From NCBI GenBank assembly GCA_040388415.1, contig JAZKBV010000005.1, positions 3,364 through 67,363 on the forward strand: a stretch of 64,000 nucleotides of DNA. Direction: 5' to 3'. This DNA is from Patescibacteria group bacterium. Its GTDB lineage: Bacteria > Patescibacteriota > Minisyncoccia > Phycocordibacterales > PALSA-1337. Position 1 is the first letter of the stretch; the number at the start of each line of letters is the position of its first letter. Positions 1 to 64,000 of this stretch are shown in pieces. Below the pieces are notes generated by a model. The model worked only from the letters and a program-made list of their open reading frames with translations. It searched no databases and was not told where the DNA came from. The position numbers and the translations under genes were made by a program.

Positions 1-1046
1 AAGACGCTGCGGGCAATGTATCAACCGGTGCATCAGCCAGTGTCACTATCACGATTTCAACTGGTGGTGGAGGAGGTGGTGGGGGTGGCGGCGGAGGAGG
101 TGGCCTCGCCTCATACAATCTCTCACTCTCTACGACTGGTACCGGTCATGGCACCACGACTTCAAATCCTTCAGGTATATTTTGCACAGGAACTGGCGCT
201 TGTATGTCCGCATTTACCGTAGGAACTGTCATCAAGTTGACTGCTGTTCCGGACAAATCATCCCATCTCGCTTCATGGACCGGCTGTGATTCTATCAGTA
301 CATCAACATGTACTGTGACCATATCAACAGGGCGATTTGTTACAGTGAAATATGATTCAGGCACGACAAATACTTCCACAGTTCAAAATACCGCTCCTGC
401 CGCTAATACAGCGCCGACTACTGGAACAATTCCAAGCGCTTACCTCAATCTTCCATTCGGTTCACGTTCAACTGCGGTACTCACTCTTCAAAACTATCTG
501 ATCAAAGCAGGTAACCTTTCATCAATCTATGCCACTGGATATTATGGTCAGATTACTGCAAATGCAGTCGCACAGTATCGTGCAAGTCACGGTGGTGGAA
601 CTGTGACTTCAGCAGCAGGAGTTACGAACGCATCAATCACCTCATATCTTTTCTTAGGAACCACAGGCACCCAAGTTAAAACACTCCAAAAGATCTTGAA
701 TGCAAAAGGGTATACTATCGCAACTTCAGGTAGTGGGTCAGTTGGCTATGAATCAACATATTTTGGTGCAACAACTGAGGTTGCTCTGAAAAAATTCCAG
801 TGTGCCACACTTTCAGTTTGTTCAGGTTCACCACTGACAACTGGATATGGTGCAACAGGACCTCGCACCCGTGCAGCTTTGAATGGTACAGCTATACCTA
901 CGACAGTTACTCCAAAAACAACAACGACCACGACTGCGCCAAAGACGACTACGACTTCGACGGTTCCAAAAACAACTACCGCACCAACAAAAACAACAAC
1001 GACCGTAAAGCCAGTGGTTGTTCCGAATATTGATTTTGGTTTCTAA
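1..1046 (+). CDS. Cell-surface protein, 5'-truncated by the window edge, paralog of 1072..6921. Contains a Cys-containing divergent InlB-B-repeat-like domain, a poly-Gly linker, two PG_binding_1-like domains and a Thr/Pro-rich tail ending in NIDFGF.
   Basis: Frame 3 is open from nt 3 and reads DAAGNVSTGASASVTITISTGGGGGGGGGGGGG..., mirroring residues around 6000-6120 of the next gene. PG-binding-like motifs are LQNYLIKAGNL...YYGQITANAV and LQKILNAKGYT...YFGATTEVALKKFQ. The last ~120 nt are near-identical in DNA to the 3' end of 1072..6921. Confidence 0.75.
   Translation, partial: DAAGNVSTGASASVTITISTGGGGGGGGGGGGGGLASYNLSLSTTGTGHGTTTSNPSGIFCTGTGACMSAFTVGTVIKLTAVPDKSSHLASWTGCDSISTSTCTVTISTGRFVTVKYDSGTTNTSTVQNTAPAANTAPTTGTIPSAYLNLPFGSRSTAVLTLQNYLIKAGNLSSIYATGYYGQITANAVAQYRASHGGGTVTSAAGVTNASITSYLFLGTTGTQVKTLQKILNAKGYTIATSGSGSVGYESTYFGATTEVALKKFQCATLSVCSGSPLTTGYGATGPRTRAALNGTAIPTTVTPKTTTTTTAPKTTTTSTVPKTTTAPTKTTTTVKPVVVPNIDFGF
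63..103 (+). repeat. GGN codon run encoding 13 glycines, a low-complexity linker inside the coding region
   Basis: The sequence ggtggtggaggaggtggtgggggtggcggcggaggaggtggc is seen directly. The same feature recurs at 6067..6108. Confidence 0.8.
907..1010 (+). repeat. Thr/Pro-rich (P-K-T-T-T-T) coding repeats
   Basis: Translation gives TPKTTTTTTAPKTTTTSTVPKTTTAPTKTTTTVKP. A near-identical DNA block lies at 6787..6890. Confidence 0.8.
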
Positions 1047-1071
1047 AATCCATAGGGTATAATAGTCGGTA

Positions 1072-4000
1072 ATGAAAAAGCTCTACCTATCTCTATCTGT
1101 TGTTATTTTTGTTGCATGTATTGGGAATAGTGTGGCAAAGGCAAACAGTACATGGGTCTCAGCGAGTGGTCTGACGTCAGCATCAAGCGAATTAGTCTTA
1201 TACCGTAATACCAATGATTTTGGTCAAATAGGATCGCTACAAAAAAGCAGTGATACTGGTAAAACATGGACAACTCTCACTGGCGCAGGTTCAAGGGCTT
1301 GGAATGTGATTCCTCATGCTATAGCGTGGTCAGCGGATGGTCAAAAAGTGTGGGCGTCTGTGTGTGCTACACAATGTCCTGAATACGTATATCACTCAAC
1401 AGATGGAGGTACTACATGGGCAAGTTCAACTGTTCTTGGTCTGAGTCAGTTTTGGTGGAAAATTGGCTCATCTGCTGATGGCACAAACCTCATCTTGCAG
1501 ACTACTGGCTCGACACTTGTGTCTACGAGCTCAGGTGCAACGTGGACTACGGTGCTCAATAGCATCGGTGGTGGAACGGTCGCAATCTCACCTGATGGCG
1601 CAACGATGGTTTCGACTAATGACAAAAACAGCGATGGAAGCATACATATTTCAACTGATTCGGGTGCGACTTGGACAACTGTCTCGAGCATTACGAGTAA
1701 AGGGGACTCAGCAGCGATTGGGAATAATGGCATTATATACATTGGTACTGTAGACGGTTATGTATATCGATCATCCGACTTTGGCTCGACATGGACTGCA
1801 CTGAGGTTTGCCGGAATGAATAATTGGGATGATTTAGTGGTATCTGATGATGGTGTTCATATTCTTGCTCTTGCCAATGTTGCACTTCACTACTCTGATG
1901 ATAGCGGAACCACGTGGTATCAAGGTGCAACTGGCGGCCAGTGGAAGCTCTGGTATGCAGCTGATGGTTCCAAGGCATACTACAGCGCTGATTTATCATA
2001 CGTACCTATTCCAGCAATCACCGCACAAAGCGTATCAAGTATAACGGCGACTGGCGCAACTCTTAACGCAACTATCGCGAATGATTTTGCCTTTCAATAT
2101 TCAACAAGCGCAAAAGGATTTAGTTATGGTGCGACTAACGCGTATGGCACTGATGCATCTACTGCTGGTACGTTTACCTCTGGGGCATATAGTCAAAGTA
2201 TAAGCGCGCTGACCTGTAATACAACATATTTCTATCGTCCGTACGCAACAAATGCCAACGGCACCTCATACGCCACGAGCACATATTTTACAACGTTGCC
2301 CTGTGCTGGATCATTTGTCATAAATAAAATATCAATCCCAACCTCAGGCTCAACTGTTGTGCAGTTGACTGGTAATGCAACTGGATGGACGCCAGGTACT
2401 CCAGGTAGCCCAACATTTACAGTTTCAGGAGTTAGTGGCGCTTCTATTTCGTCACAGACAGTTACTGATGCAACTCATGCATCTGTCACGATAACAACAG
2501 GTACGGCTACTGGCACATTGACCATTAGTGATCCTGCTAACGTAACATCAAAAACTGTAAATGTTGTTCTGGCTACAGACGTCATTGCAGCAAATAATAG
2601 TCACGTTATATATTCTCCTGGCAATACGTATGATAGCGGTTCAGGAGTGCAGATGATGCATACCGGTAGCTCAGCAAAGTTTGTCTTTACGGGTAGCACG
2701 CTCAAACTGGATGCTGATTTGAGCTCGCTTATCGGTGCAGGCAATCCATTTGCAAATTATCCTTTTATTGACTGGAAGATTGATGGTGGGGTGTGGCAAC
2801 GTGCACAACTTCAGCCAAGTTCTGGGACAAGTACACAGGTGATGACGCTTGCCAGCGGTTTGTCGAATAGTAGTCACTCGGCACAAGTGTATTATGAACA
2901 GGGTGGCGTCGAAGATAGTTGGCCGGCAACTTCATTGGTGAAGATTACTGGATGGGAAATCGAATCAGGCAAATCAATTTCAACTCCAACATATGCCGAC
3001 GGTCTCCGACCAAAACGCATGATGATTCTTGGTGACTCTATCACTCGTGGTTACTCAGCTGAGACGGACTCAAGTGGAGTCGATCATACAGCTGCAGGAC
3101 AAACATATGTGCAAGATAGTTGGGGTATGCTTTTCGGTCAAAAGCTCGATGCAGAAGTGGGCATAAAGGCCTACAGCGGACAGGGTTACCGAAAGATAGG
3201 TGCAGCACCGTACGTGACTGGTACATTTGATTATGTAGATTCACGCCACGCTCAACCACTTCCGTCAGATCTCGATTACCTTGTTATCGCTCAAGGAGCA
3301 AATGATTATCAGACTGATATCACTACGTCAGTTAAAGAGTTGTTGACGTTGGCCCGCGCAGAGGTTGGCGCGAATACAAAAATATTTTTGATGCCATCAT
3401 TTTTGACGCTCAGTGACCCGAATACTAATCCTGAGGTTACCGCTCAGATACAGGCAGGATTGGCGGCGTATCAAGCGTCGTATCCATCTGATAGTAAAGT
3501 TTATTTTTTCAATATTGGAGATATATTTGGCGCTGTTGATCCGTATCATTCGACTACGTACATGTTGGAAGACATTCATCCGAACCATGCCGGACATGCG
3601 TTACTCGCAACAGATGTCGCTAATATTGCCGTCGGATACGCGCCGACAGTTATATCGTCGGTAGCAACTTCATCAGGAGCTACGAGCGTCACAATCACGT
3701 GGAATACAGATAGATCTGCTGATAGTTCGGTCAATTATGGCACGACCGCGTCGTACACTTCTTCGTCTACGTATTCCTCAGCAAAAACACTTACGCATTC
3801 AGTGACAATCACTGGCTTGAGTACTTCACAGACATATCATTATCAGATTGTTTCTGTTGATACTGCTTCGTCGAGTGTGTTCACAACTGATGCCACATTT
3901 AGAACCACAGGAACTGCGGTAAAGGCAACATTGGCAACTTCTTCACCTACATCTGTCACATCATCAGGAGTTACATTGAATGCAAGTATTACTGCTGATG

Positions 4001-6921
4001 GTGGTGACGCGTCAACAGATGTTGGCTTTGAATATGGTTTGAATTCTGCATATGGTTCTGTGGCTTCAACGTCCGGTTCGTTTGGTGCTGGGGCATTTTC
4101 AAAAGCCATTACTGGGCTTACACCAGCAACGATATATCACTACAGAGCTTTCGCGACAAATTTTGCGGGTACCGCAACAACGACAGATCAAACATTCACT
4201 ACTGCGTCACAATCTGTTTTTGCTCCAACTCTGACTACGTCAGAGTCAAATTCCATCACCACAACTGGTCTGACTCTGAATGGAAATATAAGTGACACTG
4301 GCGGTGAAGATGCTGTTCAGCACGGTTTCGCCTACGGCATTACCGCTGATCTTTCGGTCGTCATCGCCACCACATCGCTCGGTTCTTTCAGTGGTACAGG
4401 TGATTTTACCCAAACAATCACTAGTCTTACACCATACACCACATATTACTTTAGAGCATATGCAGCGAACACAGTGGGTACATCGACAGGAGATATTCTT
4501 GCAACGACAACGAGACAAGCCTCAGTTGTTGCAGCGCCAGCACTAGTACAGAGCAACTCAGTTTATCAAGGTAGTGGTTCAGGTCCAACGGACCTTGCAT
4601 TTACAAGCGACACGACCGCAGGGAATCTTATTGTTGTAGCTATCGGCGATGCGTTAAGTCATGGGCAAGGAGGTGACCATACTGTTACTGATTCACAAGG
4701 AAATGCGTATACAAAAATTATGCGAGATGGCACCGGTTCACAGTCAGAAGTGTCTTTGTACTATGCAAAAAATATCATTGGTGGTCCAGACACTGTTACG
4801 GTGACACTTTCCAATCCAACATACGACCTCGGATTTCATATTTCTGAATGGTCAGGATTGGACACGACTGACCCTCTTGTTGCTTCATCAACTGGAACAG
4901 GTAGCGGTGCAGTTTGGTCAACAGGAGATTTGACTCTGACTGATCCAGTAAATCTTATTATTGGAGCCGCTGATGATGAAGTGGTTGCAGGCGGACCTGT
5001 TACTGCGGGTACAGGTTTTACCATGCTAACTCAACAACTCGGTAATCTTTCCGCAACCGAATATCAGGTCACAAGCTTGGCAGGTACGTACCCAGTGTCA
5101 ATGAACGGTGAAAGCACATCTGCGTGGGTAATGGGCTCAGTAGCATTTAAAGCTCAAGCATCTGGTGCTGTTGGTCCAACTCTCACTACATTAGCGGCAA
5201 GCTCAGTCACAACATCAAGCATGACACTTAATGCAAATGTGACTGATACGGGCGGTTCAGATGCAACGGAGCATGGGTTTACCTACGGTACTTCGCCAAC
5301 TCTCTCAGTCGTCATTGCAACGACAACACTCGGTGGCTTTACAGGTACAGGTGCTTTCACAGAGAGTATCGGTAGCCTTACACCAAACACCACATATTAC
5401 TTTAGAGCATATGCTGTGAACTCCACAGGTACTTCAACTGGAGCTATTCTCTCAACCGCTACATTACAGACCGTAACTATACCAACACTCACCGTCCAAA
5501 GTGCCTCAACGGTATCATCGACATCAGCAACTCTTAATGGAACTATCACAGCAACTGGTGGATCAAACGCTCTTGCGCGTGGTTTCAATTATGGAATAAC
5601 GAGTGCATATGGGGCCACCTCAACTGTTAGTGGTTCGTTCAGCACCGGAGCATATGCGACGAGTACAACGGGTCTTACCTGCAACACGTTGTATCATGTC
5701 CGTGCATTCGCGCAAAATTCAGCAGGCTTTGCATATAGCTCTGACAGCACCTTTACAACCGGTGCCTGCTCAAGTGGCGACACCACCTCACCAACCATCA
5801 CCGCTTTCACTATCCCTTCAACAGCAAGTGCGTTGGATGTTTCAATCTCAACATTTACTGCAACAGACGACACAGCAGTGACAGGATACCTCATCAATGA
5901 ATCAGCAACGCCTCCTGGAGCAGGTGACTCAGGATGGACAGGTACAGCGCCAACTTCATATACCTTCAGCAGTGCCGGCAGTAAAACTCTCTATGCCTGG
6001 GCAAAAGACGCAGCTGGTAATGTATCTTCAGGTGCAACAGCTCCTGTAACTATTACTATTTCAACTGGTGGTGGTGGTGGCGGAGGAGGAGGAGGAGGGG
6101 GTGGTGGGTCTTCGAGTGGGGGTGGAACTATCTTTTATACGCTCACAACCACGCCGACAACAACTGCTGGTCTTGCTAAGGGACTGACAGTGCTCCATCC
6201 TACAACATATCAATTTACGCGCGTTCTCAGTCTTGGCTCGCTCGGCCTCGATGTGCAAAATCTCCAAGTATTTCTCAATGCCAATGGTTACCCAATCGCA
6301 CTAGCTGGCGGTCTCGGCGCACCTGGTTTTGAGACTACATATTTCGGACCAGCGACTGTCGCTGCGCTCAAAAAATTCCAATGTGCAGTGCTTTTGCTCT
6401 GTTCAGGTAGTCCAGAGACAACTGGATACGGTGCGACTGATGTACGCACAAGAAATGCATTCAAAGGTGTGATAAGCGTCATTACGCCTGTAACTGTTGC
6501 GAATAATATGAGCGCTGTCATCACATCATATCTTTTCCTCGGCGCAACGAGTCAGCAAGTAAAATCACTTCAGAAACTCTTGAATGCAAAAGGGTATACT
6601 GTCGCTTCTTCTGGTGGTGGCTCTGCCGGTAACGAAACAACATATTTTGGTCCAGCGACTGCAACAGCCGTCAAGAGGTTCCAGTGCGCTGTGCTCTCAG
6701 TTTGTTCAGGTAGTCCTTCCACTAATGGTTACGGTGCAACAGGACCGCGCACCCGTACAGCATTGGGCGGTACAACTGTGCCAGTTACTCAACCAAAAGC
6801 GACGACCACGACTGCGCCAAAGACAACAACAACAGTTGTTCCTACTAAAACAACTACTACACCAACAAAGACAACAACCGTAAAGCCTGTAGCAGTGCCA
6901 AATATTGATTTTGGCTTCTAA
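1072..6921 (+). CDS. Giant secreted multidomain surface protein of 1949 aa. Domain order: signal peptide, BNR/Asp-box beta-propeller, SGNH/GDSL hydrolase, multiple FN3-like domains, Gly14 linker, three PG_binding_1-like domains, Thr/Pro-rich tail ending in NIDFGF.
   Basis: Signal peptide is MKKLYLSLSVVIFVACIGNSVAKA. Six S-x-D-x-G-x-T-W Asp-box repeats are present (SSDTGKTWTT, STDGGTTWAS, STSSGATWTT, STDSGATWTT, SSDFGSTWTA, SDDSGTTWYQ). GDSL block I is MMILGDSITRGY, a GANDY block follows, and the catalytic DxxH is DIHPNHAGH. FN3-like signatures such as LTPNTTYYFRAYA recur about 8 times. A G14 run and PG-binding repeats with KKFQCAVL...CSGSP are present. Confidence 0.85.
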   Translation: MKKLYLSLSVVIFVACIGNSVAKANSTWVSASGLTSASSELVLYRNTNDFGQIGSLQKSSDTGKTWTTLTGAGSRAWNVIPHAIAWSADGQKVWASVCATQCPEYVYHSTDGGTTWASSTVLGLSQFWWKIGSSADGTNLILQTTGSTLVSTSSGATWTTVLNSIGGGTVAISPDGATMVSTNDKNSDGSIHISTDSGATWTTVSSITSKGDSAAIGNNGIIYIGTVDGYVYRSSDFGSTWTALRFAGMNNWDDLVVSDDGVHILALANVALHYSDDSGTTWYQGATGGQWKLWYAADGSKAYYSADLSYVPIPAITAQSVSSITATGATLNATIANDFAFQYSTSAKGFSYGATNAYGTDASTAGTFTSGAYSQSISALTCNTTYFYRPYATNANGTSYATSTYFTTLPCAGSFVINKISIPTSGSTVVQLTGNATGWTPGTPGSPTFTVSGVSGASISSQTVTDATHASVTITTGTATGTLTISDPANVTSKTVNVVLATDVIAANNSHVIYSPGNTYDSGSGVQMMHTGSSAKFVFTGSTLKLDADLSSLIGAGNPFANYPFIDWKIDGGVWQRAQLQPSSGTSTQVMTLASGLSNSSHSAQVYYEQGGVEDSWPATSLVKITGWEIESGKSISTPTYADGLRPKRMMILGDSITRGYSAETDSSGVDHTAAGQTYVQDSWGMLFGQKLDAEVGIKAYSGQGYRKIGAAPYVTGTFDYVDSRHAQPLPSDLDYLVIAQGANDYQTDITTSVKELLTLARAEVGANTKIFLMPSFLTLSDPNTNPEVTAQIQAGLAAYQASYPSDSKVYFFNIGDIFGAVDPYHSTTYMLEDIHPNHAGHALLATDVANIAVGYAPTVISSVATSSGATSVTITWNTDRSADSSVNYGTTASYTSSSTYSSAKTLTHSVTITGLSTSQTYHYQIVSVDTASSSVFTTDATFRTTGTAVKATLATSSPTSVTSSGVTLNASITADGGDASTDVGFEYGLNSAYGSVASTSGSFGAGAFSKAITGLTPATIYHYRAFATNFAGTATTTDQTFTTASQSVFAPTLTTSESNSITTTGLTLNGNISDTGGEDAVQHGFAYGITADLSVVIATTSLGSFSGTGDFTQTITSLTPYTTYYFRAYAANTVGTSTGDILATTTRQASVVAAPALVQSNSVYQGSGSGPTDLAFTSDTTAGNLIVVAIGDALSHGQGGDHTVTDSQGNAYTKIMRDGTGSQSEVSLYYAKNIIGGPDTVTVTLSNPTYDLGFHISEWSGLDTTDPLVASSTGTGSGAVWSTGDLTLTDPVNLIIGAADDEVVAGGPVTAGTGFTMLTQQLGNLSATEYQVTSLAGTYPVSMNGESTSAWVMGSVAFKAQASGAVGPTLTTLAASSVTTSSMTLNANVTDTGGSDATEHGFTYGTSPTLSVVIATTTLGGFTGTGAFTESIGSLTPNTTYYFRAYAVNSTGTSTGAILSTATLQTVTIPTLTVQSASTVSSTSATLNGTITATGGSNALARGFNYGITSAYGATSTVSGSFSTGAYATSTTGLTCNTLYHVRAFAQNSAGFAYSSDSTFTTGACSSGDTTSPTITAFTIPSTASALDVSISTFTATDDTAVTGYLINESATPPGAGDSGWTGTAPTSYTFSSAGSKTLYAWAKDAAGNVSSGATAPVTITISTGGGGGGGGGGGGGGSSSGGGTIFYTLTTTPTTTAGLAKGLTVLHPTTYQFTRVLSLGSLGLDVQNLQVFLNANGYPIALAGGLGAPGFETTYFGPATVAALKKFQCAVLLLCSGSPETTGYGATDVRTRNAFKGVISVITPVTVANNMSAVITSYLFLGATSQQVKSLQKLLNAKGYTVASSGGGSAGNETTYFGPATATAVKRFQCAVLSVCSGSPSTNGYGATGPRTRTALGGTTVPVTQPKATTTTAPKTTTTVVPTKTTTTPTKTTTVKPVAVPNIDFGF
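6067..6108 (+). repeat. GGN codon run encoding a Gly14 linker
   Basis: The sequence ggtggtggtggtggcggaggaggaggaggagggggtggtggg is seen directly. Confidence 0.8.
6787..6890 (+). repeat. Thr/Pro-rich coding repeats, paralogous to 907..1010
   Basis: Translation gives KATTTTAPKTTTTVVPTKTTTTPTKTTTVKP. The DNA motif acgaccacgactgcgccaaagac is shared with the upstream gene. Confidence 0.8.
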
Positions 6922-6939
6922 ATGTTCTTATACACATGC

Positions 6940-6976
6940 GTGGCGTACTGGCATATTTTTTGATTATGATATAATA
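6940..6976 (+). promoter_or_regulatory. Putative sigma-70-like promoter with an extended -10 (TGaTATAAT) upstream of 7020..7481
   Basis: The sequence tttttgattatgatataat is seen in the AT-rich intergenic region. Confidence 0.3.
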
Positions 6977-7019
6977 CTCCAATACATTATTATCATTATT
7001 TAATCATTTAATTTATTTT

Positions 7020-7481
7020 ATGCTCGCAAAAATTCCTTCATTCGTTAAAGTTGTGCTTGTCGTCATTCTCGTTGCCATCATTGCAGGTGGATATTCAATG
7101 GGGTATTACTATCACAACAAGTACGCTGATCTTGTAAAAGATCCAAACGCTGCAGCTCAGCAAAAGGCTCTCCAGATCATCAATAATGTTCAGAAGCTCA
7201 TCGTTGTTCCACAGAACGAAACACCAAACATTTCAGTTGTTACAAATAAGGACAGTTTGATCAATCAGCCATTTTTCAAGAATGTTGAGAACGGCGATAT
7301 CTTGCTCGTTTATCCTTCTGCTTTGGAAGCAATCCTCTATCGTGCGACTACGAACAAGATTGTTGCAGTCATTCCTCTCACTACTGAGAGTCAGGCAGCT
7401 CCTCTCGAAAATCAGCAGCAGCCAGTTCTCCAGAAGGCGACTACCACTCCAACGACCAAGTCTACAATGATGAAGAAGTAG
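7020..7481 (+). CDS. Hypothetical membrane-anchored protein with an N-terminal TM helix
   Basis: A 153-aa ORF with the hydrophobic stretch VVLVVILVAIIAGG. No recognisable catalytic motif. Confidence 0.5.
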   Translation: MLAKIPSFVKVVLVVILVAIIAGGYSMGYYYHNKYADLVKDPNAAAQQKALQIINNVQKLIVVPQNETPNISVVTNKDSLINQPFFKNVENGDILLVYPSALEAILYRATTNKIVAVIPLTTESQAAPLENQQQPVLQKATTTPTTKSTMMKK

Positions 7482-7524
7482 TCTGACCCATTTTTTTCGC
7501 AAGTGAACAATTGAATAAAGCGTA

Positions 7525-7562
7525 TTGACAATTCATACTATCCATGATAAAAGGATAGTATG
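7525..7562 (+). promoter_or_regulatory. A TTGACA -35 box followed by a 9-bp perfect inverted repeat (atactatcc / ggatagtat) that overlaps the -10/RBS region and the ATG of 7560..8279
   Basis: The sequence ttgacaattcatactatccatgataaaaggatagtatg is seen directly. The palindrome could be an operator or an RBS-sequestering hairpin. Confidence 0.3.
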
Positions 7563-8279
7563 AATTTCAATATATCTACCCTCAATAGAAGCCTTTCAAT
7601 CGCTGTTGTTTCAGCTGTTGTTGGCTTTTTTGGTATTGCGCATGCTGATTATACGACCGCTGACGTTGAGCCGTATGTATACACTGCGCCTACGCTTTCA
7701 GCTGGATCGCTTATAGCTTCAATTTCATTTGATCAAGTTGAGTCGCTCGTTGCGAGTGATTCTTCAGGTAACAGTAATGATGCTATTCTTTCTGATGATA
7801 CGGTATGGGCTACTGGTGTCTCAGATTCTGCTATTTCTTTTGATGGTGGTGACAATCGTGCTCTCATACCAAATGATGTTATCGGCAGCAGCCCCGTTAC
7901 CGTATGTGCTTGGTATAACGTCAACTCAACTCCTGTTGGGGCAGTCCTCATCAGTAACAATGCCTTTTCTATCTCACTCAATACATCTGGCAATTTTGAT
8001 ATTTCAAATAATGGAGGAGTAGATACCGTCTCTACAACTGGTGAAATAGCTCCAGGAAACTGGAACCATATCTGTGTTGCTCGCGCCGAATCAGGTGATG
8101 TTGCGGTATATATAAATGGATCATTGAATGTGCAAGGCAATGCCGGCGCGCCTCTACTCGGCACAGAAGTTAGTATAGGTAATAGTTCATGGAATGATGA
8201 TCATGGTTTTGATGGTATGGTTGATGATGTAAGAATATACACCGGCGCTCTCTCGGCTGAGCAGATTTTAGCGATGTAA
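7560..8279 (+). CDS. Secreted concanavalin-A-like lectin/LamG domain protein
   Basis: Signal peptide is present. The C-terminal motif DGMVDDVRIYTGALSAEQI is typical of the Laminin_G_3/LamG fold. Confidence 0.55.
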   Translation: MNFNISTLNRSLSIAVVSAVVGFFGIAHADYTTADVEPYVYTAPTLSAGSLIASISFDQVESLVASDSSGNSNDAILSDDTVWATGVSDSAISFDGGDNRALIPNDVIGSSPVTVCAWYNVNSTPVGAVLISNNAFSISLNTSGNFDISNNGGVDTVSTTGEIAPGNWNHICVARAESGDVAVYINGSLNVQGNAGAPLLGTEVSIGNSSWNDDHGFDGMVDDVRIYTGALSAEQILAM

Positions 8280-8311
8280 TTGAATCAAAAATTTGATATA
8301 GTATATGTACT

Positions 8312-9301
8312 ATGTCACACAAAATCCTTCTTTCAGGGGTCAAACCAACTGGTTCAGCCCATATTGGTAACTATTTCGGCGCAATGAAGCAGTTTGTCGA
8401 TCTTCAACAATCAGGAGACTATTCCTGCCTCTTTATGATCGCCGACTACCATGCGCTCAATTTGATCCAGAATAAGGAGGAGATGAAGAAGCTCACTTTT
8501 GAGCTTGCGCTTGATTATCTTGCTATTGGTTTGGATCCAAAAAAGTCTATTATCTTCAAACAGTCAGATATTTCTGCTCACACAGAGCTTGCATGGATCT
8601 TTAATACTATTGTGACAATGCCATATCTCATGCGTGCTCATGCTTTCAAAGACGCTGAAGCAAAGAATAAAGAAATCAATGTGGGCACGTTTGATTACCC
8701 AGTGCTCATGGCCGCTGATATTCTTTTGTATGGTGCAGATGTTGTTCCGGTCGGTCAAGACCAAAAACAACACGTCGAGTACGCGCGTGATCTGGCGCTC
8801 AAGTTCAATCATACCTTTGGTCCAAAAAATATTACTGAATACAGCGAACTCGTTTTTAAATTACCTGATTCGCTCATTCTCGAATCAGTCGCAGTTGTGC
8901 CGGGCGTAGATGGTCGTAAGATGTCAAAGAGCTATGGCAACACGATTCCGCTCTTTGCGACGCGTGAAGAGATCATCAAAGCCGTCATGTCTATTGTGAC
9001 CGACTCCGGCAAACCAGAAGATGGTGGCAAGCCAATGAATGTCTATAACATTCATAAGCTCTTCAAGAGCGAAGAGAAGCTTGCAGAGCTTTACGACATG
9101 AATAAGGGTAAATATAAAGCGCTCAAAGATGCTCTTGTTGAGGATATAGATGCATTCATCAAGCCAATGCGTGAGCGGAGAGCTGAACTCGCCAAGAAGC
9201 CAAAGAACGTTATGAAGATATTGGAAAAGGGCTCAAAGCAAGCAAAGAAGATTGCTGATAAGAAATTGGAAGAAGTGAAGAAAGCAATAGGAGTCATCTA
9301 A
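8312..9301 (+). CDS. trpS: Tryptophanyl-tRNA synthetase
   Basis: The 329-aa size fits. HIGH motif is HIGNYFGA and KMSKS motif is KMSKSYGN. Confidence 0.85.
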   Translation: MSHKILLSGVKPTGSAHIGNYFGAMKQFVDLQQSGDYSCLFMIADYHALNLIQNKEEMKKLTFELALDYLAIGLDPKKSIIFKQSDISAHTELAWIFNTIVTMPYLMRAHAFKDAEAKNKEINVGTFDYPVLMAADILLYGADVVPVGQDQKQHVEYARDLALKFNHTFGPKNITEYSELVFKLPDSLILESVAVVPGVDGRKMSKSYGNTIPLFATREEIIKAVMSIVTDSGKPEDGGKPMNVYNIHKLFKSEEKLAELYDMNKGKYKALKDALVEDIDAFIKPMRERRAELAKKPKNVMKILEKGSKQAKKIADKKLEEVKKAIGVI

Positions 9302-9302
9302 A

Positions 9303-10058
9303 ATGACCAATAACCAAGAAACAATAACCAAAGGTCAAGCCTTTCAAGTTAAAAGTCAGTCTTTCGAAGGTCCACTCGACTTGCTCCTCGACCTTATCGA
9401 AAAGAGGAAACTTTTCATCAATGATATTTCACTTGCAAAAGTAACAGATGATTTTATCGCTCATATCCAACAGTTCGAAAATATGCCGATGGGCGAGTCT
9501 GCGCATTTCATATTGATTGCTTCGACGCTTTTGTTGATTAAGTCAAAGTCGCTTTTGCCTGAGCTCAATCTGACCGAAGAAGAAAAGGGTGATATTCATC
9601 ATTTGGAGACGCGTCTCAAGATCTATCAGAGGATAAAAGAAGCGAGTAAAGGCGTTCAAGCTTTGTTTGGCGGTAACGCTATCTTTGCACAGTCGCACGC
9701 CCGACCAGTCAGCCCTGTCTTTGCTCCTGATGCTGAATTTACACTTGAAAAGAGTTTGTCATTACTGAAAGATTTGATCGGTCGTTTGCCTAAGAAAGAG
9801 AAGTTGCCACAAGTCGTCGTACAGAAAGTCATTAGTCTCGAAGATATGATCGGTACGCTGACCCAGCGCATTCAAGGGCAGCTCCGCATGAGTTTCAAGA
9901 GTTTTGCGGGTGAGCATAAGGAGAATAGGGTGAACTTTATTGTGAGCTTTCTCGCTATGCTTGAGCTGGTAAAACAGGGAATAGTGCATGTGACTCAGGA
10001 GTCTGCCTTTTCTGATATTCAAATGGAGACCAAAGAGGTGGGCGTGCCGAGGTATTAG
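9303..10058 (+). CDS. scpA: Segregation and condensation protein A
   Basis: The N-terminal ScpA signature PLDLLLDLIEKRKLFINDISLAKVTDDF is present. Its start codon is 2 nt after the trpS stop. Confidence 0.8.
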   Translation: MTNNQETITKGQAFQVKSQSFEGPLDLLLDLIEKRKLFINDISLAKVTDDFIAHIQQFENMPMGESAHFILIASTLLLIKSKSLLPELNLTEEEKGDIHHLETRLKIYQRIKEASKGVQALFGGNAIFAQSHARPVSPVFAPDAEFTLEKSLSLLKDLIGRLPKKEKLPQVVVQKVISLEDMIGTLTQRIQGQLRMSFKSFAGEHKENRVNFIVSFLAMLELVKQGIVHVTQESAFSDIQMETKEVGVPRY

Positions 10059-10306
10059 GCTTCTACTGGGGTTATTATGAATAATGATTCGACTTCACAA
10101 TCGGCGTCCAACTTCAATGTTGGCGCCTTTTCTTTTACCTAATTGTTAAGGAACATATTGGAGTTAATTATATCTCTAATTCATGTGAGACAAACGCAAC
10201 AGAGTCTTATTTAGTGTACATGATATTTTGGAGTGTACTGAGCAACGCGCCGAACAGTGGCACGCCAATACTTTCTATTACTGACAAATAATTGTAGAAT
10301 ATCCCC

Positions 10307-10939
10307 ATGAATCCGGCGCCTACATCAAACCTCCCTCAACAACTCGAAGCCATCCTTTTCTGGAAAGCAGAACCAGTCACCTTCAAAAAGCTCGCCCAAC
10401 TTCTTTCAATTGAAAAAACTGATACCACGGAAGGCGTAAAAGTGACGGAAGAACAAATAAAAACCGGCCTCATTGAACTAGAAAAAACCCTGCAGGGAAG
10501 GGGACTTTCACTCGTTCAAACTGACGCTGAAGTCATGTTGGGCACCGCAAAAGAACTCTCGCCCCTCATTGAAAAGCTCACCAAAGAAGAACTGACTCGC
10601 GACCTCGGCAAAGCAGGCCTTGAAACGCTTTCGATCATCCTCTACCAAGGACCGATCTCGCGCGCGGACATAGATTATATCCGTGGCGTTAATTCACAAT
10701 TCATCATCCGCAACCTCCTCATCCGTGGTCTCGTTGAACGCATCGACAACCCAAAAGACGCACGTAGCTTTCTCTACAAAACAACCCTCGACCTTCTCGC
10801 TCATCTCGGCATATCGAAGATAGAAGAGCTGCCTGAATATGACAAAGTACGCGCAGATATCGAATCATTCAAAAATCAGCAATCCACAGATGTTGTCGAT
10901 AAATCAAACCAGGCAACTGATGCTACAATAGGTGCATAA
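10307..10939 (+). CDS. scpB: Segregation and condensation protein B
   Basis: The ScpB winged-helix signature LEAILFWKAEPVTFKKLAQLL is present, directly after scpA. Confidence 0.8.
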   Translation: MNPAPTSNLPQQLEAILFWKAEPVTFKKLAQLLSIEKTDTTEGVKVTEEQIKTGLIELEKTLQGRGLSLVQTDAEVMLGTAKELSPLIEKLTKEELTRDLGKAGLETLSIILYQGPISRADIDYIRGVNSQFIIRNLLIRGLVERIDNPKDARSFLYKTTLDLLAHLGISKIEELPEYDKVRADIESFKNQQSTDVVDKSNQATDATIGA

Positions 10940-12039
10940 TGTCTTCGAAGGCTTCAAAAATCGATCGTTTTTTTCTTATTTCAATCGTTTCGCTAACGCT
11001 TGTCGGCTTTGTCATATTCTTGTCGGCATCGCTTGGTTTGCTCACTCAAGACGGCGTCAACTTCGGCACGGTGGCTACCAAACAGATCATCAGTCTCGCG
11101 ATTGGTATTGTCGCATTCATTATTTTTTCTCGCATAAAATACACTTATTTGCGAAAGAGTGCTCTGTTCATATTGCTCGGCGCAATCATCATTAACCTTC
11201 TCCTCTTCATCCCGAGTCTAACTCTTTTTCATGGAGGAGCTGCTCGCTGGATCAACATTGGACCACTTTCATTCCAGCCGTCTGAATTTTTGAAGATTGC
11301 TTTCATCATCTATCTGGCCGCATGGATACAGTTCGCACGTGACAAGATCAGTACACTTAAGTTCGGCCTTGCGCCGTATCTCGTCATCACTGCTGTTCTT
11401 GGCGGGCTTCTCTTGGCCCAGTCAGATACTGATACATTTCTTATCATCGCTTTTACTGGCGTGGTAATGCTGTTGGTAGCCGGCATGCCGGTCAAACATA
11501 TGGCAATGGCTGGAGGCGTGCTCATTTTAGTGGTTGTTGCAGTGGTTCTTTTACGACCCTATGCCTATCAACGTGTCCAGACGTTCTTTACCGGAGGCAG
11601 CGATACTCGCGGAGCAGGGTATCAGATCAATCAGTCACTCATCGCTATCGGTTCAGGAGAGATCACTGGTCGTGGTTTCGGTCAGAGCATCCAAAAGTTC
11701 GGCTACCTACCTCAGCCGACCGATGACTCCATTTTTGCAGTTGCGAGCGAAGAGTTCGGCTTTATTGGCAGTAGTATTCTCGTGGCTTTATACTTGCTCG
11801 TTGTCGCCAGCGCTTTTCGTATAGCCGGCAAATCTCCAGATCTCTTTGGTAGCATGCTTGCTGTGGGTATCGCAGTGCTCATCGTTACGGAATCGTTCTT
11901 GAATATGTCTGCGATGCTCGGCATCGTGCCGCTCTCCGGTGTGCCATTGCTTTTTGTATCCCACGGAGGCACCGCGCTCATCATCATATTGGCTGCGGCA
12001 GGCGTATTGGCCAATGTTTCGAGATATGCGAAAGCGTAG
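10939..12039 (+). CDS. ftsW: SEDS-family peptidoglycan glycosyltransferase (FtsW/RodA)
   Basis: A polytopic membrane protein with the motifs GGAARWINIGPLSFQPSEFLKIA and IVPLSGVPLLFVSHGGT. It sits adjacent to murG. Confidence 0.8.
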   Translation: MSSKASKIDRFFLISIVSLTLVGFVIFLSASLGLLTQDGVNFGTVATKQIISLAIGIVAFIIFSRIKYTYLRKSALFILLGAIIINLLLFIPSLTLFHGGAARWINIGPLSFQPSEFLKIAFIIYLAAWIQFARDKISTLKFGLAPYLVITAVLGGLLLAQSDTDTFLIIAFTGVVMLLVAGMPVKHMAMAGGVLILVVVAVVLLRPYAYQRVQTFFTGGSDTRGAGYQINQSLIAIGSGEITGRGFGQSIQKFGYLPQPTDDSIFAVASEEFGFIGSSILVALYLLVVASAFRIAGKSPDLFGSMLAVGIAVLIVTESFLNMSAMLGIVPLSGVPLLFVSHGGTALIIILAAAGVLANVSRYAKA

Positions 12040-12061
12040 TTATATATGTTAAAATAATCCC

Positions 12062-13198
12062 ATGAAAATACTATTCACTGGAGGAGGCACTGGCGGCCAT
12101 TTTTACCCAATTATTGCAGTCGCTCAAGCTATTCGTGAACATGCAAAAGAAAAAAAGGTTTTGCCACCTCAGTTTTATTTTATGGCGCCCGCAAAGTATA
12201 ATCCTCGCGCATTGTTCGATAATGAGATCGATTATGTATATGTACCCGCCGGAAAGATCCGCCGTTATTTTTCTCTGCTAAATATTACGGACGCCTTTAA
12301 AACAGTGACTGGTATTTTTATTGCCATCACAAAGATGTTCTCAATATATCCTGATGTGGTATTCAGTAAAGGTGGGTACACCAGTTTTCCTCCGCTCGTC
12401 GCTGCCCGTCTTCTTGGTATCCCTGTCGTTATCCATGATTCAGATAGCCATCCAGGTCGCGTCAATATATGGTCAGGGAAGTTTGCTAAGCGCATCGCTC
12501 TCTCATATCCTTCAGCAGCTCAGTTTTTTAAAGTAAAAGACCCGACAAAGATTGCATACACTGGCAATCCTATCCGCGCCGAGATCGCTATACCACTCAA
12601 TAACGGCGCGTTCGAGTTTCTCAATCTTGAGCAAAATATCCCCGTTATATTTGTCATCGGCGGTTCACAGGGGTCACAAAATATAAATGATGTTATCTTG
12701 CAGGCCTTGCCTGAGCTTCTCAATAAATATCAAATCATACATCAGACAGGCCGCGCCAATCTTGCTGAGATACAATCGACCACTGGCGTGACGCTCAAAG
12801 ATCATCCGTACAAGTATCGCTATCATCCTTTTGACTACCTCGATGAGCTCGCTCTTCGTATGTCGACTGGCGCAGCGACTATTATCGTCTCGCGCGCTGG
12901 CTCGACTATCTTTGAAATAGCGGCTTGGGGTATACCGTCGATTATCATTCCGCTACCAAGTTCGATCAGTCATGACCAATCAGCCAACGCTTTTGCCTAC
13001 GCCTCGACTGGTGCAGCGTCGGTCATAGAAGAGAATAATCTTACGCCTCACGTGCTTATCGGTGAGATCAACCGCATCGTTGGTTCGCCCGCTATCCGCA
13101 AGACGATGAGCGAGCATGCCAAGGCTTTTTCACGGCTTGACAGCGCCTCTCTTATAGCACAGGCTATTCTCAGTATAGGCCTTGAACATGAAAAATAG
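12062..13198 (+). CDS. murG: Undecaprenyl-PP-MurNAc-pentapeptide UDP-GlcNAc transferase
   Basis: The MurG G-loop is ILFTGGGTGGHFYPIIAVAQAI. The C-terminal GT-B motifs are IVSRAGSTIFEIAAWGIPSIIIP. Confidence 0.85.
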   Translation: MKILFTGGGTGGHFYPIIAVAQAIREHAKEKKVLPPQFYFMAPAKYNPRALFDNEIDYVYVPAGKIRRYFSLLNITDAFKTVTGIFIAITKMFSIYPDVVFSKGGYTSFPPLVAARLLGIPVVIHDSDSHPGRVNIWSGKFAKRIALSYPSAAQFFKVKDPTKIAYTGNPIRAEIAIPLNNGAFEFLNLEQNIPVIFVIGGSQGSQNINDVILQALPELLNKYQIIHQTGRANLAEIQSTTGVTLKDHPYKYRYHPFDYLDELALRMSTGAATIIVSRAGSTIFEIAAWGIPSIIIPLPSSISHDQSANAFAYASTGAASVIEENNLTPHVLIGEINRIVGSPAIRKTMSEHAKAFSRLDSASLIAQAILSIGLEHEK

Positions 13199-13264
13199 GG
13201 GTGGTATAATAGCCATCTAAACACAGTCGATTTTATTAACTTATTATTTAACTAATTTACATAT

Positions 13265-13768
13265 ATGCAACCTCAAAGCGGAGTCAAAACATGGCAGTGG
13301 GTCGTGACCGTTGTAGTCATTATTGTACTCATTATCATTGGTATTTGGGTGTTTGGTGGCAAGAGCTCTTCAGTGCCTTCAGATCAGACAACGACTGCTG
13401 AAGACAACTCGAATGCCCCAGGCGCGCTCAATCGCATAGTTATGAACGATCAGTATCCTGGTAACGTCGTATACCTCAACTCAGCACAGTTTGCAGCTCC
13501 AGGTTGGGTCGCTATCCATGCTGACAATGCGGGTACTCCAGGCAAGATCATCGGACAGACATATTTTGATGCCGGCATCAACCCAGGCAAGATCACTCTC
13601 ACTCAACCTATGGTAGATGGCGCAACATATTACGCTATGATGCACTCTGACAATGGCGACAAGAAGTTCGATGCAACACTCGATCTTCCTCTCAAGGATG
13701 CAAACGGCAATATCATCATGAAGGTATTCCACGCTTCATCTGCAGCAGGTGCTCAGATCAAGGGTTAA
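13265..13768 (+). CDS. Hypothetical membrane-anchored extracytoplasmic protein
   Basis: A single N-terminal TM helix is WVVTVVVIIVLIIIGIWVF. No diagnostic motif. Confidence 0.45.
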   Translation: MQPQSGVKTWQWVVTVVVIIVLIIIGIWVFGGKSSSVPSDQTTTAEDNSNAPGALNRIVMNDQYPGNVVYLNSAQFAAPGWVAIHADNAGTPGKIIGQTYFDAGINPGKITLTQPMVDGATYYAMMHSDNGDKKFDATLDLPLKDANGNIIMKVFHASSAAGAQIKG

Positions 13769-13795
13769 GTAAAACGGTCATAGTTATTTTGAAAA

Positions 13796-13824
13796 AAGCC
13801 CTCATTCATAGGGGCTTTTTTCGT
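13796..13824 (+). terminator. Rho-independent terminator
   Basis: The hairpin aagccctcattcataggggctt is followed by a T-run. Confidence 0.5.
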
Positions 13825-13849
13825 TACTGATTTCTGTTATACTGTATAA

Positions 13850-15313
13850 ATGACCCCAGAATCTAGCCCTAAACCCATCGTCACGCGTTTTGCGCCTTCG
13901 CCAACAGGTTTTATGCATATCGGCGGCGTACGCACGGCTCTTTTTGCCTATCTTTTAGCGCGTAAAAACAAGGGCACATTCATTCTTCGTATTGAAGACA
14001 CTGACAAAGAGCGCGAGGTGGCTGGTTCAGTACAACACATCCAAGACTCGCTTTCATGGCTCGGCATCGAGTGGGATTTTGGGCCGAACAAACCGGGTCC
14101 TTTTGGTTCATGTATCCAGTCTGATCGTCTCGACATATACAAAAAATATGCTCTCGAACTCGTTGCAAAAGGTCTGGCATATCCTGATCCATATACTGCC
14201 GAAGAGCTCACTGCATTTCGCGCGGAGGCTGATGCGCATAAAAAGCCGTTCCTCTATCGCAACCACCGTCCAAGTGATGAACTCATGAAGATGCCTTGGG
14301 ATGGCACCAAAGCGCTTCGCCTCAAGACGCCAACGATTGCTCGTTCACACTGGCACGATATAGTTCGTGGCGACCTTGAGGCGGGTGAAGAAGCTCAGGA
14401 TGATTTTATTATTATGAAAAGCGATGGTTACCCGACATACAACTTTGCCCATATCATCGATGATCATGAGATGAATGTTACGCATATTCTCCGTGGAGAG
14501 GAGTTCATTTCAAGTACGCCCAAATACCTCAGTCTCTATGAAGCACTTGGTTTTATTCCACCGATCTTTGCGACACTCCCTTCGATCCTCCGCGATGATA
14601 AGACTAAAAAGCTTGGTAAACGTGATGGTGCAAAGGATATGCTCGAATATCGTACCGAAGGCTACTTGCCAGAGGCAATGACCAATATCCTTGCCCTCAT
14701 CGGTTGGAATCCAGGTACTGAACAAGAAGTATTCACCCTGGACGAGCTCAAGTCTGTTTTTGATATTGCAAAAGTACAAAAGAGCGGGGGAGTCTTCAAC
14801 GAGGACAAGCTTGCCTGGTTCAATCGTGAGCATATTGCACGGCTTTCAGATGCTGAGCTCGTCGCACGTCTCGATACGTTCCTTACTACAGAACAAAAAA
14901 AGCTCGTCAACGATCGCACCTTGCTACTCGTAAAAGAAAAGATCGTCACCCTCGGTGATGCGTCAAAACTGTTCGATGGGGAAGGGGAGTTGAGTTTTGT
15001 GAAGGAGATACCCGACTACCCTGCTAGCCAGCTTTTGTGGAAGAAGAATCCTGATGCGGTAGCAACAAAAAAACATCTGACAGAGATTCGTGCGCAACTT
15101 GAAACCATCTCTGACGATGTGTTTACAGCCGACGGGATAAAAAATACTGTTTGGGCATATGTTGAAGCCAATGGTAAAGGAGATGTTTTGTGGCCGTTCC
15201 GTGTGGCCGTCACGGGTAAAGAAAAATCTCCCGATCCTTTTATGTCTGCCTATATCATCGGCAAAGCTGAAGCCTTGAAGCGTATCGACATGGCTTTGGC
15301 CAAGCTCGCTTAA
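13850..15313 (+). CDS. gltX: Glutamyl-tRNA synthetase
   Basis: The N-terminus is VTRFAPSPTGFMHIGGVRTALFAYL. The KMSKS-like motif is KLGKRDG. Confidence 0.85.
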   Translation: MTPESSPKPIVTRFAPSPTGFMHIGGVRTALFAYLLARKNKGTFILRIEDTDKEREVAGSVQHIQDSLSWLGIEWDFGPNKPGPFGSCIQSDRLDIYKKYALELVAKGLAYPDPYTAEELTAFRAEADAHKKPFLYRNHRPSDELMKMPWDGTKALRLKTPTIARSHWHDIVRGDLEAGEEAQDDFIIMKSDGYPTYNFAHIIDDHEMNVTHILRGEEFISSTPKYLSLYEALGFIPPIFATLPSILRDDKTKKLGKRDGAKDMLEYRTEGYLPEAMTNILALIGWNPGTEQEVFTLDELKSVFDIAKVQKSGGVFNEDKLAWFNREHIARLSDAELVARLDTFLTTEQKKLVNDRTLLLVKEKIVTLGDASKLFDGEGELSFVKEIPDYPASQLLWKKNPDAVATKKHLTEIRAQLETISDDVFTADGIKNTVWAYVEANGKGDVLWPFRVAVTGKEKSPDPFMSAYIIGKAEALKRIDMALAKLA

Positions 15314-15316
15314 CCT

Positions 15317-16618
15317 ATGTTGCGCTACGCATCTATCCTTTGTGTTTTGTGTCTATCATTCGTCTCAATCGCATATGCTGAGACTGTTCTCGATGCAAGT
15401 TCGACACCGCCAGTCGACCCCAAAGTGGTCGAGCTTCAAACCAAAATTGATCAGCGTGGCACAGACATTAAGGCGCTCGAAAAAGAGATCGCTCAGTATG
15501 AAGGCCAGATCAGTACTTTGAGCTCTCAAGCGAGTTCATTGAGCTCGACGATCAAGTCTCTCGACCTTACCAAGAAAAAATTGACCGCGCAGATAAAGCT
15601 CACTGAGGATAAGATCAATGCTGCCACTATCGCCATTCAAGGATTGAATTCCCAGATTTCCGATACAGAGCAAACTGCATCCGCTGATCGTCGCTCTATC
15701 AGCAGCGCCTTTAGCGTGCTCAATCAAAATAGCGATCAAAGCCTACCTGAAATCATTCTCGCGAAAAGCTCTATCTCTGATACATGGGATTCATTAAATA
15801 AGCTCGGTATCCTGACTGATAGTCTTTTGACTGATATATCACATCTCAAAAAAACAAAAGATACATTAAGTACGCGCAAGACCGCCAAACAAAAAGCACA
15901 GGCAGAGCTTACTGCACTTCGTACTCAACTCAGTGGCCAACAAGGCGCTGTAGCATCTGCGGTGACAGAAAAGAATCAACTCCTCGCTGATACCAAGCAG
16001 TCTCAATCTGAATATCAAAAGATACTCAATCAAAAACTCATCCAAAAAGATGCCTTTGAAAAAGAAATGATGGCTTATGAAGAGTCACTCCACCTCACTG
16101 TCACCAAGGGTGAAGTGCCTCGTACAGGCAAAGGTGTGCTCGATTATCCTGTTGATGTCGTACGTATAACACAATATTTTGGCAACACTTCATTCTCGAC
16201 CGCCAACCCTCAGATCTATAACGGTAAGGGCCATACGGGCGTCGATTTCGGCGTATCAATCGGTACGCCGATTAAAGCTGCACTAAGCGGTCAAGTTGTC
16301 GGCGTCGCCAACACCGATCTTTATCGTGGCTGCCAATCATACGGCAAATGGATCATGATCAAGCATGCGAATGGTCTTTCAACATTGTATGCCCACCTCT
16401 CAGTTCAAAATGTACATGTAGGGGATACCGTGGGCACGGGTTCCGTCATCGGCTATAGCGGTAACACTGGTTACTCGACTGGCCCGCACCTACACTTCGG
16501 CGTCTATGCGACCGCTGGTGTTGCTATCACGAAGTTCACCAACAGCAAAAACTGCCAAGGCGCTACTATTCCGCTGGCTGACTTTAGTGCGTACCTCAAT
16601 CCGCTATCGTATCTCTAG
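15317..16618 (+). CDS. M23-family peptidoglycan endopeptidase with a long N-terminal coiled coil (EnvC-like)
   Basis: Signal peptide is present, followed by about 250 aa of heptad-rich sequence. The LytM motifs are HTGVDFGVSIGTPIKAALSGQVV, HLSV and GPHLHFGVY. Confidence 0.8.
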   Translation: MLRYASILCVLCLSFVSIAYAETVLDASSTPPVDPKVVELQTKIDQRGTDIKALEKEIAQYEGQISTLSSQASSLSSTIKSLDLTKKKLTAQIKLTEDKINAATIAIQGLNSQISDTEQTASADRRSISSAFSVLNQNSDQSLPEIILAKSSISDTWDSLNKLGILTDSLLTDISHLKKTKDTLSTRKTAKQKAQAELTALRTQLSGQQGAVASAVTEKNQLLADTKQSQSEYQKILNQKLIQKDAFEKEMMAYEESLHLTVTKGEVPRTGKGVLDYPVDVVRITQYFGNTSFSTANPQIYNGKGHTGVDFGVSIGTPIKAALSGQVVGVANTDLYRGCQSYGKWIMIKHANGLSTLYAHLSVQNVHVGDTVGTGSVIGYSGNTGYSTGPHLHFGVYATAGVAITKFTNSKNCQGATIPLADFSAYLNPLSYL

Positions 16619-16676
16619 ACGAGCCAGGTTATTTTGTGTGATATAATAAATCCATTACCATCACTAACTTATTCTC

Positions 16677-16997
16677 ATGACTACCAATAGGGGATTCATC
16701 AAGTGGATCATTATCATCGTCATCGCGCTCCTCGTCCTTAGTTACTATGGCTTCAGTCTCCGCAGCCTTGTCGACGCTCCAGTCACGCAAGACAATATCC
16801 ACTACGTAGCGACGACCACCGTGAGCTTCTGGGATAAGTATCTCAAGCGACCTGCGTCATATGTATGGAATGATGTCTTCATCGACCTTATATGGGAGCC
16901 AGCGATAGATAACTTGACCAAGATAAAGAATAGCGAGCCGACCAACGTACAGACGAATGCACCGAAGCTACCGAACCCAGTACCTTTGCCAAACTAG
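16677..16997 (+). CDS. Hypothetical small membrane protein
   Basis: A 106-aa ORF with the N-terminal TM helix WIIIIVIALLVL. Confidence 0.4.
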   Translation: MTTNRGFIKWIIIIVIALLVLSYYGFSLRSLVDAPVTQDNIHYVATTTVSFWDKYLKRPASYVWNDVFIDLIWEPAIDNLTKIKNSEPTNVQTNAPKLPNPVPLPN

Positions 16998-17126
16998 CGT
17001 TTGATAATGAAAAAAGATATATTGTGCGACATGCATAGTATAGTGCGCCCTGCATTGATCATGTATGGAAAAAGCCTCGAAGCATTTCTGCCCGAGGCTT
17101 TCCCCTACTTATAATGTGTCTGAAGT

Positions 17127-17594
17127 TTATTTTGCAACTGCGAGCTGAGTTCCTGAAGACCAACATGGTGATGATGATATCCAAGGCTGTGATCCATACT
17201 TCTTATAAAGGTATCTACCGAATGCTACGTTACCTTCTGTAGTATAGATGTTATACCCGAGCTTGGCAGAGTCTTCAGCGTGATATCTTTCATTGATCTG
17301 CATGACGCCGACGTCCTTGTTGTTGACCTTACCACGGATGATATTACCTGTTTGGTCGAACTGACGGAACGTTGACTCACAGCGTGCGATTTGGATGAGG
17401 AGAGGTTCATCGGCGTATTGAGTCTTAACATAAGCCTCGACTGCCTTTGAATTGATGAAACTTGCCTCAGTATGTGTATTTTGCTCGATTGCTGGCGTTG
17501 ATGATCCTATGTCTACTGTTGTACTAGCTTGAGCCTGTGCTCCACCGTACAAAGACGACATGAGGAACGCGATACCTGTTGTAAGTTCAATCAT
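17127..17594 (-). CDS. Secreted lytic-transglycosylase-like domain protein
   Basis: Signal peptide is present. The motif CESTFRQF, followed by VGVMQINERYH, resembles the family-1 LT/Rpf-type catalytic E-S and G-x-M-Q-I motifs. Confidence 0.45.
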   Translation of the reverse strand: MIELTTGIAFLMSSLYGGAQAQASTTVDIGSSTPAIEQNTHTEASFINSKAVEAYVKTQYADEPLLIQIARCESTFRQFDQTGNIIRGKVNNKDVGVMQINERYHAEDSAKLGYNIYTTEGNVAFGRYLYKKYGSQPWISSSPCWSSGTQLAVAK

Positions 17595-17945
17595 AAATTA
17601 AAAAACGAGTTAGAGTAAATCATGAGATTCACCGTAGCTCATTTGTCGTTACATATTAGCACCCCTAGGCAATAAAGTCAAGACCCTTACACTGATTATA
17701 CGGCTCAACAAGGCCATATTTTACACCCAAAATACCCTTATTTTGAGCCATTCTAGGGGAATTCGAGTCAGTTTTGACAGGTATAGGCTTTAGAAGGCCT
17801 AGTTATCGTTATTCTGAGCCGTTATATATTCAATAAGCCATGGATAGGCTCTTTCGTCCAGCTTACCCCGCTTGCACGCCATACAGCCCTGTGTTACACT
17901 TTGCGGACACAAATTAACTAATTATTAACGCATTTACCCACTTCC

Positions 17946-18218
17946 ATGGCTCATAAAAAAGCAGCAGGTTCGTCAAAAAACGGTCGCGATTCAAATCCTC
18001 AGTATCTCGGGGTCAAGATAAACCATGGCCAAACCATCACAACTGGTCAGATCATCGTTCGTCAGCGTGGTACAAACGTTCTCCCCGGTGACAACGTCTC
18101 TCGTGCCAAGGATGATACCCTTTTCGCTATGAAAAATGGTGTTGTTGTATTTTCTACCAAGCGCAAGACATCTTTCAATAACGCAATCACGAGAAAGAAG
18201 ATTGTGCATGTTCGCTAG
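17946..18218 (+). CDS. rpmA: 50S ribosomal protein L27
   Basis: The motifs are [24 protein letters not shown] and [10 protein letters not shown]. Confidence 0.85.
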
Positions 18219-18240
18219 CCACTATTAGTGGCAGATACAA

Positions 18241-18268
18241 AAAAGAGGGATAACTTCCCTCTTTTTTG
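18241..18268 (+). terminator. Rho-independent terminator after rpmA
   Basis: The hairpin aagagggataacttccctctt is followed by TTTT. Confidence 0.6.
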
Positions 18269-18319
18269 GTTGCAAAAGCACTGACTGATGCTATCATCTG
18301 ATATAAAGAAAGGAACTTT

Positions 18320-18688
18320 ATGAGCCAATTGTCTCTCGACCGCTTACTGAAGGATACAAAACGCATCATTAATGCTAATTTCTGGATTCCGCAATTGAAT
18401 TCGGACACCAGCTATGCAAGGATTCACGATGATCACGATGGAACAAACGAAGGCACACTCGCGGTTTACTTTGATTCAATGGGTGATGCTTTTGTCTCTA
18501 TTCAATCAAGAGACCGTGGACCAGGACGTCAGCAATTCTCTGACATGCTTAGGTTTAGAACCTTTGGTGGTGGCGGTATGAGTCTTCGCACACGCAATGC
18601 GTTGATGATCCTCGCTGAGGCGATACGTCTCGACAATGAGGAGCGACCTCTGGGTGATCCTGTGAAAAATCCTATCAGACGTCAATAA
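18320..18688 (+). CDS. Hypothetical protein
   Basis: A 122-aa ORF with the coding GC of its neighbours. No recognisable motifs. Confidence 0.4.
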   Translation: MSQLSLDRLLKDTKRIINANFWIPQLNSDTSYARIHDDHDGTNEGTLAVYFDSMGDAFVSIQSRDRGPGRQQFSDMLRFRTFGGGGMSLRTRNALMILAEAIRLDNEERPLGDPVKNPIRRQ

Positions 18689-18704
18689 GCCCAGATCCTA
18701 AATC

Positions 18705-18740
18705 AAAATCCCCTTGAGTGAAATCGAGGGGATTTTTTTA
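18705..18740. terminator. Bidirectional rho-independent terminator between two convergent genes
   Basis: The hairpin aaaatccccttgagtgaaatcgaggggatttttt is flanked by T/A runs on both strands. Confidence 0.6.
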
Positions 18741-18763
18741 CATGCTAAATTTCCGCCTACCAA

Positions 18764-19207
18764 TTACAACGCCTTGATCACCACCTTCAACTGAGCAGAC
18801 TTCCCTTCAGCCTTGATCATGACGATATGTTCACCAACTGTCTTGAGCGGTTGTGCAAGCTCGATAAACGAAGGATCGATCTCGATGCGCGCCTGAGCGT
18901 GGAGCTCTTTGACGATAACGTCACCATGGATACCTGCAAAGAGGTGGCCTTTATCGTTGGCTTTGCCTGATATGGTGAGAGTAGTCGCTTCAATAGCCTT
19001 GATGTTCTGTACGAGGAGCTCATGCTGAACCTTCATCTCGCCTGCAATCTGCGCTTTGTCGGCCTCTACGCGCTTCACAGCTGATGCGGTAGCAGGTACT
19101 GCGAGCCCGCGAGGAATAAGCATGTTGAGGGCATGGCCATCGTTCACGTCTTTGATATCGAATTTCTTGCCGACGTTCTTTATATCTTTAAGGAGTATGA
19201 TCTTCAT
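18764..19207 (-). CDS. rplI: 50S ribosomal protein L9
   Basis: The N-terminus is MKIILLKDIKNVGKKFDIKDVNDGHALNMLIPRGLAVPAT. Confidence 0.85.
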   Translation of the reverse strand: MKIILLKDIKNVGKKFDIKDVNDGHALNMLIPRGLAVPATASAVKRVEADKAQIAGEMKVQHELLVQNIKAIEATTLTISGKANDKGHLFAGIHGDVIVKELHAQARIEIDPSFIELAQPLKTVGEHIVMIKAEGKSAQLKVVIKAL

Positions 19208-19214
19208 GGTGTTT

Positions 19215-20417
19215 TTATTGATTTAATAATTGAATGGCCTTATTCATGACGATATCGTTCTGTGGCGTCGATGAGGCAGATGATACTGCAAAGTCGGGTT
19301 CAAGTCCATTCTCTGACAAGTTGTGGCCGAGCGGGGTCATCCAGCGAGCCACGGTGACCTTGAGCGAAGTGTCGGCAGTGATCGGTATTAGCTCTTGAAC
19401 CACTCCTTTACCGAAGGTTTTTGAACCGATGAGTTTTGCCGCGCCGTTCTCTGAAAGTGCACCAGCAAGAATCTCAGAAGCTGAAGCTGAGCCGCCATCT
19501 ACGAGAATGTACATCTTGAGGCTCTTATCAAAGACGTTGTAGCCCTTACTCTTGAATATGTTCGGTGAACCCTTGGTGCCAAAGTCTTCAGTGACCACGG
19601 TTTTGCCTGCAGGAAGGAAATATGAGGCCATATCCCACGCTGCGTCGAGATATCCACCTGGATTGCCGCGAAGATCGAGGATGAGCTTATGCTTGCCAGA
19701 AAGGATGAACTCGCGGAGGCCGTTTCTGAAGAGATCTGGTGATTGAGCAGTGAAGCTATAAAGCCGGATGACAAAGACGTCACCACGAGTCTCAGTATCG
19801 AGTGTTGGGATATTGATAGTATCGCGAATGATCTTTCTGACAACCGGCGCTGTGGCACCGACAGGAAGGAAGGTGATATTGACCGCACTTCCCTTTGGTC
19901 CACGGATAATATTGACCGCCTTGTCGACTGGCATACCTTGGGTCGATGTCGCTTCGATCTTCAAGATAAGGTCTCCGCTCTTAACCCCTGCTTTGCTTGC
20001 AGGGCTGTCTTTGATTGGCGATATGACGAGGAGCTGATTATTCTTGATACCGATCTCCATGCCGACGCCGCCGAAGTTGCCAGCGATATCATCTTGGAAC
20101 ATCTTTGATTGGACTGGTGGGAAAAAAACGGTATAAGGATCATTTAATGAACCGGCGAGGCCTTGGATGGCACCCCAAACTTTGTCCTGAGAGGTACTGC
20201 TCGCTGACTTTACGTATTTTTGATCGAGTATAGTCCAGACTTTCCAGAATGGTGCGAACTGTTCATCGGAAACAATCGAGGTATCAGTGAGATGAGCATT
20301 GATGCTATAAAGCGCTTTCTCTTTTCCGGCGAAGTAACCAACTGAGAAGACCGCAATCAAGATACAGGTGCTGACAATGGTGACTGGGATGTACTTATTT
20401 TTAAAATTGAAATCCAT
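19215..20417 (-). CDS. ctpA: Carboxyl-terminal processing protease, S41 family
   Basis: The PDZ region is GDLILKI. The S41 catalytic block is LILDLRGNPGGYLDAAWDMASYFL. Confidence 0.85.
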   Translation of the reverse strand: MDFNFKNKYIPVTIVSTCILIAVFSVGYFAGKEKALYSINAHLTDTSIVSDEQFAPFWKVWTILDQKYVKSASSTSQDKVWGAIQGLAGSLNDPYTVFFPPVQSKMFQDDIAGNFGGVGMEIGIKNNQLLVISPIKDSPASKAGVKSGDLILKIEATSTQGMPVDKAVNIIRGPKGSAVNITFLPVGATAPVVRKIIRDTINIPTLDTETRGDVFVIRLYSFTAQSPDLFRNGLREFILSGKHKLILDLRGNPGGYLDAAWDMASYFLPAGKTVVTEDFGTKGSPNIFKSKGYNVFDKSLKMYILVDGGSASASEILAGALSENGAAKLIGSKTFGKGVVQELIPITADTSLKVTVARWMTPLGHNLSENGLEPDFAVSSASSTPQNDIVMNKAIQLLNQ

Positions 20418-20420
20418 AAT

Positions 20421-21392
20421 ATGTTATTAGTTGTTGAGCTATTATCTCATAAGTTATATAATACTTCCATGACAACAACTCATACCTATCGTGGCATAGT
20501 ATGGATCGACCTTGAATCACCAGATGAGAATGAGATCAGTAGTCTCGTCAAACGCTATGAGCTCCATCCGCTCGTCGGCGAAGAGCTTCGTAGTTCATCA
20601 TCGCTTGCCAAGATAGACGTATATAAAGACTACACCTTTGTCGTCCTCACCCTCCCTATCCGCACTCGTCATAATGACTCATATATCGTCGTCGATCGTG
20701 AAGTTGACTTCGTCATCGGCAAAAATTTCATTATCACCTCTCGTTTTGAGGCTATCGAACAGATTGAGTATTTCGCCAAGATTTTTGAAGCAAATGAGAT
20801 TCTTGGCAAAGAAGAAAAGATCGAACATGCCGGACATATCTTCTACTATATGGTCAAACGCCTATATAGTGGTATGAGAAATGATCTTGAAAATATTCGC
20901 GACGCCATCGTCTCAGCTGAAAACGGCATATTCAAAGGCGGTGAAAAGCACATGGTCAAGCATCTTTCGAACCTCAACCGTGAATTGATCGATTTCAAGC
21001 AGACAGCGCGCATCCATCACGACATCTGGGCCAACTTGAGCGAACATTCAGACAAGAGCGTATTCAACGTTGATTTCGTGCCTTATGTTGAAGATCTCAA
21101 GACGGATTTTACCCACATCCATGAGCTCATCATCAATGCGCGCGAGCTTCTCTCTGATTTGCGCGAGACCAATGATTCCCTGCTCAATACCAAGCAAAAT
21201 GAGATCATAAAAGACCTTACGCTCATCGCCTTTATCTTCTATCCTTTGACGACGCTTGCTGCTATATTCACTATCCCTGGTATGGACGTACCGCTCGTTG
21301 AGAGTCCGCATGGCTGGTGGACTATCATGATCGCTATGGGTATATTGTCCATTGGCATCTGGTTCTTCTTTAAGAAAAAGAAGTGGGTCTAA
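20421..21392 (+). CDS. CorA-family divalent cation transporter whose signature motif reads GMD instead of GMN
   Basis: A cytoplasmic alpha/beta domain is followed by two C-terminal TM helices. The motif is FIFYPLTTLAAIFTIPGMDVP, and the C-terminal basic tail is KKKKWV. Confidence 0.65.
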   Translation: MLLVVELLSHKLYNTSMTTTHTYRGIVWIDLESPDENEISSLVKRYELHPLVGEELRSSSSLAKIDVYKDYTFVVLTLPIRTRHNDSYIVVDREVDFVIGKNFIITSRFEAIEQIEYFAKIFEANEILGKEEKIEHAGHIFYYMVKRLYSGMRNDLENIRDAIVSAENGIFKGGEKHMVKHLSNLNRELIDFKQTARIHHDIWANLSEHSDKSVFNVDFVPYVEDLKTDFTHIHELIINARELLSDLRETNDSLLNTKQNEIIKDLTLIAFIFYPLTTLAAIFTIPGMDVPLVESPHGWWTIMIAMGILSIGIWFFFKKKKWV

Positions 21393-21398
21393 ACTGAT

Positions 21399-22844
21399 AT
21401 GGATATAAAATTATATAATACACTGACGAAGACGAAAGAAATCTTTAAGCCGCTTAAAAGTGGTGTTGTTGGCATGTACCATTGTGGACCAACGGTCTAT
21501 GACCAGGCGCATATCGGCAATCTCCGTGCATATGTCTTCGCTGACACATTGCGCAGGATGTTCGAATATAATGGCTATGAAGTAAAACAAGTCATCAATA
21601 TCACTGATGTCGGGCATCTTTCTGGTGAAAATGCGGGCAATGCTGATCAGGGTGAAGACAAAATGACGAAGGCACTTATCCGTGAGAATATGCCGCTTTC
21701 ATTGGCGGCGATGCGTGAAGTTGGTACAAAATATTTTGATGCGTTTGTCGAGAATCTCAAAGAACTCCATATCGAGCTTCCGCAGGCCTTTCCACGTGCC
21801 AGCGATACTATCGCTGAAGACGTCGAGCTCATCAAACAGCTTGAGAAAAATGGTTTCGTCTATCAGCTCAACGATGGCGTGTATTTTGACACAGGCAAGT
21901 TTCCTACATATGGAAAATTAGGCGGCATTGACCAGATCGATCTGACAGAAAATGAAGCACATGCGCGTATTACCCAAAATACCGACAAAAAGAATCCTCG
22001 CGACTTTGCTGTATGGAAATTGTCAGCAAAGCAGAATGTTGGCGAAGAAAGCGTTTTGATCGGTTGGGATAGTCCATGGGGCAAAGGCTTCCCTGGCTGG
22101 CATATAGAATGTTCAGCTATGTCGCGCATGATTCTCGGTCAGCCTTTTGATGTTCATACTGGCGGTATTGATCATATCTCTGTCCATCACAACAATGAAA
22201 TTGCTCAGTCTGAAGCTGCATACGGCACCACTCTCGCCAACTACTGGATGCATAATGCGTTCATTACCATAAAAAAAGCAAAAATGGCAAAGTCAGAGGG
22301 TAATTTTCTTACTTTGGATACTCTCGAACTTGAGCATATCTCTCCCCTCGCCTATCGTTATTGGTTGCTCACGGGACACTACCGTTCGACGGTGAACTTC
22401 ACCGGAACTGCCGTTCAGGCGGCTCAAAAAGCCCTTATACGCCTCCTTGCTACAGTGAGCGGTTATCCAGATGGTGGAGCGGTTATACTTGCCTATAAAG
22501 AGCGTTTCTGGGCTTTTATCAATGATGATCTGGATATACCACAGGCAGTCGCTCTCGTCTGGGATCTCATCAAAGATACAAAAGTATCACCTGCAGATAA
22601 ACGCGCTACCATCCTCGATTTTGACCGAGTGCTCGGTCTCAATATCGAATCAGTACCACATATCGCTGCACCTATCGCTGATGCTAAAGATATACCGATT
22701 GAGATCACGGTGCTTGCAGAAGCGCGCGAGGAAGCTCGTAAAGCAAAAGAATGGGCAAAGGCTGATGCGCTCCGCACAGAGATCCAAGATCGTGGTTTTG
22801 ATGTCATCGACAGCGAGAATGGTTTTGTCGTCATCACTCGGTAG
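21399..22844 (+). CDS. cysS: Cysteinyl-tRNA synthetase
   Basis: The N-terminal motif is MYHCGPTVYDQAHIGNLRAYV. KMSKS is KMAKSEGN. The zinc-binding motif is WHIECSAM. Confidence 0.9.
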   Translation: MDIKLYNTLTKTKEIFKPLKSGVVGMYHCGPTVYDQAHIGNLRAYVFADTLRRMFEYNGYEVKQVINITDVGHLSGENAGNADQGEDKMTKALIRENMPLSLAAMREVGTKYFDAFVENLKELHIELPQAFPRASDTIAEDVELIKQLEKNGFVYQLNDGVYFDTGKFPTYGKLGGIDQIDLTENEAHARITQNTDKKNPRDFAVWKLSAKQNVGEESVLIGWDSPWGKGFPGWHIECSAMSRMILGQPFDVHTGGIDHISVHHNNEIAQSEAAYGTTLANYWMHNAFITIKKAKMAKSEGNFLTLDTLELEHISPLAYRYWLLTGHYRSTVNFTGTAVQAAQKALIRLLATVSGYPDGGAVILAYKERFWAFINDDLDIPQAVALVWDLIKDTKVSPADKRATILDFDRVLGLNIESVPHIAAPIADAKDIPIEITVLAEAREEARKAKEWAKADALRTEIQDRGFDVIDSENGFVVITR

Positions 22845-22855
22845 CAACACCAAGT

Positions 22856-23104
22856 TTATTCAGCAAACGACCGGCGAATATCTCTCACCTCCTCTTTCAT
22901 TTCACCGAGATAATCGAAAGTATCTTGCCGACTGGACTCTATTTTGTCCTCTACCTCAGCGAGTCTGCCATATATACGCGACTCAGCAGCGTCAATGCGC
23001 TCTTCGAGGCGTTCGAAGCTTCTCCCTATAGAGACAGCGATATCGTCTCCATTTTTATAAATAACACGCTCTATCAACTCAAGGTCTTTTGATTCTAATG
23101 ACAT
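22856..23104 (-). CDS. Hypothetical small acidic coiled-coil protein
   Basis: An 82-aa ORF rich in E/R heptads. No motif. Confidence 0.35.
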   Translation of the reverse strand: MSLESKDLELIERVIYKNGDDIAVSIGRSFERLEERIDAAESRIYGRLAEVEDKIESSRQDTFDYLGEMKEEVRDIRRSFAE

Positions 23105-23232
23105 GCGAAAAAATATTACGTTACTAATGCCGTAAGTATAGAGGGGCGTGATAAAATTCTCCTCAAAAAATATTCAAAAAACGATAAAGTTTCCCTCAAG
23201 AAACGCTGAAGATTTGGATGGTCCGCCGTGCT

Positions 23233-24033
23233 TTATTCGGCAAGCTTTTTGACTTCGGCGACGATCTGGTCGAGCGATGAAGATGCTTTGACCATGTATT
23301 TGGCTGCGCCGAGCATCTTTGCCTTTTCTATGTCGCTTGGCTTGCTCAAGTTGGAGAGGATCATGGCGGGCACTTTTTTGAGGCGCTCGTCCATGCGCGC
23401 TTTCTGAAGGATCTCAAAACCATCCATGCCCGGCAACATGAGGTCGAGGATGATGATATCAGGCACGTTGTCTTTGAGGTGCGCTATGGCCTCCTCACCG
23501 TTCTTTGCATGCGAGAGGTTGAAACCGGATGAGATGAGCTTTTTGGCGAGGATAGAGCCGATGAGCTTGTCATCTTCGACCCACAGGACGTTTTTACCGC
23601 CAACAGGTGTGGTCGGTGCAGATTGCTTCTGCTCTGCGTTGCCCTGATGTCCAAAATGAGCGTTGATGCGCGCAACGAGATCAGCAGGGTCAGGTTTGAG
23701 AGAGACGACGTATTCGGTCACGCTGCCTTCAGGCACGCGGCGCATATTGATGGGCACTCCTTGAGTCGAGAGGATGAAGACAGGTATCTTGCTCAACATG
23801 ACTTCGGCATTTTTTTTGGCCAAGATGTCATACGCATCAGTGCCGGATATGACGAGATCGATGATGATGAGCTGTGGCATCGTATCGTAGATCGCCTTGA
23901 GGCCTTCGGTGCCGTCTTTGATGAGAAATGTGACGTATCCTTCTGCTTTGAGCGCATTTGATAATTGTTCACCAAGACCTGCATCGCCTTCGATGATGAG
24001 GATCTTCTCTTTTTTTGTTGAGGTTGTTGACAT
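23233..24033 (-). CDS. Response regulator with two tandem receiver domains and no output domain
   Basis: REC1 reads ILIIEGDAG...IIIDLVISGTDAY. REC2 reads VLWVEDDKL...IILDLMLPGMDGFEIL...KVPAMILSN. No histidine kinase lies nearby. Confidence 0.75.
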   Translation of the reverse strand: MSTTSTKKEKILIIEGDAGLGEQLSNALKAEGYVTFLIKDGTEGLKAIYDTMPQLIIIDLVISGTDAYDILAKKNAEVMLSKIPVFILSTQGVPINMRRVPEGSVTEYVVSLKPDPADLVARINAHFGHQGNAEQKQSAPTTPVGGKNVLWVEDDKLIGSILAKKLISSGFNLSHAKNGEEAIAHLKDNVPDIIILDLMLPGMDGFEILQKARMDERLKKVPAMILSNLSKPSDIEKAKMLGAAKYMVKASSSLDQIVAEVKKLAE

Positions 24034-24162
24034 GCGTGTATTTTAGCATAGTAATTTGTATTTCATGCAAGCTGTTTTCCACTGAATGTACAATCTGAGA
24101 ATTGTGTGCTAAAAATACGAAGGTTTTGAAACATTGAAATAACCCTAACTGAAAGGATCCTT

Positions 24163-24843
24163 ATGAAAGAGAGAGATGTTGTCGCGGTTGATGGTACGGG
24201 AGCAGCGGGCAAATCTGCCTGCGCAAAAGTTGCTCGATTGCTTGGCTATGCTCCTCTTGATACGGGGATGATCTACCGGACGATTGCACTGCTCGTTCTC
24301 AGGTCAGGCATTGATCCGTATGACGTCGAGTTCGTTACTCGTCTGGTCATTAGTAATTTTGGTCGCATTTCATTTTGGAACAGTCAGCTTATTCTCGACG
24401 GACAAGTTGTCCGTGACGAAATTCGTGTGCCGAAGGTCACTGACATTGTCCCTTACATCGCCAAAATACCTGCCATTCGTGAATTGGTAGTTCCGTTGCA
24501 GCGTAGTTTTGGCGAGGAAGAGGGTTTGGATATCATCGTCGAGGGCCGCGACATTGGTTCGGTCATCTTTCCTCAAGCGCGCGTAAAGATATTCTTGACG
24601 GCTGATCTGAACGTGCGCGCCCTTCGTCGCTGGAAGCAGTATCGGGAAAAAAATCCTGCGTATTCAGGTACGCTCAAGGATGTCATCGTTGAGTTGAACA
24701 GGCGGGACCTCGAGGATACCAATCGTCCCGACTCCCCCCTCAAGCGACTGCCGGAAGCGGTATTCATTGACTCGACTTTCATGAGCCAGGAAGAGGTCAT
24801 TCAGAAAATGCTTCAGGCGTGCCAGAAGCCGGTTATGGCCTAA
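24163..24843 (+). CDS. cmk: Cytidylate kinase
   Basis: The P-loop is VAVDGTGAAGKSACAKVA, followed by GYAPLDTGMIYR. Confidence 0.85.
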   Translation: MKERDVVAVDGTGAAGKSACAKVARLLGYAPLDTGMIYRTIALLVLRSGIDPYDVEFVTRLVISNFGRISFWNSQLILDGQVVRDEIRVPKVTDIVPYIAKIPAIRELVVPLQRSFGEEEGLDIIVEGRDIGSVIFPQARVKIFLTADLNVRALRRWKQYREKNPAYSGTLKDVIVELNRRDLEDTNRPDSPLKRLPEAVFIDSTFMSQEEVIQKMLQACQKPVMA

Positions 24844-25031
24844 ACTAGCCTTGCGTCTCTATCTCAATCGCGCGCATCACATAGGTGGTGTACGCGATTT
24901 TTTATTGTACGAGTGGATAATAGTGTATGTAAGAAAATAATTGACAATACGTCATATAAAATGGTATAATATGGCACGGTTTTAGAGATAGTTGAATATT
25001 TACATAAACACAACAACGAAAGGAACGTCAC

Positions 25032-26234
25032 ATGAAAATGATACTTATGGCAGTCATGCTCTCATGCATGGTCTGCACTTCACACGCGGAATACGAGATT
25101 CTTGTTACCGATACCGGCACCAATGAATCGTGCCTCTATGGCATCAACACGCAAGGCTATGCAGCAGGGTTCACTATGGTCAATGGACAAAGCATGCCCT
25201 GGATGATCACTCCAGAACTGGGGCAGATCATCCTCCCTGCTCTGCCGGCTGGATCGACGCAACATGGCATCGGGTATGGTGTCGATGATAACTATAATGT
25301 GGGTGGAAGCTATGGCGGTTACTTCAACGCTACAAGCCCTTTCCGCATCAACAACGGCATCGGTTGCGTATGGAAGTGGAATGGCAGTGTCTTCACGCCA
25401 ATCGAGTTCGGCAGTCGTCCCACGACTATTCGCTCCATGAACAATGGATGGTTCGCTGGTCAACAATCGCCAGGTGACACCGGCTTCACTGATAACGCAT
25501 ACACCTACTTCGGGTTTGGCACGGGAAATCCGTCTTTCCTGAATGGTGTCAATGCGCTCGGCGATGCGACCGGGTATGGCTCTCCTGCCAATACGACGAT
25601 GATCCCTATGTTCGTCAAGAACAATGGCTCAGGCTACAGCGTCACCTATGCGCCAGGACCGTATAACTGGAATGCATATAGCTCAGGAACTGCTATCAAT
25701 GTTCACGATGAGATCGTCGGAGTCAATGCCACAAGCGGCTTTTACTGGAATACGTCGAACAATGCCGTTCAGTTTTTCGGCAATGTCTGCTACGGCATCA
25801 GCGATTCAGGAACGATCGTCGGGAACCTGAACGGCCATGCCCATCAATGGAAGAAAGTGAATGGCATCTATGTCGGCACTGACCTCAATACGCTCATCAG
25901 CGATACGAACCTCGTCCTCGAGACGGCGTTCGGCATCAATGCAAGCGGACGGATCGTCGGCCGGTGCTTCGACAAGAAGCAGAATGCCTTCCATGGCTTC
26001 ATGCTTGTACCTGCGACGCCCGTTGGTATGAGTCTGCGTCCTGATTCGCCCGGGTATGCGCGGTTGCGGTGGCAGTCACAAGCCAATCGTGACTACTCTA
26101 TCCGTATCAGCACTGATCTCAAGCACTGGGTCACGTATCCAGGAGTCTATGAGTCAACTGATTCCACTGCTAACGTTCTCGTTCCGACTGACGAGGCCAA
26201 GTTGTTCCTCAGGGTTTTTGATGTCACGCCGTGA
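25032..26234 (+). CDS. Secreted HAF-like extracellular repeat protein
   Basis: Signal peptide is present. Repeated G(I/V)N..G.IVG units are seen (GINTQGYAAG, GVNALGDATG, GVNATSGF, GISDSGTIVG, GINASGRIVG) together with NAFHGFML. Local GC is higher than in the flanks. Confidence 0.45.
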   Translation: MKMILMAVMLSCMVCTSHAEYEILVTDTGTNESCLYGINTQGYAAGFTMVNGQSMPWMITPELGQIILPALPAGSTQHGIGYGVDDNYNVGGSYGGYFNATSPFRINNGIGCVWKWNGSVFTPIEFGSRPTTIRSMNNGWFAGQQSPGDTGFTDNAYTYFGFGTGNPSFLNGVNALGDATGYGSPANTTMIPMFVKNNGSGYSVTYAPGPYNWNAYSSGTAINVHDEIVGVNATSGFYWNTSNNAVQFFGNVCYGISDSGTIVGNLNGHAHQWKKVNGIYVGTDLNTLISDTNLVLETAFGINASGRIVGRCFDKKQNAFHGFMLVPATPVGMSLRPDSPGYARLRWQSQANRDYSIRISTDLKHWVTYPGVYESTDSTANVLVPTDEAKLFLRVFDVTP

Positions 26235-26248
26235 TACCGAAAACGCAC

Positions 26249-26284
26249 AAACCCGCTGGTTTTTATCAGCGGGTTTTTTATTTT
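26249..26284 (+). terminator. Rho-independent terminator
   Basis: The hairpin aacccgctggtttttatcagcgggtt is followed by a T6 run. Confidence 0.65.
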
Positions 26285-26293
26285 ATTGGTTAC

Positions 26294-26656
26294 TTACCAC
26301 ATCGCTTTCCACTCGCCGGTCTCAGGATTAAACTCAGTCAAATTACGGCCACCTATCCATTTGTCACCCTCGTAAAATTCCATGCTGACGGCGGTCTCTG
26401 CGCTAGACATTTCGGGGTAGGTACCCTTTCTTCGGTACTCATAGTGTATGCTGTCGCCGATCTTATCGCCGGCAACTTTTATTTCTAGCAGATAGAGGCC
26501 AGCAGCATCATGCGCTTCACGTAGAACCTCACGCTCTTTGCCCTCAGTGAGCCTAGCCATGATTTCTAGTACTTCTTCACGGTTTGGAATCAGCTCCTGT
26601 GGTCCTCGTTCAAATTGTCCGGCAAATGCGATCATGTGGAGTATTATATCACTCAA
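26294..26656 (-). CDS. Hypothetical protein
   Basis: A 120-aa ORF with no motif. Confidence 0.4.
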   Translation of the reverse strand: MSDIILHMIAFAGQFERGPQELIPNREEVLEIMARLTEGKEREVLREAHDAAGLYLLEIKVAGDKIGDSIHYEYRRKGTYPEMSSAETAVSMEFYEGDKWIGGRNLTEFNPETGEWKAMW

Positions 26657-26794
26657 ACTATTTTAGCCTATTACAACAATCAGGAAAATCGTTTCTGATG
26701 AGATGATTTTCTTTTATTTGATTATCTCGTCTCAAAATCTTGAGTCATTTTGAAAGTCACCTTACCTCTAAGTTTTCCGCCTAAGCCTTTCCTT

Positions 26795-27205
26795 TTACTG
26801 AGTAATAGTTGGAGCTTCTGGCTTCACTTGAAGCTTTTTAAGCGCATTCAAGCCTATGATAGCAGAAACCAGTGTAGCAACTGGGATAATTTCTGATGAG
26901 GTACTCTTTGACATCATGGCAAAATTTCCGATTACAATAGCAGCAGAAATAACGAGGACAATGATAAGTTTTGACTTAGTGCTAGCTGAAGGAGTTTCTT
27001 TGCGGATCTTGTGACCAAGAACGATATATACGATGCTTATGATAATACTGACGACGAGTGCAATAGTAAGACTAGGTAAATTTAATTGTATTATAGTGAG
27101 TGCGACTAGGGCGATTAAACCAATGATGCCTGAAAAATACCCGAGTCCTTCTATTGTTAATCCGGCGTTCTTAATCTGTTTGAGAGCTTTTTCTTGTGGT
27201 TGCAT
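26795..27205 (-). CDS. Hypothetical multi-pass membrane protein
   Basis: A 136-aa ORF with three hydrophobic helices. Confidence 0.45.
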   Translation of the reverse strand: MQPQEKALKQIKNAGLTIEGLGYFSGIIGLIALVALTIIQLNLPSLTIALVVSIIISIVYIVLGHKIRKETPSASTKSKLIIVLVISAAIVIGNFAMMSKSTSSEIIPVATLVSAIIGLNALKKLQVKPEAPTITQ

Positions 27206-27225
27206 GATCGTTTATTTAATATTAA

Positions 27226-27984
27226 TTACTTCCTACTATCCCCTTTTATCGTCGCAATCGCCTCCTGAACTGTCGTCATGAACTGTGCAGGGAAAATGAT
27301 GGTTGAATTCTTTTCCGTAGCGATCTCTGACATGGTCTGGAGGGTGCGCAACTGGAGCGCGACCGGATGCATAGCGATGATGTCAGCGGCTTCGCCGAGT
27401 TTGACGGCAGCTTGGAATTCGCCTTCAGCAGCCACGATCTTTGCACGGCGCTCGCGTTCTGCTTCGGCTTCCTTGGCCATAGCGCGCTGCATGTTGTCAG
27501 GAAGGACGATGTCTTTGATCTCAACGGCAGTCACCTCTGCGCCCCATGGCTCCGTATGAGCGTCGATGACATCCTTGATCTGCACATTGATATCGCCCGT
27601 CTGTGAGAGGAGCTGATCCAATGAGAAGCGACCCACAATGTTACGCACGGTCGTCTGACTGATCTGATTGACTGCTGAGTAGACGTCCTCGATGGCGATA
27701 ACTGACTTCTGAGCATCAGCGATGTGATAGTACGCCACTGCCGCAATATCGATCGAGACATTGTCTTTGGTGATGATCTTCTGTGAAGGAATATTCATCG
27801 TGATTGTGCGTAGTGTGACCTTCGTCATCTTTTCCAAGATCGGGATGAGGATGATCAGTCCTGGGCCTCTGACGCCGGTACATTTACCCAGGAAGAAGAT
27901 AACGCCACGGTCGTACTCTTTGACGACGCGGAGGGATAAGAGAGCGAGGATGACGAGGACTATGAGGATGGTTGCGATTGGCAT
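27226..27984 (-). CDS. SPFH/band-7 (stomatin/prohibitin-like) membrane protein
   Basis: An N-terminal TM helix is followed by the SPFH signature [55 protein letters not shown] and a C-terminal coiled coil. Confidence 0.8.
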
Positions 27985-28042
27985 GGGTTGGGAGTTAGCG
28001 GTTAATGAGGATATTATAGCGCTTTTCGAATACAGATGATAA

Positions 28043-30349
28043 CTACATTTTAATCAGATTTAATGCTTGTTGAACATATGTTTTTAACTCAATATCATTA
28101 ATTGGTGCGCTTCTAGAATTAGTATTATCATGATGATATTTTTTTGAATAATTGTTTAATTCTTTTAGTTCTTGTGCATTCGATGTGAATAATGAAAATT
28201 GTGGATCTATGGGTTTCATTTCAATAATTTTGATCATTTCACCCAAATTATTTGCCTTAATTAAACTACTCATAAATTTATAACCTAAATAGCCTTCGAT
28301 TACACTTCTAATTTTTGATGCTATTTGACGTTTTTGATCATCATTTTGAGTGCCATTAGTGAGATAGTTTTCTAAAATGTAAATACTTTTTACAAAATCA
28401 CTAGAAATTTCCTTATCAAAATCACATTCCTGGATGACATTCGTAGAATGTGCCCTAGAAATTGAAAGGGTTTTAACATTTAAATTTAATTTTAAGCGTT
28501 GAACAGCTTTCTTCATGTCGCAAGCAAAAAATGGGTTATGCGTAAGTACGATTAATTGTTTGACCTTGGGAACTAAATCAGACAAATACTCTACTGTTCG
28601 TTGACTACGGCCTTCATCATGACTAGTTAATGGATCATCAAACACGACAATTTTCTTGGACAGGTCTGGGTCAAGCTCTAATCTAGCAAGAAAAAAAGCT
28701 AGAGCTAAGGAATTTTTGTCCCCTTCACTTAGTGCCTGCTCGAAGCAAATATCATGACCGTTGTTTTCAAATTTAACTAGTTCACCATCAAGAAAAAGTT
28801 CATATTCAGCAACTGGATTAATTGAGGCCCCAACATATCTTCCATTTACACTTTGTCCAAGCATAAAGTCAGTTCCAATCTTCTTTAGATAACCATTAAT
28901 TTTAGGTGCATATTGAGCAAGTATTGTAGCAGTATATCCTTCTAATTCTACCTTCTTAGCATCTTTTTCTTCATTTAATTTTTTTGTTGCAATTAAAACA
29001 GCTAATGCAGCGTCGCAAAGTTTAATATGTTCAGTGGTGAAACGACTTTGAATCACTTTTATCTTTTTAATATTTTCAGAAATTAATTTTGGGTCAGATA
29101 TTTTTTTACTTCTAATAGACTCAATTTGAATATTATGCTTTTCTACAACAATATTATACTCACCTACAAATTTATTTAAACCATCAACGATACTTTTCAG
29201 ATTACTTGAACAATCTTGTGTAGTTAATGGTTCACTAATTTTCCTTTTTAGACATGTATTTATCAAATCAAAATCTTTTTGCAAAATAACAAGACTGGAG
29301 ATATCTAATTTTGGTCTAGGCGTAAGCTGTATATACTGGTTCCAAAATCCGTCTAGTTCCAGGTTAATTGCATCACTTCTTTCCCAACCACTTTGAATTT
29401 TTTCAACAGAAAAATTACCTGCAACTGAAGCTACTTCTCTAATTTTTGAAATTAACTCTTCGTATTCTTTATTAAAATATTGTCTATAAGACTCAAGCAC
29501 ATCGCCGGCGTTTTTTAAATCTTGCATACAAAAGGGACAGTTGTTGTCAGTAATATTTTGTAGACCAAATTTTAACCATTCCTCCACTTCACCAGTGTTT
29601 GAAAATTTTGATTTGTGTTCATCAACCAAATCTAAAAATTGCTTCTGAATTGAGGTAATAGTTGTACTACAAATATTTTTAACGTCTTCGAGTGCAGGAA
29701 TATACTTAATTTCCTCAAATCTTAAGTATTTTTGTTTTGAATGAATTAAATTACTTGCAGCAGAAGTCCTAAATTCATTTTCCGCGCTACTTAACTGAGA
29801 ATCAATTGTTAGATCTGGTTTTAAGTTTAAAAAGTCTCTAAAAGAGATCAATCCTCCTGTAATGCGCTCAATATCCTTCTCAAAGCCACGATTTTGTTGC
29901 ATTAGTTCGCTAATGTCCCTTTTGCATCTTTCAATTTCTGATGTTAATACAACCCCTCTCGCACCGACAATAAATCTATGGAGTTGTTGCTTATGGTCTG
30001 GAGTAATATCAAGTCCAGAATAGATGTTCTCATTTACAAAGAAAGTATCGAATATTTCTATGTCAGAATAAGGTGCTGTCCAGCCTGTCGCAGTGTAACT
30101 AAATGTAACACCTTCGCCTTCAAACAATACTTCTTGGCCAGTGTTACTACCAATACTTTTCCTTTGTTGAATTATGCCTGGGTTATTATCACGCAGTGAA
30201 CGCAAAACAGATGTCAAAGTTGTTTTTCCTTTTCCATTTTCTGCGTATAAAAGCACAACTTTCTCCAATAATCCATTCCAGCCATTTTTTACGGAATCAA
30301 AATCATTAAATCTACCGACGCCACATATTTTGAGAATTTTCTTAATCAT
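28043..30349 (-). CDS. RloC/PrrC-like protein: a Rad50-like ABC ATPase with a coiled-coil insertion and CxxC zinc hook, fused to a C-terminal HEPN-type anticodon-nuclease-like domain
   Basis: Walker A is [12 protein letters not shown]. The CxxC zinc hook is [10 protein letters not shown], about 230 aa into a heptad-rich insert. The ABC signature is [19 protein letters not shown], Walker B/D-loop is [14 protein letters not shown] and the H-loop is LIVLTHN. The C-terminal R-x3-E...H motif reads KIRSVIEG...[10 protein letters not shown] is very low, about 30%. The start codon overlaps the stop of the upstream gene by 1 nt. Confidence 0.65.
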
Positions 30350-30981
30350 TATCGTTCGTTTGAGATAAATATTTCCTTTCCAAGATTATTTGAATCGTAG
30401 CTATGTGAGACTGGAACGTGCAAAATACGCAACCCAACACCTTTCATTATCTCATTTACAATTTGATCCCTTTTTATTCTATCCCACCTTGAGTGTGAAC
30501 GATCGTCTAATTCGATGGCCAAATATGGTTTGTATGCTTTGTCGTATAAAACAAAGTCGATCGATTTAGCTTTAATCAGGTTAAAATCGCGATAATTTGT
30601 CCAATGCTCATTTGAATCAATTGGTTTAACTATTCCAGATAGTGGAACCTGTGACTCAATGTGATAAGTATTACCAACTATGTTCTCTAAAATCTTTAAA
30701 AATTCTTTTTCAGCGTTTGTCACTAAACTTTCTTTTAGAATATAACGTGATTCTGTTGCAACTTCAGTATTTTGTTGTGGGCTAATACTGCTAGTTGGGG
30801 TTATGGTTGTTGCCCGACTTAACTTAAGGTTCGGTCGAGTATTATTTCTATTTTTAAACAATTTCCAGCAATATCTAAAAAAAGAAATTAATATAGTAAA
30901 TATAAGACTGATTAGCGCATCGAAAAAGATATCAAGCGGACCGGCGTTCTTGCCTCTATAATATTTGTAATTTCTCGTCAT
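30349..30981 (-). CDS. Membrane-anchored DUF2726-like protein with a restriction-endonuclease-like fold
   Basis: The N-terminal TM helix is LDIFFDALISLIFTILISFF. The C-terminal block is SIDFVLYDKAYKPYLAIELDDRSHSRWDRIKRDQIVNEIMKGVGLRILHV, which follows the D...E-x-D/H pattern of DUF2726/NERD-type nucleases. Low GC. Confidence 0.55.
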   Translation of the reverse strand: MTRNYKYYRGKNAGPLDIFFDALISLIFTILISFFRYCWKLFKNRNNTRPNLKLSRATTITPTSSISPQQNTEVATESRYILKESLVTNAEKEFLKILENIVGNTYHIESQVPLSGIVKPIDSNEHWTNYRDFNLIKAKSIDFVLYDKAYKPYLAIELDDRSHSRWDRIKRDQIVNEIMKGVGLRILHVPVSHSYDSNNLGKEIFISNER

Positions 30982-31008
30982 TTTTTGATAAATTATAGCA
31001 CCGTACCT

Positions 31009-31929
31009 TTATTTTTTCTTAATTCTAGCAGCAATGGCATTTATAAGTATCTCCTTGAGTTCTTTCTTGGTCGAATATTTATAACACTGATAGTGTCTAA
31101 CGTAAAATTCTGGGGGAAGCTCATCTTTACAGACATAGATTGTTTCAATATTTAAGCCAAACGCAAAACCAGCCTCAAAAAATACACTGCTTCTTGTTCC
31201 TGTAAGATCAACAACCACAAAACGACTTTTTCTTATTTCACCTAAAGCCTTATCCATAATTTTTTCAGGGAAAAGACTATCTTTAATACAGACTGGCATA
31301 TATCCTGCCTCAGTAATTGCTTCTTCCATTGCTGTAATGCTTTCATTCATTGATTCATCAAACCACGCAGCAATAAAACCCTGTTCTGATTCAGAATTTT
31401 CCTTTCCTAACTTATTTCCAAGCTCCCATCCATTGGCAGTTAACGTAATTTTGTAGGCGTATAGTCCATCTGTATTGCTCAGAGGTGCCCAGTGAGCTAG
31501 ATTTTTTTGTTCGAGCATTTTAATCAGAGCCTCAAACTCTTTAGGGTTTTTTGCATAAGCTAAAGGGTAATCATTTTTGCAGTTTACTTCGGTTGATTGA
31601 CCAAAATATTCAATTTTAGCTTTTAATCTCTGCAATAACTTATTTGCTTTTTCGGCGATATCATTTGATTTTGGTACTGGATAGCTATTTTTAAGTGTTT
31701 CAATATTTGTTGTTAAAAACTCTGGAATTTGGCGTTGCTCGTTCAACTCACGAACTAAACCAGATAAAAGATATGCATCATTAGATTCAGGTGTATATCT
31801 TAAACATTCATCGCTAATTTTATATTCACCACAACGAGGACAAATTATTCTGTAAAGATCCCGACTGCTTATGGGGTATATTCCCACATCTTCACCACTT
31901 TTATGACACAAAAAACATTTGGTTGGCAT
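31009..31929 (-). CDS. Zinc-ribbon protein with a C-terminal TIR-like/nucleoside 2-deoxyribosyltransferase-like (flavodoxin-fold) domain
   Basis: The N-terminal CxxC...CxxC is CFLCHK...ICPRCGEY. The C-terminal strand/helix pattern FIAAWFDES...MPVCIKD...FVVVDLTGTRSSVFFEAGFAFGLNIETIYV has a conserved Glu at the position of the TIR/NDT catalytic glutamate. Low GC. The start codon lies 1 nt after the uvrB stop. Confidence 0.45.
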   Translation of the reverse strand: MPTKCFLCHKSGEDVGIYPISSRDLYRIICPRCGEYKISDECLRYTPESNDAYLLSGLVRELNEQRQIPEFLTTNIETLKNSYPVPKSNDIAEKANKLLQRLKAKIEYFGQSTEVNCKNDYPLAYAKNPKEFEALIKMLEQKNLAHWAPLSNTDGLYAYKITLTANGWELGNKLGKENSESEQGFIAAWFDESMNESITAMEEAITEAGYMPVCIKDSLFPEKIMDKALGEIRKSRFVVVDLTGTRSSVFFEAGFAFGLNIETIYVCKDELPPEFYVRHYQCYKYSTKKELKEILINAIAARIKKK

Positions 31930-31930
31930 A

Positions 31931-34030
31931 TTATTTTCTTTTTATCTTTCCACCCTTCCTCCCCGGCACACCCATCTTCTCCTCCAACTTAAAGAGCTCA
32001 TCACGTATGAGTGCCGCGGTCTCAAAGTCGAGTGCTTGGACGGCTTCAGCCATAGCTTCCTCCTTCATGCGGTAGAGCTTCTTTGGATCAGTCTTGGCGA
32101 GCTCCTCATCAATCTTGATGAGCTCGTTGACGGCCTTGTCGTGATCACTCTTCAACTGGTCGGTGATGTCGTGAATAGCCTTGATGATGGTCTTTGGCGT
32201 GATGCCATGCTTGGTATTGTAGGCCACCTGGATAGCACGACGACGATCGGTTTCGCGGATGGCATTCTTCATGGAGTCGGTCATATTGTCGGCATAGAGG
32301 ATGACACGCCCCGCAGAGTTACGTGCGGCACGACCGATGGTCTGGATGAGACTGGTCTCTGAGCGGAGGAAGCCTTCTTTGTCGGCATCGAGGATACCGA
32401 TGAGGGTCACTTCGGGCAGGTCGAGACCTTCACGGAGGAGGTTGACGCCCACGACGATATCGTACTTCCCTCTGCGGAAGTCGGTCAGGATGGTGATGCG
32501 CTCGATGGTCTTGATATCGCTGTGGAGATAAGCGGCTTTGATTTTTTTCTCTTTCAGGAACTCTGATAGATCCTCAGCCATCTTCTTGGTCAAGGTCGTC
32601 GCAATGACACGCTCATTTTTGGCTATCACACGCTCAGCCTCTTCGATGAAGTCAAAAATCTGACCCTTGTATCCTTTCTCGGTATTTTCGCGAATCGGTT
32701 TGATGTTCACCACAGGATCGATGAGACCGGTCGGACGGATGACTTGCTCAACGACATTTTGTGATTCAGCTACTTCATACTTACCTGGTGTGGCTGAGGT
32801 ATAGACCATCGGACCGACACGTTCGAGGAACTCCGGGAATTTGAGCGGTCTATTGTCCTTGGCAGACGGCAAACGGAAACCGTGCTCGATCAGAGTCTCT
32901 TTGCGTGAGGCATCGCCGGCATACATGCCATTCAACTGTGGGATCGTGACGTGCGACTCATCGATGATAGTCAGGAAATCAGGATTGCCCTCTTTGTCTT
33001 TGGGAAAATATGCGAGCAGAGTATCAGGCGCTTCACCGGGCATCTTGCCACTGAAGTGACGTGAATAGTTCTCGATGCCGTTGGTATAGCCGATCTCTTT
33101 GATCATGGAAAGGTCATACTTGACGCGACGCTTCAGACGCTCTGCTTCCAGCATCTTTCCTCCCTTTTCAAGTGCTTTCAGTCTATCGACAAGCTCGGCT
33201 TGGATGGTCTTGTACGCTTTAGCACTCTGTTCATCAGAAGAGATGAAGTGCTTTGCCGGGAAAATAAAGATCGCTTCATGTGATGCGCGCACCGAACGAC
33301 TGACGGGATCGAGTTCGGTGATGAGCGAGATGATCGCCTCACCTTTATTGTTCGTGTCATACTCAATGCGATAGATCGTCTTTTCATTGACCGGCATGAC
33401 TTCGAGCATATTGCCGATGGCGCGGAAATTGCCGCTCTTGAGGTCAGCAGTCGTACGTTCAAAATGAATGTCGATCAATTTGCGAATGAGCTCAGCACGC
33501 GATAGTTCCATACCGACTTTGAGTTTGAGATTAACCTTTTCATATTCTTCCGGACTACCCAAACCGTAAATACACGAAACTGATGCCACGATGATGACAT
33601 CTTTGCGTGTGAGGAGCGCCTGAGTGGATGCGTGACGGAGACGTTCGATCTCTTCATTGATCATGGCTTCCTTTTCGATATAGGTATCTGATGAAGGGAT
33701 ATATGCCTCTGGCTGATAGTAGTCATAGTACGAAACGAAATAGTGCACGGCATTATGCGGGAAAAATTCGCGATACTCCTGTGCGAGCTGTGCGGCCAGG
33801 GTTTTATTATGAGCGATAACAAGAGTTGGCTTGTTGAACTGGGTGATGACATTGGCCGCCGTAAAGGTCTTGCCTGAGCCAGTGACACCGAGGAGGGTTT
33901 GCTTGGTAAAACCTTTCTGGAGGCCTTCCACAAGCCCAGAAATAGCCTTTGGTTGGTCACCTGCAGGTTTGTAGGGCGTCGCGAGTTGGAAGAGAGGTTT
34001 AGCTGACATGGGGGTAAATAGTAGGCCCAT
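31931..34030 (-). CDS. uvrB: Excinuclease ABC subunit B
   Basis: The N-terminal motif is QLATPYKPAGDQPKAISGLVEGL. The Walker A motif is LLGVTGSGKTFT. The C-terminal UVR motif is EAVQALDFETAALIRDEL. The true start may be the internal Met at about 34009. Confidence 0.9.
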   Translation of the reverse strand: MGLLFTPMSAKPLFQLATPYKPAGDQPKAISGLVEGLQKGFTKQTLLGVTGSGKTFTAANVITQFNKPTLVIAHNKTLAAQLAQEYREFFPHNAVHYFVSYYDYYQPEAYIPSSDTYIEKEAMINEEIERLRHASTQALLTRKDVIIVASVSCIYGLGSPEEYEKVNLKLKVGMELSRAELIRKLIDIHFERTTADLKSGNFRAIGNMLEVMPVNEKTIYRIEYDTNNKGEAIISLITELDPVSRSVRASHEAIFIFPAKHFISSDEQSAKAYKTIQAELVDRLKALEKGGKMLEAERLKRRVKYDLSMIKEIGYTNGIENYSRHFSGKMPGEAPDTLLAYFPKDKEGNPDFLTIIDESHVTIPQLNGMYAGDASRKETLIEHGFRLPSAKDNRPLKFPEFLERVGPMVYTSATPGKYEVAESQNVVEQVIRPTGLIDPVVNIKPIRENTEKGYKGQIFDFIEEAERVIAKNERVIATTLTKKMAEDLSEFLKEKKIKAAYLHSDIKTIERITILTDFRRGKYDIVVGVNLLREGLDLPEVTLIGILDADKEGFLRSETSLIQTIGRAARNSAGRVILYADNMTDSMKNAIRETDRRRAIQVAYNTKHGITPKTIIKAIHDITDQLKSDHDKAVNELIKIDEELAKTDPKKLYRMKEEAMAEAVQALDFETAALIRDELFKLEEKMGVPGRKGGKIKRK

Positions 34031-34126
34031 AATACGATAAAAATAGAGATTTGGCTAATAAAAAAAGACTGAAGTATTACTACCTCAGTCTCGAGATTGC
34101 TTATAGACAGAAACACTCGTGAATTA

Positions 34127-34627
34127 CTATGCCGTGGTAGCAAGTTTTCCGTCTTGAGTCATTAAACCGTAGTGCAACCATGCCAGTGGGATTTTTTGAA
34201 AGCCTGCATAATTACCTGGTGACGTGTTGACGTAGTTAGCGGGTATAGTGTCACCGACATGAAAAGCCTTTAAGGCGATCTTGCCCGTATTGATCTCATC
34301 AAAATACGCACAAGGTTTTTCAGGGATTTGCAACGGAAAGGCGTGGTCAACATGCAATACTTGCAAATCTTTTACCCGAACAATGCTTTGCGTTCTGTTG
34401 ACGCGAATGAGCGCAGTTTTATGTTCAGGAAAAACGGAAAGAACTTCCGTGATCATATTTCGCTCGTTTCCCGAATCCTGCGGATTGACATAGAGGACGA
34501 TGTCCCCTACCTGAACTGATGAGCGTTTCAGTCTCAAGATAGCAGGAATAGAAATTATTCCCACAATTACTGTTGCTAGGCAATGCAACAAACGAAAAAA
34601 CACCGGAATTTGTTTTTCTTTTTTCAT
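34127..34627 (-). CDS. Hypothetical membrane-anchored protein with weak resemblance to a degenerate signal-peptidase-I/TraF-like (S26) fold
   Basis: The likely start is the internal MKKEKQ at 34627. One TM helix is present. The motif VQVGDIVLY resembles S26 box C, but the Ser/Lys catalytic motifs are not evident. Confidence 0.35.
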   Translation of the reverse strand: MKKEKQIPVFFRLLHCLATVIVGIISIPAILRLKRSSVQVGDIVLYVNPQDSGNERNMITEVLSVFPEHKTALIRVNRTQSIVRVKDLQVLHVDHAFPLQIPEKPCAYFDEINTGKIALKAFHVGDTIPANYVNTSPGNYAGFQKIPLAWLHYGLMTQDGKLATTA

Positions 34628-34732
34628 AAACGATATGTGGTTGAGGTTGAACTGGTTTAGTCCAATACTAAACAAAAGGTATATAAAGTCAAATAAAAAA
34701 GGCATAGGATAAACCTATGCCATGATTGCTGA

Positions 34733-35221
34733 CTATGAGACCAACTTGCTCTGATTGAGCCGTGGCGCAAGGAAACGGATCCAGCGCTTGACCGCAGTGT
34801 AGGTGAGCGCACAATCGACCGGCCGAGGGTAAAACTTTTTTCCATCGACAGATGTCAGTGTCTTCCAGTCAAACTCCCTCCAGAACTTACCGTTGATCGT
34901 GGTAGGTATCCAGTCATTCGGATTCTGTTGAATCCCCACCACTTTCCGAGTGCGCTCCATGATGTCGTCGCCGACGATCACCAGGAAGGTGACAGTCTTG
35001 CCGAGGATACGTTCACGAATCGCATTGTTGTAAAACGGATTACGGTAGGTGCAGAACGCAGGTAATTCTGCTTCACCGATGATCATGTCGATGCGATATG
35101 CCACCTCGCCTCGCGTAATACGAAGTTCGTTAATGGTTCGATCGATGATGTTATTTTTTGCCAACTCCGGGTAGAGGACGGTTATTGTCGTCCTCCGTTT
35201 GGGTCCGTGTCTAATTTTCAT
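34733..35221 (-). CDS. Hypothetical protein
   Basis: A 162-aa ORF with no motif. Confidence 0.4.
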   Translation of the reverse strand: MKIRHGPKRRTTITVLYPELAKNNIIDRTINELRITRGEVAYRIDMIIGEAELPAFCTYRNPFYNNAIRERILGKTVTFLVIVGDDIMERTRKVVGIQQNPNDWIPTTINGKFWREFDWKTLTSVDGKKFYPRPVDCALTYTAVKRWIRFLAPRLNQSKLVS

Positions 35222-35957
35222 AGGGCTACCTCCTTTCAGTTTATGCTAACAGTATAATGTCTATAAATATGTGTCAATCCCCACTTTTTGGTATAGAAAA
35301 ACAGAAAAGCGCGCAGTAGTAACCGCGCGCTTGTGAGCTTGAACCGAGCGACGTCTAGATGTTTCTCACGGGATAACATTATCTAGGCGTTTGCCGATCG
35401 GTGCCCAACATCGTGGAGACCAGGCATGGTGCAGTGGCCACCATAGAGGCGACTCGCTGTCGCGCACACCTGATCAAAGTGAATTAATCGCTACCCGTTT
35501 CGTCGGGCCAGCGGGTGCCGGCCGATTTTTCGGTATCACCAGGTTCGATGGTGCCTTCAGCCGTAGCAAGGGCTTTGATTTCATTGAGACTGAGACCAAG
35601 GATGACGTCGGCACCAGGTGCTCGAAGCCCTGGCGTCACAAGCGACGTTTGAAACGGCGGTTTATGAGGTAGTTGGGTGTTCATGGTTTTATGTAGTTGT
35701 AGAATGTGCCAATTTTGTCTCGTTCCTGTCCGCACTCACGGCAGGATAACAAAACGGACTCCCTTTTTCGTTGGGAGCCCGATGTTGTAACTAATTAGGG
35801 AGAATTTGTTACAAAGACCAGCTTCCAACCACCAGCGCCTTAAAGGCGAGGTAAGAGGTAGAAGATAGCTTTGTAATCACGACGTTCATACTATTATCCT
35901 AGCACTACTATTTCTAAGTGCAAGTGGTCTGTGCATAACCTAAAATGGGCATTTTCG
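35222..35957. other. Unusually long GC-rich non-coding stretch; candidate structured RNA or decayed gene
   Basis: About 735 bp carry no ORF supported by an RBS or motif. Local GC is about 55-60%, clearly above the flanks. Short GC helices are visible, for example ggtgccggccgatttttcggtatcacc. I could not match RNase P, tmRNA, SRP or 6S consensus by eye. Confidence 0.3.
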
Positions 35958-35996
35958 GGTAAGAGAAAAGCGGCTGGTTGTAAGTCCTGCCGCTTT
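35958..35996 (-). terminator. Rho-independent terminator for 35996..36478 on the minus strand
   Basis: The minus strand reads aaagcggcaggacttacaaccagccgctttt followed by ctctt. Confidence 0.45.
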
Positions 35997-36478
35997 CATT
36001 GTGTGTTAACCAATCTGCCGACCAGTTTTTCATAATGACCATTGAGGATGACCGGAGCTTGTCGGAGGAATTCTTCGACGGACTTTGTTCTGTGTAGTCC
36101 ATTGAAGAAGTATTCCTTGCCATCTGGCATCAGCACCGGCAGTGGAAAGAAACCAAGGTCCCACAGCCGATAACGAAGCGTTTGCTTGTCGCACTTGCTC
36201 GGGTCCATGTGTTCGCCGACGAACCTGACAACATCTTGGATGATCGTCGGCCCTTCGAGAATAAAGACAACACCGAATCTCTTGAGCATGTGTTTGGTGC
36301 GCTCAATCTTTACAAACGGAGGATTGTTGGGTTGCATCGCCTCGAGCATGTCCGCTGTCGTAGTGATGCTTTTTTCTAGTCGAATCTTGCCAACACGCGA
36401 CAAGTCGCTCCGGATAATGCTGAGAGCACCTGTTACCTCTGGTCTGGTTAACACAAGCGATAAGTTTGAAACATTCAT
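35996..36478 (-). CDS. Hypothetical protein
   Basis: A 160-aa ORF with no motif. Confidence 0.4.
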   Translation of the reverse strand: MNVSNLSLVLTRPEVTGALSIIRSDLSRVGKIRLEKSITTTADMLEAMQPNNPPFVKIERTKHMLKRFGVVFILEGPTIIQDVVRFVGEHMDPSKCDKQTLRYRLWDLGFFPLPVLMPDGKEYFFNGLHRTKSVEEFLRQAPVILNGHYEKLVGRLVNTQ

Positions 36479-36594
36479 CTTGTGCCTTTTATTTTGTACC
36501 CGCGTTTTGATACGCAGGGCTTGTGAACTTCGAATAATATTATACTCCTATTATTCAAATACGTCAATGCTCCACACAGAACCTCGAAGTAAGG

Positions 36595-37608
36595 CTATTT
36601 TCTAAGGAGTACCTTCAATACCGCAGTGTGTATATCCTTCTCATCCATGTCGTAGTGAGCTATGAGCTCATCTGGCGTACCTGATTGACCGAACAGATCT
36701 TTTACTCCCACAAACTCAATAGGCACCGGGAAATGCTTTGCGAGACACTCTGCTACTGCTGAACCCATACCTCCAGCGATCTGATGTTCTTCGACAGTGA
36801 CGATAGCGTGGGCATCATGAGCGATACGGATGATCGCATCTTCATCAAGGGGCTTGATGGTTGAAAGGTTGACCACTGCCACGTTCTTCCCTTCTTGATT
36901 GAGCTTGCGAGCGACTTTGAGCGCTCTATAGAGGAGTGCGCCTGTAGCGATGATGCCGACATCCAGATCTCTCTTATGGGAATCGCCTGAAACACGCGAA
37001 TCAAATACAACTTGTGCCTTCCCTATCTCAAACGGTGTCTCATCGGTTGTAATGACAGGTGTTTTTTCGCGAGCCAGACGGATATAGGTTGGTGAATCAG
37101 TTTTGCTTGCAGCGATAGTTGCCTTGCGTGCTTCGATAGAATCACATGGTGAAATGACGACCATACGAGGGATGACGCGGGTGATAGCGATGTCTTCGAT
37201 AGCTTGGTGCGTGCCACCGTCAGGGCCGACCGATATGCCCGCATGCGAGCCAGCGATCTTTACGGGTCGGTTGTTGTAGGCGATCGTGGTGCGAATCTGT
37301 TCCCAGTTTCTGCCAGGACTGAACATGGCGTATGAAGTAATGAATGGAATCTTGCCCATAGCAGCCATACCTGATGCCAGTGCAGCGAGGTTCTGTTCAG
37401 CGATGCCCATCTCCACGAATCGTTCAGGAAATTTCTGTTTGAAAGCGAGCATGTGGGTCGACTCAGTCAGGTCAGCACAAAGACCGACGATACGTTTGTC
37501 TGCTTCAGCGGCTTGGAGGAGGCCTTCACCAAAGCCCTTGCGTATAGGAACTTGCTCGACGTCCTTGTCGAAGAGGTGCGGGTTGAGTTTTTGGTGGGGG
37601 TTGAGCAT
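36595..37608 (-). CDS. Transketolase C-terminal subunit (pyrimidine-binding plus C-terminal domains)
   Basis: The motifs are GIAEQNLAALASGMAAMGKIPF, GSHAGISVGPDGGTHQAIEDIA and a C-terminal TKC domain. The 337-aa size is typical of split TktB. Confidence 0.85.
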   Translation of the reverse strand: MLNPHQKLNPHLFDKDVEQVPIRKGFGEGLLQAAEADKRIVGLCADLTESTHMLAFKQKFPERFVEMGIAEQNLAALASGMAAMGKIPFITSYAMFSPGRNWEQIRTTIAYNNRPVKIAGSHAGISVGPDGGTHQAIEDIAITRVIPRMVVISPCDSIEARKATIAASKTDSPTYIRLAREKTPVITTDETPFEIGKAQVVFDSRVSGDSHKRDLDVGIIATGALLYRALKVARKLNQEGKNVAVVNLSTIKPLDEDAIIRIAHDAHAIVTVEEHQIAGGMGSAVAECLAKHFPVPIEFVGVKDLFGQSGTPDELIAHYDMDEKDIHTAVLKVLLRK

Positions 37609-37613
37609 TTAGA

Positions 37614-37961
37614 TTATTTCATTTTATTTCGATTTTTGATTTTACCGTAAAGCCAGCCAATCAGTGCTCCTATTATGAACCAGTAAATACTAAAATTAAT
37701 TAGTAAACCATAGATAATCGGAAGATGCGTTAGAGGATAAAGATTAATTCCTACCAAGTAAAGTGGATAAAGTATAGCTGTAGTTATACATAAACCAAAT
37801 ATTTGTCCGATAATTACATTAGGAAAAAAAAGTCCTATTAGGTCACTATTGTCATGTGGATGTAAAACACCTGGAATACTGATTAAAATCAGAGATAATA
37901 TGATGTTAAATATTGCACATATAATTCCAAATTTTAACCAGTATCGTTTATTTGTTTGCAT
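37614..37961 (-). CDS. Small membrane protein, paralog of 38239..38478
   Basis: A 115-aa ORF with three or four TM helices. The C-terminus is IGALIGWLYGKIKNRNKMK. The DNA motif ccgtaaagccagccaat is shared with 38239..38478. Confidence 0.5.
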   Translation of the reverse strand: MQTNKRYWLKFGIICAIFNIILSLILISIPGVLHPHDNSDLIGLFFPNVIIGQIFGLCITTAILYPLYLVGINLYPLTHLPIIYGLLINFSIYWFIIGALIGWLYGKIKNRNKMK

Positions 37962-37980
37962 TAAAATAGTATTAATTAAT

Positions 37981-38232
37981 TTACAATCCCAAACTACTTA
38001 CGATCGCCGCGAAGAGTATCAGTACCCCACCCTCGATTTTACGAATACTTAAATCTCTTTTCGTCTGCTTGAAGTGATAGCTGGCATCATGGTTGAGCAT
38101 GAGCACTACGCCAAGGACGATACTGACGAGGAGGAACAGGTTAAATAAAGACGAAAATATTGATTGTGTACTGACGAAGTAGATTGCAAGTCCAAGGAAA
38201 AGGAGTTTTAGGATGATTTCGATGATTCTCAT
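37981..38232 (-). CDS. Small membrane protein
   Basis: An 83-aa ORF with two TM helices. Confidence 0.4.
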   Translation of the reverse strand: MRIIEIILKLLFLGLAIYFVSTQSIFSSLFNLFLLVSIVLGVVLMLNHDASYHFKQTKRDLSIRKIEGGVLILFAAIVSSLGL

Positions 38233-38238
38233 GGTGAT

Positions 38239-38478
38239 TTAGTTAGTTTTACTAATTTTACTTTTAATTTTTCCGTAAAGCCAGCCAATTAGGAAGCCGA
38301 GCGGGATTAATGTCCAGAAAAAAATTATAACGACACCAACTCCAATATAAGCTAAGGTAGCATCAGGATTTCCAGATTTATAAATTACTGAACACAAAAT
38401 ACTAACCAGTATAAATATTGCATAAATAATTGCTCCCACTTTCAATCCAATTTGTCCGTAATCTTTTGAGATTTGCAT
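38239..38478 (-). CDS. Small membrane protein, paralog of 37614..37961
   Basis: A 79-aa ORF whose C-terminus is LIPLGFLIGWLYGKIKSKISKTN. Confidence 0.5.
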   Translation of the reverse strand: MQISKDYGQIGLKVGAIIYAIFILVSILCSVIYKSGNPDATLAYIGVGVVIIFFWTLIPLGFLIGWLYGKIKSKISKTN

Positions 38479-38484
38479 ATAATT

Positions 38485-39333
38485 TTATTTAACAATAATC
38501 CCCAACGCCTCCCTGGCCGTCTTTATCTCCTCGGGCGTCGTTGGTGGCTTACCGTGCCATTCAAACTTACGCTCAAAAGCAGGAATACCCTTTGAAGCAA
38601 TGGTATTGGCGATGATGACTGATGGCTTATCAAATACCGCCTGCGCCTCGCCTACTGCACGATCAATATCACGGAAATTGTGTCCATCGACTTCGATGAC
38701 GTGCCAGTTGAAAGCTTTCCATTTATCCGTCAGCGGATTGAGTGGCATGACGTCCTCAGTGAATCCATCTATCTGAATATTGTTGCGATCCACGATAGCG
38801 ATGAGGTTATGAAGCTTCTCTCGAGCAGCGAACATGATGGCTTCCCAATTGTTGCCTTCATCGAGCTCGCCATCGCCGAGCAAGCAGTAGAAATACTTTC
38901 CTGATGTCTTGCCGTTGTCTATTTTGTCAGCCATAGCCATACCAACAGCCTGTGAAAGTCCTGCACCAAGGGGTCCAGATGAGTTCTCCAGCATTGGCAA
39001 CCATTCACGATGTGGATGACCCTGGAGCCGTGATCCAAACTTGCGGAGTGTCTTGAGTTCAGATACGGGGAAATAGCCGGCATGCGCCATGGTTGAGTAC
39101 AGCACTGGGCAGATGTGACCATTTGAGAGGATGAGGCGGTCGCGGTATGGCCACGCAGGTTTCTTCGGATCATGCTTGAGCGCATGGAAATAGAGATACG
39201 TGAAGATGTCAGCCATGTCGAGAGGACCTGCGGTGTGGCCTGACTTTGCTTCAATGAGAGATTCGATGAGCGAACGACGAATATCGAGGGCTTTTGCTTC
39301 GAGAAGCTTTACTTTTTCATCGGTCAATGACAT
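38485..39333 (-). CDS. Transketolase N-terminal subunit (TPP-binding)
   Basis: The motifs are SGHTAGPLDMADI, LSNGH and the TPP motif GDGELDEGNNWEA. Confidence 0.85.
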   Translation of the reverse strand: MSLTDEKVKLLEAKALDIRRSLIESLIEAKSGHTAGPLDMADIFTYLYFHALKHDPKKPAWPYRDRLILSNGHICPVLYSTMAHAGYFPVSELKTLRKFGSRLQGHPHREWLPMLENSSGPLGAGLSQAVGMAMADKIDNGKTSGKYFYCLLGDGELDEGNNWEAIMFAAREKLHNLIAIVDRNNIQIDGFTEDVMPLNPLTDKWKAFNWHVIEVDGHNFRDIDRAVGEAQAVFDKPSVIIANTIASKGIPAFERKFEWHGKPPTTPEEIKTAREALGIIVK

Positions 39334-39451
39334 GAGTATAATTATATCACGTATTATTCAGTGCTAGGAAAAAAGCTGTGGGTATTAGTTTTTGATTAAG
39401 ATTGGTATAAAAATTCAGCGCCCCCTTGCGGAAGCGCTGTGTTGATTGAAA

Positions 39452-39826
39452 TTACCGATAATCATCGGCGGTCCGAAAACCTTCTTTGTCGCCTTTGTAT
39501 TCTTCGACGAACCGAAAAATATCAGAACGGTCGAGCTGTGTATTGCCCAGTGGAACCGAAATATCAGCAAGTCGCTCCAGTAGCTCGATCTTCTTGAACT
39601 GAGTCATCAAAGTGACTTGTTCCTTGGTGGTTCCATCAGGTAACTTGTCCTGATGCTTGAATAGCCATTCGATGGTGTATTCGAGAGTAGTTGACGCCTC
39701 CATGTGACGCTGACTCATCTCGTCCAAATGCGCTTGTAATTCGGCATCAGTATATTTGCCCCGTGCTTTAGCAACACTCTGACGGCTTGTTGAAATTTGC
39801 ATAGCTTTCCTTTCAATGTTCATCAT
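39452..39826 (-). CDS. Hypothetical protein
   Basis: A 124-aa ORF with no motif. Confidence 0.4.
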   Translation of the reverse strand: MMNIERKAMQISTSRQSVAKARGKYTDAELQAHLDEMSQRHMEASTTLEYTIEWLFKHQDKLPDGTTKEQVTLMTQFKKIELLERLADISVPLGNTQLDRSDIFRFVEEYKGDKEGFRTADDYR

Positions 39827-39983
39827 TCTATGTGCCCAAGTATTTATGAGCGATTGTTATCTTAAGAGGTCTTAAGGGGAATGATACCCTCTACGTTTGA
39901 GTGTATTATAGCACTATTTATAGTCATCTGTCAATACATCAAAAAGCCTCAGCCGAGGCCTTTTGCGCACTTACTGCTATGAA

Positions 39984-40652
39984 TTACCCTAAACTCTGAA
40001 ACTCCTCCAACGCATTGAGTGGACTCTCTGCATTCAAGATAGCTGAACCAATGACGAGCCTGTCCGCTCCTGCATTAATGAGATCCTGTGCGGTATCCAA
40101 GTTGACTCCCCCATCGATAGAAATTGGCATATCCGGATATGCTTTTTTTACCTCCTTAATTTTATCTAAAACTTTTGAATCAAAGTCCTGCCCTTGGAAA
40201 CCAATATGATCAATGCCCATGAGCTGGATGAACTGGACATTAGGAATATGCTCGCTGACCGAAGCGATCGGTGTATCGATATTAAGCGCCAAGCCGATCT
40301 CTACTCTGCTTTGAAGCTTTTCAATAGCTAACTTCAAATCTCCTTTCGCCTCAGCATGTAAAACAATACGATTCGCGCCAACTGAGACCCAGTCATCGAC
40401 AACTTCTTCGGGCTTGTTGAGCATCAGATCGAACTCATAGTCAATCTTGTCCCATGCTGGCAGTGATTCATCTTCGCGGATGAGCATCTCAAAGGTATTG
40501 TCAGGCTTTCTATATGGCCATGTTGGGCTCGGCGTGAACTGCCCATCACAAATATCTATCTGAATACGTTTGGTATTCAACTTAATCAACTCAATTTTGT
40601 CTTGTAGTTCCTCAAAGTCGTCAACAAGGATAGCGGGGATGATTTCAGTCAT
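39984..40652 (-). CDS. rpe: Ribulose-phosphate 3-epimerase family protein
   Basis: A 222-aa TIM barrel. The motifs are IIPAILVDDFEELQDKIELIK and IDICDGQF, with C-terminal PISIDGGVNLDTAQDLINAGADRLVIGSAI. It sits in the rpiB/tkt cluster. Confidence 0.65.
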   Translation of the reverse strand: MTEIIPAILVDDFEELQDKIELIKLNTKRIQIDICDGQFTPSPTWPYRKPDNTFEMLIREDESLPAWDKIDYEFDLMLNKPEEVVDDWVSVGANRIVLHAEAKGDLKLAIEKLQSRVEIGLALNIDTPIASVSEHIPNVQFIQLMGIDHIGFQGQDFDSKVLDKIKEVKKAYPDMPISIDGGVNLDTAQDLINAGADRLVIGSAILNAESPLNALEEFQSLG

Positions 40653-40665
40653 ATGTTGGTTTACC

Positions 40666-41127
40666 TTACTCTATTGAATCAATCTCCACAATGCGTCTCT
40701 GGTGCTTCTCTTCATGTGAAAAAGGTGTCTCCAGCCACTGAACTACTGCCTCTTGGGCTTCACTTTCACTGACAAATCCTGCGCCAATAGAAAGAATGTT
40801 CGCATTATTATGCTCGCGTGAGAGCTTCAAGATATCGTGTGAACCGCCATAGTACACTGCTGCACGGACGCCAGGAAAACGATTGGCGACCATTGCTTCG
40901 CCCTGACCAGACTTGCCAAAGATGATCGCACGGGCAAAACCACTCGAGTCTTGAGCGATGCGGAGAGCTGCTTGGGTCATAAAGTACGGATAGTCATCAT
41001 CTTCGACGAATGCATGCGCGCCCATATCGTCGATCTTGAATCCTTTTGCTTGTAAAAAGACCTTTATCTCTTCTTTGAGCTTGTAGCCGGCATGGTCTGC
41101 TGCCAAAATAATAGGGTGAGTTTTCAT
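40666..41127 (-). CDS. rpiB: Ribose-5-phosphate isomerase B (RpiB/LacAB family)
   Basis: The N-terminus is MKTHPIILAADHAGYKLKEEI. The motif GKSGQGEAMVANRFPGVRAAV follows. Confidence 0.85.
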   Translation of the reverse strand: MKTHPIILAADHAGYKLKEEIKVFLQAKGFKIDDMGAHAFVEDDDYPYFMTQAALRIAQDSSGFARAIIFGKSGQGEAMVANRFPGVRAAVYYGGSHDILKLSREHNNANILSIGAGFVSESEAQEAVVQWLETPFSHEEKHQRRIVEIDSIE

Positions 41128-41429
41128 TTAGCTAGTATAGCATCAAGTTTCTGGTTTATCTCGTTAAATTTCTCATCATGTTTATCTAGTCTCTTGCTCG
41201 TGTTCTTCATGTACAACTTTACATCTCGCATATCTTCGCTCAATGTACCCATGCGTATCTCAAGCGAGTCAAGACGTGTCTCAACTCTTCCGAACCTCGT
41301 GTCAACTCTATCAAATTCACGTAACATTATTTCTGTCAGATTATCAAATTTCTGATCGGTCTTGTACTCATGAGCATTGAACTCGTCACGGGTTATGAAA
41401 TTGAATCTTTCAGTAGTCATTGTGTACAT
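41124..41429 (-). CDS. Hypothetical small coiled-coil protein
   Basis: A 101-aa ORF with heptad repeats. It overlaps the rpiB start by 4 nt. Confidence 0.35.
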   Translation of the reverse strand: MYTMTTERFNFITRDEFNAHEYKTDQKFDNLTEIMLREFDRVDTRFGRVETRLDSLEIRMGTLSEDMRDVKLYMKNTSKRLDKHDEKFNEINQKLDAILAK

Positions 41430-41516
41430 TATTTTATCTCTAAACTTTTAATGCAACAAGTGTATCAGACCGAGATAAAGAAACGATGAAGAAGTTCTCA
41501 AGAAGTGGTGAAGATT

Positions 41517-41894
41517 TTACTTTGAGGGAAATCTGACGGTCGGTAGAGACGAATTAGTATAGATCGTTGTAGGTGTTTCCAATTTGTTACAATGTCTCCC
41601 CCAGATTAATTGTAGATTACAATTTGTTCCATACATGTATGCGCCGCCAACTAATACAACGACGATAATAACAAGGGCTACTATTCTGGTAGTAATATTT
41701 TGTATTTTAAAAATGAAATGACCGATGAGCCACGCTAAAAATATAGCAATGAGAGGAGAAAGCAGAAAAATGGGGATCAACTCATAACCTCCATCTGTAG
41801 CAACTTGGTCTGACAAAAAAATTAGAATAATTACACCTAGGGCAAAGGCTGGTACAAGCCCAGTAATTATTTTTTTAAATATATCAGTTATCAT
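41517..41894 (-). CDS. Hypothetical membrane protein
   Basis: A 125-aa ORF with three TM helices. Confidence 0.4.
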   Translation of the reverse strand: MITDIFKKIITGLVPAFALGVIILIFLSDQVATDGGYELIPIFLLSPLIAIFLAWLIGHFIFKIQNITTRIVALVIIVVVLVGGAYMYGTNCNLQLIWGRHCNKLETPTTIYTNSSLPTVRFPSK

Positions 41895-41903
41895 TTTGTT
41901 TAA

Positions 41904-42935
41904 CTATACCAATCTCCCCGCCTTGATCACATGATCCACCAAGGTATACGTATACCCTGTCTCATTGTCATACCACGCCAAGACCTTTACGAGATCCCCA
42001 TCCACTACGCGTGTCATCTCAAGATCAGCGATAGATGCGTGGCGGTTGCCGACGATATCATGAGAGACGAGAGGCTCTTCGGTGACAGTAAAAATACCAT
42101 TCCAACGTGCTTCTGCAGCAGCTTTTTTGAGAATCGTATTGATCTCTTCAGCTGATGTCTTTCTCTTTGCTACAAAAGTGACATCGACGATCGAACCAGT
42201 GATGACTGGGACACGGATAGAGATACCATCAAACTTATTTTCAAGTTGAGTCGCGACCTTGGTGACAGCAATAGCGGCACCGGTAGATGAAGGGACGATA
42301 TTCTGAGCCGCTGCACGGCCTTCACGGAGGTCTTTCTTACTTGGACCATCAACGAGCGCCTGTGAAGCGGTGTAAGCGTGAACTGTATTCAAAATAGCCT
42401 TTTCAATGCCGACCTTTTCGTCGAGGATAGCAATGAGCGGACTTGAAGCATTGGTGGTACATGAAGCATTTGAAGATACAGTGCAGGTTTCGAGCTTATT
42501 CTCATTCATCGACATGAGGATTGTTGCTCCTTGGAACTCAGAAGCTGGATCATCTTTGATTGGTGCCGATATAACTACTCGCTTTGCACCAGCATTGATA
42601 TGAGCTTGAGCTTTTTCCGCTGAAGTAAAAAGACCGGTACACTCGATGACTACATCTATATCCATTGATTTCCATGGAAGTTTTGTAGGATCTTTTTCAG
42701 AAATATACTGAACATCATGTCCGTCGATACTGAGGATACCTTTTACCTCATCTGCAGTAACTTCAAAAGGACTGACGCCGTAGGCAGTGTCGTACTTGAG
42801 CAAGTAAGCGAAGTTCTTGATACTGCCAAGGTCGTTGATGGCGACTATCTCAATCTCCTCGCGATTTTTAGCAATCTTTGCAAATGCACGACCGATGCGA
42901 CCGAAACCATTGATAGCAACACGGATTTTTTTCAT
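41904..42935 (-). CDS. gap: Glyceraldehyde-3-phosphate dehydrogenase, type I
   Basis: The NAD-binding motif is IRVAINGFGRIGR. The catalytic motif is SNASCTTN. Confidence 0.9.
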   Translation of the reverse strand: MKKIRVAINGFGRIGRAFAKIAKNREEIEIVAINDLGSIKNFAYLLKYDTAYGVSPFEVTADEVKGILSIDGHDVQYISEKDPTKLPWKSMDIDVVIECTGLFTSAEKAQAHINAGAKRVVISAPIKDDPASEFQGATILMSMNENKLETCTVSSNASCTTNASSPLIAILDEKVGIEKAILNTVHAYTASQALVDGPSKKDLREGRAAAQNIVPSSTGAAIAVTKVATQLENKFDGISIRVPVITGSIVDVTFVAKRKTSAEEINTILKKAAAEARWNGIFTVTEEPLVSHDIVGNRHASIADLEMTRVVDGDLVKVLAWYDNETGYTYTLVDHVIKAGRLV

Positions 42936-43114
42936 GAGATAAAAAGATAAGTGGGATTAATGACTAAGAATTACCCTGCAAGTATAACATATTGATATGC
43001 ACAGCCACCCTTTACATTTCAACAATAAAGGAGAATAATCAAGTTCGGAATAGTGTCACTCTGTAATGTAACTTAACAAACACGGCAAACGGTGCCGTAA
43101 ACGAAAGGACTCGT

Positions 43115-43624
43115 ATGGAAATTGCACTTGATGAAATTATCAATCCTCACTATAACCCTGAGTTTGTGGTCGAAAAAGCCCTGACTCACATTGATAAAAT
43201 TAAGGAGAAACTTGAAATTCCAATGACGGAATTTGTGTCAGCAGCATCACGCCTCAAACGTAACCGCGGCATTTCATTTCTGGTGACTTTTGAAGCAAAT
43301 GGAAAAAAAGAACTCGTTCCACTTCGGGTTGAAAGCACTAAAATGGAGATCCATACTCAATTCACTGACAAGGAAGACACCGTGTCCTGGAGAGGACGGC
43401 AGATTCATTCCATTTCCATTGAACTTGGTCAGACCATGGGTGATTTGGTTCGTAAAATCACGACGTATCTAAAAATGTCTTTTAATCGTTTCAAACGCCG
43501 GCTTCAGAGCTATGCCCATCACAATAAATTGAAGCTGGAAAAACGTCTCACGCGATTCAAAGAAAAAACCGAACCCTATCGGCGTCCGAACTTTCGTCAA
43601 CCGTGTCACCCATGTCATTGCTAG
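43115..43624 (+). CDS. Hypothetical protein
   Basis: A 169-aa ORF with a basic, Cys/His-rich C-terminus (PCHPCHC). Confidence 0.4.
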   Translation: MEIALDEIINPHYNPEFVVEKALTHIDKIKEKLEIPMTEFVSAASRLKRNRGISFLVTFEANGKKELVPLRVESTKMEIHTQFTDKEDTVSWRGRQIHSISIELGQTMGDLVRKITTYLKMSFNRFKRRLQSYAHHNKLKLEKRLTRFKEKTEPYRRPNFRQPCHPCHC

Positions 43625-43705
43625 CTTTCTGAGTGACATTCAAATTTCACACAGTGGTCACCTCTTACAGGGTGACTGCTTTTTTATTCTTTAAAAACAT
43701 TCCTT

Positions 43706-44776
43706 TTATAAACTCTTCGCAATCCTCTTTACCAACCCTGGCCCTTCATAGATCATTCCGGTTATCAATTGGATCAAGTCCGCACCCGCGTCAAATTTCT
43801 CTTTGGCCGTCTCAGGTGACATGATGCCACCAACGCCGATGATAGTGAATCGGTTGCCGTACATTTCTTTTGTCTTACGGATCAAATCAGTCGATGGGTG
43901 GGTACAAGGTTTACCTGAAAGACCGCCAACGTATTCTTTCGGCGCCTCTTTACGCACAGTAAGCGTACCGTAGTCTTTGTTCAGATTACCAATGACGACT
44001 CCGTGTAATTTGTTCTCGTCAATGATTTTAAGTAGTTGAGCAAAATGATCCCACGGAATGTTGATTGGCATCTTTACGTATACCGGCTTTGAGCACGGAA
44101 TCTTCATAAGCGCAGGTAAAAGCTGAGCGAGCAATTCTGGCTTAGCGAATGTCTCACCGCCAAACGCATTTGGACAAGAGATATTAATAGTATAATAGTC
44201 GCCAACCCCTTCTTCATTGAGCCTTTTGAACGAATACACATAGTCATCAATACCAGCTTGAACAGATTGAGCAGACTTTTCGTCATTAGTTCGTGCAATC
44301 GAAATACCAATCACGAATTGATCATTGGTTATTGTTACTTGGTCATTAAATCTCGGAACTCTCTGTTTTAGTCGCTCAATTATTTTATCGACTCCCTCAT
44401 TCCTCAGACCTTTATTCACAATAATGCTCTTTGACTGTGGCAGGCGCGTCAATCGTGGCTTCGGATTGCCTTCTGAGGGTCGTGCGGTGACAGAGCCGAC
44501 TTCTTCCCCACCAAAACCTATCTTCGGCAAGATTTGAGTCAAACGGCCATTGTAATCAAATCCAGCAGACAAAAGGATTGGAGTTCTGTATGCCAGACCA
44601 TCAACAGTTTTAGAAATATTTTTTCCGCTTTTCTTTGGATGATATCCGTACAATAGTGACGCTACCCAGCGCGTCAAAGCGAATCTGCCGAGAAATTCCC
44701 CTCGCGAGGTGAAGAAATCATGGACATCTTCTGGGTCAAAGCGGAACAATATCGGCTTGAGGAGGTATTTGTACAT
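43706..44776 (-). CDS. pyrD: Dihydroorotate dehydrogenase, class 2 (quinone-type) architecture
   Basis: The N-terminal extension is LLKPILFRFDPEDVH. The motifs are GFGGEEVGSVTARPSEGNPKPRLTRLP, NKGLRNEGVD and GVGGIMSPETAKEKFDAGADLIQL. The start is taken at the internal ATG (MYKYLL) rather than the upstream TTG. Confidence 0.75.
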   Translation of the reverse strand: MYKYLLKPILFRFDPEDVHDFFTSRGEFLGRFALTRWVASLLYGYHPKKSGKNISKTVDGLAYRTPILLSAGFDYNGRLTQILPKIGFGGEEVGSVTARPSEGNPKPRLTRLPQSKSIIVNKGLRNEGVDKIIERLKQRVPRFNDQVTITNDQFVIGISIARTNDEKSAQSVQAGIDDYVYSFKRLNEEGVGDYYTINISCPNAFGGETFAKPELLAQLLPALMKIPCSKPVYVKMPINIPWDHFAQLLKIIDENKLHGVVIGNLNKDYGTLTVRKEAPKEYVGGLSGKPCTHPSTDLIRKTKEMYGNRFTIIGVGGIMSPETAKEKFDAGADLIQLITGMIYEGPGLVKRIAKSL

Positions 44777-44813
44777 AGATTTAATATACCACAAAGCATG
44801 GTAGAATCTCACC

Positions 44814-45425
44814 ATGATTTCACTCTCCGATCTCGTCCACTGGATGCAGGTATTCGCGTCCAATCATGAGTATCTCATCTATGCGGTACTCTACATTCTC
44901 GCTCTCGCTGAGGGTCATATCATCTCGATTATTTGTGGTCTATTCATCCGTCTCGGTAATCTCTACGTCATACCGACAGCGCTAGCTATCATTGCTGGCA
45001 ATCTTACGGGCGACATTTTACTCTACTGGGCGGGATACCATTGGGGTGAGCGTTTTGTTCTTTCTCTCGGCAAGTATGTCGGGGTGAACGACCAATCTAT
45101 TGAAACTGCGAAGCGTATATTCGCAAAGTATCACTCACCAATCCTGCTCGGATCAAAGTTGACGAATGGCTTTGGACTTGCGACCGTAATTTTATTTACT
45201 GCAGGCATGACTCGAGTGTCGTTTGTAAAGTATATGTTTTTGAATGTTATTGGTGAGTGTGCGTGGACAGCCATCTTGATTGCGGTCGGTTTTTTCTTTG
45301 GCCACCTCTACATAACGATAAACAATATCTTTGGTCGTATTTTCATTACCGCGTTCATTATCGCTATCGGCTATATCCTTTTCCGTGTGAACAAATATAT
45401 GCGTAACAAAATTGAGAATATATAA
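44814..45425 (+). CDS. DedA/VTT-family membrane protein
   Basis: The motifs are LIYAVLYILALAEGHIISIICGLF and GYHWGERF. Confidence 0.65.
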   Translation: MISLSDLVHWMQVFASNHEYLIYAVLYILALAEGHIISIICGLFIRLGNLYVIPTALAIIAGNLTGDILLYWAGYHWGERFVLSLGKYVGVNDQSIETAKRIFAKYHSPILLGSKLTNGFGLATVILFTAGMTRVSFVKYMFLNVIGECAWTAILIAVGFFFGHLYITINNIFGRIFITAFIIAIGYILFRVNKYMRNKIENI

Positions 45426-45442
45426 ATCGAGTTCGCGGGCGT

Positions 45443-46207
45443 TTAGCGAATATCTGTATATTCTTGAGTCGTAGGCCGTTTGAGTAAAGCGGCTGAAAGA
45501 AAGTTGATATAGTACAACCAGCCAGTCTTGAAGAAGCCTTGTCCGACAAAACGGCGACCAGATGAAGGCATCTTGAGATCGAGCATGAATCTTACCTTAC
45601 CGACTTTTGCTACACGTCGAGCTATATCGGTATCTTCGCTATAAAATGCGATCGTAGTATCAAAACCCCCCATCAAGTCTAGAGCTTTTTTTGAGATAGC
45701 AAAGTTTCCACCAACAACAAGATACCCGGTGATGAGTTTGTATATCGGATATGCAAAGAGAGTCCATGATAGTGTAGTGGCCCATTGGTGCCACACCGGA
45801 CAGTCATAATAGCGGTAGGGGCCACTCACGCACACTACTTTCGGGTCAGAAGCAAATCCTGAAACAATTTTTTCGTACCACCCGCTCGGCATACGTGTAT
45901 CTGCATCAATAAAAGCAAGAATATCTCCCGTAGCCTCTATATATGCTCTCTGACGAGCCATCACCAGACCTTTCTTAGGTTCATCGACAACACGTACGCC
46001 AGGAATGGACGCGGCGACCTCAGCGGTTTGATCTGTACTGGCATTATTAATGACAAGTATCTCGTGAAATTTTCCTCCCGCATTTCGAGTGACATAGCTG
46101 AGGCACTCAGCGATCGCTTTTTCTTCATTGTAGGCGGGTATACACAAACTTATCTTTGGTTGTGGATTCATGGCAAAAGTATACCACTCTGTTGCACAAA
46201 AATGCAC
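45443..46207 (-). CDS. Family-2 glycosyltransferase
   Basis: The motifs are KISLCIPAYNEEKAIAECL and EILVINNASTDQT, plus a DAD motif. Confidence 0.8.
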   Translation of the reverse strand: MHFCATEWYTFAMNPQPKISLCIPAYNEEKAIAECLSYVTRNAGGKFHEILVINNASTDQTAEVAASIPGVRVVDEPKKGLVMARQRAYIEATGDILAFIDADTRMPSGWYEKIVSGFASDPKVVCVSGPYRYYDCPVWHQWATTLSWTLFAYPIYKLITGYLVVGGNFAISKKALDLMGGFDTTIAFYSEDTDIARRVAKVGKVRFMLDLKMPSSGRRFVGQGFFKTGWLYYINFLSAALLKRPTTQEYTDIR

Positions 46208-46252
46208 TCGTGCTATAATACTTCATATACTTAACTATTAACCACTATAACC

Positions 46253-46690
46253 ATGTCTACAGCCGTAAAATCAAAACCTGCATCTCGTACCGCTGACATC
46301 GCTTCGTTGTTAGTGTCGTTGACGCGCTCAATGTACAAGACGATGCGCTCTGTCGCGCCCGCATGCTCGTTCCTCGAAATGAAGACGCTCACTATCGCCT
46401 ATGAGCACAAAAACCCCGCCATGAAATACATTGCAGACGAGCTCGGCATATCCTCCCCTGCAGTGACCGCTATCATTGATCGCCTTGTCGAAAACAAAGA
46501 CGTTATTCGCTATGAAGATGAGGCTGATAGACGTGTTACTCGTATTTCGCTCACCACTCAAGGTAAAAAGACATTTGAAAAGAATCGATCTGCTATATAT
46601 GAAGCATTCAATGAGCGCGCGTCTGCCCTCTCAGACGAGGAGCAGACAGAGTTGGCGCGCATACTGACCAAATTACAATATAACCAATAA
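46253..46690 (+). CDS. MarR-family transcriptional regulator
   Basis: The winged HTH reads YIADELGISSPAVTAIIDRLVENKDVIRYEDEADRRVTRISLTTQGKK. Confidence 0.8.
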   Translation: MSTAVKSKPASRTADIASLLVSLTRSMYKTMRSVAPACSFLEMKTLTIAYEHKNPAMKYIADELGISSPAVTAIIDRLVENKDVIRYEDEADRRVTRISLTTQGKKTFEKNRSAIYEAFNERASALSDEEQTELARILTKLQYNQ

Positions 46691-46697
46691 TATTTAT

Positions 46698-48233
46698 ATG
46701 AAAACCAAAGAACAAACATTAAAATTATGGATCGGCATCAGTATCGGAGCGGCAGCTGTTGCAGTTGCAGTCACTACATACGTACTTTCTCGCCACACTC
46801 CTGCATATAGCACCGAATCTGTTACGCGCCGTAACATTACAGAGATCGTGCGCGCGAGTGGATCAGTCGTTGCTGAGCAAGAGTCAACTCTTTCATTTAG
46901 CACACAAGGTAAGATACAAGAGGTGCTCGTTCATTCTGGCGACATAGTGCATAAAGGCGACACTTTGGCTCGTCTCGACAATGGCACTATTCAGGCTCAG
47001 TTGAATGGCGCTATCGCTGATCTTTCAGCTAGCGAGTCACAACTCAATAAGCTTGAGCGTGGCGCACGACCTGAAGAGCTTGCACTCTATGATCAAAAAT
47101 ATACTGATGCATCATCGGCGCTTTCTGTAGCAATGAACAACGCGTACTTGCAGACAATGGATGCAGTTACCAACAAGTCAGATGTTCTTTTCACCAATGG
47201 TAACAGCGTTAACCCGACCATTACGGTGCGCACTGACAGTCCTACATTGCAGTCTGACATCAACATGGAGCGTGCAAATCTCAAATTTAAACTCGAGTCA
47301 TGGAAAAGTACCCTTTCAAGTATGATGTCGGCGACAAGCTCGATAATGAATGCACGCTCAGTTACACGCACCACGGTATATTCTGCACAAACATTCCTTA
47401 CTCATTTGAGCACTATCACCAGCGCTCTTTCAACAGGCAACTCGGGCCTTTCTCAAGCTACTATTACTGGCTATATGGCTTCAGTGAACGGAGCACAGCA
47501 AGAAGTCACTTCTGCTGCGAACACCTTTACAGCTGCTGATGCCACATGGAGCAGTGCTGAAGATAGTCTCACGCTCGAAAATGCTGGTACACGCAACGAG
47601 GATGTAGAATCTCAGTCTGCACTGTTCGCTAAGGCGCAGGCGCAAGTAGACGCATACCGTAGCGCCCTTTCGCAAACATATATCCGTGCACCATTTGATG
47701 GCACTATCACTGACGTCAACATGAAGGTAGGTGAGGTTGTCGTTCCGGGCATATCTGCAGGTGAAAATATCGGCATTATCAATACAGGTTTATTTAATAT
47801 CGAAGTCTATGTACCACAAAACACGATCGGTTCGATGAATGTCGGCAATCCAGCAACTGTAAGTTTCGATGCATATGGCTCTAGTGCTTTGTTTCCTGCT
47901 TCGGTATATCTTGTAAGCCCTGCTGAAACGATCAAAAATGGCGTCAGCTCATACAAAGTCACCTTACGTTTCGACCAGTCAGATGCGCGCATCCGCTCTG
48001 GTTTGACTGCAAATACTGTCATCACAACGGCAACAGCGACAGATGCACTCGCGGCACCTACACGCGCCATCATTACAAAAGGCGACCAAAAATATGTTTT
48101 ACTGAAAAATGCCTCAGGTGTATTCCTCCAGCAACCTGTCTCTACAGGCATCAATGGGTCAGATGGATATACCGAGATCATAAGCGGTCTCAAAGAAGGT
48201 GACACAATTGCAAGTTTCGGCGCACAAAATTAA
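46698..48233 (+). CDS. HlyD/EmrA-family periplasmic adaptor (membrane fusion protein) with a long coiled-coil hairpin
   Basis: An N-terminal TM helix is followed by the lipoyl-like half GKIQEVLVHSGDIVHKGDTLARLD, about 250 aa of coiled coil and the beta-barrel FDGTITDVNMKVGEVV. Confidence 0.75.
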   Translation: MKTKEQTLKLWIGISIGAAAVAVAVTTYVLSRHTPAYSTESVTRRNITEIVRASGSVVAEQESTLSFSTQGKIQEVLVHSGDIVHKGDTLARLDNGTIQAQLNGAIADLSASESQLNKLERGARPEELALYDQKYTDASSALSVAMNNAYLQTMDAVTNKSDVLFTNGNSVNPTITVRTDSPTLQSDINMERANLKFKLESWKSTLSSMMSATSSIMNARSVTRTTVYSAQTFLTHLSTITSALSTGNSGLSQATITGYMASVNGAQQEVTSAANTFTAADATWSSAEDSLTLENAGTRNEDVESQSALFAKAQAQVDAYRSALSQTYIRAPFDGTITDVNMKVGEVVVPGISAGENIGIINTGLFNIEVYVPQNTIGSMNVGNPATVSFDAYGSSALFPASVYLVSPAETIKNGVSSYKVTLRFDQSDARIRSGLTANTVITTATATDALAAPTRAIITKGDQKYVLLKNASGVFLQQPVSTGINGSDGYTEIISGLKEGDTIASFGAQN

Positions 48234-48250
48234 TCATTCAAGATAAACAT

Positions 48251-48874
48251 ATGAAAAAACTAACTAGTAACATTTGGGTGATGGCAGGACTACTTGCGGT
48301 AGTCATAGTCGGCGGTACGGGTGGTGCGGCATACCTCATAACCTCTATGGGGCGCGTATACACTGACAAAGCTATTGTTTCCGCTTCAATAACTACCATC
48401 TCTCCTTCGACAGCTGGCGTCCTTCAAGAAATCTATGTCAATGCAGGTGACGTTGTTGGGGCAGATACAGTGGTTGCGCGCGTCGGCAATGAGCTTCTCA
48501 AGACGACAGCGAATAGCATCATTACTGATGTGAATACTGCGATTGGTACCACTATTGCGCCCGGTACGGCGGTGGTAAAGGTTGTAGATCCAAATGATCT
48601 TCATGTTGTCGCGCATATTGATGAAAATAAGGGCTTAAGCAGCATCAAAATCGGCGATCAAGCTATTTTTACCCTTGACGCTTTCGGCTCACGCACCTTT
48701 CAAGGAATAGTGGACGAGATCAGTTCCACTGCACGCCAAGAAGATGTCGTATTCAATATTTCAGATAAACGCCAGATCAATCAGTTCGACGTCAAAATTA
48801 GATTTGATGTGACCTTATACCCACAGATAAAAAATGGTATGTCAGCTAAAGTCTGGATATATAACAGCAAATAA
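48251..48874 (+). CDS. Second, short HlyD-family adaptor protein
   Basis: An N-terminal TM helix is followed by the lipoyl-like motifs GVLQEIYVNAGDVVGADTVVARV and GTAVVKVVDPNDL. Confidence 0.55.
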   Translation: MKKLTSNIWVMAGLLAVVIVGGTGGAAYLITSMGRVYTDKAIVSASITTISPSTAGVLQEIYVNAGDVVGADTVVARVGNELLKTTANSIITDVNTAIGTTIAPGTAVVKVVDPNDLHVVAHIDENKGLSSIKIGDQAIFTLDAFGSRTFQGIVDEISSTARQEDVVFNISDKRQINQFDVKIRFDVTLYPQIKNGMSAKVWIYNSK

Positions 48875-48876
48875 AC

Positions 48877-50367
48877 ATGAAGCATTCCAATGTACAGTGG
48901 CTTGTCTTGGCCACAGTCATAGTAGGTACATTCCTAGGTACAGTTGACCGTACCATCGTCAATTTAGCGCTCCCCAATATGGCAGCCGACTTCGGTATCA
49001 GCACGACTCTCGCTGCGTGGATAGCTACGGCATATATGATCGCCAACGCAGTCTTTGTACCAGTCTGGGGAAAGCTGGGCGATACAATCGGTCGTAAAAA
49101 AGTCTATATTGCCGGCTTCTTGATCTTTATCCTCGGGTCAGTACTTGCCGGTCTCGCATGGAACTTTTCATCAATGATCGTATTTCGTATTATCCAAGCG
49201 ATCGCGAGCTCAGCGGATATACCGACAGCCATGGCCATCCTTGCTGTCACATTCACTGATCATAAGCAGCGTGCTCAAGCTCTAGGCATCTGGTCGTCTG
49301 CATTTGCTTCAGCAGCAGTGCTCGGACCACTCATCGGTGGACCACTCATCGATGCTTTTGGGTGGAGATCAGTATTCCTAATAAATCTTCCTGTGGGCCT
49401 CATCGGCCTCGCTATGGCACTCGCATTTGTCACCGAATCAGTATCTGCAAAGAAAACAAGCAACTTCGACTGGTGGGGCGCGCTAACTCTCGGCACTTCT
49501 CTTGCGACGTTTGTTCTGCTTCTGGAAAAAGGCCAGGATTGGGGCTGGACATCGGGTGGTAGCATACTGCTCTTGGCGATCACTCTCATCTCCGCGTTTA
49601 TTTTTTACGGACTGGAAAAAATGCACCCCGAACCGATGATCGACTTTAAATTCTTTAAAAATGCCAACTTCAATAATGCCCTTTTTAATAATTGTGCCGT
49701 ATTCTTGGCGATGATGGGTAGCGTATTTCTCATACCGATATTTGCCCAAACATTCCTCGGCATGGATGCGACACATTCAGGCTATCTCTTCATTCCGCTT
49801 GCTATAGGTTTTATGTTCGCTTCGCCAATCGGCGGTCGTATGATCGGCAAAGTAAAGCCAGGGTATGTCATTGGGCTCAGTAGCTTCATTGCGAGCATTG
49901 GATTTTTCTTGTTCTGGGTTCTGCTCGATCCTCGCTCTGGCGTTTTGGACATTATTATCCCTCTTGGCATCATGTCTTTTGGCATGGGTCTCGGCATGGC
50001 ACAACGAACGAGCATCATCACTAACTCAGTACCAAATGAAGAAGTCGGCGTCGCATCGGGCATCCTCACCCTTGGCCGAAACATATCTGGCGCGATTGGA
50101 ATCGCCGTGTTCAGCAGCCTTCTTACGACGATTGTTAACAGTAAGATAGTTTCAATAGCTACAAATAGCACGATAAATGCATTTTCTTCTGTTGACATAA
50201 AAACCGGCATTGCTCTTATGGAGCTCAAAGCGCAAGTGTCAGCTTACGGCTCCATATACCTTATCTGTAGCTGCCTCATTTTCATTTCTGGCTTTATTGC
50301 GCTCTTTATAAAGTTCAACCTTGCCGATAGCAAGCACTCGAAGGAACAGGTTGTTGTCATTGATTAA
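48877..50367 (+). CDS. MFS drug:H+ antiporter, DHA2/EmrB-like, 14 TM helices
   Basis: The motifs are TVDRTIVNLALPNMAADFGIS and GKLGDTIGRKKV. The 496-aa size fits. It is operon-linked to the MarR and HlyD genes. Confidence 0.85.
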   Translation: MKHSNVQWLVLATVIVGTFLGTVDRTIVNLALPNMAADFGISTTLAAWIATAYMIANAVFVPVWGKLGDTIGRKKVYIAGFLIFILGSVLAGLAWNFSSMIVFRIIQAIASSADIPTAMAILAVTFTDHKQRAQALGIWSSAFASAAVLGPLIGGPLIDAFGWRSVFLINLPVGLIGLAMALAFVTESVSAKKTSNFDWWGALTLGTSLATFVLLLEKGQDWGWTSGGSILLLAITLISAFIFYGLEKMHPEPMIDFKFFKNANFNNALFNNCAVFLAMMGSVFLIPIFAQTFLGMDATHSGYLFIPLAIGFMFASPIGGRMIGKVKPGYVIGLSSFIASIGFFLFWVLLDPRSGVLDIIIPLGIMSFGMGLGMAQRTSIITNSVPNEEVGVASGILTLGRNISGAIGIAVFSSLLTTIVNSKIVSIATNSTINAFSSVDIKTGIALMELKAQVSAYGSIYLICSCLIFISGFIALFIKFNLADSKHSKEQVVVID

Positions 50368-50373
50368 GCATAA

Positions 50374-50403
50374 TAAAAAACACCATTAGAAGGTGTTTTT
50401 TAT
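50374..50403. terminator. Bidirectional rho-independent terminator
   Basis: The hairpin aaaaaacaccattagaaggtgttttttatt lies between convergent genes. Confidence 0.65.
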
Positions 50404-50427
50404 TATGCTATCAGCTAAGTTTACTCA

Positions 50428-50760
50428 CTACTTGCCATTGAGCTGGTTCACTACCGCTTGCTTTTGTTCATCAGAGACTGATGTCTTTGAAGCAGAGAGT
50501 TGAGAAGCGACACTGTCGATCTCCTGCTGAGTAACCTGTACTGGTGCTGTGCGTAAGATAGCGGCCACTTGAGCACGCAAATCTGTCTGGTTGGGGGTAC
50601 TTGGAACAATAGTCTCACTAGTCGTAGTCCACCAATACAATATGCCGACGATGAGAGCAATAGCTACTGCAATGATCGATAGGTTGAGGAAGCGACTATG
50701 CTCCTCTGCAGTCATTGGTGCTTGAGGTATTGGGTTTTGGTTGAGAGAATAGGTATTCAT
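50428..50760 (-). CDS. Hypothetical membrane-anchored protein
   Basis: A 110-aa ORF with one TM helix, IIAVAIALIVGILYWW. Confidence 0.4.
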   Translation of the reverse strand: MNTYSLNQNPIPQAPMTAEEHSRFLNLSIIAVAIALIVGILYWWTTTSETIVPSTPNQTDLRAQVAAILRTAPVQVTQQEIDSVASQLSASKTSVSDEQKQAVVNQLNGK

Positions 50761-50797
50761 ATGTACATATTATACCATATTGCGTATATGTGAATGG

Positions 50798-51652
50798 CTA
50801 TTTGGGGATAACTGACGAGATTGCAGTACGAATATCTTTTTGAGCGAGTTGGAGAGCCTTCTGTGCAGCGACTACTTGAGCACGAGCTGTTTCGAGAGCT
50901 GTTTTGTTTGCTGCTGCAATGGTCGTGTCACCGTTGTCTGGCTTTAAGCCGGTAACCGAGGAGATGGCAGCTTTTGCTTGTGTGCTTGCTAAGCCGATCT
51001 GCGATGTAAAATCGGTGAGAACAGCGGTGACATCAGTCGATGATGCTTGCGAGCTTGAAGCAAGACGAGCGTCAATCTTGCCTTTGATGATCGTGAGTTG
51101 ATCTACGATACCAAGTACGCGATCCGCTGCAGCAATAATCTGTGCTTGAGGTTCAACAAGCGCGTAGATTCGATACGATTTCGTGATCGAGTTTACATCA
51201 GACTTAATGCTGATTGTTGAGGTGCCCGTGGAAATTTTTGCTTTGAGCTCATTCAGAGCAACGATCTCGGCCTGGATAGATGCACTGAGCGCTGTTCTAT
51301 CAACGTCAGATATATGCTTCATTACCTGTATACGGCCCAAGAGCTTATTGAGGCTATCTATGCGTTGATTGATCATATTGCCGCCACGTTCGATACCCTT
51401 TTCCGTACGAGCTTCGGTGGTGCTTGCACGACGATCATCGCGCAACTCAGCACGAGTAGTGCTACCCATCATGCCAATGTTAGGACGTGTAGATGTTCCT
51501 ATCATCTTATATTCTTTGCGAATTGATGTACGCATCATTTGACGTGATGCCTGTCCGTCTCCAGGAGTCTGTGCGAATACAGAGGCGCTAAGAGCAAGCG
51601 ATGCGACTGTTACAGCGATAGCCGTTCCTTTTATAAAGATTGTTTTTTTCAT
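50798..51652 (-). CDS. Secreted alpha-helical protein, possibly of the DUF5667-like family
   Basis: Signal peptide is MKKTIFIKGTAIAVTVASLALSASVFA. A helical repeat region follows. Its C-terminal half resembles 55429..56142. Confidence 0.45.
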   Translation of the reverse strand: MKKTIFIKGTAIAVTVASLALSASVFAQTPGDGQASRQMMRTSIRKEYKMIGTSTRPNIGMMGSTTRAELRDDRRASTTEARTEKGIERGGNMINQRIDSLNKLLGRIQVMKHISDVDRTALSASIQAEIVALNELKAKISTGTSTISIKSDVNSITKSYRIYALVEPQAQIIAAADRVLGIVDQLTIIKGKIDARLASSSQASSTDVTAVLTDFTSQIGLASTQAKAAISSVTGLKPDNGDTTIAAANKTALETARAQVVAAQKALQLAQKDIRTAISSVIPK

Positions 51653-51669
51653 ATGTTTAAAATAAATAA

Positions 51670-51939
51670 TTACTGAGTTGAGATGTTCGACGTGTCGTTG
51701 TCAAGACCGTTCATTTGAGCATCAACTGAGCTCATATCGCTCTTGAGCGCAGCGTCTGAAGTATCAGATGGAGATGTGGTCAAACTTGCGTCAGCTGCAA
51801 CATAATCTTCTGTCACAGGTGCAGGGCTATTTGTGACTGGCGCCGGAGCGCTATTCGACATGCCGTACCAGACCCAACCGATAATGACTATCACAATCAA
51901 TACGATGAGCAACACGATTGTTCTTATTTCTTTGGTCAT
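51670..51939 (-). CDS. Small membrane-anchored protein
   Basis: An 89-aa ORF with one TM helix. Confidence 0.4.
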   Translation of the reverse strand: MTKEIRTIVLLIVLIVIVIIGWVWYGMSNSAPAPVTNSPAPVTEDYVAADASLTTSPSDTSDAALKSDMSSVDAQMNGLDNDTSNISTQ

Positions 51940-52042
51940 AGATAAATTGCTATAAAAATAAATTACTATAGTAAGCGAACGTTGTTACATTCTATCACTA
52001 CTACGAATAGAACCTAAATTCTGGTGCTTCAAGTGATGTGCT

Positions 52043-53848
52043 TTAGGCATGTAAGCCAATCTGCAACTCATACAATCTCCTGTATTCCCCACCTTCGATC
52101 TTGAGCAATTCATCATGCTTTCCAGACTCAGTTATCTTTCCCTCTTTAAAGACAAGAATATTATCAGCTTTTCTGACCGTGCTGAGGCGATGCGCAATGA
52201 TAAATGTCGTCTTGCCCGTCATAAGCTTGTCGAGCGACTCGGTGATGATCTTTTCTGTACCCGCATCGAGAGCAGAAGTCGGTTCATCAAGAACAAGTAT
52301 CTTTGGGTTACGGAGAATGGCACGTGCAATAGCGATACGCTGCTTCTGTCCGACGGAGAGCTTGATACCACGTTCACCGACAAGCTGTTTCCATTGCTCA
52401 GGGAATTTTTCAATGAAGTCGAGAGCGTGAGCTTTTCGAGATGCCTCTTTGATCTCTTCATGAGTTGCTTCAAAATTACCGTATTTAATATTTGTCTCAA
52501 TTGTGTCGTTGAAGAGAACCACTTCTTGTGGAACAACTGCGATAGCTTGGCGGAGTTTTCTCAAATTAAGGGTCTTCACATCATGTCCATCAATGAATAC
52601 GTCACCGCTATTTGCAAAGTGGTATGCGGAGATGAGGTCAATAAGCGTGCTTTTACCGACTCCAGATTCGCCGACAAGCGCAATGATGTCACCTGCTTTA
52701 ATAGAGAATGAAATATCGTTGAGAACAGATTTGCCTTCATCGTACTGGAATGAGACGTTTTTGAAATCTATATCACCGCGGAAGTCTATGGTTGGAGCAC
52801 CGGTAGGTTCGTAGACTTCCGGTAGTAAAGAAAGAATTTTTTCTGTTTCTTGAATCTGTACAATACCATTTTGAATTGTCTGCCAATTACGTGCAATGGT
52901 AACAAATGGACCGAAAACCATTGCCGCATAGCCATTGAACGCAAGAAGCTCACCGAGCGTCATTGTTCCATTGTGGATATAAAATACAGATAAAATAAAA
53001 ATAACTATCTGCGTAAGTAAAATAGTTAAACGCTGATACAGGCTCAGATTGCCCCAAACAACAGTCTGCTTCATCCACATTGGAACAGCAGCCATCAAAT
53101 TCTTTGATATTCTTTTTTGTTCGTACTCTTCTGATGTTGCTTGTTTTATCGCTATAGAATTAACAATTGCATCATAGGAGTCACCCCATGCTTTCGATAT
53201 ATGCTTGTGGTAAACCTTTTGAAGACCAGCAAGCGGTTGTACTTTTCGTATAAGAATAATCACATAAATAAATAGACCAAGCAAAAGCACAACTGCAAGC
53301 ACAGGTTTAACCACGAAAACAATCACAAATGCGAGCATGATGCTCAATATTTGTGGTGCAAGGTCGATGACAACATTACTTACAATCGTTTCAAGTGCAT
53401 TAGCGGCACGATTTATGTCATTGCCGATTTGACCAACTTTATTTTTCTTATGAAAAGAAACGGGTAAATTCAGGAGATATCCGAATCCTCGAGCGATGTA
53501 ATCGAGCCACATAGTATTTGAGATATACTGACTCAATATATTTATACGCCAATCCATCACGTACGTGACTGACTGAACTATACACCACAAAACAAGCAAA
53601 CCAATATACAAAGGCATGTAAAGACCGAGGACATGAATCGAACTATCGTTGATAATTGAATCGAAGAATCGTCCGGAAATATAAGGCATAAAAGCGTTAC
53701 CGATCGCAGAGAGAACGCCGATCACGCTCAAAACAACAATAGTTCTCTGATATTGTTTGATATACCTTAAAAGGACATGAAAGCCCACGAGTACGCCTTC
53801 TTTTGTCACTTTTTTATCATCTTCAATTATTTCTTCATCATTATCCAT
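52043..53848 (-). CDS. ABC exporter with fused permease and ATPase (type I)
   Basis: Six TM helices are followed by the Walker A motif GESGVGKST, the signature LSVGQKQRIAIARA and Walker B ILVLDEPTSALD. Confidence 0.85.
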   Translation of the reverse strand: MDNDEEIIEDDKKVTKEGVLVGFHVLLRYIKQYQRTIVVLSVIGVLSAIGNAFMPYISGRFFDSIINDSSIHVLGLYMPLYIGLLVLWCIVQSVTYVMDWRINILSQYISNTMWLDYIARGFGYLLNLPVSFHKKNKVGQIGNDINRAANALETIVSNVVIDLAPQILSIMLAFVIVFVVKPVLAVVLLLGLFIYVIILIRKVQPLAGLQKVYHKHISKAWGDSYDAIVNSIAIKQATSEEYEQKRISKNLMAAVPMWMKQTVVWGNLSLYQRLTILLTQIVIFILSVFYIHNGTMTLGELLAFNGYAAMVFGPFVTIARNWQTIQNGIVQIQETEKILSLLPEVYEPTGAPTIDFRGDIDFKNVSFQYDEGKSVLNDISFSIKAGDIIALVGESGVGKSTLIDLISAYHFANSGDVFIDGHDVKTLNLRKLRQAIAVVPQEVVLFNDTIETNIKYGNFEATHEEIKEASRKAHALDFIEKFPEQWKQLVGERGIKLSVGQKQRIAIARAILRNPKILVLDEPTSALDAGTEKIITESLDKLMTGKTTFIIAHRLSTVRKADNILVFKEGKITESGKHDELLKIEGGEYRRLYELQIGLHA

Positions 53849-53901
53849 AGGAATTACATCTTATCACTAAAAATGGCGCTTATCTATAAAGCGCCATTTT
53901 G

Positions 53902-55314
53902 TTACTTCCCAAACTTGATTCCTAACTCCCTCAACTGTTTTTGTTCAACTTCAGCAGGAGCATCCATCATCAGATCACGTCCTTCACCTGTCTTAGCGAA
54001 AGCGATGATCTCGCGGATATTCGGCTCGTTCTGAAGCAACATCAACAAGCGATCAAAACCAAAAGCGATACCACCATGTGGAGGCGTACCTGAAGCAAGA
54101 GCCTTGAGCATGTGGCCAAAATTATTTTCAATGCGTTCCATAGCATATCCCATCGTCTCAAAGACTTTGATAAGCGCCTTTGGGTCATGGTTACGTATAC
54201 CACCACCACCGATCTCGTATCCATTCAAAACGATGTCATATTGCGCCGCAACTATGCCACCAATATCTTTTCCTGCCATAAGGTCAGGGATGAACTCGGG
54301 TTTTGGTGCTGAAAATGGGTTGTGGGTAAATGTCCAACCATCAGCTATGCCGTTTTTTGCATCTGCCTCAACTTTTTCGAAGAAAGGAAAATCGATAACC
54401 CAGCAAAATGCGAGGAGATTTGGATTCTCTTTATCTTTGCGGAGATCAGGCTTATCATTACCGTATTTTTCCATTGCCTCTTTGTACGAGAGACGAGGGA
54501 ATGGTACTTGCTGGATCTCTTTTTCTGGATACAACTTCTTTACAAGCTCAATGATCATCTTTTCATTGATGGCCATAACATCTTCTTGAACGACAAAACT
54601 CATTTCCAAGTCGATCTGAGTGAACTCTGGCTGACGATCACCACGAGTGTCTTCATCACGGAAACAGCGTGCAATCTGGAAGTAACGCTCGAAGCCAGCT
54701 GACATAAGCAACTGCTTGTACTGCTGAGGCGACTGCGGAAGCGCGTAGAACTTACCTTGATAGAGGCGTGAAGGAATGATGTAGTCACGAGAACCCTCAG
54801 GTGTAGACTTTGTCATGTACGGCGTTTCGACTTCTACGAAATTTTCACCAGTATAAAACTCCCGAATGAACTGAATCGCATTTGAACGATTGCGAATGTT
54901 CTTTTGCATGCGCTCGCGACGGAGGTCGACATAACGATACTTCAGACGAACTTCTTCATTGATCTCTTTACCATCGCTTGAAATATCAAACGGGGGTGTT
55001 TCTGCTTCGTTCAAAATGACAATCTCAAGTATCTCGAGTTCAATAGTTCCATTCTGCTTGTCTTTCTGTGCATTCTTCTCTGGGCGCTGGTTGATCTTGC
55101 CTTTTACTTCAACGACCCACTCAGGACGGAGCTTCGAGCCAACTTCATGAGCCGACTTGGCGTTTGGGAGGATAACACCCTGAACTTTGCCCGTGACATC
55201 ACGAAAATCGAAGAAAATGAGCTTCCCCTGATCGCGACGGATATCCACCCAGCCTTTGATAGTGACTTCTTGTCCGATGTGATTTGCAAGGTCTTTTATG
55301 TATGTTCGAGGCAT
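53902..55314 (-). CDS. aspS: Aspartyl-tRNA synthetase, bacterial-type catalytic core without the GAD insertion domain
   Basis: Motif 2 is FERYFQIARCFRDEDTRGDRQPEFTQIDLEMSF. The sequence YGNDKPDLRKDKENPNLLAFCWVIDFPFFE follows directly, where E. coli AspRS has an insertion of about 130 aa. Motif 3 is GGIAFGFDRLLMLL. The 470-aa size fits. Confidence 0.75.
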   Translation of the reverse strand: MPRTYIKDLANHIGQEVTIKGWVDIRRDQGKLIFFDFRDVTGKVQGVILPNAKSAHEVGSKLRPEWVVEVKGKINQRPEKNAQKDKQNGTIELEILEIVILNEAETPPFDISSDGKEINEEVRLKYRYVDLRRERMQKNIRNRSNAIQFIREFYTGENFVEVETPYMTKSTPEGSRDYIIPSRLYQGKFYALPQSPQQYKQLLMSAGFERYFQIARCFRDEDTRGDRQPEFTQIDLEMSFVVQEDVMAINEKMIIELVKKLYPEKEIQQVPFPRLSYKEAMEKYGNDKPDLRKDKENPNLLAFCWVIDFPFFEKVEADAKNGIADGWTFTHNPFSAPKPEFIPDLMAGKDIGGIVAAQYDIVLNGYEIGGGGIRNHDPKALIKVFETMGYAMERIENNFGHMLKALASGTPPHGGIAFGFDRLLMLLQNEPNIREIIAFAKTGEGRDLMMDAPAEVEQKQLRELGIKFGK

Positions 55315-55428
55315 ATAATATGTAATATTTCAGGCGTATAAACGTCTCTAGAGTATAGATTGAATAACTTGAACAATCAAGTTACAATTTACCACAGTCA
55401 CGTTTGTTACTAATTTAATCATATTTTT

Positions 55429-56142
55429 ATGAAAAATAAACACACAGTACTATTACTTACCGCACTCATCATCGCTGGGGGCTCATCGATTGTTTCCGCA
55501 AAAGGCCTCACCGCTGTACTCGATACAGACACTGATGTATCAAGTGATGTACGCATAACTGGCGCAAGCATCAATACGAGCGCAAATGTAAATGTGAATG
55601 CCGATGTTCGAGCCTCTACCTCAAAATCTAACAACGCAAGCGCTACAGGCACATGGATGCGTGATAACGAAGACAACGATTCAGCTTCAAGCTCTGATAA
55701 CGACAATGATAATGATGGCAACACGTCAGGCGTTGAGCATCGCAGTATCGTAGCGAACTTTGTCCACTCACTCCTCGATGTTGCAAATCGTGAAGGAGGC
55801 ATTGGTGCACAAGTACGCGCTATAGCTATGGCTCAAAATGACGCCGCAACGACAACTGTATCAGCAATGACTCAAGTTGATGCTCGTGGTGGCTTGAAAA
55901 CATTCTTCTTTGGAAGCGATTACAAGAATCTTGGCAAGATCCGCGCTGGGATTGCTACGACTACAAAGTCACTTGAAGAATTGAAAGCGCTCCTTTCAAG
56001 CACAACAAGTGTATCTGACCGTGCTGAACTCAATGCTCAGATAAGTGCCCTCCAGGCAGAACAAGTACGTGTTCAGGCATATATCAAAGCTCATGAGGAT
56101 GTATTCAGTCTCTTCGGCTGGGTCAACAAGATGTTCCAGTAA
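55429..56142 (+). CDS. Secreted Asp/Asn-rich helical protein
   Basis: Signal peptide is present. The C-terminal helical region reads AELNAQISALQAEQVRVQAYIKAHEDV. Confidence 0.45.
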   Translation: MKNKHTVLLLTALIIAGGSSIVSAKGLTAVLDTDTDVSSDVRITGASINTSANVNVNADVRASTSKSNNASATGTWMRDNEDNDSASSSDNDNDNDGNTSGVEHRSIVANFVHSLLDVANREGGIGAQVRAIAMAQNDAATTTVSAMTQVDARGGLKTFFFGSDYKNLGKIRAGIATTTKSLEELKALLSSTTSVSDRAELNAQISALQAEQVRVQAYIKAHEDVFSLFGWVNKMFQ

Positions 56143-56165
56143 TTAAAATTTAAAACCTTACAAAC

Positions 56166-56197
56166 AAAAAACACCTCATTACGGGGTGTTTTTTGTT
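56166..56197. terminator. Bidirectional rho-independent terminator
   Basis: The hairpin aaaacacctcattacggggtgtttttt lies between convergent genes. Confidence 0.6.
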
Positions 56198-56216
56198 TAC
56201 ATTATTGAATTTGGAT

Positions 56217-58469
56217 TTATCGAAGTTTCTTTGTTTTAAGCCGGAGAGAGTTCGTCACAACAGATACACTACTACCTGCCATAGCTAGTCCTGCAAATAT
56301 CGGATTGAGAACTATGCCCCAGATCGGAAACAAAAGACCTGCCGCTATCGGGATACCGACAACGTTGTAGATAAATGCCCAGAACAGATTCTGCTTGACC
56401 GTTCTCATGGTTGCGCGAGAGAGCTCAAATGCCTGAGAAAGCTTACTGATGTCACCATGAAGCAATGTTATGCCAGCAGACTCAATGGCAATATCGGTTC
56501 CAGTAGCCATCGCAATGCCCACGTCAGCCTGTACGAGCGCAGGAGCATCGTTGATACCATCGCCTGCCATTGCCACTTTTTTTCCTTCTGCTTGAAGGGC
56601 TTTGATCTTTCCTGCTTTTTCAGCTGGCATGACTTCAGCGATAACTGTATCAATGCCAGCTTGTTTGGCGATATATTGGGCGGCCAAGTGATTGTCGCCG
56701 GTAAGCATGACAACTTTAATACCTCTCTTATGGAGTTTCGCTATTGCCTCAACTGCCTCGGTTTTTAATGTGTCGCTTAGAGCAACAAGCCCAACAATCT
56801 TTTTGCCGGCTTCTACAATCACAACCGTCTTCCCTTGCTCTTGAAGAACTCTAAGCTGACTAATACTTGATGATTCATTTACACTCGGCTTATGAATATA
56901 GATTTCTTGATTTCCAAAAGTAGCTTTCACGCCCACGCCTTCCAATGCAACAAAATTATCTACTTTTTCAATAGCGATTTTTCTTTCAATAGCTTTTTGA
57001 ACGATTGACTCTGCCAACGGATGTTCAGATAATTTTTCTACGCTCGACGTGACTTGAAGCAAGCGAGATTCATTCCATGTTGAATCAAGAATGATGATAT
57101 CCGTCACCTCAGGCTTACCTTTTGTAATCGTCCCCGTTTTATCGAGAACGATAGTGTCTACTTTGCTCAACTTTTCAAGTGCCTCAGCATTTTTTATCAG
57201 GATGCCGTATTCAGCGCCTTTACCAACGCCAACAATGATCGCGGTAGGCGTAGCAAGGCCGAGCGCACAGGGACAAGCGATAACGAGAATGCCGACAAAT
57301 GAAAGAATACCGTATGATAGTGCTACAGAAAAGCCGAGAACAGACGTACCGATAGTAAGCCAGACAAGGAGCGTCAGTCCGGCTATACCAAGGACAACTG
57401 GCACAAATATACTTGAAATCTTATCTGCTAGAGCTTGAATAGGTGCTTTTGATCCTTGTGCCTCTTCAACCATCCGTATGATCTGTGACAAGACGGTGTC
57501 AGATCCGATCTTGGTAGCGCTAAATCTGATATTTCCCTGCTTATTGATCGTTGCACCGACAACAAGATCCCCCACTTTCTTATCGACAGGGATAGGTTCC
57601 CCTGTGATCATTGATTCATCGATCGATGATGAGCCCCCGATGATCTTTCCATCAACAGGAATTTTAGCGCCGGGCTTGACGATAACGATATCACCGATCT
57701 TCACCTCGCTTACAGGTATCTCTTGCTCGACTTCATTTCTGAATACAAATGCAGTTTTTGCCTGTAGTCCTATGAGTTTTTCGATTGCTTCGCCAGTATG
57801 CAACTTTGAACGCGCTTCAAGATATTTACCAAATACAACAAAACCGATAACAACTATAGTCACATCGAAATACGTGTACTCTGGTAAATTAAGTGCAATG
57901 CGTACACTTGGAATCAGGGTAACAATAACACTGTAAGCATAGGCTGTAAGCGTACCGATACCGATCAATGTGTCCATATTCGCAACTCGGTATCGTATAA
58001 AGCGGAGCACTCCTTGTAAAAACGGTTGACCGATCCAAAACATGACGATAGTCGCTAGTATCATTGTTATTGGATTAAATATTTCCATTGGCACAACAAA
58101 CGCTGGAACTGCTGAAAAAATTTTTGAAGCAATATCCCATATCATGATGATAAAAATCGCAATTGCTACAGGCAGAACGAATCTTATTTTATTCTTCATC
58201 CGAGCTAGTTCAGAAACCTTTTCGTCTTTTGTCTGATTCAAACCGAGATGCTGTGCATGATCGTCAACGAATTCATACCCGAGCTTTTTGATCTCATCAT
58301 TCATTTTATTCACATCAATCGTTTGATGATCGAACTCAATCTGCGCTTTTTCGGTTGCTACATTTACATTAACGTTTTTCACTCCTTCAAGTTTTGAAAT
58401 CTTTTGAGTGATGATCGTGGCACAACTCGCACAGTGCATCCCTATTACCTGTAGTGTTTTTTTAGTCAT
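56217..58469 (-). CDS. copA: Copper-translocating P1B-type ATPase
   Basis: The N-terminal HMA motif is GMHCASCA. The TM metal site is ACPCALG. DKTGTIT and [10 protein letters not shown] are also present. Confidence 0.9.
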
Positions 58470-58496
58470 ATTTTTTATAATTTTAGTCAGGCTTTA

Positions 58497-59858
58497 TTAA
58501 TCAATCACATTAAACACACCCCTATACATACCCATTGAGCACGTAAAGCGCATCTGACCAGTTTGAGTCGGCGTGAATTCGATCGTATTTTCTCCAAGCT
58601 TGAGAGGCTGGGCTATGTTCGCAGAAGGCATAGAGATATAGGCCGCGCAGGTAAACTGGCTTTCGCTCGTGATTTTCCAGACCACTGGTATGCCCTTTTT
58701 AATGGTGAATTGATTTGGGCTATAACCTGCGATCTGTTGCGTCATATAGACTATTTGCTTGCCGTCAACAACTTTAACCGCCTTATTCGATGAACTACCT
58801 ATACCTTGTGTAATCGAGCCGAACGAAGGCAATGACCAGCCAGTCAGATTGAAACCGGTAGTTATATTAAAGAACGCGAGAGTTATAACCACGATGCCGG
58901 CAAATTTGAAGAAATGCCGAGCAAAACTGCCTCGTATAGCAGATGTCAGACCACCAATACCAATGATTCCCGGTAGAGTTCCAAGTGCAAATATGCCCAT
59001 GATCAATGCGCCTTGCGTAAAACTACCTGTGCTAATGGCGTACAACTGCATCGCTTGTGTAAAACCGCACGGCACAAAAAAAGTAAGCGCACCGGTAATA
59101 AATGAGCCTCGGTGGCTGTATTCTTTTTTTTCAGTGCTCAACCCAAAAAGCTTGCTGATGCTTTTGGGCAGTACCAATCCTTTGTTATGAAGTCGAGGAA
59201 ATATCTCAGTTAGTTTAAGCCCGAGAACAAGCATGACCAGTCCCAATGTCATTGTTATGGTTCCGAGCACTGGCGAAGAAAGCTTGAATGCCGATCCAAG
59301 TAGACCGATAAATCCACCTAAAAGCGCGTATGAAGCTAGTCGGCCAAGGTTAAAAAATATATGCGGCCGAAACTTTTCCTGCGTAGTTGCCTCAGGGTGT
59401 AACTCAGCATGACGTGATGACATGGCGAGGACCAAACCGCCAATGAGAGCCATACATGTTGAGACCCCCGCCGTGAGTCCGATAAGGAGTACGCCGATGA
59501 GGCCAGGTGTACCACTTATATTGAGATTTAAATTGAAAACACCAAAAGCGCGCAGTGCAGTGTATATCAAAAATAAAGCACAAGCAGCAACGGCAAGCTC
59601 AGCGTAGTCTTTTGGATTCCTCGATATAAAATGCTTTTTGTCTTCCAGTCCGACAGTGTAACCAGCTTTATTGACCGCTTTCTCAATATCTCGCATGCGT
59701 GGTTCATCTCCGAAATATTCAATTTTAGCTGAGCCTTTTTTGTAATTTGTAATAACTTTCTTTACCCCTTGTACCTCCCCAATATTTTGTTCGAGGAGCA
59801 TCTCGCATGAGCGACAATGCATTCCCTTGATCTGTAATATGATTTTTTTATGTGCCAT
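58497..59858 (-). CDS. HMA-domain membrane protein: a CcdA/DsbD-like TM core with two intramembrane Cys and a C-terminal soluble domain carrying Cys/Met; probable copper handling
   Basis: The N-terminal HMA motif is GMHCRSCE. TM cysteines are in GVSTCMALIGG and FFVPCGFTQAM. The C-terminal beta-rich domain carries FTCAAY and FTCSMGMYRG. Confidence 0.55.
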   Translation of the reverse strand: MAHKKIILQIKGMHCRSCEMLLEQNIGEVQGVKKVITNYKKGSAKIEYFGDEPRMRDIEKAVNKAGYTVGLEDKKHFISRNPKDYAELAVAACALFLIYTALRAFGVFNLNLNISGTPGLIGVLLIGLTAGVSTCMALIGGLVLAMSSRHAELHPEATTQEKFRPHIFFNLGRLASYALLGGFIGLLGSAFKLSSPVLGTITMTLGLVMLVLGLKLTEIFPRLHNKGLVLPKSISKLFGLSTEKKEYSHRGSFITGALTFFVPCGFTQAMQLYAISTGSFTQGALIMGIFALGTLPGIIGIGGLTSAIRGSFARHFFKFAGIVVITLAFFNITTGFNLTGWSLPSFGSITQGIGSSSNKAVKVVDGKQIVYMTQQIAGYSPNQFTIKKGIPVVWKITSESQFTCAAYISMPSANIAQPLKLGENTIEFTPTQTGQMRFTCSMGMYRGVFNVID

Positions 59859-59868
59859 GAGATTTGAT

Positions 59869-60141
59869 TTATCTTTGCGCCAGCTTATAGATCTTCAATA
59901 TCTCGGCCACAGCCTTCTTTTCCTCGCCGTTATTAATCTGCTCCGTCACATGCGTCTCAAGGTGATTTTGTAAAATCAAATTTCCCACGCCAGAAAGCGC
60001 CTCACGGACAGCTTCAATCTGCGTGATAATATCGACACAATATTTTTCTTCCTCGACCATCTCTTGAATACCTCGAACCTGCCCTGCAACGATTGATAAG
60101 CGACGCTGTGATGAACTTTTAATATCTTTTTTCATGAGCAT
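59869..60141 (-). CDS. csoR: CsoR/RcnR-family metal-sensing repressor
   Basis: A 90-aa ORF with RLSIVAGQVRGIQEMVEEEKYCVDIITQIEAVREAL and a conserved C...H...C arrangement. Confidence 0.8.
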   Translation of the reverse strand: MLMKKDIKSSSQRRLSIVAGQVRGIQEMVEEEKYCVDIITQIEAVREALSGVGNLILQNHLETHVTEQINNGEEKKAVAEILKIYKLAQR

Positions 60142-60171
60142 AGTATACCCCCTAGGGGTATACTATGCAAG

Positions 60172-61233
60172 TTACTTATCTTTATTGTCTTTATTTCCCT
60201 TCACTTTGGAAGCATCTTTCAATTGCCGCCCCAATTGAAGCCCACGATCAATCGAGATCGAAGCTTCTTGCGCCTTCTTCTCAGAAACATCAATCAACAC
60301 ATTTGCAGCTGCATCATTATGCTTTGAATAGCTATCTTGAGCCTGGTTCAAATTGCTTTGGGCATTTTGAATTGACGTTGATGCAGAATCCAAAATGTCG
60401 TGCTCAAAAGAATCGTTCGATGGATGATTTTGAATATTAGCCTGTATCTTTTGGTCAGCATCGTGGATCACTTTTTGAACCTTGTCCTTTCTTTCAGGAA
60501 ACTTCGTTTTATTGTCGCTTTTGCCTGGAGTGATCACTTGCACTGTTGTTGTTGTCATCGTGGAAGTTGCTGTCGTAGAAGTCGAAACTGCATCGTCATC
60601 GCCTGTATCGACATCATCGCCGAGTTTATTCTCATTTTGATGTATCACAGCCTCGATATCGTTGATATGCGTCTTTTGATCGTCAGACGAATGGTCTTTG
60701 ATCGACTTGAGCACTGAGGCGTGCGCAGACAGGGTTACATCGAGCTTGTCTTTATTTTTATGTGAAATGTTTGCTTGTAATATTTGTACCTGCGCATTTA
60801 CCGCTTCTTTGATATCACTCGCAGTTGAGCTTGCCAATCTACCCTGGACAGCGAGATCCTCTGCCTCCATAAGCCTTTCCTCCACTTGAGCGACTTGGAT
60901 CTGTTGCTTTGCCTCTGCAGTCACTGCAAGCGCTACTTTTATAGGTTCTGAAACGTGAATCTTTACTGGATAGAGAATATCTCCCGGTAGAGCTGCTTCG
61001 CTTGCGAACACGGTCGTGCCACCTGCAAGGAGAACGATCAACAGGCTGGCGAGAATATATGATAGAGGTCTATTGAAATGATGTGTCCACACAGAGATAG
61101 AGTATGGGCTTTTGATCGAAGGATTCGATTCAGCATACCAATTGAGCACATCAAAAAGAGTCGACTTTTCTTTCGGAGTAAGGGAGACTTTTTTGATTTG
61201 TTCTATAGTGTTTTTGATGGGGTCTGTTTTCAT
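60172..61233 (-). CDS. Anti-sigma-factor-like membrane protein with a long helical extracytoplasmic domain
   Basis: The start is taken at ATG 61233 (MKTDPIKN), 5 nt after the sigma gene stop. One TM helix is LSYILASLLIVLLAGG. The C-terminal domain is helical and Asp/Lys-rich. Confidence 0.5.
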   Translation of the reverse strand: MKTDPIKNTIEQIKKVSLTPKEKSTLFDVLNWYAESNPSIKSPYSISVWTHHFNRPLSYILASLLIVLLAGGTTVFASEAALPGDILYPVKIHVSEPIKVALAVTAEAKQQIQVAQVEERLMEAEDLAVQGRLASSTASDIKEAVNAQVQILQANISHKNKDKLDVTLSAHASVLKSIKDHSSDDQKTHINDIEAVIHQNENKLGDDVDTGDDDAVSTSTTATSTMTTTTVQVITPGKSDNKTKFPERKDKVQKVIHDADQKIQANIQNHPSNDSFEHDILDSASTSIQNAQSNLNQAQDSYSKHNDAAANVLIDVSEKKAQEASISIDRGLQLGRQLKDASKVKGNKDNKDK

Positions 61234-61237
61234 GTGA

Positions 61238-61768
61238 TTATTGTCGTGGTAAATCGTATCCCGTTGCCTTTCGTAATTCCTCGAGAGCCCTAAATATGCG
61301 AACTGACACTGCGTTTTCTTGGATATTGAGGATCTGTGCGATTTCCTTTGGCTTGAGATCTTCAATATATTTAAAATAAAGAACCTGTTGCGACGTATGC
61401 GGGAGCGATTTGATCTTATCGAGCAAGAACCGACTTTCTGTAGTCAGCTCGAGTGCTCCTTTGGCATTGTCTTCTATAAGTACGAACTCCTCAGGATCTT
61501 CACTGTCCTCCTGGAGCTCCTCGAGTGAAATGGCTTTTTTCTTTCTATACCAATCAATGATGCTGTTGCGCGCTATGGTAAAGAGAAATGCCTTATCATT
61601 TAACACACGTGTTCCTTTGATCAAACTATCCCAGTAGCGCATAAACACATCTTGAGTGAGATCTATAGCCACATTTCGGTCAGATACTCGTAAAAAACAA
61701 AATCGAAATATCGAATCCGCATGCTCGTTATATATTTTTACAAATCGGTCATTCACTCGAGTGTTCAT
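61238..61768 (-). CDS. ECF-type RNA polymerase sigma-70 factor
   Basis: Region 2 is LTQDVFMRYWDSL. The region 4 HTH is LKPKEIAQILNIQENAVSVRIFRALEELRK. Confidence 0.8.
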   Translation of the reverse strand: MNTRVNDRFVKIYNEHADSIFRFCFLRVSDRNVAIDLTQDVFMRYWDSLIKGTRVLNDKAFLFTIARNSIIDWYRKKKAISLEELQEDSEDPEEFVLIEDNAKGALELTTESRFLLDKIKSLPHTSQQVLYFKYIEDLKPKEIAQILNIQENAVSVRIFRALEELRKATGYDLPRQ

Positions 61769-62003
61769 TGATTAAGACGTGCTGATAAGCGAAATCTTAC
61801 CTATGCAATACCTATATAAAACGGCCTCAAATCGCTAATATACATCAATGATACAACGCTTAGATATTGCCGTCTAGGTAATATATATCGTGCAACAACG
61901 TCACCCTTGATGTGCGGAGTGGCCGCACTGTACACGACGACGTACTATTATTATAAGCACTAACAAAATATTGACCTCAAATTAACATAATAAATTTAAC
62001 TAT

Positions 62004-63278
62004 ATGAAACATTATCCAAAGATCGTTACGTTCGTAAGCAGTCTCGCCCTCATGTCATCCCTCGTCTTGTCTCCAGCACTCACGTTTGCAAAAGATAATA
62101 ATGGCAATGGCAAAGGAAATAGCGAGCAAGCAAAAGAACAGACAAAAATCACTCAAGCTCAAGTAAAAGCAGAGACGAAGGCACAAAAAGAAGCTGAAAA
62201 AGAAGATAAGAGCTGTATTCGCGCCTTCGGACATTTGATCGCACCAGGATGGATCAAGCATAACGGACCTATCTCTATCGGAGATGAGTGTAATCTTCCC
62301 TTCGGTATAGGCAAGAAGTTTGGTGGTGATCATTCTACTACTACTCCTCCTGTAGTTGATACTACAGCTCCTGTTATCAGCTCGATCAGCGTGAACCCAC
62401 GTGTGAATAGCGCTCTTGTTCATTGGACAACAAATGAAAGAGCAAACAGTACTGTATTCTATAGCACGACAAACCCTGTCGATGTGAATGCAAGTGGTAC
62501 TGTATCTGTCGGATCAAGCCCTCTCGTTACAAATCATTGGGTAGCGCTCAACTCACTCGCTTCAAGCACGACATATTATGTGATTGTCCGCTCAAGCGAC
62601 GCATCGGGCAATACATCGACATCATCACAGACAACGTTCACTACGCGCGCTTCAACTGGTACAACTGATACCAAAGCTCCTGTCATCAGTAATATCGTAT
62701 CAGTCACCGGAACAACCAGCGCACAGATTGGTTGGACAACTGATGAATATGCCTCATCAAAGGTATATTACTCAAGCTCTTCGACGATTGACGTAACATC
62801 ATCAAGCACGACATTCGTAGAGAAGACTTCACTTGATAAGAATCATCTCGTCACCGTCACTGGTCTCAATGCAAGCAGTACATACTACTTCATTGTTGAG
62901 TCTACTGATGCTTCAGGCAATACGTCTCGCTCTCCAGTATTCTCAGCTACGACTGGTGTAGTTGTGCCAGTCACCGATACAACAGCTCCAGTCATTACCA
63001 ATGCGGTCGCAGTGATAGGCTCAAACAATGTTCAGCTCACATGGAATACCAATGAAGCTGCTACAACTAGAGCTTATTACTCTACATCAACACCTGTCAG
63101 TGTGACCGCAAGCACTACAGCTTTCGTTGAAAATCTCTCGCTCGTTACTGCACATACTGCTACAGTATCTGGCCTCGCAACGAGTACTCAGTATCACATG
63201 ATACTTGAGTCGAAGGATGCTTCAGGTAATACAAGCCTTTCAGCTGAATTCACCTTCACGACTACAGCTGGTTTGTAG
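62004..63278 (+). CDS. Secreted protein with three FN3/purple-acid-phosphatase-N-like repeats
   Basis: Signal peptide is present. Three repeats of the form TTAPVIS...V.WTT(N/D)E.A...YYS.S...V..S...NH...GL...T.YY..V.S.DASGNTS are seen. Confidence 0.6.
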   Translation: MKHYPKIVTFVSSLALMSSLVLSPALTFAKDNNGNGKGNSEQAKEQTKITQAQVKAETKAQKEAEKEDKSCIRAFGHLIAPGWIKHNGPISIGDECNLPFGIGKKFGGDHSTTTPPVVDTTAPVISSISVNPRVNSALVHWTTNERANSTVFYSTTNPVDVNASGTVSVGSSPLVTNHWVALNSLASSTTYYVIVRSSDASGNTSTSSQTTFTTRASTGTTDTKAPVISNIVSVTGTTSAQIGWTTDEYASSKVYYSSSSTIDVTSSSTTFVEKTSLDKNHLVTVTGLNASSTYYFIVESTDASGNTSRSPVFSATTGVVVPVTDTTAPVITNAVAVIGSNNVQLTWNTNEAATTRAYYSTSTPVSVTASTTAFVENLSLVTAHTATVSGLATSTQYHMILESKDASGNTSLSAEFTFTTTAGL

Positions 63279-63299
63279 ATCTTAGGTACACAGTATAAA

Positions 63300-63336
63300 A
63301 GTAAAAGAGCCCTCTAATGAGGGCTCTTTTACTTTA
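63300..63336 (+). terminator. Rho-independent terminator
   Basis: The hairpin aaaagagccctctaatgagggctctttt is seen directly. Confidence 0.7.
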
Positions 63337-63406
63337 TTGACCTTATATACAAAGTATGTTAATATATGATTTGAACTGTAACAACACAACCCAAGAAATT
63401 TGATCT

Positions 63407-63940
63407 ATGACAATAACTACACCCGTTGCGAGCAACCGGCTCGCCTTGCTTACTGACATGAGCGTGCTCAATGCACCTCTCACGTTCGAGCGCCTGAAAC
63501 TATTCGAAAGCAGGACTCTTGGATATATATTCCATAAAGTGCACCCGCTTAATCCAGCCATTAAGGCACACGGTCTCGAAACAATCACTTTCACAGGCGG
63601 GGGCAACAAAAAATACCCTTCCAGTGTCTGCGAAGACTTCCTCGTGGCAATACAACTGTTCATTGGACCTGAGTGGGATCGTCGGCCCAAGGAGCTCAAG
63701 ATCACTTCAGCATCCTGGCGTGATAAAGGTGAAACGATAACACTTACCTTCTTTGAGTTCATTCGTCATCAATGCACTATCATCTCCGGCGAAACAATGA
63801 ATCGGACCCAAGGTGGCAAAGGTGAGATTCAAATCTTGATGAAAGCATTCAGCGAGCTTTCGACCATGTTCAACATCAAGGTTCAGCACATCACCATCGG
63901 CGAGATTGATCTCGTCGCGCTCTACAAAGGAACAGTTTAA
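63407..63940 (+). CDS. Hypothetical protein
   Basis: A 177-aa ORF with no motif. Confidence 0.4.
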   Translation: MTITTPVASNRLALLTDMSVLNAPLTFERLKLFESRTLGYIFHKVHPLNPAIKAHGLETITFTGGGNKKYPSSVCEDFLVAIQLFIGPEWDRRPKELKITSASWRDKGETITLTFFEFIRHQCTIISGETMNRTQGGKGEIQILMKAFSELSTMFNIKVQHITIGEIDLVALYKGTV

Positions 63941-63959
63941 CGTTTCCAAATTTCAACAA

Positions 63960-63998
63960 CAAACCCCCGCTGGTAAAAGCGGGGGTTTATTTTTTTCT
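63960..63998 (+). terminator. Rho-independent terminator
   Basis: The hairpin aaacccccgctggtaaaagcgggggttt is followed by a T7 run. Confidence 0.7.
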
Positions 63999-64000
63999 TT

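Follow-up and report, generated by a model that had tools for sequence, protein, structure and literature searches.

The tripartite C-terminal signals (LPXTG/sortase, PEP-CTERM/exosortase, GlyGly-CTERM/rhombosortase, and PGF-CTERM/archaeosortase) are defined by a transmembrane (TM) helix and a basic cluster that follow the signature motif (PMC3237569). In each genome, such a signal is found on several proteins without other homology, which stand in a many-to-one relation to the enzyme. Proteins can also be held to the wall non-covalently, and PG_binding_1 (PF01471) is listed among the non-covalent wall-binding domains (PMC5817068). Extracellular enzymes that combine PG-binding with Ig-like domains and are highly expressed have been reported for Paceibacteria (PMC10936435).

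The locus described here belongs to an uncultured, ultra-small bacterium of the Paceibacteria (CPR) and lies at the start of a window of 64,000 nucleotides, the whole stretch of DNA that was analysed. It encodes two proteins that resemble the Paceibacteria enzymes: they are predicted to be secreted multidomain proteins with FN3/Ig-like spacers and C-terminal PG_binding_1 repeats. Most of the Paceibacteria enzymes stop after the PG_binding domain, whereas the window proteins add a Thr-rich spacer and an end-piece with the motif P-x-I-x-F. The tripartite signals likewise have a short conserved motif close to the C-terminus, placed behind a Pro/Thr-rich spacer. We consider it an even bet that these proteins are wall-binding surface enzymes in which the shared cassette carries a lineage-specific docking end-piece that extends the non-covalent anchor.

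Two adjacent surface protein genes and their shared cassette

The two genes are adjacent open reading frames (ORFs) on the forward strand. Gene 1 (3..1046, +) is represented by its 3' part only, which is open from base 3 and comprises 347 codons plus the stop codon at 1044-1046; it is incomplete because the ORF runs off the start of the window. Its ortholog in related MAGs, "gene A", encodes a protein of ~1140 aa and has a syntenic copy in L051. The C-terminal ~260-300 aa of gene 1 are 69% identical to P0075 and 66% identical to P0077. The sequence-only reading had described tandem paralogs. This holds over the C-terminal ~350 aa but not elsewhere, since the N-terminal region of the gene 1 ortholog differs: the gene 1 family contains an uncharacterised domain of ~700 aa and is unlike gene 2 in its N-terminal region, and the ortholog in L051 starts with a hydrophobic anchor.

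Gene 2 ("gene B"; 1072..6921, +) encodes a multidomain surface enzyme of 1949 aa that is predicted to be secreted. By inspection, its N-terminus reads as a signal peptide (MKKLYLSLSVVIFVACIGNSVAKA; 1072..1143, +) with a KK n-region, a hydrophobic core, and an AKA site, which would provide the export signal; AlphaFold (AF2) models aa 1-29 with a pLDDT <50. The signal peptide is followed by an Asp-box (BNR) β-propeller (1159..1989, +), and all six SxDxGxTW boxes that had been counted are present (at aa 59, 109, 151, 194, 234, and 275). The propeller is of the Ycf48/GH74/sortilin type, with a match to NCBIfam F510_1955 (E=2e-15) and a weak BNR match in Pfam. Its assignment to the sialidase type did not survive the comparison. 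The homologs are Sortilin-Vps10, BNR, and PSII_BNR (Ycf48-like) proteins, which bear the name "photosystem II stability/assembly factor-like". Among solved structures, the predicted fold comes closest to Ycf48, GH74 xyloglucanases, and sortilin; the 50 best matches listed do not include a sialidase. Thus gene 2 shares Asp-box repeats with the BNR propellers of sialidases (GH33) but matches neither sialidase families nor sialidase folds, and GH74/Ycf48-type Asp-box propellers are the best fold matches of the predicted propeller.

The second putative catalytic part consists of a CE2-like N-terminal sandwich and an SGNH/GDSL esterase domain (2647..3612, +; aa 526-847). Lipase_GDSL_2 (PF13472) matches aa 652-844 with E=3e-15 and 57.6 bits, compared to a cut-off of 32.9, while the NCBIfam family AxeC2 matches weakly (E=1.5e-9, below the cut-off); both NCBIfam matches of gene 2, F510_1955 and AxeC2, are far below the family cut-offs. 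The family match of Lipase_GDSL_2 and block I (GDSIT, aa 654) agree with the hydrolase call. Block V reads L-E-D-I-H-P-N (aa 832-838; EDIHP at aa 833), with a Glu three residues before the His, and differs in this from the literal DxxH that had been noted. Compared to CE2-type SGNH carbohydrate esterases, gene 2 thus combines a Lipase_GDSL_2 match above threshold and a weak AxeC2 match with an ExxH block V. From these matches, the predicted SGNH (CE2-like) esterase is confirmed as a domain, and the putative catalytic parts of gene 2 point to surface glycan processing, not to sialidase activity.

Downstream of the esterase, gene 2 contains fn3 and FN3-like modules (3664..4716, +; aa 865 to about 1215) with matches to Pfam fn3 and Pur_ac_phosph_N and F-strand signatures at aa 1022 and 1125. 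They are followed by a domain with approximate boundaries (4717..5163, +; about aa 1216-1364) for which no match was obtained in Pfam, NCBIfam, or PDB sequences, and by two further FN3-like modules and an Ig-like domain common to gene 1 (5164..6066, +). Instead of the about eight FN3 modules that had been proposed, ~5 are clear by the signature Y-x-[YF]-R-x-[YF]-A; in addition, there are one Pfam fn3 match and some Ig-like domains. Eight is thus a rough count. When all of gene 2 was compared with PDB sequences, only Gly-run and fn3 noise was returned.

The cassette itself is present in both genes, as had been stated. Its Gly run (G14 SSS GGG in gene 2; 6067..6126, +) has its counterpart at 63..104 (+) in gene 1. 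Two PG_binding_1 domains follow, at 6187..6756 (+) in gene 2 (Pfam PF01471, E=9e-15; AF2 pLDDT >90 for both) and at 468..872 (+), about aa 156-290, in gene 1 (PF01471, E=6e-14). The two window proteins score 55.0 and 52.4 bits (cut-off 23), each in two matching stretches, and both are predicted members of this non-covalent cell-wall-binding family. The Thr/Pro/Lys-rich spacer of the type PK(T)n comprises 42 aa with 50% Thr in gene 2 (6757..6882, +; AF2 pLDDT 45-53) and 45 aa with 51% Thr in gene 1 (873..1007, +). Both proteins then end in TTTVKPV[V/A]VPNIDFGF, directly followed by the stop codon; the end-pieces proper are KPVAVPNIDFGF in gene 2 (6883..6918, +) and KPVVVPNIDFGF in gene 1 (1008..1043, +). 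No further ORF of the window ends in KPV[V/A]VPNIDFGF.

In the AF2 model, the C-terminus of gene 2 consists of two confident helical PG_binding domains, a disordered spacer, and a tail without secondary structure (pLDDT 61-65), for which neither a contact nor a strand is predicted. Because AlphaFold leaves the tail unstructured, it does not represent the last strand of the PG-binding domain. The last 120 nt of the two genes, which had been described as near-identical, show 78% identity (98/126 aligned columns). In the 12 tail codons, 29/36 nt match, with five synonymous differences and one replacement. Synonymous differences between the window paralogs affect 5/11 tail codons for identical residues, compared to 25/62 in the PG_binding block. 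The synonymous divergence of the tail therefore equals that of the PG_binding block, and the DNA is not near-identical.

Conservation of the end-piece among relatives

A profile search against 1.84 billion representatives, combined with inspection of the C-termini, yielded relatives that carry the names Paceibacterota, Taylorbacteria, and Patescibacteria. Including both window genes, 11 proteins carry the end-piece (P0001, P0002, P0010, P0075, P0077, P0086, P0094, P0103, and the L051 gene A being the others). The terminus NIDFGF is not invariant, as had been assumed from the two window copies. Only P-x-I-x-F is fixed, with P, I, and F identical in 11/11 carriers, and the consensus reads (K)P-[VI]-[VA]-[VI]-P-x-I-x-F, followed by 0-12 residues. 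After the conserved VVP, the relatives end in TIDFGF, TIDFPSSF, SINFNF, VINFGF, TITFPAF, TIVF, or TINFPTTQPVQTNQVY. P-x-I-x-F lies 12 residues from the end in P0094 and P0010 and at the very end in P0086. The last residue is aromatic (F or Y) in all carriers, and seven of the 11 show aromatic-x-aromatic.

In every carrier, the end-piece is located at or near the C-terminus, behind the PG_binding_1 cassette and a spacer of variable length (31 to 74 aa) and Thr content (19 to 51%). The carriers fall into several clusters that are <50% identical to one another. They represent at least three N-terminal architectures, with one or two genes per locus, within a narrow Paceibacteria clade. A comparison of five DNA sequences revealed synonymous variation at nearly every tail codon. 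This pattern indicates that the end-piece is under purifying selection, beside a freely varying spacer, and that it is a genuine conserved peptide and not a product of chance. Since its occurrence is restricted to a few related proteins that form a small clade, we regard it as a lineage-specific motif. P0064-P0070, which are very close cassette relatives, terminate directly after the PG_binding domain; the spacer and tail are therefore an optional add-on.

The sequence-only reading had proposed a search for the motif on other C-termini, but the literal NIDFGF ending has no further instance in the species genomes, JGI metagenomes, or protein collections searched. Scanning 185,579 species genomes for VP[N/T/K]IDFGF gave 50 matches, compared to ~52 expected by chance if equal base frequencies are assumed. 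Only one match is real, L021, i.e., the ortholog P0001. Three Bacteroidales matches (QVPNIDFGF at the very end) belong to one conserved ORF of 55-58 codons and were treated as unrelated. KP[VI][VA]VP[N/T/K]IDF matched once in the JGI metagenomes, which was again the ortholog. MAG GCA_035495115.1 contains one match to the strict VP[N/T/K]IDFGF, a pattern that misses divergent tails such as VINFGF. A protein query of four concatenated tails returned 39 word-sharing candidates and no true match; this query also missed P0001 and P0002 and thus had no power. P.I.F does not occur in the last 25 aa of other ORFs in the window or in L051-L056, and among the secreted proteins encoded in ~130 kb of related loci, no others were seen to bear the end-piece. 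No known C-terminal sorting domain of Pfam or NCBIfam was matched, and our literature search did not find a description of a P-x-I-x-F end-piece.

The end-piece as a candidate docking peptide

In the explanation we favour, both genes would encode secreted Paceibacteria (CPR) surface enzymes that are held to the wall non-covalently. Their shared anchoring cassette would consist of the Ig-like domain, the Gly run, two PG_binding_1 domains, the flexible Thr/Pro/Lys-rich spacer of ~40 aa, and the hydrophobic end-piece. The latter would be a lineage-specific short linear motif acting as a docking peptide, and its alternating hydrophobic side chains (V-P-x-I-x-F-x-F) would suit β-strand addition. 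Through docking, the distal end of the spacer would be connected to another component of the envelope, such as a membrane-proximal or a wall-associated protein. The end-piece would thus add to the PG_binding_1 wall anchor, in place of cleavage by a sortase-like enzyme. We infer this role from the sequence pattern and position of the end-piece.

Known ligands for strand addition (those of PDZ domains and of the sortilin Vps10p and Ycf48 propellers) are likewise short, hydrophobic, aromatic-ended, and flexibly tethered, and an S41-PDZ peptidase as well as a Ycf48/sortilin-like propeller are encoded in the window. The end-piece differs from them in that its most conserved residues are located upstream of the last three and that the motif is internal by 12 residues in one lineage. 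This position, internal in P0094 and P0010 but terminal in P0086, also counts against docking, as does the AF2 model, which assigns neither a contact nor a strand to the tail.

Among the genes downstream of gene 2, the most obvious candidate for a docking partner would be that of a LamG_3 (concanavalin-like) protein of 239 aa with an N-terminal hydrophobic segment (7560..8279, +; Pfam PF13385, E=1.5e-26). A tail-bearing gene is located just upstream of a LamG_3 gene for ~238 aa at five syntenic loci, and at the different locus of P0086 a LamG_3 protein is encoded two genes downstream. This arrangement suggests the LamG_3 protein as a candidate partner of the tail, although the link may merely reflect the conserved synteny of an orthologous locus by TrpRS, ScpA/B, and FtsW. 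Directly downstream of gene 2 lies the gene for a conserved protein of 153 aa (7020..7481, +), which has a TM segment at its N-terminus and matches no family. Its gene sits between the tail-bearing gene and the LamG_3 gene only in the window and its closest relatives. It was ruled out as a general dedicated partner, because the gene is missing at the P0103 and P0094 loci.

Comparison with other C-terminal peptides

A new cleaved signal would be one alternative to docking, but it is unlikely. P-x-I-x-F would then be recognised by an enzyme or transpeptidase that attaches the protein covalently to the wall or another polymer, and the residues past the invariant Phe (GF, NF, PAF, PSSF, PTTQP..NQVY) would form the leaving group. 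The fixed core followed by a stretch variable in length and sequence, the purifying selection on the motif, and its place after a Thr/Pro-rich spacer of the wall-spanning type, which resembles the layout upstream of LPXTG (PMC5817068), would agree with such a signal. The hallmarks of the known systems, a TM helix and a basic cluster after the motif (PMC3237569), are lacking: the 0-12 residues that follow contain no hydrophobic stretch, and the termini GF, NF, PAF, PSSF, IVF, and NQVY are without Lys or Arg. The end-piece is thus not LPxTG, PEP-CTERM, or GlyGly-CTERM and has no TM helix, as had been noted. P0086 stops at the Phe and would have no leaving group, and the proteins already possess a predicted non-covalent wall anchor. 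Neither the 20 window ORFs checked against Pfam, which are mostly from the first 38 kb, nor the Pfam-annotated genes of related contigs include a sortase, exosortase, or rhomboid-like gene, and no many-to-one relation to an enzyme is apparent among them. Instead of several proteins homologous only in the signal, there are one or two carriers per locus that share the full cassette; since this whole cassette is homologous, the end-piece is not common to otherwise unrelated proteins. Because a TM helix and a basic cluster are missing, as is a partner enzyme among the ORFs checked, the end-piece does not fit the definition of a sortase-type signal. The idea of a novel sorting or attachment signal, which the sequence-only reading had raised, finds no support: the tripartite architecture is lacking, the motif was found only behind one PG_binding_1 cassette, and the neighbourhood contains no candidate processing enzyme.

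Two other types of C-terminal signal differ in structure. The C-terminal domain of the T9SS (Por_Secre_tail) is a folded β-sandwich of ~80-100 aa, whereas the end-piece comprises 12 aa, is predicted to be unstructured, and has no Pfam/NCBIfam match. The β-signal of outer-membrane proteins (OMPs) is the last strand of a barrel, whereas the end-piece follows helical domains and a disordered 42-aa spacer, with no barrel.

C-terminal peptides can also act as ligands of proteases. The YxF-COOH tails of OMPs serve as C-terminal ligands for DegS. In analogy, the tail could be bound by a PDZ protease, either an S41 C-terminal processing peptidase or an HtrA-type protease, and serve as a tag for processing, quality control, or turnover. 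We regard this as quite unlikely. The window encodes an S41 peptidase with PDZ domains (19215..20417, -), and the aromatic last residue of all carriers and the aromatic-x-aromatic endings of most would suit such a ligand. But the S41 gene belongs to a housekeeping block that is conserved and also lies ~10 kb from P0103, and it shows no specific linkage to the tail-bearing genes. Moreover, conservation resides in P-x-I-x-F, while the last three residues vary (GF, NF, PAF, SSF, IVF, QVY), and the need for a 40-aa spacer would be left unexplained.

It is very unlikely that the tail itself is functionless and that the likeness only reflects recent common descent or gene conversion of tandem paralogs. 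Position 7 of the end-piece is indeed shared within a locus (N in both window copies, T in both L051 copies), and the Ig-like and Gly-run segment is almost identical in P0077 and P0001/L053, which suggests paralog conversion in a related lineage. In the window, recent gene conversion of the tail was ruled out, because the synonymous divergence of the tail codons equals that of the remaining cassette. The motif also persists in proteins <50% identical to one another, next to a spacer that is free in length and composition, and a tail without function is therefore already disfavoured by the sequences compared. Finally, a head-to-tail assembly, in which the C-terminal peptide would be bound by the N-terminal propeller, either that of gene 2 or one from another copy, and the wall-bound enzymes would be linked into a surface array, is highly improbable: the closest folds include Ycf48 with the D1 peptide and sortilin with neurotensin and progranulin C-terminal peptides, but the fold similarity is generic (TM 0.55-0.6) and no propeller gene accompanies the tail-bearing genes at the P0103 and P0094 loci.

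Docking of the end-piece thus remains our preferred explanation. As a broader and rather improbable interpretation, P-x-I-x-F on its Thr-rich tether could be the recognition element in a Paceibacteria-specific way of fixing surface enzymes to the envelope without a membrane anchor, either by covalent processing at the Phe or by strand-docking into a receptor such as the LamG_3 protein. If true, either version would mean that bacteria with minimal genomes possess a new class of C-terminal attachment signal. If the end-piece is merely a local docking motif, the result would be a modest refinement of the annotation, in addition to the corrected readings of a "sialidase" and an "invariant NIDFGF". 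The surface machinery of the ultra-small CPR bacteria includes the enzymes thought to mediate host attachment. A selected, clade-specific end-piece on the wall-anchoring cassette of their largest surface enzymes offers a cheap and concrete handle for finding a processing step or another component of the envelope.

Domain architecture of the two surface proteins

Gene 1, the first of two adjoining surface-protein genes on the plus strand, is open from base 3, extends beyond the window start and stops at 1044-1046; gene 2 (1072..6921, +) encodes 1949 amino acids. Both proteins contain two PG_binding_1 stretches (Pfam), a spacer of 42-45 amino acids (~50% Thr) beyond the last of these domains and the C-terminus ...TTTVKPV[V/A]VPNIDFGF-stop. 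Neither matches a known C-terminal sorting domain in Pfam or NCBIfam. The genes had been described from sequence alone as tandem paralogues, which holds for the C-terminal ~350 amino acids (end of the Ig-like domain, Gly run, PG_binding domains, spacer and tail); beyond this part, they do not align. The last ~120 nt, initially called near-identical, share 78% identity.

In a related MAG, gene 1 has an ortholog of 1141 amino acids, whose different N-terminal region lacks a family match. The N-terminal domain of the gene 1 family comprises ~600-700 amino acids, has no Pfam match (related locus L051, 1627-5052; related proteins P0075, P0077, P0086, P0094, and P0103), contains conserved motifs such as IWD[IL]EG..W/F...Y[IV]DST and is present twice in P0103. 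It may represent an uncharacterised glycoside-hydrolase-like domain.

For gene 2, Pfam identified Lipase_GDSL_2 (aa 652-844, E=3e-15), fn3/Pur_ac_phosph_N and, as a weak match, BNR. Six Asp-boxes (aa 59, 109, 151, 194, 234, and 275) as well as the motifs GDSIT (aa 654) and EDIHP (aa 833) were located, and NCBIfam gave sub-threshold matches to the 'F510_1955 glycosylhydrolase' propeller and the CE2 esterase AxeC2. The Lipase_GDSL_2 match, GDSIT and the AxeC2 similarity support the proposed SGNH hydrolase, as a predicted CE2-like esterase. We found no support for the sialidase assignment of the propeller: homologs of aa 1-330 contain Sortilin-Vps10, BNR, and PSII_BNR domains, and an AF2 model (pTM 0.78) best matches Ycf48, GH74 xyloglucanases, and sortilin, with no sialidase among the 50 best fold matches listed.

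Between the FN3-like modules of gene 2, a stretch at ~aa 1216-1364 (window 4717-5163, +; approximate boundaries) reads APALVQSNSVYQGSG...VMGSVAFKA. It matches nothing in Pfam, NCBIfam or the PDB sequences and is also kept in gene B of L051 and in the related locus L053. A 14-kb NCBI contig encodes a 229-aa protein (P0207) that matches the N-terminal part of gene 2 at 100% identity, and NCBI therefore also has a more fragmented assembly of the same organism.

Distribution and conservation of the end-piece

Within the 64-kb window, no further ORF shows a NIDFGF-type ending or even P.I.F in its last 25 residues. Using the C-terminal 264 amino acids as query, we obtained 62 PG_binding proteins, mostly from Paceibacterota/Patescibacteria, and the tail was found in only two of them, P0001 (...KPVVVPTIDFGF) and P0002 (...KPIVVPTIDFPSSF), with a distant echo in P0010. 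Their loci are syntenic (surface gene(s), 153-aa gene, LamG_3, TrpRS, ScpA/B, FtsW, MurG); that of P0002 (L051) has a tandem pair as in the window, its gene A ending in KPVVVPTIDFGF. When 185,579 species genomes were scanned for the exact pattern VP[N/T/K]IDFGF, 50 matches came up, with ~52 calculated to occur by chance, and the P0001 ortholog alone was a genuine coding C-terminus of this type. The tails of the window itself did not turn up in the collection of species-representative genomes, and scanning JGI metagenomes for KP[VI][VA]VP[N/T/K]IDF yielded one contig, again with the P0001 ortholog.

A profile search without word index (query PG_binding, spacer and tail; 1.84 billion representatives) gave 10,806 hits at E<=0.001, and among the best 150 the end-piece occurs in five further proteins: P0075 (SINFNF), P0077 (VINFGF), P0103 (TITFPAF), P0086 (TIVF), and P0094 (TINFPTTQPVQTNQVY). 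Across 11 sequences, NIDFGF is not the invariant element it was taken for; the shorter core P-x-I-x-F is, with P, I, and F unchanged and (K)P[VI][VA][VI] ahead nearly so. The spacers vary from 31 to 74 amino acids and from 19 to 51% Thr. Very close relatives of the cassette (P0064-P0070) end directly behind the PG_binding domain, so that spacer and tail are an optional extension. The N-terminal regions of the carriers follow at least three architectures: the propeller with the SGNH esterase, and an unannotated ~700-aa domain in one copy or in two.

Between genes 1 and 2, 29/36 nt of the 12 tail codons match; five differences are synonymous and one is a replacement. In the PG_binding block, 25 of the 62 codons for identical residues differ, the same synonymous divergence. 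In a DNA alignment of five sequences, the third position varies in almost every tail codon while the residues are unchanged. Both findings together speak for purifying selection on the tail peptide and against its DNA-level homogenisation in the window. Within a related lineage, aa ~720-830 of P0077 (gene A type) are almost residue-for-residue identical to P0001/L053 (gene B type) over the Ig-like domain and Gly run, which suggests gene conversion between tandem paralogs or an assembly chimera.

A conserved ORF of 55-58 codons ending ...ISIISQVPNIDFGF* in three Bacteroidales genomes (L033, L036, and L047; Bacteroidales/Paludibacteraceae MAGs) was set aside as unrelated; it may lie in an alternative frame of a conserved gene.

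Genomic neighbourhood

A gene for a ~238-aa LamG_3 protein lies downstream of the tail-bearing gene at 5/5 syntenic loci (among them window 7560-8279, +; L051 11423-12142; L052 1617-2348; L054 12867-13583), either directly adjoining or, in the window and its closest relatives, separated by a 153-aa gene. At another locus, a multi-LamG_3 protein is encoded two genes downstream of P0086, and tail-less relatives occur in other genomic contexts. This association may reflect functional coupling, in which the LamG_3 protein might be the partner of the end-piece, or mere synteny. The LamG_3 protein has an N-terminal hydrophobic segment and a weak NCBIfam match to the TafC fimbrial protein. The 153-aa protein (7020-7481, +) belongs to no Pfam family; it has an N-terminal TM segment, and its C-terminus is rich in Thr. 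Nearly identical versions occur in L051, L052, and L053; it is far more conserved than the adjoining surface genes and absent from more distant syntenic loci.

The window also contains a low-GC island (28043-31929, -; 31-35% GC vs ~45% elsewhere). Its 768-aa AAA_13 protein hits PDC-S06, a candidate defence system in PADLOC (E=2e-69), its 306-aa protein matches a TIR-like effector (E=8e-9), and a DUF2726 protein is encoded there as well. In this CPR genome, the island probably represents acquired anti-phage defence genes.

Possible role of the end-piece

In an AlphaFold2 model of the last 264 amino acids (49 aligned sequences), the two PG_binding domains are confident (pLDDT above 90), the spacer falls below 50, and the tail (61-65) has no secondary structure. 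The tail thus does not form the last strand of the PG-binding domain, one of two outcomes that would have spoken against the sequence-only reading. Overall, the observation behind that reading was confirmed in part, and the interpretation placed on it is partly supported.

A cleaved attachment signal processed at the invariant Phe has a lower probability. By definition, sortase-type signals combine a motif with a TM helix and a basic cluster, and one enzyme serves many substrates (PMC3237569); the defining features are absent here, and we found no sortase, exosortase or rhomboid-like gene on related contigs or among the window ORFs that were checked. A PDZ ligand or turnover tag also ranks lower: an S41/PDZ C-terminal processing peptidase (19215..20417, -; PDZ domains and CtpB-like N-terminal domain) was a candidate for recognising the aromatic C-terminus, but its gene sits in a conserved housekeeping block. 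Binding by a propeller of the Ycf48/sortilin-like kind, the fold modelled for gene 2, is similarly less probable, as is an end-piece without any function, given the selection argued for.

We rather infer that the end-piece could be a peptide that docks by strand addition, and its partner would likely be a nearby envelope protein. Extracellular enzymes with PG-binding and Ig-like domains are already known from Paceibacteria (PMC10936435), and PF01471 is a non-covalent wall anchor (PMC5817068). The carriers described here are predicted wall-binding extracellular enzymes of this general class; their novelty lies in a selected end-piece, restricted to a clade and carried on a flexible tether behind the PF01471 wall anchor.

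Follow-up and report, generated by a model that had tools for sequence, protein, structure and literature searches.

The three genes between uvrB and a Band_7 gene in this Patescibacteria MAG are best read, at a probability of about 0.7, as a low-GC cargo of ~3.9 kb at a recombination hotspot of the uvrB 3' end in one Patescibacteria lineage. Its three genes would spread and act independently of each other, with read-through from uvrB being probable. These genes, named P1, P2, and P3, are real conflict-type genes and look like independent passengers in a swap-prone spot beside uvrB. The initial annotation had proposed that they form a three-gene defence system. This proposal was not borne out, as the trio recurred at none of 361 homolog-anchored loci.

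The features of the locus are listed in Table 1. Three co-oriented ORFs (768, 210, and 306 aa) were found on the minus strand between uvrB and the Band_7 gene. The GC content is 0.321, 0.336, and 0.347 in the island genes, compared with 0.501 in uvrB, 0.523 in Band_7, and 0.444 in the window as a whole (the entire 64-kb stretch of DNA analysed). Across the island region it is 0.31-0.36 vs. 0.49-0.52 in the flanks, and the island forms the deepest GC trough of the 64 kb. The ORFs and the per-gene GC values confirmed the AT-rich, co-oriented minus-strand genes first described, and the source of the DNA agrees with the CPR-like host that had been proposed. The island bounds were taken from nucleotide homology to a syntenic Pacebacteria contig (L169), which ends at 31952 and returns at 28021. 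The spacing had been given as a 1-nt gap, a 27-nt gap, and an ATGA overlap. The 27-nt gap stands, between P3 and P2; the 1-nt gap separates the uvrB stop (31931) from the P3 start (31929) and not one island gene from another, and the overlap of P2 and P1 is one base, in TAATG instead of ATGA.

The terminator scan showed no terminator-like site between uvrB and the island, and none within the island. Because of the tight packing, the equal GC, and the lack of an internal terminator-like site, P1, P2, and P3 are almost certainly co-expressed at this locus. The island is probably transcribed by read-through from uvrB, since the cargo begins 1 nt past the uvrB stop. The promoter-like site of Band_7 is located just 3' of the P1 stop, and the sequence holding its -10 half is also conserved in L169. 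The island of this window has no visible integrase and no visible flanking repeats. As a separate observation, counting against independence, co-expression could permit cross-talk that is invisible to comparative data.

Table 1. Features of the island and its borders in the 64-kb window
Feature	Coordinates	Strand	Evidence or remark
Promoter-like site for Band_7, TTATCA-18-TATAAT	28013..28042	-	consensus match only
Low-GC accessory island, ~3.9 kb	28022..31951	-	between uvrB 3' end and Band_7 promoter region
P1, 768 aa, RloC-type ABC ATPase, zinc hook, HEPN anticodon-nuclease-like tail	28043..30349	-	
P1 C-terminal HEPN-fold domain, residues ~650-768	28046..28402	-	R681, E685, H739, H740
P1 H-loop histidine H604	28538..28540	-	invariant
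P1 ABC signature LSEGD (540-544) and Walker B VVFDD (568-572)	28634..28732	-	
P1 CPFC zinc-hook motif, residues 271-274	29528..29539	-	C271, P272, C274 invariant; F273 >=90%
P1 Walker A NGKGKTT, residues 38-44	30218..30238	-	N38, G41, K42, T44 invariant
P2, 210 aa, basic N-tail, hydrophobic helix, DUF2726 (Vsr/DUF559-like restriction-endonuclease fold)	30349..30981	-	
P2 DUF2726 catalytic domain (predicted)	30370..30732	-	PF10881 match and family alignment
P2 hydrophobic segment, residues 16-34, putative membrane anchor	30880..30936	-	
P3, 306 aa, Zn-ribbon, winged helix, NDT/MilB/TIR-like N-glycosidase domain	31009..31929	-	
P3 C-terminal NDT/MilB/DNPH1/TIR-like Rossmannoid domain, residues 183-302	31024..31383	-	
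P3 middle domain, MarR-like winged helix, residues ~112-175	31405..31596	-	predicted
P3 Zn-ribbon (C5, C8, C30, C33)	31831..31917	-	short strands in structure model
uvrB	31931..34030	-	conserved core gene; final 20 nt within variable segment

P1 contains the ABC ATPase motif set, an insert with a CxxC hook, and a HEPN tail with Arg, Glu, and His, all of which are expected of RloC. The motifs named in the initial annotation are all present, and most are invariant or near-invariant in a 42-sequence family alignment, on which conservation was scored. G543, D544, D571, and D572 are invariant; L540-S541-x-G543-D544 is conserved, with S541 invariant or near-invariant. The CPFC motif is located in an insert of ~500 residues between the Walker A (38-44) and the signature motif (540). 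In the tail, R-x3-E (R681/E685) and HH (H739/H740) are all invariant. P1 matches AAA_13 in the Pfam profile search (2.6e-33) and the PADLOC candidate PDC-S06 (PDLC04895) in a full-length-type match over residues 1-706 (2.2e-69). In the literature, PDC-S06 appears only as a predicted PADLOC single-gene candidate, and no experimental test of it was found there. P1 homologs carry the JGI name 'wobble nucleotide-excising tRNase' (COG4694). The best identity of P1 to anything among 5.8 billion sequences searched is <=37%, and a PDB sequence search identified PtuA ATPase heads only. The hook, the HEPN fold, and the AAA_13 and PDC-S06 matches support the RloC-like call; by homology, P1 may function as an RloC-type latent anticodon nuclease. 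RloC had been assumed to lie normally beside R-M genes, which is wrong: prrC is always R-M linked, whereas rloC rarely is, and RloC is silenced by an internal switch (Klaiman et al. 2012, PMC3458546). The reported absence of R-M genes is itself correct, as the 64-kb window contains no relatives of hsdM/S/R, and it is normal for an rloC gene because these are rarely R-M linked (PMC3458546). The closest relatives of P1 are found solo beside toxin-antitoxin genes, or between hsdS and hsdR.

The DUF2726 call for P2 was upheld by the PF10881 match (3.6e-25, residues 84-204; 88.6 bits vs. a cut-off of 24.7). E91, Q111, D142, E157, D159, D160, H163, R168, R171, and D172 are invariant in the family alignment. 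P2 had also been described as membrane-anchored. The hydrophobic N-terminal helix is present (residues 16-34, mean Kyte-Doolittle 2.18 over 19 residues, with basic flanks on both sides), while its role as a membrane anchor is putative. From its conserved active site, P2 is predicted to be a restriction-fold DNase of the Vsr/DUF559-like kind that follows a hydrophobic helix. Candidate roles are action on DNA that enters at the membrane, or the scavenging of DNA. The best relatives of P2 (69-71% identical) are in sister CPR genomes, and P2-type genes are common across Patescibacteria. They stand solo in housekeeping-type contexts at two loci (L175 and L177); at another (L176), the relative adjoins a GmrSD gene, a methylase, and a recombinase.

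P3 was annotated as a Zn-ribbon protein with a TIR/NDT-like domain, and both its fold and its invariant Glu agree with this assignment. C30 and C33 are invariant in the family alignment, and C5 and C8 are >=90% conserved. The middle domain shows a helix-helix-hairpin layout in the structure model and weak profile matches to MepR/MarR chains (E ~0.4-0.5, none significant; profile positions 121-203), which suggest a MarR-like winged helix. The C-terminal domain has an NDT-MilB-DNPH1 fold in which a Glu of catalytic type follows the central strand, and E231, D241, T243, and E252 are invariant. P3 scores 21.6 bits against PF05014, below the Pfam cut-off of 28.8, although some family members have a precomputed PF05014 match; there is no DUF4062 Pfam match at E<=1. 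Among solved structures, the folds of MilB, BcmB, and DNPH1 come closest. These are nucleoside-monophosphate hydrolases, so the substrate of P3 may not be NAD+.

The best relatives of P3 (65-68% identical) are in other contigs, and P3 relatives are labelled 'nucleoside 2-deoxyribosyltransferase' in databases. The family is large and uncharacterised, with at least 3,760 cluster representatives (50% identity clusters) at E<=1e-30, and is a candidate single-gene effector. Its members are found in (pro)viral contigs and Bacillus mycoides plasmids, with a phrog_16139 match, and within type I R-M operons at three loci (L012, L038, and L063). No conserved partner was found among 120 immediate neighbours of P3 homologs. 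AlbA_2 genes make up three of these 120, suggesting that AlbA_2 and P3 are interchangeable island cargo. Tentatively, the P3 family (~310 aa) might form a large class of immune effectors that act alone and have yet to be described, and that can be housed PrrC-like in type I R-M operons as a back-up suicide module. Such effectors would kill or arrest infected cells by hydrolysis of NAD+ or of nucleoside monophosphates, possibly modified ones, and in this Patescibacteria lineage would be swapped at the uvrB 3' end and expressed together with uvrB. The modified substrates considered are hm-pyrimidine nucleotides, as cleaved by MilB and DNPH1.

The three genes differ in the depth of relatedness of their best matches (P2 69-71%, P3 65-68%, P1 <=37%), and the sister genomes show how the junction varies. 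In two of them, with uvrB 93-95% identical, other low-GC cargo occupies the junction, and only DUF2726 is shared. On L169 (Ca. Pacebacteria), the order is uvrB, three low-GC genes, Band_7, cmk, response regulator, cysS, and corA; uvrB (amino-acid) and Band_7 are 95% identical to those of the window. The three low-GC genes encode AlbA_2, DUF2726 (69% identical), and a 276-aa protein, and AlbA_2 and DUF2726 overlap (start/stop). On L172, a 174-aa gene comes after uvrB, then genes for a DnaJ-domain protein and a DUF3267/M50-like protein, then DUF2726, and last a partial convergent ORF. Contig L171 overlaps L172, and there the convergent gene is a 413-aa reverse transcriptase gene. One cassette of L172 is bracketed by a duplicated 101-nt piece of the uvrB 3' end. 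The DUF2726 domain of P2 is the sole island segment with nucleotide homology (~82%) to the L169, L171, and L172 islands. The genes on both sides of DUF2726 are swapped between the sister genomes.

One reading of these islands is a modular two-gene system in which DUF2726 would be the constant effector and its upstream partner swappable, the RloC-like gene being an unrelated neighbour. DUF2726 is the sole gene kept in all three sister islands, each with a different same-strand upstream gene (P3 here, AlbA_2 in L169, DUF3267/M50-like in L172). It overlaps the upstream gene in L169, and AlbA_2 is also seen beside P3 homologs. However, the upstream genes share no common domain, and P2-family genes can stand alone among housekeeping genes. 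The HMM neighbourhood survey, covering 87 P1-, 134 P2-, and 140 P3-anchored loci, also found no P1 or P3 relative in the 134 P2-anchored loci, although this arm has limited power because its metagenome loci are mostly short and 33-43% identical to P2. In addition, no DUF2726 relative was found in the 140 P3-anchored loci. A modular system is therefore unlikely.

The reading of the trio, or of the overlapping P2-P1 pair, as one integrated new defence system, with P3 sensing or signalling and P1 and P2 as joint effectors, is very unlikely. The shared strand, the 1-nt overlap, the 27-nt gap, the uniform low GC, and the island free of terminator-like sites are consistent with it, but tight packing is usual in these small genomes, such as the AlbA_2/DUF2726 overlap in L169. 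In the survey, whose neighbour genes were called by a crude longest-ORF method, any P2-containing pair was as absent from the 361 loci as the trio, and P2 relatives were never within ~6-8 kb of P1 or P3 relatives. P2 or P3 relatives were found at none of the 87 P1-anchored loci, and the four nearest P1 relatives examined all lack both partners. Genes that never co-occur among homologs had been named beforehand as grounds for rejecting the system, and the survey result is essentially of this kind. In the sister genomes DUF2726 is flanked by unrelated genes. In favour of a system, a second member was identified at one of the 140 P3-anchored loci (L038), where an RloC-like AAA_13 gene directly adjoins a co-oriented P3 homolog. 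This gene is only distant to P1 (55 bits), and both genes are guests in a type I R-M (hsd) operon.

Least probable is a non-immune island for nucleotide economy and DNA repair (P3 a salvage deoxyribosyltransferase, P2 a DNA-scavenging membrane nuclease, P1 an SMC/Rad50-like repair ATPase): Patescibacteria rely on scavenged nucleotides, P3 relatives bear the deoxyribosyltransferase label, P2 relatives are widespread and at times in housekeeping contexts, and the repair gene uvrB adjoins, but P1 has a HEPN RNase fold with an invariant R/E/H set and no repair nuclease partner, the P3 family is patchy, with a Zn-ribbon and a winged helix, and occurs in prophages, plasmids, and R-M operons, and the island content varies between genomes with 95%-identical flanks, unlike housekeeping genes.

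For three independently acting passengers, a separate action may be proposed for each gene. From published RloC work, the Rad50-like ATPase head of P1 would hold the RNase silent until DNA ends or damage arising in infection switch the ATPase; the freed nuclease would then cut tRNA anticodon loops, leading to a translation stop and abortive infection. An R-M partner would not be required. P3 might be a self-contained sensor-effector, with the Zn-ribbon and winged helix ahead of an N-glycosidase domain with the catalytic-type E252. Once triggered, it would starve replication by hydrolysing the N-glycosidic bond in NAD+ or in a nucleoside monophosphate. P2, the sole gene kept at the hotspot in the sister genomes, would act as a restriction-fold DNase.

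In summary, the analysis removes a false lead, as the combination of RloC, membrane nuclease, and TIR/NDT protein is read as cargo stacked by chance. A defence-type hotspot at the uvrB end is documented in Patescibacteria, where described immune genes are few, with cassette exchange visible between genomes that have 95%-identical flanking genes. A very large unnamed P3-like family is also flagged, which resembles known abortive-infection effectors in fold and genomic behaviour.

Comparison with known systems places P1 closest to RloC. Both have an ABC ATPase head, a long CxxC-hook insert, a C-terminal nuclease domain with Arg, Glu, and His, a length of ~770 aa, and no linked R-M genes, as is usual for rloC (PMC3458546). 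P1 differs in its low identity (<=37%) to any protein, its Patescibacteria host, and its doubled invariant histidine (HH). The likeness rests on domain order and homolog names (COG4694), and tRNA cleavage is predicted. PrrC (E. coli, R-M-silenced) is a member of this superfamily too, combining an ABC ATPase with a HEPN anticodon-nuclease triad, and is much shorter (~400 aa). One P1 relative (P0133) has precisely the position of prrC, between hsdS and hsdR. The coiled-coil insert with a Cys-X-X-Cys zinc hook separates RloC from PrrC, which lacks it and is without exception encoded within a type Ic R-M locus (PMC3458546). An assignment of P1 to PrrC was rejected: P1 has the hook insert with CPFC, the 64-kb window has no hsd locus, and its neighbours are the DUF2726 gene and Band_7.

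P3 resembles the NDT-like effector of retron Ec86 and the DUF4062 'Swarozyc' TIR-like NADases in its N-glycosidase fold, its conserved catalytic-type Glu, a separate sensing module in the same polypeptide, and a patchy, horizontally spread distribution in defence-island-type contexts (10.1101/2023.08.16.553469; 10.64898/2026.05.01.722283). However, it has no retron RT or msDNA partner, unlike Ec86, and no DUF4062 Pfam match, unlike Swarozyc; its sensor part (Zn-ribbon and winged helix) is N-terminal. P2 shares an above-threshold PF10881 match and conserved acidic and His residues with the DUF2726/Vsr/DUF559 PD-(D/E)xK nucleases. In the literature, DUF2726 is regarded as a DNase with the restriction-endonuclease fold that often lies close to mobile elements and is joined to Abi-type N-domains (PMC3424549, PMC3710099). 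P2 differs in its basic N-terminal tail and hydrophobic helix, and its subfamily is concentrated in Patescibacteria. Finally, the island differs from the defence islands and hotspots at conserved-gene 3' ends in having no visible integrase or flanking repeats and in beginning 1 nt past the uvrB stop, whereas it shares with them the variable low-GC cargo between 95%-identical core genes and, in a sister genome, the duplicated end of the target gene.

Three genes make up a defence-type cargo island at a hotspot next to uvrB in the Patescibacteria genome: P1 is a new and distant RloC-family member, P2 is a lineage-typical DUF2726 nuclease, and P3 belongs to a large, uncharacterised family of NDT/TIR-like proteins with a Zn-ribbon. 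ORF and GC checks confirmed the three minus-strand genes of the initial annotation, with a GC content of 0.32-0.35 versus 0.50 for uvrB and 0.52 for Band_7. The island is the deepest GC trough of the 64-kb window. The gene spacing was partly as described: the 27-nt gap separates P3 and P2, but the junction of P2 and P1 is a 1-base overlap (TAATG) rather than ATGA, and the junction sequence places the 1-nt gap between the uvrB stop codon and the P3 start. The island is probably transcribed together with uvrB, because a scan of the coding strand between uvrB and Band_7 found no terminator-like site, and at the edge of the island the sole promoter-like match of good quality (consensus scan) belongs to Band_7. 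No att-like direct repeats above chance flank the island in the window, and ARAGORN identified no tRNA or tmRNA genes in the whole 64 kb. Another low-GC stretch in the window lies between the halves of a transketolase gene that is split.

Positions of the island genes and of related features (entries without a locus name refer to the window)
Feature	Position	Strand	Description
P1, RloC-like	28043-30349	-	ORF, 768 aa
P2, DUF2726	30349-30981	-	ORF, 210 aa
P3, Zn-ribbon NDT/TIR-like	31009-31929	-	ORF, 306 aa
Genes between Band_7 and cmk	25032-26656	+ and -	400-aa gene (+) and 120-aa gene (-)
Stretch within split transketolase	37614-38484		GC 0.34-0.36; 115-aa multi-helix membrane ORF and ~520 nt without an ORF of at least 90 aa
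Direct duplicate of uvrB 3' end	L172:2690-2792 and L172:3411-3513		101 nt, 89% identical
Reverse transcriptase	L171:1290-2531		413 aa; RVT_1, 1.9e-16; convergent with DUF2726 gene
AlbA_2/Schlafen protein	L169:5982-7004		P3 position, upstream of DUF2726
AlbA_2/Schlafen protein	L003:3133-4110		
Gene directly upstream of P3 homolog	L002:3590-6586		998 aa; matches C-terminal part of PADLOC Dsr1, 2.5e-17
R-M operon	L012:5149-12530		hsdM, P3 homolog, hsdS, hsdR
R-M operon	L038:3510-13099		hsdM, RloC-like, P3 homolog, hsdS, hsdR; related to L012 operon
R-M operon	L063:3860-11844		hsdM..hsdS, P3 homolog, hsdR; hsd lineage unrelated to L012/L038

The initial annotation proposed the trio as a novel three-gene defence module. 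Neighbourhoods were surveyed with each family as anchor, and all ORFs within ~6-8 kb, called by a crude method, were searched with HMMs of the three family alignments. The families essentially never co-occurred. Neither the P2 nor the P3 family was found at the 87 P1-anchored loci (7 look-up and 80 viral). The P1 and P3 families were likewise absent from 134 P2-anchored loci (80 metagenome, 45 viral, and 9 look-up), of which the metagenome loci are mostly short contigs with distant relatives (33-43% identity) and say little on close relatives; the latter were covered additionally by exact-protein look-ups. Among 140 P3-anchored loci (80 genome, 57 viral, and 3 others), the P2 family was found in none and a distant AAA_13 gene in one (L038, 55 bits). 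The immediate neighbours of P3 homologs (n=120, Pfam and PADLOC) included no family more than 3 times, the recurrent ones being type I/II R-M subunits, AAA_21, AlbA_2, and Mrr. P2 has its closest relatives at 69-71% identity, P3 at 65-68%, and P1 at no more than 37%, and this differing depth points to separate histories of the three genes. The survey and the comparison with sister genomes thus do not support a three-gene module.

The sister genomes came to light when the nearest relatives of P2 were looked up by exact match. L169, a contig of Ca. Pacebacteria, has the same order as the window: uvrB, three low-GC genes, Band_7, cmk, a response regulator, cysS, and corA. Its UvrB and Band_7 proteins are 95% identical to those of the window. 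Its island (GC 0.32-0.33) encodes a 340-aa AlbA_2 protein, a DUF2726 protein with 69% identity, and an unknown protein of 276 aa. Nucleotide homology between the two stops at 31952, 20 nt before the uvrB stop, and restarts at 28021, 22 nt beyond the P1 stop; within the island, only the catalytic half of DUF2726 (30755-30403) aligns, at ~82%. In L172, the genes after uvrB (93% identical) encode a 174-aa product, a protein with a DnaJ domain, a DUF3267/M50-like protein, and DUF2726 (68%); next comes a partial convergent ORF, which is the reverse transcriptase of the overlapping contig L171. The duplicated uvrB end of L172 lies ~620 nt downstream of the real one and brackets the low-GC 174-aa gene; it resembles a scar left by a cassette that inserted at the 3' end of uvrB. 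In L176, the genes beside uvrB are those of a serine recombinase, a methylase, GmrSD, DUF2726, and a protein with an SNase domain. The P2 relatives of L175 and L177 stand alone amid ordinary genes. Since the cargo beside uvrB differs among L169, L172, and L176 while DUF2726 is retained, these comparisons indicate that the uvrB 3' end is a hotspot of low-GC cargo exchange, with DUF2726 as its apparent resident element and P3 and P1 as apparent passengers particular to the window genome. The two genes between Band_7 and cmk have no counterparts in the otherwise syntenic L169, so that this site, a few kb away from the island, is variable as well. The reverse transcriptase of L171 might be defence-associated or belong to a retron.

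The DUF2726 assignment of P2 was borne out, with a match of 88.6 bits, well over threshold, at residues 84-204. Residues D142, E157, D159, D160, H163, R168, R171, and D172 are invariant in the family alignment, so the active site looks intact. DUF2726 has been grouped with Vsr/DUF559 among the PD-(D/E)xK nucleases, with mobile-element links noted (Steczkiewicz et al. 2012, PMC3424549), and has been described as a DNase with a restriction fold that is fused to N-domains of the Abi type (Anantharaman et al. 2013, PMC3710099). At the N-terminus of P2 lie a basic tail and a hydrophobic stretch of 19 residues (mean hydropathy 2.18); both flanks of the stretch are basic, so the positive-inside rule favours neither orientation. 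P2 is probably a DNase with a hydrophobic helix at its N-terminus, and it might restrict incoming DNA or scavenge DNA. Relatives with 45-71% identity are numerous, chiefly from Patescibacteria; no PDB relative of P2 was found.

The RloC-like call for P1 also stands. P1 matches Pfam AAA_13 (2.6e-33, up to profile position 704/713) and the PADLOC single-gene candidate PDC-S06 (2.2e-69), and NCBIfam gave generic ABC matches only. In a 42-sequence family alignment, the Walker A (G41/K42/T44), the C271-P272-F273-C274 motif, the signature motif (L540/S541/G543/D544), the Walker B (D571/D572), and H604 are invariant or nearly so. The same holds for R681, E685, H739, and H740 in the HEPN/anticodon-nuclease tail, whose AlphaFold model (residues 622-768, from 25 family fragments) has a pLDDT of 92.4. 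Many homologs are named 'wobble nucleotide-excising tRNase' by JGI. The best relative among 5.8 billion proteins searched is 37% identical, and P1 is a distant, new member of the RloC family. A PDB sequence search found no solved PrrC/RloC structure for P1, only PtuA ATPase heads.

The absence of hsd genes had been considered notable, but this premise is wrong for RloC: prrC invariably accompanies an R-M locus, but rloC rarely does (Klaiman et al. 2012, PMC3458546). According to the same study, RloC has an internal zinc-hook/ATPase silencing switch and is frequently the lone cargo of mobile elements. The genomic surroundings of the nearest P1 relatives agree with this published autonomy. P0122 (adjoining a Panacea toxin-antitoxin gene), P0147 (adjoining BrnT and MNT/HepT genes), and P0140 are solo, and P0133 lies between hsdS and hsdR; none of the four has a DUF2726 or P3-like neighbour. 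By homology, P1 would most likely act like published RloC, its ATPase/zinc-hook head keeping the HEPN RNase silent. DNA ends or damage would flip the switch, tRNA anticodon loops would be cut, and translation would halt.

The P3 family is well conserved (~310 aa). Its alignment showed a Zn-ribbon of four conserved cysteines, two of them invariant and the others conserved to at least 90%, then a middle domain and, at the C-terminus, a domain in which E231, D241, T243, and E252 are invariant. A weak profile match aligned E252 to the Glu in the GYELG stretch of Rcl, and the middle domain shows a weak resemblance to winged helices of the MarR type. Foldseek searches with the AlphaFold model (pLDDT 89) identified nucleoside 2'-deoxyribosyltransferase, the CMP N-glycosidase BcmB, and DNPH1/Rcl as the best PDB folds, followed by TIR domains. 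The TIR/NDT-like call was right, with a slight lean towards NDT/MilB. Pfam Nuc_deoxyrib_tr scored 21.6 bits, under its 28.8-bit cut-off, the PADLOC TIR effector model covers just residues 225-293, and NCBIfam gave no match. Membership of DUF4062/Swarozyc was ruled out, as there was no Pfam match.

An exhaustive profile search of 50%-identity clusters identified 3,760 representatives of the P3 family at E<=1e-30 and 8,788 at E<=1e-10. Of the best 150 matches listed, almost all are ~300-320 aa long. The family spans many phyla, 57 (pro)viral contigs, and Bacillus mycoides plasmids, where it adjoins integrase fragments. It is matched by phrog_16139 (unknown function, 3.6e-30), and neither Pfam nor PADLOC offers a model dedicated to it. 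The most similar full-length locus in the genome scan is L002 (Paceibacterota, 50% identical), where the Dsr1-matching gene was seen. AlbA_2/Schlafen genes adjoin P3 homologs in 3 of 120 neighbours; this recurrence, together with AlbA_2 in the P3 position of L169, suggests a common pool of island cargo. For the L038 operon, it was ruled out that the AAA_13 protein lacks a nuclease tail and the P3 homolog serves as effector, since the C-terminus of the former has R-x3-E and a downstream His.

In summary, the sequence features and domain guesses of the initial annotation were right, and the parts worth following are the P3 family and the uvrB hotspot, rather than the three-gene claim. P3 homologs lie inside a type I R-M operon in 3 of 80 genome loci, across two unrelated hsd lineages, and there fill the slot classically occupied by PrrC. 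A non-exhaustive literature search found no account of such an architecture. P3 itself would most likely act alone. Its Zn-ribbon/winged-helix half would sense a nucleic-acid or protein cue, and the NDT-like half would then hydrolyse NAD+ or a nucleoside monophosphate. Such an action has precedents: adenine derivatives are depleted by the NDT-like effector of retron Ec86 (10.1101/2023.08.16.553469), and Swarozyc is a single-protein TIR-like NADase (10.64898/2026.05.01.722283).

Follow-up and report, generated by a model that had tools for sequence, protein, structure and literature searches.

The described proteins closest to the one analysed here are RloC and PrrC. RloC was described by Davidov and Kaufmann (2008), and characterised representatives come from Geobacillus kaustophilus (YP_146738) and Acinetobacter baylyi ADP1. 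Orthologues were recognised by ABC motifs, a CXXC within a helical insert, a tail of the form Arg-X3-Glu-X36-52-His and a length of 658-897 aa (PMC2610378, Table S1). In this tail a Ser is often found directly before the His (PMC2610378). PrrC, by contrast, is compact (341-416 aa), has no coiled-coil or hook insert, is always linked to R-M genes, and nicks the anticodon loop without excising the wobble base. Two broader groups share parts of this architecture: (i) the HEPN domains of the PrrC/RloC/APECO1_4465 group (Anantharaman et al. 2013), in which a small all-helical domain lies C-terminal to an SbcC/Rad50-like ABC ATPase, as in the protein studied here; and (ii) Rad50, SbcC, SMC and also Lamassu LmuB, with which our protein shares the fold of the head, antiparallel helical arms and a distal CPxC-type hook. 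Rad50 and SbcC lack a conserved extra C-terminal domain of the RloC type (PMC2610378).

The gene considered here lies in a 64-kb window (the whole stretch of DNA that was analysed) of a Patescibacteria MAG. Its product is 100% identical to an NCBI entry that bears merely the name 'AAA family ATPase [Patescibacteria group bacterium]', for which a functional name can now be proposed. Judged by homology and architecture, the gene is likely to encode a member of the RloC family (AAA_13 / COG4694 'wobble nucleotide-excising tRNase'; PDC-S06), with a presumed tRNase activity.

Homology to RloC, ATPase head and helical insert

The gene and the features of the head and insert are as follows (positions in the window; residue numbers refer to the 768-aa product).

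28043..30349, minus strand: RloC-family gene as proposed here, ATG start, 768 aa plus stop codon
30218..30244, minus strand: Walker A (P-loop) AENGKGKTT, residues 36-44 with K42; aligns with the PrrC P-loop
28877..30001, minus strand: helical (segmented coiled-coil) insert, residues 117-491 (375 residues), dividing the ABC head; assigned by DSSP on the AlphaFold2 model
29528..29539, minus strand: CPFC, residues 271-274, putative zinc-hook half-site and sole CxxC of the protein
28718..28732, minus strand: ABC signature LSEGD, residues 540-544; aligns with PrrC LSKGE
28616..28651, minus strand: Walker B and D-loop, residues 567-578; anchors the hhalign match to PrrC residues 212-272
28538..28540, minus strand: H-loop (switch) histidine H604, present in 81/81 relatives; aligns with PrrC H251

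Profile searches assigned the protein to Pfam AAA_13 (2.6e-33), with a match that reaches into the C-terminal tail (it ends at position 704 of the 713 in the profile). In PADLOC it matched PDC-S06 (model PDLC04895, 2.2e-69 over residues 1-706), which has the status of a candidate single-gene defence. The same model was the top PADLOC match (8.1e-80) of a protein from Rhodoferax ferrireducens T118 (YP_515976 / WP_011458761.1; 770 aa; NC_007901.1 50599-52911, with a helicase-related gene adjacent). By its size and flanking gene, the T118 protein was matched to entry 39 of the original list of RloC orthologues (Table S1), where assignment was based on motif screening and not on an assay. Sub-model PDLC04895 of PDC-S06, at least, corresponds to an RloC-family clade. 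BLASTP aligned the 768-aa protein with its T118 counterpart end to end (residues 1-766, 28% identity, E=2e-83), and the CPFC, R-x3-E and NNYxxxxHHD motifs were ungapped in this alignment. Several homologues with 30-36% identity bear the JGI name 'wobble nucleotide-excising tRNase'.

The landmark residues K42, C271, D572, R681, E685 and H739 of the 768-aa protein are collinear with K44, C291, D572, R692, E696 and H737 of G. kaustophilus RloC (804 aa; PMC2610378, PMC3458546). In the best local alignment with the latter enzyme, made on OCR text of its residues 121-540, the hook regions matched CxxC to CxxC (z=4.4; 0 of 300 shuffles reached the score). When the OCR text for residues 121-480 was used as query against a protein database, no match reached E<=1e-10. 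The RloC orthologue of the Shewanella ANA-3 plasmid was absent from the 50-kb stretch of NC_008573.1 examined.

All conservation counts given here refer to 81 distinct relatives (clade members). The ABC motifs of the head (Walker A, signature, Walker B/D-loop and switch histidine) are all present and invariant or nearly so in this set. Residues N38, G41 and K42 of the P-loop are invariant, as are D571 and D572 (81/81) of Walker B, which reads IVVFDD at residues 567-572 (IVVFDDP at 567-573).

In the full-length AlphaFold2 model (mean pLDDT 88), residues 117-491 are nearly all helical, and the long helices 117-164 and 439-491 form the stalk which leaves and re-enters the head. The CPFC motif is located in a loop (residues 265-278) between helices 255-264 and 279-291. 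A crude heptad test found segments at 134-176, 285-312 and 382-415 that lie above the 99th percentile of shuffles. The initial annotation had placed a coiled coil around the CxxC, and helices with heptads are indeed found on both of its sides. The coil is segmented, with 9 Pro, 15 Gly and unequal arms of 148 and 213 residues which are interrupted by loops; the rod is neither smooth nor of Rad50 length. In the PDB, Foldseek matched the full-length model best to the heads of SMC, Rad50 and Lamassu proteins together with their coiled coil. Walker A and the ABC signature are 495 residues apart, and the CxxC falls about 20 residues short of the midpoint on the N-terminal side, in agreement with the earlier description of a single CPFC near the middle of a stretch of roughly 500 residues.

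Within the clade, all 81 relatives have C271, P272 and C274, 79/81 have F273, and no further Cys is invariant. From the 11 Cys of the protein, about 0.16 CxxC would be expected by chance, and R-x3-E occurs four times in the protein. Either motif alone is unremarkable; they are significant because they are conserved.

In summary of the comparison with RloC, a single polypeptide combines the same parts in the same order, namely an ABC head, a helical insert that holds one CXXC (here CPFC in a loop) and an R-x3-E...H tail, and 768 aa falls inside the published size range. Every sequence feature by which RloC was defined is present or very nearly so, and together with the full-length homology to the T118 orthologue this upholds the earlier RloC-like call. 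Differences from the described RloC proteins concern the spacing and sequence of the tail motifs, dealt with below, and the setting, as the host is a Patescibacteria MAG and the window harbours no R-M genes.

The C-terminal tail

The following features were assigned in the tail.

28046..28423, minus strand: all-helical C-terminal tail, residues 643-768, predicted RNase domain of the PrrC/RloC type (HEPN-like)
28295..28309, minus strand: R681-x3-E685 (RSVIE), predicted catalytic Arg and Glu; ungapped against R680/E684 of the T118 protein
28130..28156, minus strand: N732-x2-S735-x3-H739-H740 (NNYSKKYHH), predicted catalytic His motif

The R-x3-E...HH tail had been read correctly: R681 and E685 (79/81 each) as well as H739 (77/81) and H740 (79/81) are nearly invariant among the relatives. 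In addition, N732 is conserved in 69/81 (85%) and S735 in 61/81, and E754 is likewise conserved in the clade. The 126-residue tail yielded a model of its own when folded alone (pLDDT 88.4, pTM 0.82). The only PDB structures that matched this model with TM>0.5 were the HEPN domains 1wwp, 8xeh_D and 2hsb, none of them significantly (best Foldseek E=0.25). A Pfam search with the tail alone gave nothing.

Spacing between the predicted catalytic residues was compared with that in PrrC and RloC. From E685, 53 residues separate H739 and 54 separate H740, which is one to two residues beyond the published range of 36-52 and equal to the spacing in the T118 orthologue (R680/E684/HH738-739); the Geobacillus enzyme has 40. 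In the clade, including the T118 orthologue, the mode is 53 and the range 49-67 when two defective or truncated members are left out. The initial annotation had put the His doublet about 58 residues downstream, against about 32 in PrrC. The former number is correct for the distance from R681 to H739; the latter is the distance from Glu to His. On a like-for-like basis, Arg and His are 58 residues apart here, 36 in PrrC (R320/H356) and 45 in G. kaustophilus RloC (R692/H737; PMC2610378). Further, S735 stands three residues ahead of the His, giving S-x3-HH, whereas Ser-His is common in RloC.

For comparison with PrrC, the E. coli protein (396 aa) was recovered as L115:6195-7385; it matched 48/48 published residue positions and the PADLOC PrrC model (1.5e-147). 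The two proteins share the ABC motifs (BLASTP 1e-3), and hhalign anchored at Walker B aligned them over 166 columns with a probability of 94.9% (E=4.4e-8). This alignment places R681, E685 and H740 on the PrrC catalytic positions R320, E324 and H356, as the earlier reading supposed, and H739 on S355; for the columns of the tail, the posterior confidence is low. Alignment of the two tails only was not significant (E=0.37). Since searches with the tail alone gave nothing significant, the mapping of the triad depends on the ATPase-anchored alignment. Both proteins have N-x2-S ahead of the His. No similarity to the PrrC LARP motif (KYGDSNKSFSY) or tRNA-Lys recognition region was detected by BLASTP or hhalign. 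The lysine anticodon recognition motif is specific to PrrC and not expected in RloC (PMC2610378, Fig. 1 legend), and its lack is therefore uninformative with respect to RloC. PrrC proper was rejected as an assignment on account of size (768 aa with a 375-residue insert), missing hsd linkage and missing LARP motif.

The tail had also been described as a divergent HEPN module. With respect to HEPN and PrrC this is a fair description, because the canonical Rx4-6H motif is absent: no Arg is found 5-7 residues before H739 or H740, and N732 occupies that place. The long spacing and the His doublet, on the other hand, are the norm of the clade and not particular to this gene. The nuclease motif of the clade may be called slightly rebuilt, with an HH doublet and no Rx4-6H arginine.

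These deviations bear on two other readings of the tail. It is unlikely that the protein has RloC architecture combined with an RNase of other specificity, by which this clade would cut another RNA (another tRNA position, mRNA or rRNA), or that it is a weakened, AT-drifted copy. Consistent with this, R349 (the arginine of HEPN Rx4-6H) and H295, both essential in PrrC, have no conserved counterpart in the clade (PMC3025547), the column aligned to R349 being variable, and about 23 extra residues lie between Glu and His relative to PrrC. Moreover, clade-typical basic residues are gone at S678 (R in 54%), G689 (R/K/H in 86%) and Q761 (R/K in 78%); a fourth typical residue is replaced at A762 (T in 83%), and the closest relative is just 37% identical. 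Against it, R681, E685, N732, S735, H739, H740 and E754 are all there, the reading frame is intact with perfect ATPase motifs, and the clade retains the restriction-linked setting of PrrC and RloC. The second reading also concerns the clade, in which N-x2-S-x3-HH stands in place of R-x2-N-x2-S-H of HEPN and PrrC. That the clade represents an RloC-like nuclease of distinct function, whose active site is rebuilt and whose RNA target differs, here possibly cooperating with the overlapping DUF2726 gene described below, we consider quite unlikely. The gene is a fairly ordinary member of the known RloC family, and the understanding of RloC is unchanged by it.

Clade settings and proposed action

Related loci were searched with a 17-sequence alignment, and 250 clade matches in bacteria and archaea were confirmed when one genome of each species was scanned. 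The clade is marked by an invariant CPFC, R-x3-E-x~53-HH and N-x2-S-x3-HH. Among the 79 loci of relatives that were compared, 23 have R-M-type genes at a distance of up to 3 kb. The clade gene often sits inside an R-M locus of type I or III. Several clade members are located between hsdS and hsdR, as is prrC (L115); the order hsdM-hsdS-X-hsdR was found in L003, L032 and L051. This is the same pattern as in PrrC and in the 'restriction-linked ORF' from which the name RloC originates. The window itself contained no homologue of HsdM, HsdS, HsdR, Mod or Res in tblastn searches.

Studies of the RloC of G. kaustophilus and the PrrC of E. coli (PMC2610378, PMC3458546, PMC3025547) suggest a possible course of action for the RloC-family protein. 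Two protomers would dimerise head to tail via their ATPase domains, and two CPFC half-sites would share one Zn2+, with the hook joint holding the tail RNase in check. The trigger might be ATP hydrolysis combined with the binding of DNA, above all of DNA ends left by a phage attack or by restriction that failed; stalk and hook would then rearrange and set the RNase free. The chemistry would be performed by R681, E685 and H740 (or H739). RloC excises the wobble nucleotide; the corresponding lesion would be expected to be poorly reversible by phage tRNA repair. Translation would halt and infection abort.

The low-GC island and neighbouring genes

The gene is part of a small island in which all genes are on one strand.

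28043..31929, no strand: low-GC island, 3.9 kb, 32-35% GC, between an SPFH gene (52%) and uvrB (50%)
30349..30981, minus strand: DUF2726 (PD-(D/E)xK-like) gene for a 210-aa protein that has a hydrophobic segment at its N-terminus; Pfam DUF2726 3.6e-25, phrog_14167 1.8e-19
31009..31929, minus strand: first island gene, 306 aa, zinc ribbon plus TIR-like / nucleoside-deoxyribosyltransferase-like protein

The rloC copy came into the Patescibacteria genome by horizontal transfer on this AT-rich island. Neither flanking repeats of note nor a promoter excess or intrinsic terminator were found around it. A predicted RloC-type abortive-infection nuclease is encountered here in a lineage with reduced genomes. 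Metagenomes were also scanned for proteins closely related to the DUF2726 product, and none turned up.

Another reading of the island is a multi-gene system in which the ABC ATPase would act as sensor for DUF2726 and/or zinc-ribbon/TIR-like effectors, comparable to HEC-02 (ABC + NERD), Gabija, Septu or PARIS. The three genes share one island and one strand, the stop codon of the upstream DUF2726 gene overlaps the rloC start (TAATG), and pairs of an ABC ATPase and a NERD-type nuclease are validated defences (bioRxiv 10.1101/2024.01.29.577857). We nevertheless regard such a system as very unlikely. A homologue of the DUF2726 or the ZnR-TIR-like protein was present within 3 kb in none of the 79 relatives' loci (tblastn, blastp clustering, phmmer). 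The DUF2726 protein had no match in PADLOC and the ATPase none among HEC systems; RloC has its own effector domain; and tight packing is general in this region, with the uvrB stop 1 nt from the next start. A partnership of DUF2726 with RloC is not supported, and a HEC-02-like ABC + NERD pair was rejected for want of profile matches and of a conserved neighbour.

Finally, an ATPase of the Rad50/SbcC type for DNA repair or chromosome maintenance, or an AAA_13 protein associated with conjugation, in either case without RNase function, would account for the SMC/Rad50-like head and stalk, the CxxC hook and the adjacent uvrB, but is extremely improbable, and a Rad50/SbcC repair protein was rejected: no partner of the Mre11/SbcD or kleisin type adjoins the gene (the neighbours are DUF2726 and SPFH), the segmented stalk is far shorter than that of Rad50, a conserved extra RNase-like C-terminal domain with nearly invariant R/E/HH is present, and the gene is foreign (32% vs 50% GC), so that its position next to uvrB reflects the insertion site and not an operon.

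As a predicted RloC, the protein has two other likely defence genes as island companions. The 306-aa protein matched PADLOC 'Effector TIR' (7.6e-9), phrog_16139 (3.6e-30) and, with a score below the cut-off, Pfam Nuc_deoxyrib_tr (2.5e-4), and its gene is probably a separate defence gene.

Architecture and family assignment of the protein

The gene and the motifs of its product were delimited by pattern matching and re-translation of coordinates:

28043-30349, minus strand: rloC ORF, ATG start, 768 aa
residues 36-44, minus strand: Walker A
residues 271-274 (window 29528-29539), minus strand: CPFC, the sole CxxC in the protein
residues 540-544, minus strand: ABC signature LSEGD
residues 567-578, minus strand: Walker B/D-loop
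residue 604, minus strand: switch His (H604)
residues 681-685, minus strand: RSVIE
residues 739-740, minus strand: HH

Walker A and the ABC signature are separated by 495 residues, with the CxxC some 20 residues to the N-terminal side of the midpoint. This bears out the initial annotation, which had proposed an RloC-like protein with a single CxxC near the middle of this insert. The match to Pfam AAA_13 (2.6e-33) reached position 704 of 713 in the profile and thus extends into the tail (residues 643-768), the predicted RNase domain. PADLOC assigned the protein to the candidate single-gene defence system PDC-S06 (model PDLC04895, 2.2e-69), and a search of NCBIfam returned nothing specific. The protein is 100% identical to the NCBI entry 'MAG: AAA family ATPase [Patescibacteria group bacterium]'. 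After this entry, the best homologues share only 37% identity, and several homologues carry the JGI label 'wobble nucleotide-excising tRNase'. Among solved structures, none was closer than the heads of PtuA or Rad50.

Four features define RloC according to Davidov and Kaufmann, among them ABC motifs like those of PrrC, a helical insert carrying a single CXXC and a length of 658-897 aa; the footnote of their Table S1 says that each of the 72 orthologues was checked for precisely this set of features (PMC2610378). Entry 39 of that table is a 770-aa protein of Rhodoferax ferrireducens T118 with a 'helicase like' flank (PMC2610378). By tblastn against the plasmid collection, a 770-aa 'AAA family ATPase' (WP_011458761.1) adjoining a helicase-related gene was found on T118 plasmid NC_007901.1; size and flank, rather than the accession, served to identify it with entry 39. 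BLASTP aligned the window protein with it over residues 1-766 (28% identity, E=2e-83), placing CPFC on CPFC, IRSVIEG on VRLFLEG and the His motif on LNNYAGRFHHD. As the alignment is ungapped from R-x3-E to HH, the T118 protein (R680, E684, HH738-739) has the same X53 spacing as the window protein. Its best PADLOC model is also PDLC04895 (8.1e-80). At least this sub-model of PDC-S06, shared by an RloC orthologue and the window protein, thus represents a clade of RloC.

Landmark residues are collinear with those of the assayed RloC of Geobacillus kaustophilus (804 aa):

Corresponding residues in G. kaustophilus RloC and the window protein (positions in the former from PMC2610378 and PMC3458546)
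Walker A Lys: K44, K42
Hook Cys: C291, C271
Walker B Asp: D572, D572
Tail Arg: R692, R681
Tail Glu: E696, E685
Tail His: H737, H739

The architecture, the homology to the T118 orthologue and the conserved residues support the RloC call, with tRNase as the predicted function. The initial observation is confirmed and its interpretation supported: the gene is a further member of the known RloC family.

Conservation of the hook and structure of the helical insert

A scan with one genome per species yielded 250 confirmed relatives, and 80 loci were kept. Hosts are Bacteroidota, Chloroflexota, Bacillota, Pseudomonadota, Planctomycetota, another Patescibacteria genome and methanogenic archaea.

Residues kept among 81 distinct proteins of the clade
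81/81: C271, P272 and C274 of the hook; K42, D571, D572, H604
79/81: F273 of the hook; R681, E685, H740
78/81: E754
77/81: H739
69/81: N732
61/81: S735

No invariant Cys other than C271 and C274 was found among the 81 proteins, which argues, by the logic of the zinc hook, that CPFC is a two-ligand half-site in need of a partner. Elsewhere in the insert, H245 (78%) and C445 (81%) are moderately conserved and could act as extra metal ligands or stalk contacts.

In the full-length AlphaFold2 model (63-sequence alignment; mean pLDDT 88.1, pTM 0.63), residues 117-491 are nearly all helical. A long helix (117-164) exits the head and another (439-491) re-enters it, with shorter helices between, and CPFC occupies a loop (265-278) that joins helix 255-264 to helix 279-291. 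Foldseek matched PDB heads with coiled coils of SMC, Rad50, cohesin, condensin and Lamassu, with E-values down to 1e-9. In a heptad-register test against shuffles, which is crude, segments 134-176, 285-312 and 382-415 exceeded the 99th percentile, and segments 242-269 and 273-343, immediately on either side of the hook, exceeded the 95th. Predicted helices with heptad segments thus lie on both sides of the CxxC. With 9 Pro and 15 Gly, the coil is broken into segments, and one arm (148 residues) is shorter than the other (213 residues). Many invariant residues in the hook-proximal part, including W258, G262, F292 and W336, do not follow the heptad pattern, so that the insert amounts to more than a plain rod.

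The tail compared with PrrC and HEPN domains

As PrrC reference, a gene was retrieved with a degenerate DNA pattern of the motif 284-KYGDSNKSFSY-294, which Meineke and Shuman give along with a table of mutated residues (PMC3025547). The pattern found 48 metagenome loci. One of them, L115:6195-7385(-) on contig SKEE01001222.1, encodes a 396-aa protein that matches 48/48 published E. coli PrrC residue identities, is flanked by hsdM and hsdR and scores 1.5e-147 against PADLOC PrrC; it thus qualifies as E. coli PrrC.

Pairwise BLASTP of the window protein with PrrC aligned the ATPase motifs only (E=1e-3); in the original report, too, the RloC triad was visible only after 'manual adjustment' (PMC2610378). 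Alignment of the profiles of both proteins, spanning Walker B through the C-terminus (probability 94.9%, E=4.4e-8, 166 columns), placed R681 on R320, E685 on E324, H740 on H356, H739 on S355 and N733 on N352. Judged from this alignment, the putative triad maps onto the PrrC catalytic positions as initially proposed, the alignment being carried by the ATPase anchor; comparison of the tails only was not significant (E=0.37).

The tail alone had no match in Pfam, and its AlphaFold2 model (pLDDT 88.4, pTM 0.82) had no significant match in the PDB. The only PDB matches with TM>0.5, none of them significant, were the classical HEPN domains 1wwp, 8xeh_D and 2hsb. At the level of the model this agrees with the assignment of PrrC and RloC to HEPN by Anantharaman et al. 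(PMC3710099).

The clade differs from PrrC in several respects. It lacks Arg at the position of the essential PrrC R349, the arginine of HEPN Rx4-6H, it has no conserved counterpart of H295, and its E-to-H distance is about 23 residues longer. The 58 residues from R681 to H739 noted in the initial annotation were confirmed, but they had been compared with the E-to-H distance of PrrC; the corresponding R-to-H distances are 58 residues for the window protein, 36 for PrrC and 45 for the G. kaustophilus enzyme (PMC2610378). The clade most often has 53 residues separating E from the first His (range 49-67, leaving out two defective or truncated members with values of 0 and 28). The published motif is Arg-X3-Glu-X36-52-His (PMC2610378). 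The T118 protein (L087:6001-8313), equated with the Table S1 entry, has 53 residues between E684 and H738, just outside this range. Judged by this match by size and flank, the range should extend slightly beyond 52 to cover even the original authors' list. The slightly rebuilt predicted nuclease motif of the clade is of mild interest.

At four tail positions (approximately window 28064-28318, within an AT-rich gene), S678, G689, Q761 and A762 replace the usual basic or polar residues of the clade (R in 54%, R/K/H in 86%, R/K in 78% and T in 83%, respectively), which may affect RNA binding.

By analogy with the biochemistry of G. kaustophilus RloC and PrrC (PMC2610378, PMC3458546, PMC3025547), the ATPase would dimerize head to tail, and a Zn2+ common to two CPFC half-sites would keep the tail RNase off. 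DNA ends and ATP hydrolysis would open this switch. The tail would then act on the anticodon loop of tRNA, cleaving it in a metal-independent transesterification via R681, E685 and H740 (or H739), whereupon translation would halt and infection abort.

The island and the genomic context of relatives

The window copy of rloC is of horizontal origin. Three genes, all on the minus strand, make up the sharply delimited island, and rloC is the last of them:

rloC: GC 32.1%
30349-30981, minus strand: DUF2726 (PD-(D/E)xK-like) gene, GC 33.6%; N-terminal hydrophobic segment; phage family phrog_14167, 1.8e-19
31009-31929, minus strand: ZnR-TIR-like gene, 306 aa, GC 34.7%; N-terminal double-CxxC zinc ribbon, C-terminal TIR-like / nucleoside 2-deoxyribosyltransferase-like domain
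uvrB, flank: GC 50.1%
SPFH gene, flank: GC 52.3%
whole window: GC 44.4%

Both edges of 28043-31931 are marked by an abrupt change in GC, 32-35% inside and 50-52% outside, and the uvrB stop (31931-33) is 1 nt from the start (31929) of the first island gene, so that the island is inserted with hardly any intergenic DNA. In the sequence TAATG, the stop codon of the DUF2726 gene overlaps the start codon of rloC. The surroundings of the island showed neither an excess of promoters nor a terminator nor flanking repeats, and R-M genes were absent from the entire 64-kb window. A predicted abortive-infection nuclease on a foreign island of a Patescibacteria genome is likewise of mild interest.

The DUF2726 protein had no match in PADLOC and no close relatives in the metagenome scan. 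The ZnR-TIR-like protein matched PADLOC 'Effector TIR' (7.6e-9), Pfam Nuc_deoxyrib_tr under the cut-off (2.5e-4) and, nearly full-length, phage family phrog_16139 (3.6e-30); it is probably encoded by a defence or NADase-type gene in its own right, located on the rloC island.

In 79 loci of relatives, all the ORFs up to 3 kb away from the gene were clustered and given Pfam annotations. Neither a DUF2726 nor a ZnR-TIR-like neighbour was found in this survey. R-M-type neighbours (N6_N4 methylase fused to DUF559, HsdR or Res helicases, HsdS, HsdM) occur in 23/79 loci; other copies are solitary, beside toxin-antitoxin genes. The order hsdM-hsdS-X-hsdR is seen around the homologue P0013 and at loci L032 and L051. 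This is the 'restriction-linked ORF' pattern behind the name RloC. Linkage to type III systems appears as common in the clade as linkage to type I. In several relatives, a type III-like pair of N6_N4 DNA methylase and SWI2/SNF2-type Res helicase adjoins the gene, downstream at loci L012, L014, L015 and L020 and upstream at L061, L025 and L043; at L061 the methylase is fused to a DUF559 endonuclease-like domain.

Follow-up and report, generated by a model that had tools for sequence, protein, structure and literature searches.

Does a gene that starts a single nucleotide behind uvrB in a Patescibacteria genome belong to the DNA-damage response, or does its position merely record where a foreign gene came to rest? 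The preliminary description of this locus, which lies in the 64,000-nucleotide stretch of DNA analysed here (the window), had read the encoded protein as a zinc ribbon followed by a flavodoxin-fold domain of the TIR or nucleoside 2-deoxyribosyltransferase (NDT) kind, and had proposed that it is a defence module riding on the uvrB transcript and thereby coupled to the SOS response.

The gene (31009..31929, minus strand) is real and conserved. According to the ORF list and the sequence it encodes 306 amino acids, starts with MPTKCFLCHK, carries ICPRCGEY from residue 29 and comprises, in order, a zinc ribbon, a helical linker, a winged helix and an NDT/TIR-like domain. A protein search returned 162 homologues, one of them 100% identical (P0001, a 'hypothetical protein' of a Patescibacteria group bacterium MAG). 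In an alignment of 45 sequences, residues C30, C33, F185, A187, D226, S235, D241, T243, E252 and G254 are invariant, while C5 and C8 are kept in at least 90% of the sequences. The zinc ribbon first noticed from its CFLCHK and ICPRCGEY motifs is thereby borne out (residues 1–40, with C5, C8, C30 and C33; 31810..31929, minus strand; alignment, model and Pfam). Three short strands were predicted within residues 16–39, and the zinc-ribbon Pfam model Lar_restr_allev was matched by 12 of the 45 members.

Residues 179–306 (31012..31395, minus strand) make up an NDT/DNPH1/TIR-like alpha/beta domain, a putative N-glycosidase effector, delimited from Foldseek, Pfam, PADLOC and a PDB sequence match. The AF2 model of the 306-amino-acid protein (pLDDT 88.8) displays beta-alpha alternation across residues 183–302, with five strands (183–187, 211–214, 237–241, 262–268 and 282–285) and helices between them, and places E252 in the helix behind the third strand, as the preliminary description had it. 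Structures matched by this domain in Foldseek include NDT, DNPH1, the CMP N-glycosidase BcmB, the SARM1 TIR and the SPARTA TIR, with target-normalised TM values of 0.5–0.76 for NDT (8qc0), DNPH1 (8rpt) and BcmB (4jen), although all matches to solved structures are weak (Foldseek E of at least 3e-4; sequence E of at least 0.0035). The model thus shows the flavodoxin-like NDT/DNPH1/TIR fold, which in the NDT/DNPH1 superfamily has five parallel strands, and the Foldseek comparison that the preliminary description had suggested recovered this fold.

Compared with the PDB by direct sequence, the full 306-amino-acid protein gave nothing meaningful (best E = 1); by profile alignment, the best PDB sequence match of the C-terminal domain was Rcl/DNPH1 (E 0.0035). 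Here E252 is aligned with the catalytic Glu of DNPH1, in 'GVGYELGRA' (GYELG), and D241 with the acidic residue that ends strand 3, the two being 11 residues apart in both proteins. This alignment spans approximately 50 residues, i.e. the central beta3-alpha3 region only, and the N-terminal phosphate-binding loop region of DNPH1 falls outside it. In the NDT superfamily the catalytic Glu nucleophile (E98 in the L. leichmannii NDT) sits where the helix behind strand 3 begins. Residue E252 (codon GAG, 31174..31176, minus strand), the glutamate that had been called invariant-looking and is indeed present in 45/45 sequences, is the predicted catalytic nucleophile.

At E ≤ 0.05, the Pfam family Nuc_deoxyrib_tr (PF05014, clan Nribosyltransf) was matched by 37 of 45 members, the best E being 3.7e-7, and a PF05014 match is precomputed for some relatives; the window protein itself scores 21.6 bits, under the gathering cut-off of 28.8 bits. 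The PADLOC model PDLC00733 ('Effector/TIR') matched the window protein (E 7.6e-9) and 43 of the 45 members. No match to the Pfam TIR clan (TIR, TIR_2, CAP12-PCTIR_TIR) was obtained at E ≤ 0.05 for the window protein or the 45 members, except that one of the 45 matched DUF4062 (E 0.019). Aligned by hhalign with the TIR_2 domain of the sister protein P0217, the C-terminal profile reached a non-significant E of 0.098, with Glu aligned to Glu. The NDT-like domain is also found behind other N-termini.

The remaining part of the protein, residues 41–178 (31396..31809, minus strand), consists of a helical linker and a MarR/PadR-like winged helix, as judged from AF2 and Foldseek. Residues 1–178 were modelled with a pLDDT of 93.2 and gave weak Foldseek matches to MarR/PadR winged-helix regulators (E 3e-3 to 7e-2). 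No model in Pfam, NCBIfam or PADLOC covers residues 41–178, and no prior description of this zinc-ribbon/winged-helix module family was found in Pfam, NCBIfam, PADLOC 2.0 or the literature searched. A profile of the N-terminal module recovered 4255 cluster representatives (50% identity), and the effector fused to this same module is swapped among them, the partners being TIR_2/ThsB-like TIR domains, HEPN domains (Hypoth_Ymh; Aga_HEPN/PD-Lambda-3_B) and a PycC-like cyclase. Fusion of one N-terminal module to TIR, HEPN and cyclase domains is characteristic of a sensor whose immune effectors can be exchanged. We consider the zinc ribbon and winged helix a putative sensor or regulatory module, which could equally be a DNA-binding regulator. 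Tentatively, and with well under even confidence, residues 1–178 may define a large single-protein immune-sensor family with swappable NDT-like, TIR, HEPN RNase or cyclase effectors, in which the NDT-like branch might use a new substrate or trigger, e.g. nucleotide rather than NAD+ depletion, triggered when the zinc ribbon and winged helix directly recognise a phage nucleic acid or protein.

The family is mobile and occurs in defence-type neighbourhoods and on mobile elements. At least 484 loci were found in species-representative genomes, distributed patchily over many bacterial phyla and one archaeon. Some relatives are plasmid-borne (including on megaplasmids of Bacillus mycoides), others occur on 45 IMG/VR contigs, and phrog_16139 was matched with an E of 3.6e-30; a tblastn search of GenBank phage genomes yielded no relative. 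Genes for toxin-antitoxin or restriction-modification systems often adjoin family members, and the neighbours of individual homologues comprise a type IIG restriction-modification gene with DUF4238, a type III restriction-modification system, a serine recombinase and a pair of ATPase and HNH genes. In the raw Pfam census of 129 adjacent genes the commonest families were restriction-modification, SMC/AAA_21, Schlafen and PIN, no family occurring more than four times. Defence-type neighbours were seen at only a minority of 80 genomic loci, and all-against-all clustering of ORFs revealed no conserved partner gene in more than five of the 80.

In the window, the gene heads a group of three that makes up a low-GC island of approximately 3.9 kb (28043..31930, minus strand; GC 0.31–0.36), delimited from composition profiles. 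No other low-GC stretch of this kind occurs in the window, where GC is otherwise about 0.45–0.52 and close to 0.50 in the flanks. GC falls from 0.50 to 0.35 at the stop codon of uvrB, and no comparable downstream drop was observed at related uvrB loci; from the drop at this stop codon we conclude that the gene arrived within an inserted island. Searches for direct repeats or att sites flanking the island returned short repeats at chance level only, no tRNA gene was found in the window, and an Rfam scan of the window returned nothing.

Taken with the architecture of the protein, these observations lead us to the reading, to which we assign a probability of roughly 0.6, that the gene codes for a stand-alone anti-phage protein of the abortive-infection type and spreads horizontally, and that its place after uvrB stems from insertion of a three-gene island into a compact Patescibacteria genome and not from regulatory design. 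Context and architecture both suggest a defence role for the family, and the idea of a defence module put forward in the preliminary description gains support from them and from the PADLOC 'Effector/TIR' matches. We infer the trigger, activation mode, substrate and defence phenotype of the 306-amino-acid protein as follows. Infection would be sensed by the N-terminal module, whose zinc ribbon and winged helix would recognise a phage protein or a nucleic acid as the cue, and the NDT/TIR-like domain would be activated, probably via oligomerisation as in TIR and NDT enzymes. Once active, the domain would act as a Glu-dependent N-glycosidase that cuts NAD(P)+ or a nucleotide between base and ribose, and depletion of this essential metabolite would block phage replication.

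In our judgement this is an uncharacterised single-protein defence family of an architectural kind that is already known. Retron-Eco1 (Ec86) possesses an NDT-like N-glycosidase that is reported to hydrolyse NAD(P)+ and that works in dimeric or oligomeric form (PMC12673091; bioRxiv 10.1101/2023.08.16.553469). Both this anti-phage effector and the protein described here, for which we infer such a role, combine the NDT fold with a Glu at the catalytic position. The Retron-Eco1 effector is, however, restrained by a filament of reverse transcriptase and msDNA and has a C-terminal lobe, whereas no reverse transcriptase or ncRNA is present here and the NDT-like domain is fused to a zinc ribbon and winged helix; the 50 best Foldseek matches did not include the Retron-Eco1 structure. 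Swarozyc is a single-protein DUF4062 TIR-like NADase with a HTH/winged-helix sensor that is triggered by the phage portal, depends on a catalytic Glu, and is patchily distributed and found in defence islands (bioRxiv 10.64898/2026.05.01.722283). The present family likewise unites a TIR/NDT-superfamily domain and a winged-helix-type domain in one polypeptide, with a patchy distribution and a defence-type context, but the order is reversed (the enzyme is N-terminal in Swarozyc), Swarozyc has no zinc ribbon, and DUF4062 is rare in our alignment, in the single member noted above.

The same architectural logic, a non-catalytic N-terminal domain with an exchangeable HEPN, TIR or NDT domain, applies to the Abi N-terminal domains (AbiJ-NTD1-5, AbiTii), which occur joined to toxins of the HEPN (Ymh among them), TIR or NDT type and in which the N-terminal domain is predicted to sense a phage component and the C-terminal domain to be a suicide toxin (PMC3710099). 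Those N-terminal domains are described as 'mostly alpha-helical', unlike the zinc ribbon and alpha/beta winged helix found here, and the Pfam models AbiJ_NTD3/4/5 and AbiTii matched neither the window protein nor its 45 relatives. Resemblance to the TIR domains of Thoeris, CBASS/Pycsar and short Argonaute systems is seen in the PDLC00733 matches and in the structural matches to SARM1 and SPARTA, and sister proteins with the same N-terminal module bear genuine TIR_2/ThsB-like domains. In contrast to these systems, no ThsA, cyclase or Argonaute partner lies nearby and a Pfam TIR match is lacking.

If confirmed, a widespread sensor-effector family that ranges from Patescibacteria to Planctomycetota, Bacillus megaplasmids and prophages would join the single-gene anti-phage systems, and the NDT-fold N-glycosidase would gain a second context as an immune effector after retron Eco1. 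The exchangeable N-terminal module offers a convenient handle on the phage trigger, and the family lends itself to testing through carriers that can be cultivated, among them Bacillus mycoides (homologue WP_078178485.1) and Hydrogenimonas (WP_286338084.1).

A housekeeping or regulatory role as an NDT/DNPH1-type salvage enzyme, useful to biosynthetically reduced Patescibacteria and with the zinc ribbon and winged helix as a DNA-binding or regulatory appendage, would agree with Nuc_deoxyrib_tr being the best Pfam family match, with DNPH1/Rcl being the closest solved sequence and with the label nucleoside 2-deoxyribosyltransferase that several sources give to relatives. The protein indeed shares with DNPH1/Rcl and the NDTs (PF05014) a flavodoxin-like fold, a Glu at the nucleophile position and an acidic residue at the end of strand 3. 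It differs from them in its 178-amino-acid N-terminal module, its mobile distribution, its defence context and its sub-cut-off Pfam score. We consider the salvage role unlikely, as horizontal transfer, also by way of plasmids and phages, has given the family a patchy distribution, the gene sits in a low-GC island with no conserved metabolic neighbour, the N-terminal module is common to TIR, HEPN and cyclase effectors, and the similarity to DNPH1 omits the phosphate-binding loop region.

It is similarly improbable that the protein is a DNA-directed glycosylase, one that would bind DNA through its zinc ribbon and winged helix and strip bases from phage or modified DNA with its NDT-like domain. 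The N-terminal folds are of a nucleic-acid-binding type, an activity of this kind was proposed by Anantharaman et al. (2013) for fusions of NDT and Abi N-terminal domains (PMC3710099), and possible DNA ADP-ribosylation has been mentioned for Retron-Eco1 (PMC12673091). However, the characterised enzymes of NDT/DNPH1/TIR fold that we recovered all act on free nucleotides or NAD+, and the N-terminal module need not target DNA in order to serve the cyclases and HEPN RNases that are likewise joined to it.

The other two island genes encode a DUF2726 protein of restriction-endonuclease fold (30349..30981, minus strand; Pfam DUF2726, E 3.6e-25) and an AAA_13 ATPase (28043..30349, minus strand; Pfam AAA_13, E 2.6e-33) that corresponds to the PADLOC candidate PDC-S06 and matches PDLC04895 over nearly its full length (E 2.2e-69). 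All three genes lie on the same strand, share a low GC content and are tightly packed, with a gap of 27 nt before the DUF2726 gene and an overlap of its stop codon with the ATG of the ATPase gene, as might be expected of one multi-gene defence system. We regard such a system as quite improbable, given that tblastn detected no DUF2726 or AAA_13 relative at 85 family loci, that three loci of AAA_13 homologues lack both other genes, and that the ATPase matches a single-gene PADLOC candidate. From the three AAA_13 homologue loci, AAA_13 and DUF2726 were rejected as obligate partners; the same tblastn comparison with the window proteins detected no uvrB or SPFH gene at the 85 loci either.

Our preferred reading, a mobile defence gene brought in with a foreign island, also accounts for the position of the gene behind uvrB. 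The upstream gene (31931..34030, minus strand; Pfam UvrB, UvrB_inter, Helicase_C, ResIII and UVR) has the host composition (GC about 0.50). As the preliminary description stated, the sequence has one nucleotide between the two genes: the uvrB TAA (31931–31933) is followed by a single spacer base (31930..31930, minus strand) and the ATG (31927–31929). The 3′ end of uvrB yielded no promoter-like site on the minus strand, and no terminator-like site separates uvrB from the island genes; read-through from uvrB is therefore plausible in this genome. The scan, with 25 promoter sites against 20.8 ± 5.0 expected from shuffles, performed no better than on shuffled sequence and hence provides no evidence either way. 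The LexA-type pattern CTGT-N8-ACAG is absent from the whole window, and the only match to GAAC-N4-GTTC in the window, at 22405, is far from uvrB. In the tblastn searches uvrB was within 8–10 kb of the family gene at none of the 85 family loci, and the family gene was present at none of the 80 closest uvrB loci, which are at most 66% identical and non-syntenic and from which no empty site was recovered; an SPFH gene occurs at just one of them. The two genes abut in this genome alone.

A promoterless defence module deliberately coupled to DNA damage through an SOS-inducible uvrB transcript, though suggested by the 1-nt gap and by the absence of promoter- and terminator-like sites, is thus very improbable in view of the missing linkage in both directions, the lack of a LexA-type box upstream of uvrB, a promoter scan no better than shuffles and a sharp GC break that indicates recent insertion. 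The evidence does not support a functional tie of the gene to uvrB or to the SOS response, and its position looks like an accident of the insertion site of a small foreign island. In a compact genome, a gene packed tightly against a housekeeping gene should be read as coupled to it in regulation only if the linkage is conserved. Elsewhere in the family the gap to the upstream same-strand gene varies from −3 to 826 nt, and the same 1-nt gap recurs in the homologue P0041 (locus L084), where the gene upstream is a type IIG restriction-modification gene.

The 306-amino acid protein encoded on the minus strand at 31009–31929 (ATG at 31927–31929; hereafter ZnR-NDT) starts with MPTKCFLCHK and carries ICPRCGEY from residue 29. 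Across an alignment of 45 full-length relatives, the zinc-ribbon cysteines C30 and C33 were invariant and C5 and C8 were kept in at least 90% of sequences, while the invariant C-terminal residues comprised F185, A187, D226, S235, D241, T243, E252 and G254. The CxxC pairs, the C-terminal Glu and the abutment to uvrB noted in the preliminary description are thus all present in the ORF, the sequence and the alignment, and the conservation of its sequence features is far beyond chance.

The AlphaFold2 model, built with the 45-relative alignment (mean pLDDT 88.8; pTM 0.66), consists of a three-stranded zinc ribbon (residues 1–40), a helical linker, a winged-helix unit ending at about residue 178 and a five-stranded α/β domain (residues 183–302) in which E252 lies in the helix following the third strand. 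Modelled separately, residues 1–178 reached a pLDDT of 93.2 and bore a weak likeness to MarR/PadR-type winged-helix regulators (Foldseek E 3e-3 to 7e-2). Foldseek matched the C-terminal domain to nucleoside 2'-deoxyribosyltransferase (NDT), human and rat DNPH1/Rcl, the CMP N-glycosidase BcmB and the TIR domains of SARM1 and SPARTA (E 3e-4 to 1e-2 for all listed structures). Rcl/DNPH1 was also the best match of the domain profile among PDB sequences (E 0.0035), the profile stretch 'vvvDLTgeresvffEaGfa' aligning with 'VVVAEVTQPSLGVGYELGRA' so that E252 coincides with the catalytic Glu, and D241 with the acidic residue closing strand 3. The Pfam model Nuc_deoxyrib_tr matched 37 of the 45 family members, with the window protein at 21.6 bits, under the curated cut-off of 28.8 bits, and the PADLOC model PDLC00733 ('Effector', 'TIR') matched 43 of the 45 (window protein E 7.6e-9). 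Model, structural matches, DNPH1 alignment and these family-level matches agree in supporting the TIR/NDT-like fold with a Glu after the third strand that had been proposed from the sequence, and E252 as the predicted catalytic residue. The choice between an NDT-like and a TIR-like label carries little weight for mechanism, since both are Glu-dependent N-glycosidases.

The most informative result of the analysis is the modularity of the protein. A profile of the N-terminal module (178 residues) matched 4255 cluster representatives (50% identity) at E ≤ 1e-3, of which 1887 remained at E ≤ 1e-10, and no model in PADLOC, Pfam or NCBIfam was found to cover it. Fusion partners, read from matches of unusual length, comprised TIR_2 or ThsB-like TIR domains (P0208, P0217, P0235 and P0182), Hypoth_Ymh HEPN domains (P0124 and P0149, matched by Argonaute-associated HEPN and PD-Lambda-3_B models), a class III nucleotide cyclase (P0211, matched by Pycsar PycC models) and a Pfam cyclase domain (P0201, no PADLOC match). 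The NDT-like domain, with at least 2425 matches, likewise occurs behind other N-termini and in short forms. This layout of an N-terminal module with exchangeable effectors is that of Abi proteins, in which a non-catalytic N-terminal domain is joined to swappable toxin or signalling domains including Ymh HEPN, TIR and NDT (Anantharaman et al., PMC3710099). Three proteins of about 213 amino acids (P0110, P0112 and P0114, the second from another Patescibacteria MAG) carry an NDT-like domain 56–63% identical to that of the window protein behind some 90 residues of charged, coiled-coil appearance that replace the zinc ribbon and winged helix. On a gammaproteobacterial chromosome (L219, 4487–5423), a 140-amino acid NDT-like ORF (P0440) overlaps the end of a 180-amino acid ORF, a pair that looks like a split or frameshifted form of the full-length protein and adjoins HEPN/MNT-type and YafQ-type toxin–antitoxin genes.

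ZnR-NDT is most likely a single-protein defence of the abortive-infection type. The analysis shows the fold, the invariant Glu, the mobility, the genomic context and the exchange of effectors, whereas defence phenotype, substrate, trigger and mode of activation are inferred. In this reading the zinc ribbon and winged helix would detect a sign of infection, upon which the NDT/TIR-like domain would be switched on, by analogy through oligomerization, and would cut an N-glycosidic bond of NAD(P)+ or of a nucleotide. Both the architectural kind and NDT/TIR-fold immune effectors are already known. Swarozyc joins a winged-helix sensor, which the phage portal activates, to a TIR-like NADase (bioRxiv 10.64898/2026.05.01.722283), resembling the window protein with its predicted union of a TIR/NDT-like domain and a winged-helix unit in one polypeptide; Retron-Eco1 uses an NDT-like N-glycosidase that hydrolyses NAD(P)+ (PMC12673091), the kind of immune effector proposed here; and the type VIII Thoeris effector contains a CMP-hydrolase-like domain (bioRxiv 10.64898/2025.12.03.692087). 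Our literature search turned up neither a description of the ZnR-NDT family or its N-terminal module nor any experiment on them.

A Patescibacteria MAG contains an identical protein, annotated there as hypothetical. Scanning a single genome for each species returned at least 484 family loci, in Patescibacteria, Planctomycetota, Chloroflexota, Acidobacteriota, Bacteroidota, Bacillota, several proteobacterial classes, Nitrospira, Elusimicrobia, Omnitrophota and one archaeon. Plasmid relatives included sixteen Bacillus records (all 14 listed being Bacillus mycoides megaplasmids, on which the gene carries the annotation 'nucleoside 2-deoxyribosyltransferase' and adjoins an integrase remnant) and a Hydrogenimonas plasmid gene with an ATPase gene and an HNH endonuclease gene alongside. 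Relatives were also found in PHROGs (phrog_16139, E 3.6e-30) and on 45 IMG/VR viral contigs; GenBank phage genomes gave no match. De novo clustering of neighbouring ORFs revealed no partner in more than five of 80 loci, the recurrent clusters resembling type I restriction–modification components and integrases. Among 129 immediately adjacent genes, every Pfam family occurred in four genes at most, led by Methylase_S, N6_N4_Mtase and SMC_N (with TPR repeat models, three genes each) and followed by N6_Mtase, ResIII, SWI2_SNF2, AAA_21, Schlafen/AlbA_2 and PIN. Among the closest homologues the picture is similar: P0025 lies near a type III restriction–modification system, and P0002 in a block of hypothetical genes with a serine recombinase at its end. 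Given the lack of a conserved partner, the plasmid and viral relatives and the defence-type neighbours, ZnR-NDT is a self-standing mobile unit with a tendency to settle among defence and toxin–antitoxin genes.

ZnR-NDT opens a group of three minus-strand genes that occupy the one strongly low-GC stretch of the window (about 28.0–31.9 kb; GC 0.31–0.36, against about 0.50 in the flanking uvrB and SPFH genes). The second encodes a DUF2726 restriction-endonuclease-fold protein (ATG 30981; Pfam E 3.6e-25) and the third (28043–30349) a 768-amino acid AAA_13 ATPase that aligns almost end to end with the PADLOC phage-defence candidate PDC-S06 (E 2.2e-69). Flanking repeats, an integrase and a tRNA were looked for around this island and none was found. 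The three genes probably do not form one defence system, as relatives of DUF2726 and AAA_13 (and of the uvrB and SPFH genes) were absent from 85 family loci, and in three loci AAA_13 homologues stand without DUF2726 or ZnR-NDT, two of them among toxin–antitoxin modules. The DUF2726 and AAA_13 genes (28043–30981), whose stop and start overlap, could be a two-gene unit here; because AAA_13 homologues elsewhere stand alone, this pairing may be specific to the island. Some records annotate PDC-S06-type proteins as 'wobble nucleotide-excising tRNase'. The ZnR-NDT stop and the DUF2726 ATG are 27 nt apart, and this interval holds a perfect TATAAT (30992–30997, minus strand) some 10 nt ahead of the DUF2726 start. 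It could serve as a −10 element for the DUF2726/AAA_13 pair, giving a transcript with a very short leader or none; lacking a good −35 element, it was missing from the consensus scan. A further short patch of low GC, about 0.28 over 400 nt, lies at 37600–38000.

The gene upstream is uvrB (Pfam UvrB, UvrB_inter, Helicase_C, ResIII and UVR), whose TAA (31931–31933) is separated from the ZnR-NDT ATG by one base (31930). Coupling of a defence gene to the SOS response through the uvrB transcript, as had been suggested, is not supported. ZnR-NDT may be co-transcribed with uvrB in this genome. In a consensus scan, the minus strand of the uvrB 3' end held no promoter-like site, and nothing terminator-like was found from uvrB to the end of the island, a result of little weight as sites in the region were no more numerous than in shuffled sequence. 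However, among the 85 family loci and the closest uvrB loci, only this genome links the two genes, no LexA-type operator pattern was found near uvrB, and upstream gaps across family loci vary from −3 to 826 nt, so that tight spacing is no family trait. A 1-nt gap also follows an unrelated gene, the 924-amino acid type IIG restriction–modification gene preceding P0041 (53% identical; L084, 5225–8960). Downstream of P0041 lie an unannotated 764-amino acid protein (no PADLOC match and dissimilar to the window AAA_13 protein), a 266-amino acid protein and a DUF4238 defence gene. The fall in GC starts at the uvrB stop codon, and ZnR-NDT therefore came by insertion; at the ten closest metagenome uvrB loci, GC in the downstream kilobase is nearly equal to that of uvrB. 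For these reasons, we regard the 1-nt spacing from uvrB as a side effect of the island having inserted into a compact genome. Just upstream of uvrB (34007–34092, minus strand) lie a terminator-like hairpin (34092–34065) and a promoter-like site; as its −10 overlaps the listed uvrB ATG (34030) and homologues align from residue 14 onward only, the true start may be the second Met, M8, at about 34009.
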